This document shows, piece by piece, positions 1 through 64,000 of a stretch of DNA of 64,000 nucleotides. The translations under genes were made by a program, and so were the position numbers. Source of the DNA: Leucoraja ocellata (lineage: Eukaryota); contig JAWMAR010000041.1 of the NCBI GenBank assembly GCA_036785375.1, forward strand, positions 8,618,001-8,682,000, given 5' to 3'. Under the pieces are notes generated by a model. The model was not told where the DNA came from. It searched no databases and saw only the letters and a list, made by a program, of their open reading frames with translations. Each line of letters begins with the position of its first letter. The stretch's first letter is position 1.

Positions 1-114
1 CTAGGCCTTTGTACTTCTACACCAATTACATAATCACTATACAATCACATCCAGTAGATTTAATCATTCGAGGATTTTAATAAGCATGCATACTGCATCT
101 GAAGGTAGATTTAC

Positions 115-33829
<33,715 letters not shown>

Positions 33830-34060
33830 GTTTGTGGAAAATTACTAGAAAGAGAAAGTATGTACATTATTCCAGGAACACTGGCAGTTTTGTACAACTT
33901 TAGAATTATGTACAAGGTGTGTTTCATCCCTTCAACATTCATCCGTTTAGGAAGCCATGTTTGGCAACATGCATTTCCTGTACCATGCCACAGCTATCTG
34001 AGTCACTGCCATTCACTGGAGATTGGTACACAGTCATATAAAGGAATTACATATACAGAC

Positions 34061-34258
34061 TGTAGATTGGTTATCGCATGTGAACCAATCAGCATCATTA
34101 ACTCCACCTTACTGTACACTTTATATTAACACCCATTTCCTACATTACGTAGTCTTGTAAGTGGTAGTGATGAACTAACAACCTACTGTACCTCTATACC
34201 AAATGCTATGATTAAAGATGATTTAAACTCCAGACCTGTGTCTAATAGGTCATTTACA
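34061..34258 (+). repeat. 5' LTR (198 bp)
   Basis: Direct repeat of 38477-38684; TGTA...TACA ends; ATTAAA poly(A)-like signal. Confidence 0.95.
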
Positions 34259-34269
34259 TGGTGTCAGAA
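34259..34269 (+). other. Primer-binding site, probably tRNA-Leu
   Basis: TGGTGTCAGAA directly follows the 5' LTR and is complementary to the ...UUCUGACACCA 3' end of tRNA-Leu(CAA) as I recall it. Confidence 0.7.
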
Positions 34270-37200
34270 AGCGTGAAGTGGCCCACTGCATCCGTATATC
34301 GGGTTTTATTTGCATTTTATCAGTTTCATCTGTATTATCTTGGCTCACTCGTGCCGCAAGCCAGCACACCTCATCTTTGACTCGGACATCGAAGAATGAT
34401 GGCAGCTCTTCGAGATCGACTACGAACACTATATCAACATCGTCCATCGAAATGACCCAGATGAAGTCAAAGCTTCCCTTCAACTAAACCTGGCAGTACC
34501 AGAGGCTTTGATGTGAGCGCAAACCTTCGACTTCTCGCGAGCCGTTCTTGACGATAATGGCAAGGTAGTTGTTCCAGCTGAGACTGTGCATAACCTCAAT
34601 GTCCTGCTACGTAAATTCCGCGAAATGTGTGACCTACCCTCTAACCACGTCTAGGAAAGAGCCAATTTCTTCACGTGACAACAGCTTCCTGATGAACCTG
34701 TTGAACGATTAATTTGTGATTTTTGTCAGTTTGATACTTGGCAGTGGCATGTCTGACCAAAAGCTCAAGACAGAACTATTACGGAATGCTGACCTAACTC
34801 TTGAACAAGCTGTGCATGCCTGCCGCATGTCTGAGATTGTGGCCCCACTGAACGACCAGTTTGACACTAAGATAAAGAGTATAAACCTGACAGGCTTCAT
34901 TAAACGAGCCATATCAACAGCCAACAGGAGATTTATGAATGAACAGCCGCAAACGGCTAATCGAGGATTTATGAATGAACCACAACAAAGATGTCCGAAC
35001 TGTAACTATCTCCACAACAAGGGACGGATATTCTGTGCAGCAAATGGCAAGCCATGCAACTACTGCAAGAAGATAAACCATTTCACCATTTGCTGCAGGT
35101 CCCGTGGAAACCGCAATTCTAGCTCGGCGTCTGATCTGCACGTGCTGCAACAAGACCAAACATTTTCAGAAGCTCGAAGCTGCCCACAAGGACGATCCAA
35201 TTAGCTCATATGAAGAGTCTACTGTTCACACCCTCCTCCACACAGTTGGTAAGCTTTTGGATCCCTCTGTGTCCATGCTAATTAATAACAAGTCTGTGAA
35301 GGCCAATTGGATATCGGGGCGCGAGTGAATGTAATGTCCCTGAAAGTCTACAACAAGATAAGAAATAATGAGACCTTGGCTAGAGATGACTCTACCCTGC
35401 AAGCTTATGGGGGGAGGTGCTGCATCCTCTTGGAAGAACTAGCTTTAAATGTGTATTGGAAAATACCACAAAAATTCTGACTTTCTACATCCTAAAATCG
35501 GACTCTGTGACTCTACTGGGCATCCATGCATGCCAGGACCTTGGGCTAGTCTTTTTCGATCGCTCCGTTCACAAGTTGCTTATATCTGAGGACCCAATTC
35601 GAACCTTCCCTGATCTGTTCGATGACAAGCTGGGCAAGCTTCCTGTGACTTATAAAATCGCCGTTGACTCCACCTTTGACCCAGCTATCCGTGCTCCCCA
35701 CCGCGTGCCACATGCCATGCATGACAGAATCCAGACTGAACTTAGAAATATGGTTTCCATGGGTGTACTGGCTGAAATCAGTGAACCTACAGACTGGGTC
35801 TCCACCATGGTTGTCACGAGAAAGAAAGACAAAGACGAGCTCCGTGTGTGCATCAACCCAAGAGACCTAAACACTGCCATCAAGCGCCCACATTATTCGA
35901 TAAGAACTGTCGAAGACGTCGCGGCCCAAATCGGTCGCGCAACTGTGTTCTCCGTACTAGACGCCAAAAGCTCATTCTGGCAGATACCTCTAGATGACCA
36001 GTCCTCGAACCTCACTACGTTCGCTACACCATTTGGCAGATTCAAATTTCTCAGAATGCCATTTGGTATCAATTTGGCTAGCGAAGTCTTTCAGAGAACC
36101 ATGGGCCAGCTGTTCACAGACTTCCCATGTGCCATCATTATAGATGACATCCTGGTGTATGGTATAGACGTAGCGGAGCATGACTACAATCTCAAGCAGA
36201 TTCTGGACAGGGCACATGAGATTGACCTAAAGTTCAACCACAAGAAATGCAAGTTCCGCGTTCCAGTGGTCACCTATGTCGGACACATATTCACTCGCGG
36301 TGGTCTGAAGCCAGACCTGAAGAAAACTGCAGCCATCCGCGAAATGCCTGCCCCTGTCGATGTACACAGCCTACAATGCTTTCTGGGTATGGTGAACTAC
36401 CTGGGAAAGTTTATACCCAATCTCAGTGAACTCAGTTCACCACTGAGACAGCTCACCTGCAAAAACACTGAATGGACCCAGTACCAGCAACACCAATTTG
36501 ACTTTTTTTAAATAGAGCTGGCTAGCACTCCAACCTTGACATACTTCGACCTGAAGCGACCTGTGACAATAACCTGTGATGCCTCACAATACGGGTTGGG
36601 CGCAGCCTGCCTTGAAACATCTGCCGACGGCATAGTATTACCGGTATCGTACACCTCTCGCACCATGACGGACACCGAACAATGCTATGCCCAAATTGAG
36701 AAGGAGCTGCTAGCTGTGGTCTTCGCATGCTCTAAATTTTAAAAATTTCATCTTTGGGAACACTTTCGCAGTTGAAACCGACCATCAACCACTAGTAACC
36801 ATCCTGAACCAACCCATTCACACAGCACCTGCACGTTTGCAGCACATGATGATGATGCAGCTCCAGCGGTTCGACTTCAGAATCGTTTACAAAAAAGGAA
36901 AGGACATGCTCATCGCCGACACTCTCTCTCATGCACCATGTGCATCTAGTGAATGACATCCCTATGAATGTGACAAGCTCACAGTTCTCAAGGTTGACTT
37001 CATTCCCACGGAACGCCTGTGTCGCCTGGCTGAACACACAGGCGCTCTCATCCATTATCAAAAGAGGCTGGCCAGAAAAACAATCCAGCACACACCATTG
37101 GAGGTACAGCCATTCTTCCTAGTCCATGGTGAGTTGGTAATACAAGACGGTGTCATTGTCAAGGGTCACAAAGTCGTGATCCCATCATCCTTACAAGACA

Positions 37201-38476
37201 AATACTGCAAAGAGGAACACAACGGCCACCCAGGCACCGAGGCCATGGTGGCTCATGCACAGAGCATGTTCTTGGCCTGGGATGTCCAAGTGCATACGGG
37301 ACAGAACAGCATCCTGCCCCATCTGCAACAGTTTGGCACCTCACCAACAAAACAGCCTCCACTGCAACAATCCCCTCCAGCACTGCCTTGGACATCTCTG
37401 GCAGTGGACATTTTTGAATGACACGGTAAACACTACCTAGTCCCAGTCGACTCCTAATCCAACTGGTTCGAACTCGACTTGTGCCCACCATCACATCCGA
37501 GATGGTTATACAAAAGCTTCAGAGACATTTTCCTCTATTCGGCACACCAGTTCGTCTGCAAACTGACAACGGAAGACAATTCACTAGCCACGTATTTAAA
37601 CACTTTGCCAAATGTTGGAACTTCCACCATGTCACAAGCAGCCCTGAATATCCCCAATCCAACGGCCTAGCTGAACATGCCATCAGGAGCACAAAACAAC
37701 TAATGGAACGCTCTCATCTTGCCAAGTCTGGTGTCTACCTCGACCTCTTAAACTTTAGAAACATTTCCAGGGACGGGGTCCTGGGTTCACCAGCTCAACG
37801 CCTGATGTCTCGTACAACACGACCTCCACTACCCGTTGCCCAGCGACAGCTGAAGCCACAGGTGTTTAAACCAGCTGCGGCCCAGAAGCGTATACAGGAG
37901 AAACACACCATTGAGAAGCGCTCCTATGACAAGTCCAGCAAACCACTGAAGCCGCCACTGCAGGGTCACGTTGTCCGTATGCAGACTGCTGTGGGACACA
38001 CCCTTCTGGGTTTCGGTGTCGGCCCGTCCAAGGAACCCCGCTCCTACCTTGTCAACGCTGATGGTGTTCTGTACAGTCAAAGCCGTCAGCATTTGCTGCT
38101 AGTCAACGAACCTCGACCACCTCCAGCCGATCCATATGCTCCACCTCTGCCGTTTAAACCCTCTACTGCTCCTGTTACCACTATTCCCAGCGTGCACTCT
38201 CCGCCTCGGTTGGTTACCCCATCTAGCCACGTTAACATTCCCGCATGCTCACCCCGCCGGTCGCCTCAAGCGTCCCCAGCTGCATTCTCCTTCTCGGGGT
38301 CACTGCGTCCCCCACTAACATTTCTAGTACAGAGGGAGAGAGGTTTGTCCGCACGCGTTTGGGTCGAATTAGTAGACCACCTGACAGATACGGCGAGTAC
38401 GTTTAATTGCGTGTGTTTAACATTTGTCTGACTGTTTAATATTTGCCTAACAACCTTTTCTCTTTACGGGGAAGGA

Positions 38477-38684
38477 TGTAGATTGGTTATCGCATGTGAA
38501 CCAATCAGAGTAGTGTAGCATCATTAACTCCACCTTACTGTACACTTTATATTAACACCCATTTCCTACATTACGTAGTCATGTAAGCTGTAATGATGAA
38601 CTAACAACCTACTGTACCGCTATACTATATGCTATGATTAAAGATGATTTAAACTCCAGACCTGTGTCTGTTAGGTCATTTACA
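38477..38684 (+). repeat. 3' LTR (208 bp)
   Basis: Follows the PPT; has a 10-bp AGTAGTGTAG segment missing from the 5' LTR. Confidence 0.95.
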
Positions 38685-39317
38685 CAGACATTTTGTCTTC
38701 TTTCTCTCTCTATCAATTCATTCTGTTCCCTCTCTTTTTGCCCTTTCCTAGTTTACTTTTACCCCTAATCACCCTCCTCCATTGCTTCCTTGCTTTCTTT
38801 CTCTACCCTTAAATTACGTTGATTTTGGGGAACCCAAGTATCATGCTGCTGTTGTTCTGTCATTATCCGATCACACTTTGGGACAAACAGCAGTGGAAAA
38901 ATAATGCAATCAAAAGAGATGTTCATCCCACTTAATGCATCACCTCAGCGATTTCTGCAGTGACTCACAGCGATTGCAACAATTAGCCACTAAAAAGATG
39001 CACAAGTCTTCAACTTTCTAAATTTAAAGAGCACCATCGAGGGTTGAGATAATTGGTTGTCAGCTTGGCCATTTGAAGACCGTTTGCATTGACATTTTTA
39101 CCTTTTAAAATCACTGCATTGTCTTTCCATCATTGTGCATTGATTTGGACTTCTGCCTCGCCCAATGATCTGATCAGTGTGTAGGAAAGAACTGCAGATG
39201 CTGGTTTAAATTGAAATTAGACACAAAATGTAACTCAGCGGGACAGGCAGCATCTCTGGAGAGAAGGAATAGGTGACGTTTCGGGACGAGACCCTAGTAC
39301 GAGGCATCATTGTTAAT

Positions 39318-41556
39318 CATTGTTAATTCAGAAACAATGGTTCTGAACTTAAAGAAAGGTAACTTTGAGGGTATGAGACGTGAATTGGCCAAGATTGACA
39401 GGCAATTCATTCTAAAAGGGTTGACAGTGGATATGCAATGGAAGACATTTAAAGACTGCATGGATGAACTACAAAAATTGTTCATCCCAGTTTGGCAAAA
39501 GAATAAATCAGGGAAGGTAGTACATCCGTGGTTAACAAGGGAAATCAGGGATAGTATCAAAGCGAAGGATGATGCGTACAAATTAGCCAGAAAAAGCAGC
39601 ATACCGGAGGACTGGGAGAAATTCAGAGACCAGCAGAGGAGGACAAAGGGCTTAATTAGGAAAGGAAAAATAGATTATGAAAGAAAACTGGCAGGGAACA
39701 TAAAAACTGACTGCAAAGGTTTTTATAGATATGTGAAAAGAAAGAGATTAGTTAAAACAAATGTAGGTCCCTTGCAGTCAGAAACAGGTGAGTTGATCAT
39801 GGGGAACAAGGATATGGCGGACCAATTGAATAACTACTTTGGTTCCGTCTTCACTAAGGAAGACATAAATAATCTGCCGGAAATAGCAGGGGACCGCGGG
39901 TCAAAGGAGTTGGAGGAATTGAGTGAATTCCAGGTTAGCCGGGAAGTGGTGTTGGGTAAATTGAATGGATTAAAGGCCGATAAATCCCCAGGGCCAGATG
40001 GGCTGCATCCCAGAGTACTTAAGGAAGTAGCTCCAGAAATAGTGGATGCATTAGTAATAATCTTTCAAAACTCTTTAGATTCTGGAGTAGTTCCTGAGGA
40101 TTGGCGGGTAGCAAATGTAACCCCACTTTTTAAGAGAAAACGGGGAATTACAGACCAGTTAGTCTAACATCGGTAGTGGGGAAACTGCTAGAGTCAATTA
40201 TTAAAGATGGGATAGCAGCACATTTGGAAAGTGGTGAAATCATTGGACAAAGTCAGCATGGATTTACGAAAGGTAAATCATGTCTGACGAATCTTATAGA
40301 ATTTTTCGAGGATGTAACTAGTAGCGTGGATAGGGGAGAACCAGTGGATGTGGTGTATCTGGACTTCCAGAAGGCTTTCGACAAGGTCCCACATAAGAGA
40401 TTAGTATACAAACTTAAAGCACACGGCATTGGGGGTTCAGTATTGATGTGGATAGAGAACTGGCTGGCAAACAGGAAGCAAAGAGTAGGAGTAAATGGGT
40501 CCTTTTCACAATGGCAGGCAGTGACTAGTGGGGTACTGCAAGGTTCAGTGCTGGGACCCCAGCTATTTACAATATATATTAATGATCTGGATGAGGGAAT
40601 TGAAGGCAATATCTCCAAGTTTGCGGATGACACTAAGCTGGGGGGCAGTGTTAGCTGTGAGGAGGATGCTAGGAGACTGCAAGGTGACTTGGATAGGCTA
40701 GGTGAGTGGGCAAATGTTTGGCAGATGCAGTATAATGTGGATAAATGTGAGGTTACCCATTTTGGTGGCAAAAACAGGAAAGCAGACTATTATCTCAATG
40801 GTGGCCGACTAGGAAAAGGGGAGACGCAGCGAGACCTGGGTGTCATGGTACACCAGTCATTGAAAGTAGGCATGCAGGTGCAGCAGGCAGTGAAGAAAGC
40901 GAATGGTATGTTAGCTTTCATAACAAAGGATTTGAGTATAGGAGCAGGGAGGTTCTACTGCAGTTGTACAGGGTCTTGGTGAGACTACACCTGGAGTATT
41001 GCGTACAGTTTTGGTCTCCAAATCTGAGGAAGGACATTATTGCCATAGAGGGAGTGCAGAGAAGGTTCACCAGACTGATTCCTGGGATGTCAGGACTGTC
41101 TTATGAAGAAAGACTGGATAGACTTGGTTTATACTCTCTAGAATTTAGGAGATTGAGAGGGGATCTTATAGAAACTTACAAAATTCTTAAGGGGTTGTAC
41201 AGGTTAGATGCAGGAAGATTGCTCCCGATGTTGGGGAAGTCCAGGACAAGGGGTCACAGCTTAAGGATAAGGGGGAAATCCTTTAAAACCGAGATGAGAA
41301 GAACTTTTTTCACACAGAGAGTGGTGAATCTCTGGAACTCTCTGCCACAGAGGCTAGTTGAGGCCAGTTCATTGGCTATATTTAAGAGGGAGTTAGATGT
41401 GGCCCTTGTGGCTAAGGGGATCAGAGGGTATGGAGAGAAGGCAGGTACGGGATACTGAGTTGGATGATCAGCCATGATCATATTGAATGGCGGTGCAGGA
41501 TCGAAGGGCCGAATGGCCTACTCCTGCACCTAATTTCTATGTTTCTATGTTTCTAT
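39318..41556 (+). mobile_element. CR1-clade LINE, longest copy, 5'-truncated, two frameshifts
   Basis: KSPGPDGLHPRVLKE, FADDTKL and RT motifs; (TTTCTATG)n tail; nearly identical to 1165-2570 over the shared part. Confidence 0.95.
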
Positions 41557-42419
41557 CAGCCTGATTTGATACTTTCAGCATGGCAGCCAAGAAACTCAGA
41601 GGGAGATCTGCCCATTCCAAACAATCTTTCTCTTGGGAGCCACGCTGTTGGCATTGAGAATATTGAGCTGGCCAAGACTGGATGTACCTTAGTGCGGCCA
41701 TAGTTTTGAAATTTAAATAAACTCAGATTTGTCCATTGATCAGTCTCACAAGGTGCCTCGTTCTTTCACTCTCTCACACACACGCTCCCCGCTGTGCCAA
41801 GAACACCCACATTCCTACTGGACGCCAGTGTGGTATTTCAGACTTCCACTGTTATTTCACAGCATTCCATGCAGATCATTCACCTGGCCTGATGACATTT
41901 TATTATATATACATTTCCTGTATTTTCCCCTCCAGCTCTATTTCTTAACATGAACATTTCCAAACCAGATTGGGATCACCTGCAGCTCTGCCAACAGGAA
42001 ATGCAGAGATGAAAATTGATTGCAGAGTGCGGAACATCAAACAGACAACAGTAAATGTTGGTTTTGCAGTATGTCCTTCTTTTATAGAGACTTATAGTTT
42101 TTCTTGACTTCTTCCTGCAACCACAAGACTCCAACCATTTGCAGACTGTGATGTCAATGCTGGCCTGGATTAGTTGGTTGGAGTCGGCTGCAGGAGTAAG
42201 TAGGAACATGGTCAGTTTTTTTCCATGAGTGTTTGCCGGCTCAGTTGGGATTTAATAAGTGCAACATTGCATTGCATTTGATGATCAGCTTAGGCAAATA
42301 GCTGACACTCCCTGTTGAAAAGTGTGTGTTGGAAATGCTCTGTGTGGACACTCTCTGTTCGAACCATTCTGTGTTGACAGTGTAAAACAAAACCATTAGC
42401 GAAATCCAAAGCTAATGCA

Positions 42420-42728
42420 AATTTAGGTTAATTTAGATTAGAGAAACAGAGCAGACACAGGCACTTTGGCCCACCGAGTCTGCACCAACCAGCAATCCTC
42501 ATACACTAGCCCTATCCTACACACCAGGGACAATTTACAATCTTTTATTGAAGCCAATTAACCTACAAAACCTGTACTTCTTTGGAGTGTGAGAGGAAAC
42601 CTGAGCACCTGGGGAATACCCACGCGGTCCCGGGGAGAACGTACAAACTCCGTACAGACAGCACCCATAGTCAGGATCGAAACGGGGTCTCTGGCGGTGT
42701 AAGGCAACAACTCTACCACTGTGCCACC
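42420..42728 (-). mobile_element. tRNA-headed SINE (HE1-like)
   Basis: Same body as 7048-7360. Confidence 0.85.
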
Positions 42729-44752
42729 CATTATTGATCCACAAGTGGCCCATTTGTGCTAGACTATGATATTAATTATCATTTCAGCATTTCCAGTCAA
42801 AATATTAGCTGATCTTACTCCACTAATATCTTGTTGGGGTTCAGGAGCAGGGAGCCTGAGGGTTACAGTATCACAAATCTGTGAAAGTGGAGCAGCTGGG
42901 TATCACATCCCAAATTGTTATCCCACAAATGAGCATCAAGTTTCAAATGTTTATAAAATTATGATATTGCTCTGAACCAATCACAATCAGCTCATGCATT
43001 TTTTGTTTACCAAGAATGAAGCTTCCAAACGCTGGGCAAACTTGGGAGAGTTTCACTTTGAATTCAGTCAATGGAGTAACAACAAATCTACAATTCCTAA
43101 TGATGGGACTTTCTACCAGTACTAACAGCAATGATAAAGTCACCAGCCTTGATGTGCAAAATAATATATATATGGATCCAGGAACTGCAAAGCTGAGAAA
43201 CAATGATAAAGAAACTCAGTGGCCATATCAATTGAGATTTTCTGGGGCTACACAAAAGCCATATGAAACATTGCAGCACTGAAGTATCAAGCTAAGATGA
43301 ACAAAACAAATTAGACTCCATTCATCTTGAACACTGGCCACCACTAATTAGGAAATATCATCAGGATTCATCATAGAACACTGACACATCAGTGCCTGGA
43401 CATTCTCCAAGCTGCAGGCTCAGTGAGGGCTGATCTGATAGACATGTATAAGATCATGAGAAGAATAGATAGCGTGAATGCACCGTCTTTTACCCTAGGG
43501 TAGGGGAATCAAAACCAAGAGGACATATGTTTCAGGTGAGATCTTAAAATGTAATACATATTTTAGGGGAAACTTTTTTACTCAAAGATTGTGGCTTTAT
43601 GGAACGAGCTGCCAGAGGAGGTAGTTGAGTACGATAACAACATTTAAAAGACACTTGGACAGGTACATGGATAGAAAAGATTCCGAGAGATATGGGCAAA
43701 GCATGGGCCTAGCTTCGATAAGATATTTTGGTCAGCATGGACGAGTTGGTCGAAGGGCCTGTTTCCATGCCGTATAGCTCCATGCAGCAAAGCTGCCCAG
43801 GGAAACACAGGTATTTGGGATGATGGAAGAGCTTTTTTCCCTCAAGTTTCACACTATTAGCAAAAATCCCGAGTAAACAACAGGAAAGCCTGTTGGATTT
43901 GTCTGGCATCAAGCCTCGGCAAATCCAACAAATTACTCTGAATAAATTTGCTCTGGGTCAATCCCCTCTCTAACAACACCTTTCAATGCAATCACAGTTG
44001 AAAAAGCTCTCCTCCCTTACATCCCAAACCTTTGCAATGTCCAGCAACCAAAGCAGTCCTTCCAAATGAGATGGCTGTTCATTTACATTTCTTCCGACAC
44101 AGTGCACTGCAGTCAATGCTCAATGTGCAGTCCCCTTGACACCATGGACACCCAACACCCAACGTCAGCTTTGCAGAACAGAGGGAGAGAGATGGCAGAT
44201 GCTGGTGTTGAGACTGCAGATGCTGGACAATCGAAGGTACACAAAAATGCTGGAGAAACTCAGCGGGTGCAGCAGCATCTATGGAGCGAGGGAAATAGGC
44301 AACGTTTCGGGCTGAAACCCTTCTTCAGATGCTGGACCAAAAACAAAAACAGCTGCTGGAAGAACTCAGTAGGTCAAACAGCATCTGTGGAGGCAACTGG
44401 ATGGTCGGCGTTCAGGTCAAGACCCTGCATGAGGACTGACCACCTCCATTCAGTCTCCAAACATTGCCCTGCACCTGCAGTTATCTGTCACTATAATTCT
44501 ATAACCCAAACCTATTCTAACCTCTCTACCTATGGCCTTCAAATCAACTCAACATCAGCATGATGAACAGTAATCTACTCACCCCCGTGGCAAATGGCAG
44601 CCTTCCAGATTCAATAATAAAGTCAACAATTTCATTGAAGTCTCCAATCCACCTTCCTATCTCACATTTTCTACATTTGGATTTTTTTGCTTTCCTCTCC
44701 GCTGGCAAATACAGATTTCATTGTTACCCCAGACAGTAACTTCATTAGTTAT

Positions 44753-44932
44753 AGAAACATAGAAACATAGAAATTAGGTGCAGGAGTAGGCCATTCGGCC
44801 CTTCGAGCCTGCACCGCCATTCAATATGAGCATGGCTGATCATCCAACTCAGTATCCCGTACCTGTCTTCTCTCCATACCCTCTGATCCCCTTAGCCACA
44901 AGGGCCACATCTAACTCCCTCTTAAATATAGC
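44753..44932 (-). mobile_element. Young CR1 3' end
   Basis: (CATAGAAA)n tail plus the reverse complement of about 41380-41556. Confidence 0.9.
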
Positions 44933-45076
44933 TTTTGAATATAAATTATGAGCCTTTACCATCCACTTCCACCACTACTGCTGCTACATCCAACCTCAGC
45001 TGGTCTCTATCTGACACAGTGCTTTCCTTTGGTCCTCTCCTTTACATATCCAACTTTTCTACAATCTGATTAAGGA

Positions 45077-45250
45077 AGTTTTTTTTGGCCTTCCATCACA
45101 GCGATGTGATGGATGTTTATGTAAAATGTAAATTATGTTGTGTCTGGGGTCTATTTGTTTGTAATGTATGGCTGCAGAAACGGCATTTCGTTTGGACCTC
45201 AAGGGGTCCAAATGACAATTAAATTGACTCTTGACTCTCTTGACTCTTGA
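45077..45250 (+). mobile_element. 3' end of a non-LTR element with a (CTCTTGA)n tail
   Basis: Terminal hairpin TTTGGACC...GGTCCAAA then tandem tail; related to 24945-25854. Confidence 0.6.
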
Positions 45251-46377
45251 ACAGCAATCTGAAACACCCACTCTTGTTTTTCTCTTCACAGATGCTGGCT
45301 GATCTGCTGAAGAGTTCCAGGTTTTCCTTTTTATTTTTAAATTCAGGTTCCCTCATCTACTGGAATTTGCTTTTGTTACTCTTGGAATGACTATTGGCGA
45401 TTTCCCGCCACAAGGAACTAGCAGCTCTTACATTCCAACTAATGTGATGCCTCAACAACATTAGTTGTGTGCAAGAACAGATGTGGAGCTAATGGCTGGG
45501 TAAAGATGCAATAGGGGATGTTGGGGGGAAAGAAACGGAGAATGAATACAAATATCTGTGTCCATTTCAAGCCGAATACAAATATTTACATTTTAGAATT
45601 AACCCATGAAATGATCAGTCACAAATCTTCAAATATATGCATTTAAAGGATAAAAGAGAGAACTGCATTACATCTTCTATACATCATGTGACTAAGTTAT
45701 GTACTGTCCACAACCTATTTTTAAAGTACTGCAGGAACTTGAACACAGAATCTATAATGACCTGATATTTAATTTCAGTCAAATTGACTGTGGAATAAAC
45801 ATTGGCCAATTTTCTACGTTCTTCAAAAAGAGCCAATTTTATATTCATTTTATATCCATTTTATATCTTTTTATATCGACCTGAGAGCTTAATTTAGTAG
45901 ATCATTCAAAAGATGACACCTCAGACAGTGTAGTACTCCTGGAATGTAACTCTAGAATGCCCACCCAAAGTGCCAAAGTGTCATCTTGGTTTTTTTATGT
46001 GGTTAAATCTCTGGATGTTAACAAAACATTCATTTTTTACAGAAATTAGAAACATTATGCATAAACATTCACTGTTCTTAAACTCCCTGAACGGGCCCAT
46101 TCACCTGGTTATTTTATTTGATTTACATTTACTAAAGTAAATAATAATTTATGAGCAGAAAGAGTAGGTGCATGTATGGATTGAAGGTGTGTTTGATAAG
46201 AAGGGAGAGGATATAAAATAAGTACAATTTTCAAACAAAGATCAGCAGAAGCATTTCACTTAATTGAATGAATAAATGATGCATATTCAGCAGAAGCATC
46301 TAGCTTTTAGAATCAATACTTCCTATTAAACGATACCCATTGCATTACACAAAACAGCATTCTATATTTATTCATTT

Positions 46378-46670
46378 TAGACTTTAGACTTGGGAGATAC
46401 TGTGCGGGAACAGACCCTTCAGCCTAATGAGTCCGTGCCGTCCAGCGATCACCCCATACACTAGCACTATCCTACACACTAAGGACAATTTACAATTTTT
46501 ACCGAAGTCAACTAATCTAAAAAATCTGTACATCTTTGGAATGTGGGAGGAAACAGGAGCACCTGGAGGAAACTCATGCAGTCACAGGTAGAACGTACAA
46601 GCTCTGTACAGACAGTACCAGTAGTCAGGATCGAACGCTATCGGGCAGCAACTCGACCACAGCGTCACTC
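46378..46670 (-). mobile_element. tRNA-headed SINE (HE1-like)
   Basis: Same body; head partly deleted. Confidence 0.8.
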
Positions 46671-46943
46671 AGCCACTCCTAATCTGTGGATGATGGTATT
46701 ACTGGCGAGACCAACATTTCATGCCCAATCCTTACTGCCCTTTTGAAGGTGGTGGAGAGTGTCCTTCTTGAAATGCTGTGCTCTTCTGGTGAAGGTACTG
46801 TACTCCCGCAGTTTTGTTGGGAGGAAATTCCAGGATTTGGATCGAGTGAGAATGAAAGACTGGACATATGTTTCCCAGTGCAATTTCCAGCCTTCTCCCA
46901 AGACTGCTTCGCCTCTTGGACTGTGAAGCCCATTATTGCAAAA

Positions 46944-47531
46944 ATGGGCAGAAATCTCTTTTAAACCATGGGGGGGGGGGGGGGACACAATGAGGCCTGA
47001 CATCTAGGACAGGGGTCGGCAACCTTTGGCCCACGGGCTGGATCCGGCCCTTAACCTGAAATCATCCGGCCAGCAGGCGTATTTTTCTTCAATTAGTTTT
47101 CGCGACCAGGGAACTGCAGCCAGTCCCGGTGCACGCAGGTGACCTGGGCGCTACAGCCAGACATGGGGCAAGCGTGCCGACCTGGGCGCTACAGCCAGAC
47201 ATGGGGCAAGCGAGCCGACCTGGGAACTGCAGCCAGTCCCGGAGCATGCAGGGGCGCTACAGCCAGACATGGGGCAAGCGAGCCGACCTGGGCGCTACAG
47301 CCAGACATGGGGCAAGCGAGCCGACCTGGGAACTGCAGCCATTCCAGGGGCACGCAGGTGACATGGGAACTACAGCCAGACCTGCCAGCCGACCTGGACG
47401 CTACAGCTTGTCCCAGGGGTTTTTGCTGCAACATGTTTCACAAAACATGGGGGAGATTGTCCCTCACCTCTCAAAACATGTATGGGGACAGGTTCCCCAC
47501 CCCTCCCCCCACTCCCAGGATTTCTGCCCAT
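46944..47531. mobile_element. Composite DNA-transposon remnant with an internal 38-bp minisatellite
   Basis: 13-bp inverted ends ATGGGCAGAAATC / GATTTCTGCCCAT; internal hAT-type left end CAGGGGTCGGCAACC at 47010; no TSD found. Confidence 0.55.
47108..47410 (+). repeat. Minisatellite, 38-bp unit GACCTGGGCGCTACAGCCAGACATGGGGCAAGCGAGCC with a variant unit
   Basis: Adjacent copies at 47141-47178 and 47179-47216, interleaved with GGGAACTGCAGCC-type variants. Confidence 0.9.
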
Positions 47532-49532
47532 GGTCATCCATCAGTGAAAAATCTTCCGTGATCAGCCATGATCACATTGAATGGCGGTGCTGGCTCGAAG
47601 GGCCCAATGGCCTACTCCTGCGCCTATTGTCTATTGTCTATTCAGTCAATAAACTATCGCATCTGTGCAACTAAAAGAAGCGACCTTAGTTGATGAGAAT
47701 TTGTTGTTTCCGATGAATTGATCAGTAAAAACCCTGTGAAAGGTGAATCAATCAGCCCCTAATTGTAGAAGATCATTGTAATATGGAGTATCCTGTTTCA
47801 CAAAACTTGGGCTCAATTGCAGACCATAGGTGTTCCAGGAACTCGGCTTCACCTAGTGCTTCAGCACAAGCATTCCAAATCAGTTCCTCCCCACACTCGC
47901 CACTAATCCTGTGAGGTCAACAGTCATATTTCTGCCACATAATGCAATTTGTAACAAATGCAAATGGGAGGATGAGCAACCAAAAGCCAGCTGAGGATTT
48001 ATGGATCACACACCGGTTTCACCAAGCTTAGTCCTTGTGACATTTCAGTATGTGGTCATTTTCACTGAAGGGCTTCTCAGTCCTATGATGAATCAGGGTA
48101 TTGCACGTAGAGCTTACAAGACATCTCCTCTTGGGATGATGTTGGGTTGACAGCCATGCTTGCTGGGGAGATAACTTCCCACTAACAGTCCAAGTCAAAC
48201 TGCAGGTGGGACAACATTGGCCGCCCGTAAATACTCCCAGAAAGATATCAAATGGAAGGCACAGCAGTAAAAAAAGGAATAGAACATGCAATACGTGTTA
48301 CAATGTTTGTACTTTAGTGTTTTGTTCCGGTAATACACTACAAAGCAACTGCAACTAGATTTATATTGCATCTTTAATGCTAGAAAATATACCAAGATGC
48401 ATTAAAAGAGCACTTGGTCGGAAGTTGCTTATAAGGAGCTTATTTCTGTGATTTTGTTGAGCATTTCTTGCAAATGTGATTTCTGGATATAGGGCTATTA
48501 GTGATTTTTTTTTTAAACAACACCATTTTGTGTTAAGGGAGTTAACAAGATGAAATGTGCTAATACTTGCCTATGGTGAAAACTTCTTCCAATTTCCTCT
48601 GGCCTGTATTTCCAGTAAAATAGGAATGCTTTAATCCATTTCCCAGTTCACTAAAAATACTGACAAATTATCTCCTCCTGAGGTGTTAAAGAGATTGGAA
48701 TTACATCTCATTCTCTTTCCTGATTACCGGCTGGAACTGTTCACCCTCCCCTTCCCCCTTCAACAACATGCAATTCTGCATACTTGTCCACGCATCCAAC
48801 TTGGCAAATGTTCAGAGTCATAAACTCATCTGTAATCATTTAACAGATGATCTGTGAATGGAAAGAAAGTCTCTGTTCATTCAAAACCTACTTCAGCTGG
48901 CAATACACGGGCTCTCAGAGAAGCCCCAGTGGGGAAGTCAAAACACAACCAGTGTCCTGAAGGTATAAGTGTGCATCTTCTACAACACAACATCCTTCAT
49001 CTCACTCTGACCTGAAAGCATTGCGATCTGTCTAAACTGCTCTCTCATCAATTAGAATCTGAGGTAGGTAAACCCGTCTGTACAGAATTAAAATCGAAGT
49101 TACAAATGGAGACGCAATTTGTTTCAGGCTGAATACGGGTCCCGACCCGAAATGTTGCCTATCCATTCTCTCCATCGATGGATACTGCCTGACCTACTGA
49201 GTTACTCCAGCACTTTGTGCTTTTACAAATGGAGACAGGTTTCATCTTAAAGCACATCTTGGTTCATGATGAAAACTAAAATCCTAGTATTGAGCAGTAA
49301 CAGTCTGACAAATCAAAGCCAAGCAAGGTATGAGAATACATGTGATGTGCCAAAGAAATTTAGCATATGCCAAAAACATTGCATACGCTTGCTAATCAAA
49401 TCTCAATTGTTCAATAAATTTGCTTTACCCAGTCCATTAATGATCACCAGGGAGGACAGGAAAGAAGGGTGGATGTTGATTTATTAACCCTAAATGATTG
49501 GGGAGAGTGTAAAATAGGTTAAACCTGCATAC

Positions 49533-50471
49533 TCACTGAAGGTTAGTATGCAGGTGCAGCAAGCAATCAGGAAGGCCAATGGAGTTTTGGCCTTTATTGC
49601 TAGGGGGATTGAGTATAAAAACACGGAGGTCTTGCTGCAGCTGTACACAGTATTAGTGAGACCACATTTGGAATACTGTGTACAGTTCTGGGGTCCATAC
49701 TTAAGAAAGGATGTACTAGCCCTGGAGGCAGTGCAGCGAAGGTTTACAAGATTAATTCCTGCAATGAGGGGATTGACATATGAGGAAAGGTTAAGTAGGC
49801 TGGAACTCTACTCTTTGGAGTTTAGAAGAATGAGAGGCGATCTCATTGAAACATATAAGATCGTGAGGGGCCTTGATCGGGTGGATGCACCGAGGATGTT
49901 CCCAATGATCGGGGAAACTAGAACTAGGGGACATAGTTGCAGAATAAGGGGGGGCTCTTTTAAAACTGAGATGAGGAAGAACTTCTTCACCCAGAGGGTG
50001 GTTAATTTATGGAATTCACTGCCCCAGGGAGCAGTGGAAGCAGAAACTTTAAATATATTTAAGACTAAAATAGATGTTTTTTTAGCTGCCAAGGGGATAA
50101 GGGGCTACGGGGAGAGGGCAGGGATATGGACCTAGGTATGGTTAGTATAGTAAGACCTGAGTGATCTCCTGGACAAGTGTCGATCGCCTAGATTGGGGTC
50201 GGAGAGGAATTTCCCGGATTTTTTTCCCGAATTGGACCTGGGTTTTTATCCGGTTTTTTGCCTCCCCCAGGAGATCACGAGGTTCTTGGGGTGGAGAGGG
50301 GTGATAGCGGTATAAAGGGGAGGGTAGTGTCTTGTGTTCTGTGTCTTGTGTCTACTGTTTGTGGGTAAGTGTGTCTGTTTAGTGTTCAGCCATGAGCGAA
50401 TGGCGGTGCGGGCTCGATGGACCTGGTGGTCTGCTCTCGCACCTACTTTCTATGTTTCTATGTTTCTATGT
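49533..50471 (+). mobile_element. Divergent CR1 subfamily 3' part with a long 3' UTR
   Basis: Uninterrupted 195-aa ORF2 C-terminus ([13 protein letters not shown]...GYGERAGIWT); about 330-nt UTR; (TTTCTATG)n tail; followed by an older CR1 fragment to about 50908. Confidence 0.9.
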
Positions 50472-51029
50472 TTATCAGAATGCTGCTTGGATTAGATGGT
50501 ATTAACTTTAAGGTGAGGTTGGACAAACTTAGATTGGTTTCGCTGGAGTGTCAGAAGCTGAGGGGAGACCTGATAGATGCATATAAACTTATGAGAGGCA
50601 TAGACAGAGTAGACAGTCAGAACCTTGTGCCCTGGATGAAAATGTAAACAACTAGAAGGCATAGCTTTAAGGTTAAAGGGATAAACTTTCAAGGAGTGGT
50701 GAGGGGCAAGTTTTATTTACACAGAAAGTGGTGGATGCCTGGAACATGCTGCCGAGGTGGTGGGGAAGTGACTCAAGAGGTTTGCGGATAGGCACATGGG
50801 TATGCAGGGAATGAAGGGATATGAATTGGTTCAGATATGGCATCATGTTTGGCGAGGACATTGTGGGTGAAGGGCCATTTATGAGCTGTATTCCTCTATG
50901 TTCTATGTTGATGGATCGTTTGTTGGAAGAATTCTAAATTTGGAATCATCTCACATAATTGCACATTGACTCATTTAAAATTATTGTTTTTTTTAATCTA
51001 AGGAAGGTTCAGCAACTCCAATGCCCAGG

Positions 51030-51275
51030 AATGAAGGAGATTACAAAAAGTGGTCAATGCTGCCCAGTCCATCATGAGTGCTGACCTTCCCACCATCGAA
51101 GGGATCAACAGGAGGCACTGCCTCAAAAAGGCAGCCAGCGTCAAGGACCCCCACCTCCCTGGCCACACACTCATTTCACTCCTGCCATTGAAAAGAAGGC
51201 ACAGGAGCCTGAAAACTGTAAGTCCATGTTCAGGAACAGCTTCTTCCCAACAACTATTAGGTTATTGAATACTAC
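51030..51275 (+). mobile_element. Rex1/Babar-like LINE C-terminal fragment
   Basis: LQKVVNAAQSIM.ADLPTIEGI...CLKKAAS.KDP.LPGH. Confidence 0.7.
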
Positions 51276-53199
51276 AAACTCCAGCTCTACTCTGAACTAC
51301 AACCTGCCTTGATTGCACTGGAGACTTTTAGCATTGATTTGTTTTTCTTTTCTATTATATTGTACTTTTTATTTATTGAACTTATTTTTATGTTCGTTTA
51401 TTACCTTATCTATGGAATGCTGTGCTACTTCAAAAAATAATGTAATTGTTCTGTTTCGATACATATGCCAATGGAACATTCTTGACTCTGGGCCTAATGT
51501 TTGAGCTTTGCTGGAAAAGCCGGTGAAGAAGGGTCTCGACCCGAAACGTCACCCATTCCTCTATCCAGAGATGCTGCCTCATGAGTTACTCCAGCTTTTT
51601 GTGTCTATCTAAGGGTTAATAATGCATCGACTTGTACTGTGAGAGACAATCCACAAGGTGGAGCTGTGTCTCCACCGATCAACAACTTGTTGCCTGGAGT
51701 TGCCTGGATATTAACATGCACACCTACCCCCCACTCCATCATTTAGACTAGCAGTGTACTCACAAAACTCCGCTACACAGACACAACATCCGCATCCAGC
51801 TTTATATTTTGCAGCATGTATTTACTTTTATTGCGTTGATTATGTACTGTTTCCAACTGTAGTTGCACTACATGTATTTTTAAACGTGGAGACAACTCGA
51901 ACGTGAAGTTATTCAAATAAATCTAAATCTAAGTCACTGATTCGGGAAGGAAAACTAAACAAAAACAAAAAAATCTACCTTAGCATTGCATTTATATTAG
52001 AACATTAAAAGATCAACCAAGTAAATTAATGTTGCAGTTTAATTAAATGTGAATAGTATGTCATTTTCGCATGTTTGCTAAATTTGCTTTAACTTTTTCA
52101 AACGAAATAAACAGACAAAACGATATTCTTCATTGTGATTCTATTTAACAGAAGATTTAGGGCGCGAAATGTTTGGAGCAGAGGCTAATCCTTTCCTGGA
52201 ACTGGGAATGCGTGGAAAACGGGCTGTTTTTGTGATTTACCTGCCGCTGATACGGAACCCGCGCCTAAACAACAAAAGCTGTAAACATTTATTTCTGAGA
52301 AAGCGAGTAATGTTAATTACGGCCAGTGAGTTCTGGGCTAAATTTAAATCAGACGCCAATGTCTAAACTTTCCCAGGATTTGAATCCTGCAATTTAGTTT
52401 TGATGCAATAAGTATTTAGCCATTTTAAAATGCAGGCTTACAGGGGAAATATAATGGCTATTTTAATTTAACGATATACTGTGCTCGTTAAATGAAGGTT
52501 ATGTTAGACTCGAAGAAATGTTTAAAACTGTAAACATGTAATAAGCATTTTTTGTCTATGAGCGCTGTTTTCCTTTTGGAGAACTTGGCGCAATTGAGAT
52601 ACCTGGATTGTTTTGTCAAATACTGATACAACTGAAGCTGTTAAATTCTCCAACATCCTTTCAACTTCTATTCAATCCGATGAAAGTCCATAGTATTCGG
52701 GTGTCCCACATTTTGGGTGGTGTAAACGCAAGTACAGGGGCACATCCAAAGCGGGCGTTCCTGTTACTGTGCAGGCAATGTCACCCCAATAAACCAGCCA
52801 CTGCCACACCGCTGCAGCTAGTTTTGATGATTATTTTCTACGGCATTGTTGGCATTGTTTTCTACGGCATTGTAATTCCCAAATGCAACGAATCTCCAAT
52901 GCATTTAGAAATACCCAGAGAGTGTTTGTGATAAAATGTTCGGAGAATAAAACGAAGGCACGGGGAACCCCAGATGATGGAATCTAGAACAAAACACAAA
53001 GCGCTGGAGTAACTCAGCAGGTCAGGCAGCGGCAGTCTGAGGAAGGGTTCCGCCCCTAATGTCGCCTATCCATTTCCTCCACAGATGCTGCCTGGCCGTT
53101 TGAGTTACTCCAACACTTTGTGTTTAGGCGGAGAGCAAACATCAATCTTCCAATGCAAGCTGGAGTAAAATCTGGCAAAACTAAAATAACTGCGAATCA

Positions 53200-56100
53200 A
53201 CTGGGTCGACAGCGTTGCTCCGCGAATTGCCACTTTCTGAAAACTGGTTATTGCCCTTAATAGTAAGTGAGTAGAGAACAAGAGGGCTGTTGCAACAATA
53301 TAAATACTTATGCTGTGGTGAACCATGAGTGCAATTCTACCCAGATCGTGTAGGGGGCGCCATAGTTCCCGTCTCGCACTCGCATTTGTACAAATTTCTA
53401 TTCGATCTCCCGATGCTCAGTTCCATCAATAATTCGATCCGAATTAGTGACAACAAAACTCAAAGTGCTTTGTTTTCGTTTACTCGCCGTCCGCACAATT
53501 TTCTAACCTATTTCTGTAACGTTTTTCCAAATACTCACATGAGTTGATAAATCAATCATATATTTTTATCTATTCGTATTCGTTTCAAAGTTAGTGCGTT
53601 TTGAAAAAAGCAAAATTATTTTGTAAACACTTTAATGTTATTCATGCCACAAATAGGTGCAACTACCCAGCGTCTACGTGAGCCTTGTACGGACAATGCT
53701 ACTCAGTTATAGCTTTAGTCAAAACACAACCCGCTGGTGGAGCCCAGCGGGTCACACAGCAGCATCTGTGGGGAGAGTGGACCGGCGACGTTTCAGGTCG
53801 GGACCCTTCTTCAGTCTGGGGTAGGGTCCTGACCCGAAAGGTCGTCTATCCATTTCACTCTCCAGATGCTGCCTGACCTGCTGAGTTCCTCCAGAACTTT
53901 GTGTTTTGCTCAACATTCCAGCATCTGCACCGTCTTGGTTCTCCGTAGCTTTAGTTATTTCAACCACGTATGTATGAGATAGGGTTTATGATTCGAACCC
54001 CAATAATTGATCACATTTATTTGTCTCTCGGCTACCAAAGATTGGTCAATTGAAATTTCGTTTCTACGGTCAATAGGCTTTGCTCTGCGTGTGCACATGT
54101 AAGCAGCAGTTTGAAAACTTGGGTTCTGAGACTGTAAACCATTACCCTGCCGGCTGTAGTAAAAGTCAGACGCATAAGTCTTAGTTATCAGACTCAGCGA
54201 ACCGCTTTTAATGTTCGCCCTCTGGAGACCATCAAAAAGGGGACAGCAGAATCCAGACTGACAGAGCCACGGACCAAAACCGCTGTGCAAAAATCCTATT
54301 CGGCCCCTCGGAGACCGAGAGATGGGATTGGACAACGAACGCCTCTCTTGTGTAATGATGATGGGGTGTAATGAAAACCCTCCCGTGCTCACTTGAGCTG
54401 GCATCTTGCAAACGACGAGCAATGCCTCCCCCCGCTGGCGCTGGCCATCTCCCCATCGGAGAGAAGGTTTCGAGCACCGATTGCAATCTGTCCCGCTGCC
54501 CCAAATACTGCCATGAGTTAATAAAAGATTGAACTGCCTGCCCGGAATAGAACTACACAACCACGCGATCGTCAATAACGAATATAAACGGGTTACAACA
54601 GTTTAAAACATTCGCCTCGCATTTATCAAATACAGGGATTAAACTAGGGCGAATAGAAGGGATTTCCCTGGGACAGAAATTGCTTTATCAAAAGCTTGCC
54701 TTACAGGCGCTCCATTGTACTCGACTTTACATGGCTAGAAGCAACAGCAGCAGAAGCAGCTCCTTAAAGTGCCAGCTACCGACTGAGGTCGGATGCCCAC
54801 TCTCCGTGCGCTCTATTTTATCGCCATAGTGCGCGTTAACCGTTTCGGTGCCACCCGGACAGCTGGTCCAGTCCACCCGCTGGGTTTTGGCACTTGGGTA
54901 AAGAGCTTGAAGATAGCTTCGGGCCAAATGGTTGCGCGACCGGCCGCCCGCTGTTCCTCAATCTGCTGTGTGAAAAATCAGGCGAAATGTTGGCGTTGGG
55001 GGGTGGGGGCTGTGAGAGAATGGTTGGAGATTGTACTGAGAAAGAAAGGTGGGGGCGTAGGGGAACTGTGAGCCCCGTGCCTTTGAGAAAAGCCCAGAAC
55101 TAAAAAAAACGCAGGGAAACTTATAATAGACTACAGATGTATTACTGGGGAGTGTGTATAAGTATGTGGATCAGGGAGGATGGGGGAGGGGATGGAGAAA
55201 AAGAGAAACAGCGAGAGAAGAGAGAGGAGAGATTATAAAAAGGAATGACGGAAATAAAAAAGGAAACGCGCAAAGGAAAGAAAGGGGAAAGATAAGAGGA
55301 CAGTTGAGGTGGGAACGGCAGGGAAAGACGGCGCCTCAGAGAGCAGAAAGAGGAATTATTTACTGATGGGGTCCATCATACAGAAAAGAGCCTAATGCTT
55401 AACAGAAATAGCCCAAGCTGCAGGGAAGATGTGTGAGCGCTAACAGGGAGAAGTGATGGGACTGGGGGTTGCGGGGAAACGGCAGAATGCTCCGAGACAA
55501 AGAGTCGCGCAACTAAAATAAACGCCCGTTCTGTTCCTACCTCGGTTACTTTAGCGCCCGCCGAAACTCCAGCACAGCTCGCAACTCAGTGCAGCTCACT
55601 TCACGGACACTCCAACAGTCCTGGCACCGTTCTCCTTTCCTTCCTGTTTACGCAATTCATCCGCATGGCAAGCCTCCCGGACAATCCAAAAAATCTCTCC
55701 CTCCTCCACCCTCGATCCAGGGACAGTATAGTATTGCCAGCAAAAAAAAAATCCTGTATCTTGTTCGAAATTCCTTAAACCCCTGACGCAGGCAACCGAT
55801 GGCTTCCACATCCACCGCCAATGTGTTTGTCATTATAGGATCTGCGCACCAAAGCCATCATCGTTAGTGCTGTCCAAGTGCAATGCAACGAGCGGCGGGC
55901 TGGCGTGACACAACACCATCGGAGGCAGCAGTCCTCTCACTCCCATCACACAACAGCAACACACCAAAAAACACACTGCAGTCCTCAGACAAGTATTTCA
56001 CATTCAACCTCCAGCCTCTCCAAGTCAAAGAAATTCGCACTCCCGCACAATTTTTTTTAAGCCAAAGATAACAATCTTCAGAAAATAGTCGTCCACACTA

Positions 56101-57520
56101 ATATTAGTAGCTAAAAACTCTCGGAATAAATTCGAAACAACTCTGAAACTGACCCTGTGTGTGTGGAGTGAGAGAACGAAACAGGGAGTTAGCAATTTGC
56201 GTTCCTCTGTCACAGCTTTCGAGCGTGAATTTCTTTACGAAATCGTCGAGCAACGATAATAAAACAAGCCAGCATCGGCTTAATTAATTTACTTCACGTT
56301 CCCCTTACCTTGCGTAAAGTGGTAAATCCACAAACTCCTCTTAAAACGGGCGGCAGCATATAGGTTTAACGTTGGAGTTGTGCTCTGGCTGTTAATGGGC
56401 GCACAGAACAGCGTCTTGTAATTGATTCAATGTTGCAGTCCATCCTTCCAAAAAAACTAATCATTTGCTTTAAGTAAATAACTGTCAGGAAATGAAGCCC
56501 CTGTGGTCGCTTCAGAATAAGAGTCTCTGCTCTGCTCTCAGTCAGCGCCGGGAGTCTTGCTATAGCTTGAGATTCTGGAGGTTGCGCCTCCCCAACTCTT
56601 ATCCACGCAGGGGCACAGTCACAACTAGGGCCGTCTTATTCAGAAAGTTGCCATATGTGCGTTTTGTAGAAAGTTTTGTACGGAGGAGAACCTTATTTTT
56701 GTTGTTCATCTTCCAGATCTTTGTGAACAGATTTACACATCCAGCGATTTTACGAGAACAATGTATATTCGTAATAATATTTCGAAAGAAATAATTTTAA
56801 CTAGGTGCAAGAACTGGGTATTTTTAAGGGAAGGGAGGTGACTAAATGCTTTCTATTTCGTTTTTCTCTCTCTCAGCGTTTACGACCACCATAAATCTAC
56901 AGGAAAAACAAGTTTTTGAAAAGCAGAACGCATTTCATAACACCATGTAATTGTGTTGCTGTGTGATAAATTGGTCGTTTTCGAGGAGTGACTCGCAGCA
57001 ACTCCCGTTAGTAAAAGAAGGAGGCGCCCTTGCTCTGTCCCACTTTTCGTTTGCGATTGTACAGAAATCTCAGTTTTCGTGGATAATAAGGTTGTTCTGA
57101 TTCTCGGTCCCAACCCCCTCTTTACTATTTGGGCAGAAAGAAAGCAACAGGCTTGCGGGAGATTTTGGGGGTGTTGGAGATGGGGGAGAGCTACTGAACC
57201 AGCGCAGTGTTTATACACGGGTGGTAAAGTGTGTGTGTCAGTCAGACTCTGCTGGAAGGAGCGGGCGGCTGCGATGGTTTGGGGTTTTTTTTGTTTGCTG
57301 AGTGATGTTTCTCATCTTGCCTCCAGCCGCTAGCTGCAGTAATATATCTTCAGCGCTGTGAAGGTACAGGCGAACTATTACTTCCACATGTGCTCCAGGA
57401 AATCGTTGGGAGGCAACGCCAGGCCAGTCCGGCCAGTCTCTTGTTGGTGGCTACTCGGGAAATCCATAATACCCCAGAACAACTAGCCGACGGCACCGTG
57501 CCGGACACTTGTGCGTTTGA
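53200..57520. promoter_or_regulatory. CpG-enriched, repeat-poor promoter and proximal intron-1 region
   Basis: CG dinucleotides are visibly more frequent than in the AT-rich introns, and few transposons are present around exon 1. Not quantified. Confidence 0.6.
56309..56600 (-). promoter_or_regulatory. PDGFRA: PDGFRA non-coding exon 1 and proximal promoter (5' boundary approximate)
   Basis: Strong donor CAAG|gtaagg at 56309/56308. The minus-strand block TCCTGACAGTTATTTACTTAAAGCAAATGATTAGTTTT...GAAGGATGGACT..AACATTGAATCAATTACAA closely matches my recollection of the human PDGFRA 5' region. It lies in a CpG-rich, repeat-poor zone. Confidence 0.8.
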
Positions 57521-58742
57521 AATGGAAGCAAGAACATGTTATAAATAATGCACACTTCCCGAACGAGAAAAAAAAATGTTTTGGAAGGGAACTGCAGATG
57601 CTGGTTTAAAAAAAAATACACACAAAAACTGGAGTAACTCAGGGGCTCGAGGTGTACCCAGTCTTTATATCAGTTTTCACCTTCCCCTGCTCGTTTTATC
57701 CCCTTTCCACTTCCTTGGCGTTTCCCTCCTTGTCCTCTCCCACCTTCTCTTGCCTTATCCATTTGTATATTAATTTTCTGTTTATAACTACGCGTTAGGT
57801 ATCATCCTTTTCATTTATATAGAAGAAACCTGGCACTGATATAAAATAAGTTATGTTAGCCGCCTTTCCACGACAAATTCCTTAGTTTATAGGCAATCAA
57901 GGATCAAGAGTGTTTTATTGCCATATGTCCCGTTAACGCCACTGGTCCACATTGGTTAGGATTAGATGGTGGCTGCGCGACTTTGAGAAGTCGTGGAGGC
58001 TTGTTTGGGTGTGATTTGGCTGGGGAGGCGGAGTCCTGGGTACTCTGAAAGTTATTGCTGGTTCCTGGAAACAAACTGGTCGCCGAGTTTGACGGGATAA
58101 TGTAAACATCGAGGTCAGAGCAAACTTGAGTACAAGTGGAATGAGTGTGAGAGAGACGGGGGGGAGGGGGGGGGGGGGGGTTGGAGTCGCGAAGGCGCAT
58201 TTGATACCGAATTGACTGGTTAACACCAAAACGATTGCACAATACTTGGTTACCCGTTCACGCAGACCGTGGCCGTCTGTGCACTGGCCCTTTGGTTTGT
58301 CTAGAATAAATTGGAAGAATGCCTCGGCCAAAGACCGGGGTAGACTTGATGGGCCGAATGGCCTAATTCTGCTCCTATCGCTTCTGAATTTATGAACTTA
58401 TGGCCAGGCCATCGCTGCGACTGACCAATGAGCCTGGCTGGATGGTCACTCTTCACCGGCACACAGGCTACCCCAGTTCTACATGGTCGGGTCAGAGTGT
58501 CTTGGATCATCTAGCTTCAACATCCCAGCTAAACGCGGTATCCCTCAATGAACACAGCGCCTAATTAAACCAACACAGTTGACACCAGCTACCCCATTCT
58601 AACCCCCTCCGCCATTGTACAATTGGAGGGGATGGAGACGAGAGCCGGCAGGTTTGGGTTTGGGTAGTCCATTGGCTCCATGGTTTGGTCCGGTTACATC
58701 CCTGTGTCTTGACCGCAGGTGGAACACTAGTTGCTGCTGGAA

Positions 58743-59032
58743 GGTGGGACAGCGGTAGAGTTCCGCGGTACAGCGCTACTTTTACAGCGCCAGAGACCCA
58801 GGTTGGATTCTGACTACGGGTGCTGTCTGTCTAGTGCCTGTACCTTCTCCCCGTGACCTTGTGTGTTTCCCCCTGGTGCTCCGGTTTCCTCCCACACTCC
58901 AAAAGACGTACAGGTTTGTAGGTTAATTGCCTTCTGGAAATGTTCCCAGCAGTTAGGATAGCTACAGGGGTCGCCGATCAGCGTAGACTCGGTGAGCCGA
59001 AGGGCCCGTTTCCACGCCGTATCATTAAACCA
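58743..59032 (+). mobile_element. tRNA-headed SINE (HE1-like)
   Basis: CAGCGGTAGAGTT...ACAGCGCCAGAGACCCAGGTT..ATTCTGACTACGGGTGCTGTCTGT; further degenerate + copies at about 2655-2955, 3100-3410, 19490-19705 and 21950-22215. Confidence 0.85.
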
Positions 59033-61513
59033 AACAAATTCATGAACAACTATCGTTCATCTCGGTGCTTCTGTGAACGAGTCTCTTCGTTCATAAACAA
59101 CATTCGGGGGGGGGGGGGGGGGGGGGGTGAGGGACATCCGGCATTAACGTGCATGCGACCAGTCTACATTTATGCACAGCTGAGATAGGACGTACATATG
59201 CCACGTAACTCTTTACACAAACACATATCAGCATAATCCGATCAGGATCTGGAGAAGGCGATAACTCATTTGCAGATTACTCTCATGTTAGTTTATTCCA
59301 ACCTCGAGATTTGAAATCTAACCATTGCGGTTCGATGCAGGTGCAGGTTGGGATAAAACTAAAGACTTTTCCATGAATAAATTCACGATTTGCTCCAACA
59401 TTTCGCAGTCCAGAATCCAGCAATTATTTAGATTGTCGTTTCCGTTTGTTTTGTGACCTTACTCAAAATGAATGCTTTGATGTACATTCTAAACAAGCAA
59501 AAACTGTTCCAAACAACAGTGTCACCAAGCGGAAATCAAAGCATCGCCCTGTTTATGATCATGCAGTTGATGGAGCTCCAGTACATCCCCGGGACGGCTG
59601 CCAGCGAGCGCTGCCTGTCACTCTCTGGAGATCGAGCATTGACCCCCAACTCCCCTTAGCGCATTCAACTGCAATTACCAGTCTCGTTCGCAGAGTCTCT
59701 GTTCCGCGCTCATTAACAAACATTTACCATAAAAAAGTTCCCTTGTGTGTGAATTTATTTGCGGATCTGGGAATGTGACAAGAGGAAGGGACGAAGTGGG
59801 CAGAACCAGCCCTCTGCCTGCAACGCAATCACCTCTCACTTTGTAGCTAATCTGCTTCATTTAATGCAGCGAGAGCAGACTAACTCCCCGTTTGATTGCC
59901 TTGGAGTCAGGGGAGTAATGGCGGGGTGAATATTACTGAAACTGCTGTCGCTCGGTGGGATGTCGTTTGTAAATCCCAAACATTTAAATCTCTCCGCGTC
60001 TTTTGCCCGACGCGGATTGTTAAATCGGACCAGCTGGGCCCTCATCTTGCTGGGGATGATCTGCCGGGAAAAAGGCAATTAAATAAACTGCCCGGCGACC
60101 TGAGTGGAATCTGTGTGGTCCTAATGGGCAGGAGGGTAAAAAAAAATGCCTCCAAATTGACAGGTCTGTTTGTTTATTTGTTTCTTATCAGGCCGTGCGT
60201 CTGATAGAAAGCGTTAAAATGCTCACCATATGTGTCCCCCGATGGTTTATTGAAGACCTCTAGTCCCTACAGTGCCAACTCCTTCACCATATGTCACACA
60301 GTGCTGGGACGCAAAGTAACCCATCGAAATGATACGCGTTTTTTGTATTAATCCCAATATGAGATGAATATTGAGTGAATTGTTCGCCACCTCTACAAAA
60401 AACATTGGATATGTTCAGAATCAGCACTAATAGAATCCAGACTTCGGATTTACCACAACCCCACGCAGTGAGCGCTATTCGTCTCAAAATAACTATTACT
60501 CTGTTCCCTGTGAGTGATAGCTAAGGCTCGTTGTTCCTTTGGGTGGGAGGGGATGTCTATATTAATTTTTGCGTGATTTTTAAATGTAATCGATTTGGGA
60601 TTAGTAGGTTCGTGTGAGCAGTTACTGCCAGCGCCTACCGCGAATTGGCCGCAAATGTAAACTAGCTGTGGCGTTTGATCTCATCTTTGAGACCAAGGTT
60701 TTACTGATTGATGCTCAAGCACGCTTCACCCGTGTAGCAAAGAGTACGTGCGACTTCAGCGTGCCAGCTTAGTTTCATGACTTTAAACCTTCATGTTTGT
60801 TTTGGAGATCAGATGATTTGTTAGGTCGCGAGTGCTGAAATTAAATAAAGACACAGAGTGATGGAGTAACTCGGTGAGTCAGGCAGCAGGTCTGAAGAAG
60901 GGTCCCGACCCGAAACGTCACCCATCCTTTTCCTCCAGAGATGCTGCCTGGACCGCTGAGTACTTTTTGCCTGACTTCGCTACATACCAACATCTGTAGT
61001 TCATTTCTACACATCTCTGGATAGGTGACGTTTTGGGTCGGGGCCCTTCTTCAGAATTCAGATGCTGCCCGACCCACTGAGTTCCTCCAGCACTCTGTCT
61101 TTTTTTTTAATAAACAAACATCTGCAGTTCCTCCATGCTGGCTGATATTAAATGTTGGGAACTATTTGGACTTTAGTCCTGGTCTCGCCTGATCTTCAGG
61201 TGCATTATCCCAATCCTTTTCTCGTGGTCGGTTCTCAAGGGAGTTTGCCATCGTATCTATTTCGTCCGTTACTACGACTTTTGTTTTACTATTTATTGCG
61301 GCACATTACGTGTTTACTACGTCCATTGTGCGATGTCTTTAAAGCAGGTAAGTCATATATTTGAACCAGCTCTACTTACCGACTTTATTTCTCCGGAAAC
61401 ACATTTCATTGACTGAAACCCCATTCAAACTATAAGCAGGAGTGGACGTTTTGGCCCCATGCGCTCCGCCATTCAATACCATCATGGTTGATATTTTACC
61501 TCAGCGTCACTTT

Positions 61514-61655
61514 GGAGTGGGAGATTGCAACCTTCACGTGGTCCGACCTGTTTCAACGAATGCAATCAACCTGGCGTGCACAATCAAATAAGATCAAATA
61601 GAACAAGTTGTCCTACAACTTTAGGATGGGCACGCCATACGCAAGAAGAAGAGAT
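61514..61655 (+). mobile_element. Short retroposed insert with an (AAG)n tail inside an old minus-strand CR1
   Basis: 8-bp TSD GTCACTTT (61506-61513 and 61656-61663); ends GCAAGAAGAAGA. Confidence 0.7.
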
Positions 61656-61984
61656 GTCACTTTCTTGTGCAAACGCGTTGTCCCTTAATTCCCTTAATAT
61701 TTAAAGATATATCGATGTCTGCCTTGCATGAACTCAGCGACAAAACCTTCACAACACTCTTGGATAAATAACTCCAACGTTTCACCACCATCTGAACGAA
61801 GAAATGTGTTCTCATCGCCCGAAGACCAATTCCATACTTCTAGACCATGAATCTCGGCTCTAGAAAGTCCAACTCTGCGAAATAGCGTTTACCAATGAAG
61901 CGGGATGGGATCCCTTCTCTTAAACTCCAGATAGTACGGTCCAGTCCGCTTCATCTCTTCTCAGAGACAACCCACTCCCCCTTC

Positions 61985-62815
61985 CAATTCAATTTCAATT
62001 CAATTGTATTTGTCATATGCAGGTTAGCACAGGGTCAACGGTACAATGAAATGTGTTTGACAAGACAACGGATCACCTCAGCAACAAGTATAAAATAAGA
62101 TAAACATGACATTGGTAGGTAAAAGGACAATAATAAAATAATCAACATATATGATGTGAAGTGTGTTTATGAGTTCGGAAGCCTGATGGCCTGATGCTAA
62201 AAACTGATCTTAAGTCTGGTGGTACATGCAGCCATGCTCCTGTATCGTCTGCCTGACTGCAACATGGAGGACAGTCTGTGTGCTGGGTGGCTATGGTCCT
62301 TGATGATGCTGTGTGCCTTCCGCAGACATCACCGGTGGAAAATGTCCTGAATGGCCGGGAGACAGTTGCTAGTGATGTGCTGTGCCGCCTTCACCACTCT
62401 CTGTAGTGATTTGCGGCTGTGGGCAGAACAGTTCCTGTACCAGACTGTGATGCAGCCCGTCAGCAGACTGTTGATGGTGCAACTGTAGAAGTTTGGGAGG
62501 ATGCTGGCGTTCATGTCAAACTTCCCCAGTCTTCTCAGGAAAAAGAGCCGTTGGTGGGCTTTCTTTGTTATTGTGTCCATGTGCAGTGTCCAAGAGAGGT
62601 CCTCAGTGATGTGCACACCGAGGAACCTGAAGATGCTGACCATTTCAACCTCAGCATCACCGATGTGGATGGGGAGGTGTCCACTCCCCTGCTGTCTCCT
62701 GTAGTCCACGATCATCTCTTTAGTTTTGCTGACATTGAGAGAAAGGTTATTTTCCAAGCACCAGCTATTTAGTGCCCTTACCTCCTCTCTGCAGGCCGTC
62801 TCCACCTCATGAATC
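61985..62815 (-). mobile_element. Rex1/Babar-like LINE 3' fragment
   Basis: WCLENNLSLNVSKTKEMIVDYR, FRFLGVHITEDLSW, KKAHQRLFFLRRL; (AATTG)n-like tail at the left end. Confidence 0.85.
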
Positions 62816-62860
62816 AATTTGGGAACCCATCCATCGTGAATGCAATTACTAATATGCTCA

Positions 62861-62957
62861 AGATAGACACAAATCGCTGGAGTAACTCAGCGGGATAGAC
62901 AGCGTCTCCGGAGAGAAGGAATGGGTGACATTTCAGGTCGAGACCCTTCTTCAGACT
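62861..62957 (-). mobile_element. Same family, single-arm copy
   Basis: 12-bp TSD CTAATAT(G/A)CTCA with one mismatch (62849-62860 and 62958-62969). Confidence 0.75.
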
Positions 62958-64000
62958 CTAATATACTCATGCTAATACTATATGTATATATCTAAATTAT
63001 TAATATAGTCAGCTCCCACCCTCCACGGCCGCCAGTCGTACACACACACACACACACACATTGATGATCGAAATGCTAACCGTTTTCTGTAAAATGTGGT
63101 GCATTTTGTGCGAGAACATCAGAGGAAGTCACAATTGTGATCATTCAGTGCACCAAGGGTGAGTTAAGAACATACCACACGTGACCTATCCAATGTTACC
63201 ACGAATGGATTCGCTGCAGGTCTCTCGCGTTCACAATTCTACAGTTCCTCAGTTCCATTCCTCTCCAACAGTCAAGACTTCTGTTTTGATTCATTATTCA
63301 CGCATTTGTCAGTGGTACTTGCAGGTAGCGTTCATTTTGCTGACAGTAAACTGGTCTGCTGCACATTGATTCGATCTTTGCGTCAGGATACTCCACGAGA
63401 ATCCAAGTATGTGACCCCCAAATCTCCATCTAACCAGCCCACAGTCCTCGCCCAATTTCTTACCGGACCGATAGAGTACCTGGTGACCTGGTCAGAAGGT
63501 AATAAAGACACGAGGATATTGATTTTTCTAAATCAAAATACAAGGGGCTGGAGGAACTCGGCGGGTTAAGCAACATCTCAGGGGCACATAGATAAATGAC
63601 ATTTCGGGTCTACACCCTTCTTCAGACCCGAGTCCCGACCCGAAACGTCGCCTATCTATGAGATACAGAAATGTTGCCTGACCCACTGAGTTACTCTAGC
63701 ACTTTTTATTTAACGAGAAATAAAGCCGTCAATTCTTATAGACGGTGATTTTAAGATGTGTTGCCTGTGGCGGGTCTTCAACGTTTTCCTAAACACGGCA
63801 TTGTCCATTTCCCAATCGATTTATCTCGGACATTCACCCAATCTTTGGCACAAGGTAGGTTGCACGAACATATGGCCAGCTATTTGAGCTGTTAGGATGC
63901 CTGTCATATAGTAGTTCAATCCTGCCTCACCTCTGCTATCTGATGTGACCGCAGTTTCAGGTATACCTGGACTGGAAGTTCCTGCGCATTTACCCAGTCC

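Follow-up and report, generated by a model that had tools for sequence, protein, structure and literature searches.

Is the short, highly repeated motif at 60892-60919 of the window (the whole 64,000-nucleotide stretch of skate DNA analysed here) a hammerhead ribozyme, and to what kind of element does it belong? The motif is very probably a minimal hammerhead (min-HHR) in the pseudo-LTR (pLTR) of an autonomous Penelope-like element (PLE) whose clade is likely Neptune. The short repeats that carry it are likely clipped insertions of that element, produced by target-primed reverse transcription of mostly uncleaved RNA. Both the ribozyme class and its link to PLEs have already been published, and the finding itself is ordinary; its value lies in the material, namely a vertebrate element of Neptune type that is intact, has been active recently and has left thousands of insertions that are nearly identical.

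The hammerhead core and its conservation

Read from the window sequence, the RNA of 60892-60919 is CUGAAGA-A-GGGU(CCCG)ACCC-GAAA-CG-UC, with the following parts:

60892..60919, plus strand: minimal type I hammerhead core, recognized by its sequence, passing the strict descriptor and fitting the min-HHR consensus (PMC4209133, cited here, like the other sources below, for the accessible part of its text)
60892-60898, plus strand: C3-A9, followed by the extra A at 60899 and by helix II at 60900-60903/60908-60911
60912-60915, plus strand: G12-A15.1, followed by the palindromic C15.2-G16.2 and by U16.1-C17, with the predicted cut after 60919
60889..60922, plus strand: helix I, with the family pairs G60890-C60921 and U60891-A60920; G60889-C60922 is not family sequence

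The CUGANGA, GAAA and NUH elements of the core are all present, G10.1-C11.1 is preceded by an extra base before helix II, and helix I, which measures 2 bp in the current subfamilies and 3-4 bp in an old one, lies within the 2-5 bp of min-HHRs. On every sequence feature examined, the motif belongs to the published class of minimal type I hammerheads of PLEs, as the preliminary description had proposed, any self-cleavage by it being putative. Two details of the fold drawn in that description are to be corrected. As a 2-nt loop on a 5-bp stem cannot close for reasons of RNA sterics, helix II is a stem of 4 bp with a 4-nt loop, and not one of 5 bp with a 2-nt loop. The third pair of helix I is an accident of the focal junction: G60889 is the junction base of an inverted arm ending at 60888, the family base at the equivalent position is A, and the pair forms in 2-4% of copies, so that the family helix I is of 2 bp (GU/AC or GU/GC), one pair being a wobble in the active element. 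The extra A between positions 9 and 10.1 is present in 94-96% of copies and G10.1 in 92-94%, and positions 15.2-16.2 are palindromic (ACGU) without a helix III, the ACGU self-duplex amounting to -1.7 kcal/mol. With metazoan PLE min-HHRs (PMC4209133) the skate motif has in common CUGANGAH, the extra base, G10.1-C11.1, the GAAAN-palindrome-NUH arrangement, the absence of helix III, the location in the pLTR, and the occurrence of solo and opposite-strand copies; its 4-bp helix II and 2-bp helix I stand at the short end of the range given there.

The presence of the motif is not due to chance, since core matches with ≤3 mismatches number 7 in the window and 0 in 100 shuffles, and two 31-nt core variants have 15,546 and 25,986 exact matches in the genome against none for reversed-pattern controls. 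All ten further copies named earlier are present within 4 nt of the places given for them. With a profile derived from natural copies, the window yields 38 arms, distributed over 21 regions, and 7 of the 38 pass the strict min-HHR descriptor; an unselected 464 kb, made up of the window and 40 10-kb stretches (ten of which adjoin it), yields 200 arms. Extrapolated from this sample, the 3.44-Gb genome would hold ~1.4 million arms, which bears out the massive amplification claimed for the repeat and is far above the 4,000-9,000 copies of coelacanth and Xenopus (PMC4209133). The strict descriptor has 33 distinct matches in the 464 kb, 31 of them from the PLE family, and none in the reversed sequence. 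It is also passed by a CUGAGGA...GAAAGCUU motif that is unrelated and whose helix II is weak, in two copies 1.45 kb apart at one locus; no PLE link was seen for this motif, which is probably a chance match in a local duplication. A scan of the window with Rfam returned no hammerhead model match at E≤1.

Modelled in context, the hammerhead fold is disfavoured, P(helix II) staying < 0.01 in both the focal and the active copy, in line with the low activity of min-HHRs in vitro and with the protein-assisted cleavage of Poseidon_Ac (PAc). The prediction for most copies in the genome, among them the focal one, is that they are inactive, and the earlier suspicion to that effect is probably right. Constraint was scored in 426 tail-selected copies with the 5' part kept, out of 560 tail matches. 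Polymorphism is absent from all 24 columns that are catalytic or paired but present in 14 of the 61 tail columns (p 0.008), a contrast whose tolerant column set was chosen after the data had been seen; over all 32 hammerhead columns, 5 are polymorphic, no lower a rate than in the tail (p 0.59). Of the five, two are in the loop, one is H17 (C/U) and two are A/G positions pairing with U; the fold is kept in all.

The varying inner stem pairs described earlier are real as variants. The changes are one-sided wobbles (U-A to U.G, C-G to U.G), paired fractions equal the expectation under independence, and double-sided covariation is absent among the young and middle subfamilies. Compensatory changes appear only in comparison with the old subfamily and with distant PLEs, which represent few independent lineages. 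In the old subfamily, for which a 19-nt pattern gives 172 matches, helix I is built of different pairs, C-G, U-A and G-C, and core position 9 is C in 94 of the first 100 matches listed; later subfamilies all keep the full catalytic set, with only fold-compatible changes. At distant PLE loci the core comes with helix II sequences that are unrelated: among 21 distant metagenome loci, 6 pass the descriptor downstream of the endonuclease and 3 more have a relaxed core, the core being absent or doubtful in the remaining 12, several of which leave little room for it. A U3-A8 core variant, described for Schistosoma (PMC4209133), occurs at two distant PLE loci. The pattern of substitutions suggests that the fold is likely under selection in the master lineage, its cleavage being a prediction.

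The autonomous element

The end of a GIY-YIG reading frame is found upstream of many cores. With the endonuclease fragment as the only query, 190,826 first-look candidates were obtained, and in 25 of the best 30 loci the core lies 60-116 nt downstream of the GIY-YIG endonuclease; the 25 include the query locus itself and several duplicated pairs, and among the other five the core is decayed in one, while four loci are cut off. A search with an N-terminal piece of the protein returns many genome copies with long open frames, and the intact ORF, of 1,233 codons from stop to stop and 1,221 aa from the first Met, was counted nine times in 20 stretches chosen from the list of that search. The intact element occurs in head-to-tail arrays with a 3,946-bp period, and head-to-head ORFs are present at six loci. 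The hammerhead unit lies 112 nt past the ORF stop and directly ahead of the next ORF, in the pLTR, and the proposed link of the motif to Penelope termini therefore stands.

The protein has matches to RVT_1 (E 1.5e-6) and GIY-YIG (E 0.013), both under the Pfam cut-offs; read directly, it shows GIY-CxxC-YIG with two His (CCHH) and a CX4CX2C linker between the reverse transcriptase (RT) and endonuclease (EN) domains. A single frame with RT plus a GIY-YIG of CCHH type at its C-terminus, tandem and inverted pLTRs, an optional 30-40-bp tail and variable target duplications place the element, by the criteria of PMC8557442, among the EN+ PLEs of Neptune or Nematis type, the CX2-5CxxC linker found here being common to both clades in that source. 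The clade is likely Neptune, the separation from Nematis resting on motifs and not on a tree. The single RT and GIY-YIG frame, CCHH, the Cys linker, partial tandems, inverted 5' copies and the 30-40-bp tail are all common to the Neptune clade (PMC8557442). Unlike the Neptune elements described there, the skate element has a long ORF with a Pro/Ala-rich N-terminal insert, and its hammerhead is located ~165 nt upstream of the first Met. The insert is repetitive, comprises ~300 aa, and lies between a helical N-terminus and the RT.

Scoring of 8,000 candidates gave 853 relatives of the ORF, most of them 700-950 aa long and the closest of those scored with 53% identity; proteins labelled as whale shark and two rays show 61-63% identity, a skate label also occurs among such fragments, and a PDB sequence search with the ORF gave no match. 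No report of the PLE family from a skate or shark was found in the literature, and cartilaginous fish are absent from the searched part of the PMC4209133 supplement; the family may well be in Repbase or Dfam. Retrozymes have been reported in one cartilaginous fish (preprint 10.64898/2026.07.22.740005), whose supplements may list the skate family.

Short copies in the window and the genome

The focal locus and the principal other copies in the window, with 5' ends numbered from C3 = 0, are the following:

60890..61012, plus strand: short direct PLE unit made up of the hammerhead, the conserved block of the pLTR and the optional 3' tail in a decayed state; matched by the profile over model positions 3-127
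60836..60888, minus strand: inverted 5'-truncated arm, head-to-head with the focal unit; fold z = -4.1, P(helix II) 0.007
61012..61056, minus strand: second inverted arm, with a hammerhead copy at 61027-61054 in which G12 is changed to A
61060..61132, plus strand: partial direct arm of pLTR block and tail without hammerhead, partner of the second inverted arm
12908..13118, unstranded: head-to-head pair whose junction is the hammerhead 5' edge
22538..22777, unstranded: head-to-head pair, 90-93% identity to the pLTR of the intact element
15373..15592, unstranded: head-to-head pair, strict descriptor passed by the minus arm
53707..53929, unstranded: head-to-head pair, strict descriptor passed by the minus arm
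63511..63730, unstranded: head-to-head pair
6096..6269, unstranded: asymmetric head-to-head pair, focal-like
44212..44329, minus strand: single unit with tail, 93% identity to the intact element
3250..3354, minus strand: single unit without tail, 93% identity to the intact element
62841..62957, minus strand: single unit with its 5' end at -3
10496..10608, plus strand: single unit with G10.1 mutated
44015..44128, plus strand: decayed PLE linker/endonuclease fragment, the only trace of the ORF within the window (47% identity by tblastn, E 3e-5)

The focal locus is an older composite of four arms, spanning 60836-61132, around which a target duplication was looked for and not found. Its direct unit begins at the -2 hot spot described below and is 80% identical to the pLTR of the intact element over 60890-60961. 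The arm at 60836..60888 pairs with the tail of this unit (60941-60975) in a long RNA hairpin that is predicted to disrupt helix II.

Ends of young copies were scored in 99 of the first 100 listed among 6,747 genome matches of a 32-nt tail pattern of the young subfamily. The 3' ends are bimodal, with two positions ~36 nt apart: 56 of the 99 are short, 41 carry a tail of 31-43 nt, and 2 run into the next unit. Copy lengths form a continuous series from 35 bp to >1.4 kb, with 3' ends in common and heterogeneous 5' flanks. Target-site duplications of 9-17 bp, counted with microhomology included, flank 19 of 27 hand-picked non-inverted copies, and an inverted partner is present in 44 of the 99. Exact head-to-head junctions number 5,089 genome-wide, with spacers that vary between loci. 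Since flanks and spacers vary and target duplications are present, the short copies are very probably independent insertions of one master, and the distinct non-autonomous element envisaged in the preliminary description gives way to the 3' end of an autonomous Neptune-type PLE, whose copies were likely clipped during target-primed reverse transcription of mostly uncleaved RNA.

The 5' ends are sharply concentrated at the edge of the ribozyme. Among the 99 young copies, 27 end at -5..0, within 6 nt of the helix I 5' edge, and termination per nt is 0.074 there, ~30 times higher than the 0.0025 of the 50 nt upstream. It is 0.008 in the core and likewise 0.008 at the predicted cut site (+27..+33, 5 copies), so that these copies show no excess of 5' ends at the predicted cleavage site. 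Over the whole genome, the match to the element is lost at -2 in 4,425 of 25,986 cores and at -3 in 2,468, together 26.5%, a figure that includes a few substitutions. No report of a 5' truncation hot spot at a hammerhead edge was found in the literature.

In 31 matches, a deletion at the head-to-head junction sets the inverted arm opposite the cleavage-side strand and restores a long helix I of 3-33 bp. The hammerhead is the predicted fold in most of the 15 examined, and such copies may be genomic ribozymes that have become active by accident. No match was obtained with a 35-nt pattern that combines an intact core with a long helix I.

Proposed mechanism and alternative readings

The protein of the element would nick the DNA and, as measured for PAc of the anole, prime reverse transcription at either of two internal sites, ~66 or 102 nt downstream of the predicted cut. 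The cDNA would often stop at the 5' edge of helix I, most likely since the template RNA starts there, at an initiator-like YCAGT, a cause given slightly less than an even chance. Strong-stop-like inserts of 96 or 132 bp would result, and a second, inverted copy would often be joined head-to-head at the same edge. Cutting by the ribozyme is predicted to require a dimer, formed through the ACGU palindrome, together with the help of the protein, and the cut would likely be unnecessary for each insertion. In a more far-reaching form, which is held tentatively and with the balance somewhat against it, the RNA would start at the first hammerhead base and RT would prime ~100-135 nt downstream in the same pLTR; strong-stop-like cDNA inserting alone, as a by-product and not a SINE, would have made the >1 million mini-repeats and palindromes, uncleaved RNA would be the template in vivo, and the hammerhead would serve as a late or regulatory switch.

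The comparison with PAc of Anolis (PMC11167929) extends to two tail-defining 3' ends, which in PAc reflect two reverse-transcription starts, to the lack of ends at the cleavage site, and to an uncleaved template; PAc differs in belonging to the Poseidon clade and in an ORF that starts inside the hammerhead, and a 5' hot spot is not described for it in the accessible text of that source. The skate insertions give in vivo support for two results obtained in vitro with PAc, the two start sites and the uncleaved template, and the sharp 5' hot spot bears on the role of PLE hammerheads and on the origin of head-to-head repeats.

What stops the cDNA at this edge can be read in more than one way. YCAGT is kept ahead of the core in all subfamilies while the remaining UTR diverges, and it is absent before the core in the distant metagenome loci, which makes it a lineage-specific feature. 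The initiator consensus is YYANWYY, and the fit of YCAGT to it supports an RNA start there; PLE promoters sit in the pLTR (PMC2377424, PMC3846280). Against the start site stand the mode at -2 instead of the initiator A at -3, a cap-G signal that was not replicated (G precedes the junction in 20 of 36 in a small set, and in 32 of 100 and 27 of 100 in larger listings counted by hand), and the absence of a pile of RNA ends in three raw RNA runs of a same-labelled organism and two contig sets (fragmented libraries). Ends at -3/-2 are scattered and their flanks mixed, as expected of copies carried within host transcripts; they have no bearing on cleavage. The hot spot may instead stem from arrest or processing at a folded or protein-bound hammerhead, or from fold-back of the TCAG-T-CTGA near-palindrome, a serious possibility that falls somewhat short of even. 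It would account for a mode at the last base of helix I, for termination raised fourfold over the entire core and for the missing cap-G signal, and the TCAG overlap is used in 5 of 15 inverted hot-spot junctions. Structural stalls, however, are expected at the 3' entry of a fold, the fold is unstable in silico, and the hot spot is also the end point of 11 of the 50 copies that abut host DNA directly, so that inversion or fold-back is not needed. Run-off at the RNA 5' end is preferred, with arrest at the ribozyme edge nearly as likely, and under either the copied templates would be mostly uncleaved, as in PAc. It is also conceivable, but given very little weight, that CAG|U serves as a splice acceptor, with splicing producing the boundary of the copies, given the pyrimidine-rich AG-free stretch followed by YAG in all subfamilies and the Drosophila virilis intron that ends at helix I (PMC4209133). 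A spliced-type junction from one donor, however, has 2 matches, both in unrelated old UTR, no GT..AG joint occurs among the RNA matches listed, and the duplications abut the boundary, so that no host exon is carried.

The insertion model also has to be set against two readings of the repeat and its core. A separate non-autonomous element, retrozyme- or SINE-like, with master copies of its own and moved by the PLE protein, would explain the sharp, unit-like ends at ~96 or 132 bp and the very high copy number, and animal retrozymes do derive from PLE pLTRs; like the skate copies, these non-LTR retrozymes are short, non-coding and hammerhead-bearing (preprint 10.64898/2026.07.22.740005). This origin is nevertheless improbable, as the diagnostic bases of the intact element are found in the short copies, which pass gradually into long ones, palindrome spacers differ among loci, flanks differ and show duplications, and helices I and III are unlike the retrozyme type. 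Retrozymes form ~300-bp head-to-tail arrays (10.64898/2026.07.22.740005), whereas the skate copies are dispersed singles and head-to-head pairs: the 200 arms include 40 such pairs and only 15 close direct neighbours, no 300-bp array was seen among them, and the skate tandems consist of 3,946-bp coding units. Rather doubtful, with more in its favour, is the view that the core has lost cleavage in the skate lineage and is retained in the role of a promoter or protein-binding element. The 2-bp helix I, the change of A9 to C in the old subfamily, the lack of a cleavage footprint in the copies and the ability of PAc ribozyme mutants to insert in vitro (PMC11167929) all speak for it; against it, all later subfamilies retain the catalytic set with fold-compatible changes, published PLE hammerheads include 2-bp helix I and GUU triplets (PMC4209133), and PAc cleaves with protein help (PMC11167929).

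Other repeats share the window with the PLE units. Young LINE copies with 96-99% mutual identity lie at 1024-2571, 39298-41556, 18064-18375 and 44749-44939, and older ones at 8631, 11052, 20633 and 49560; these LINEs resemble the CR1-type HER1 LINE of sharks and rays. Translations of 35390-38431 reveal a broken Gypsy-like LTR retroelement pol with RT and integrase pieces, and 47108-47395 is a tandem array of ~38-bp units.
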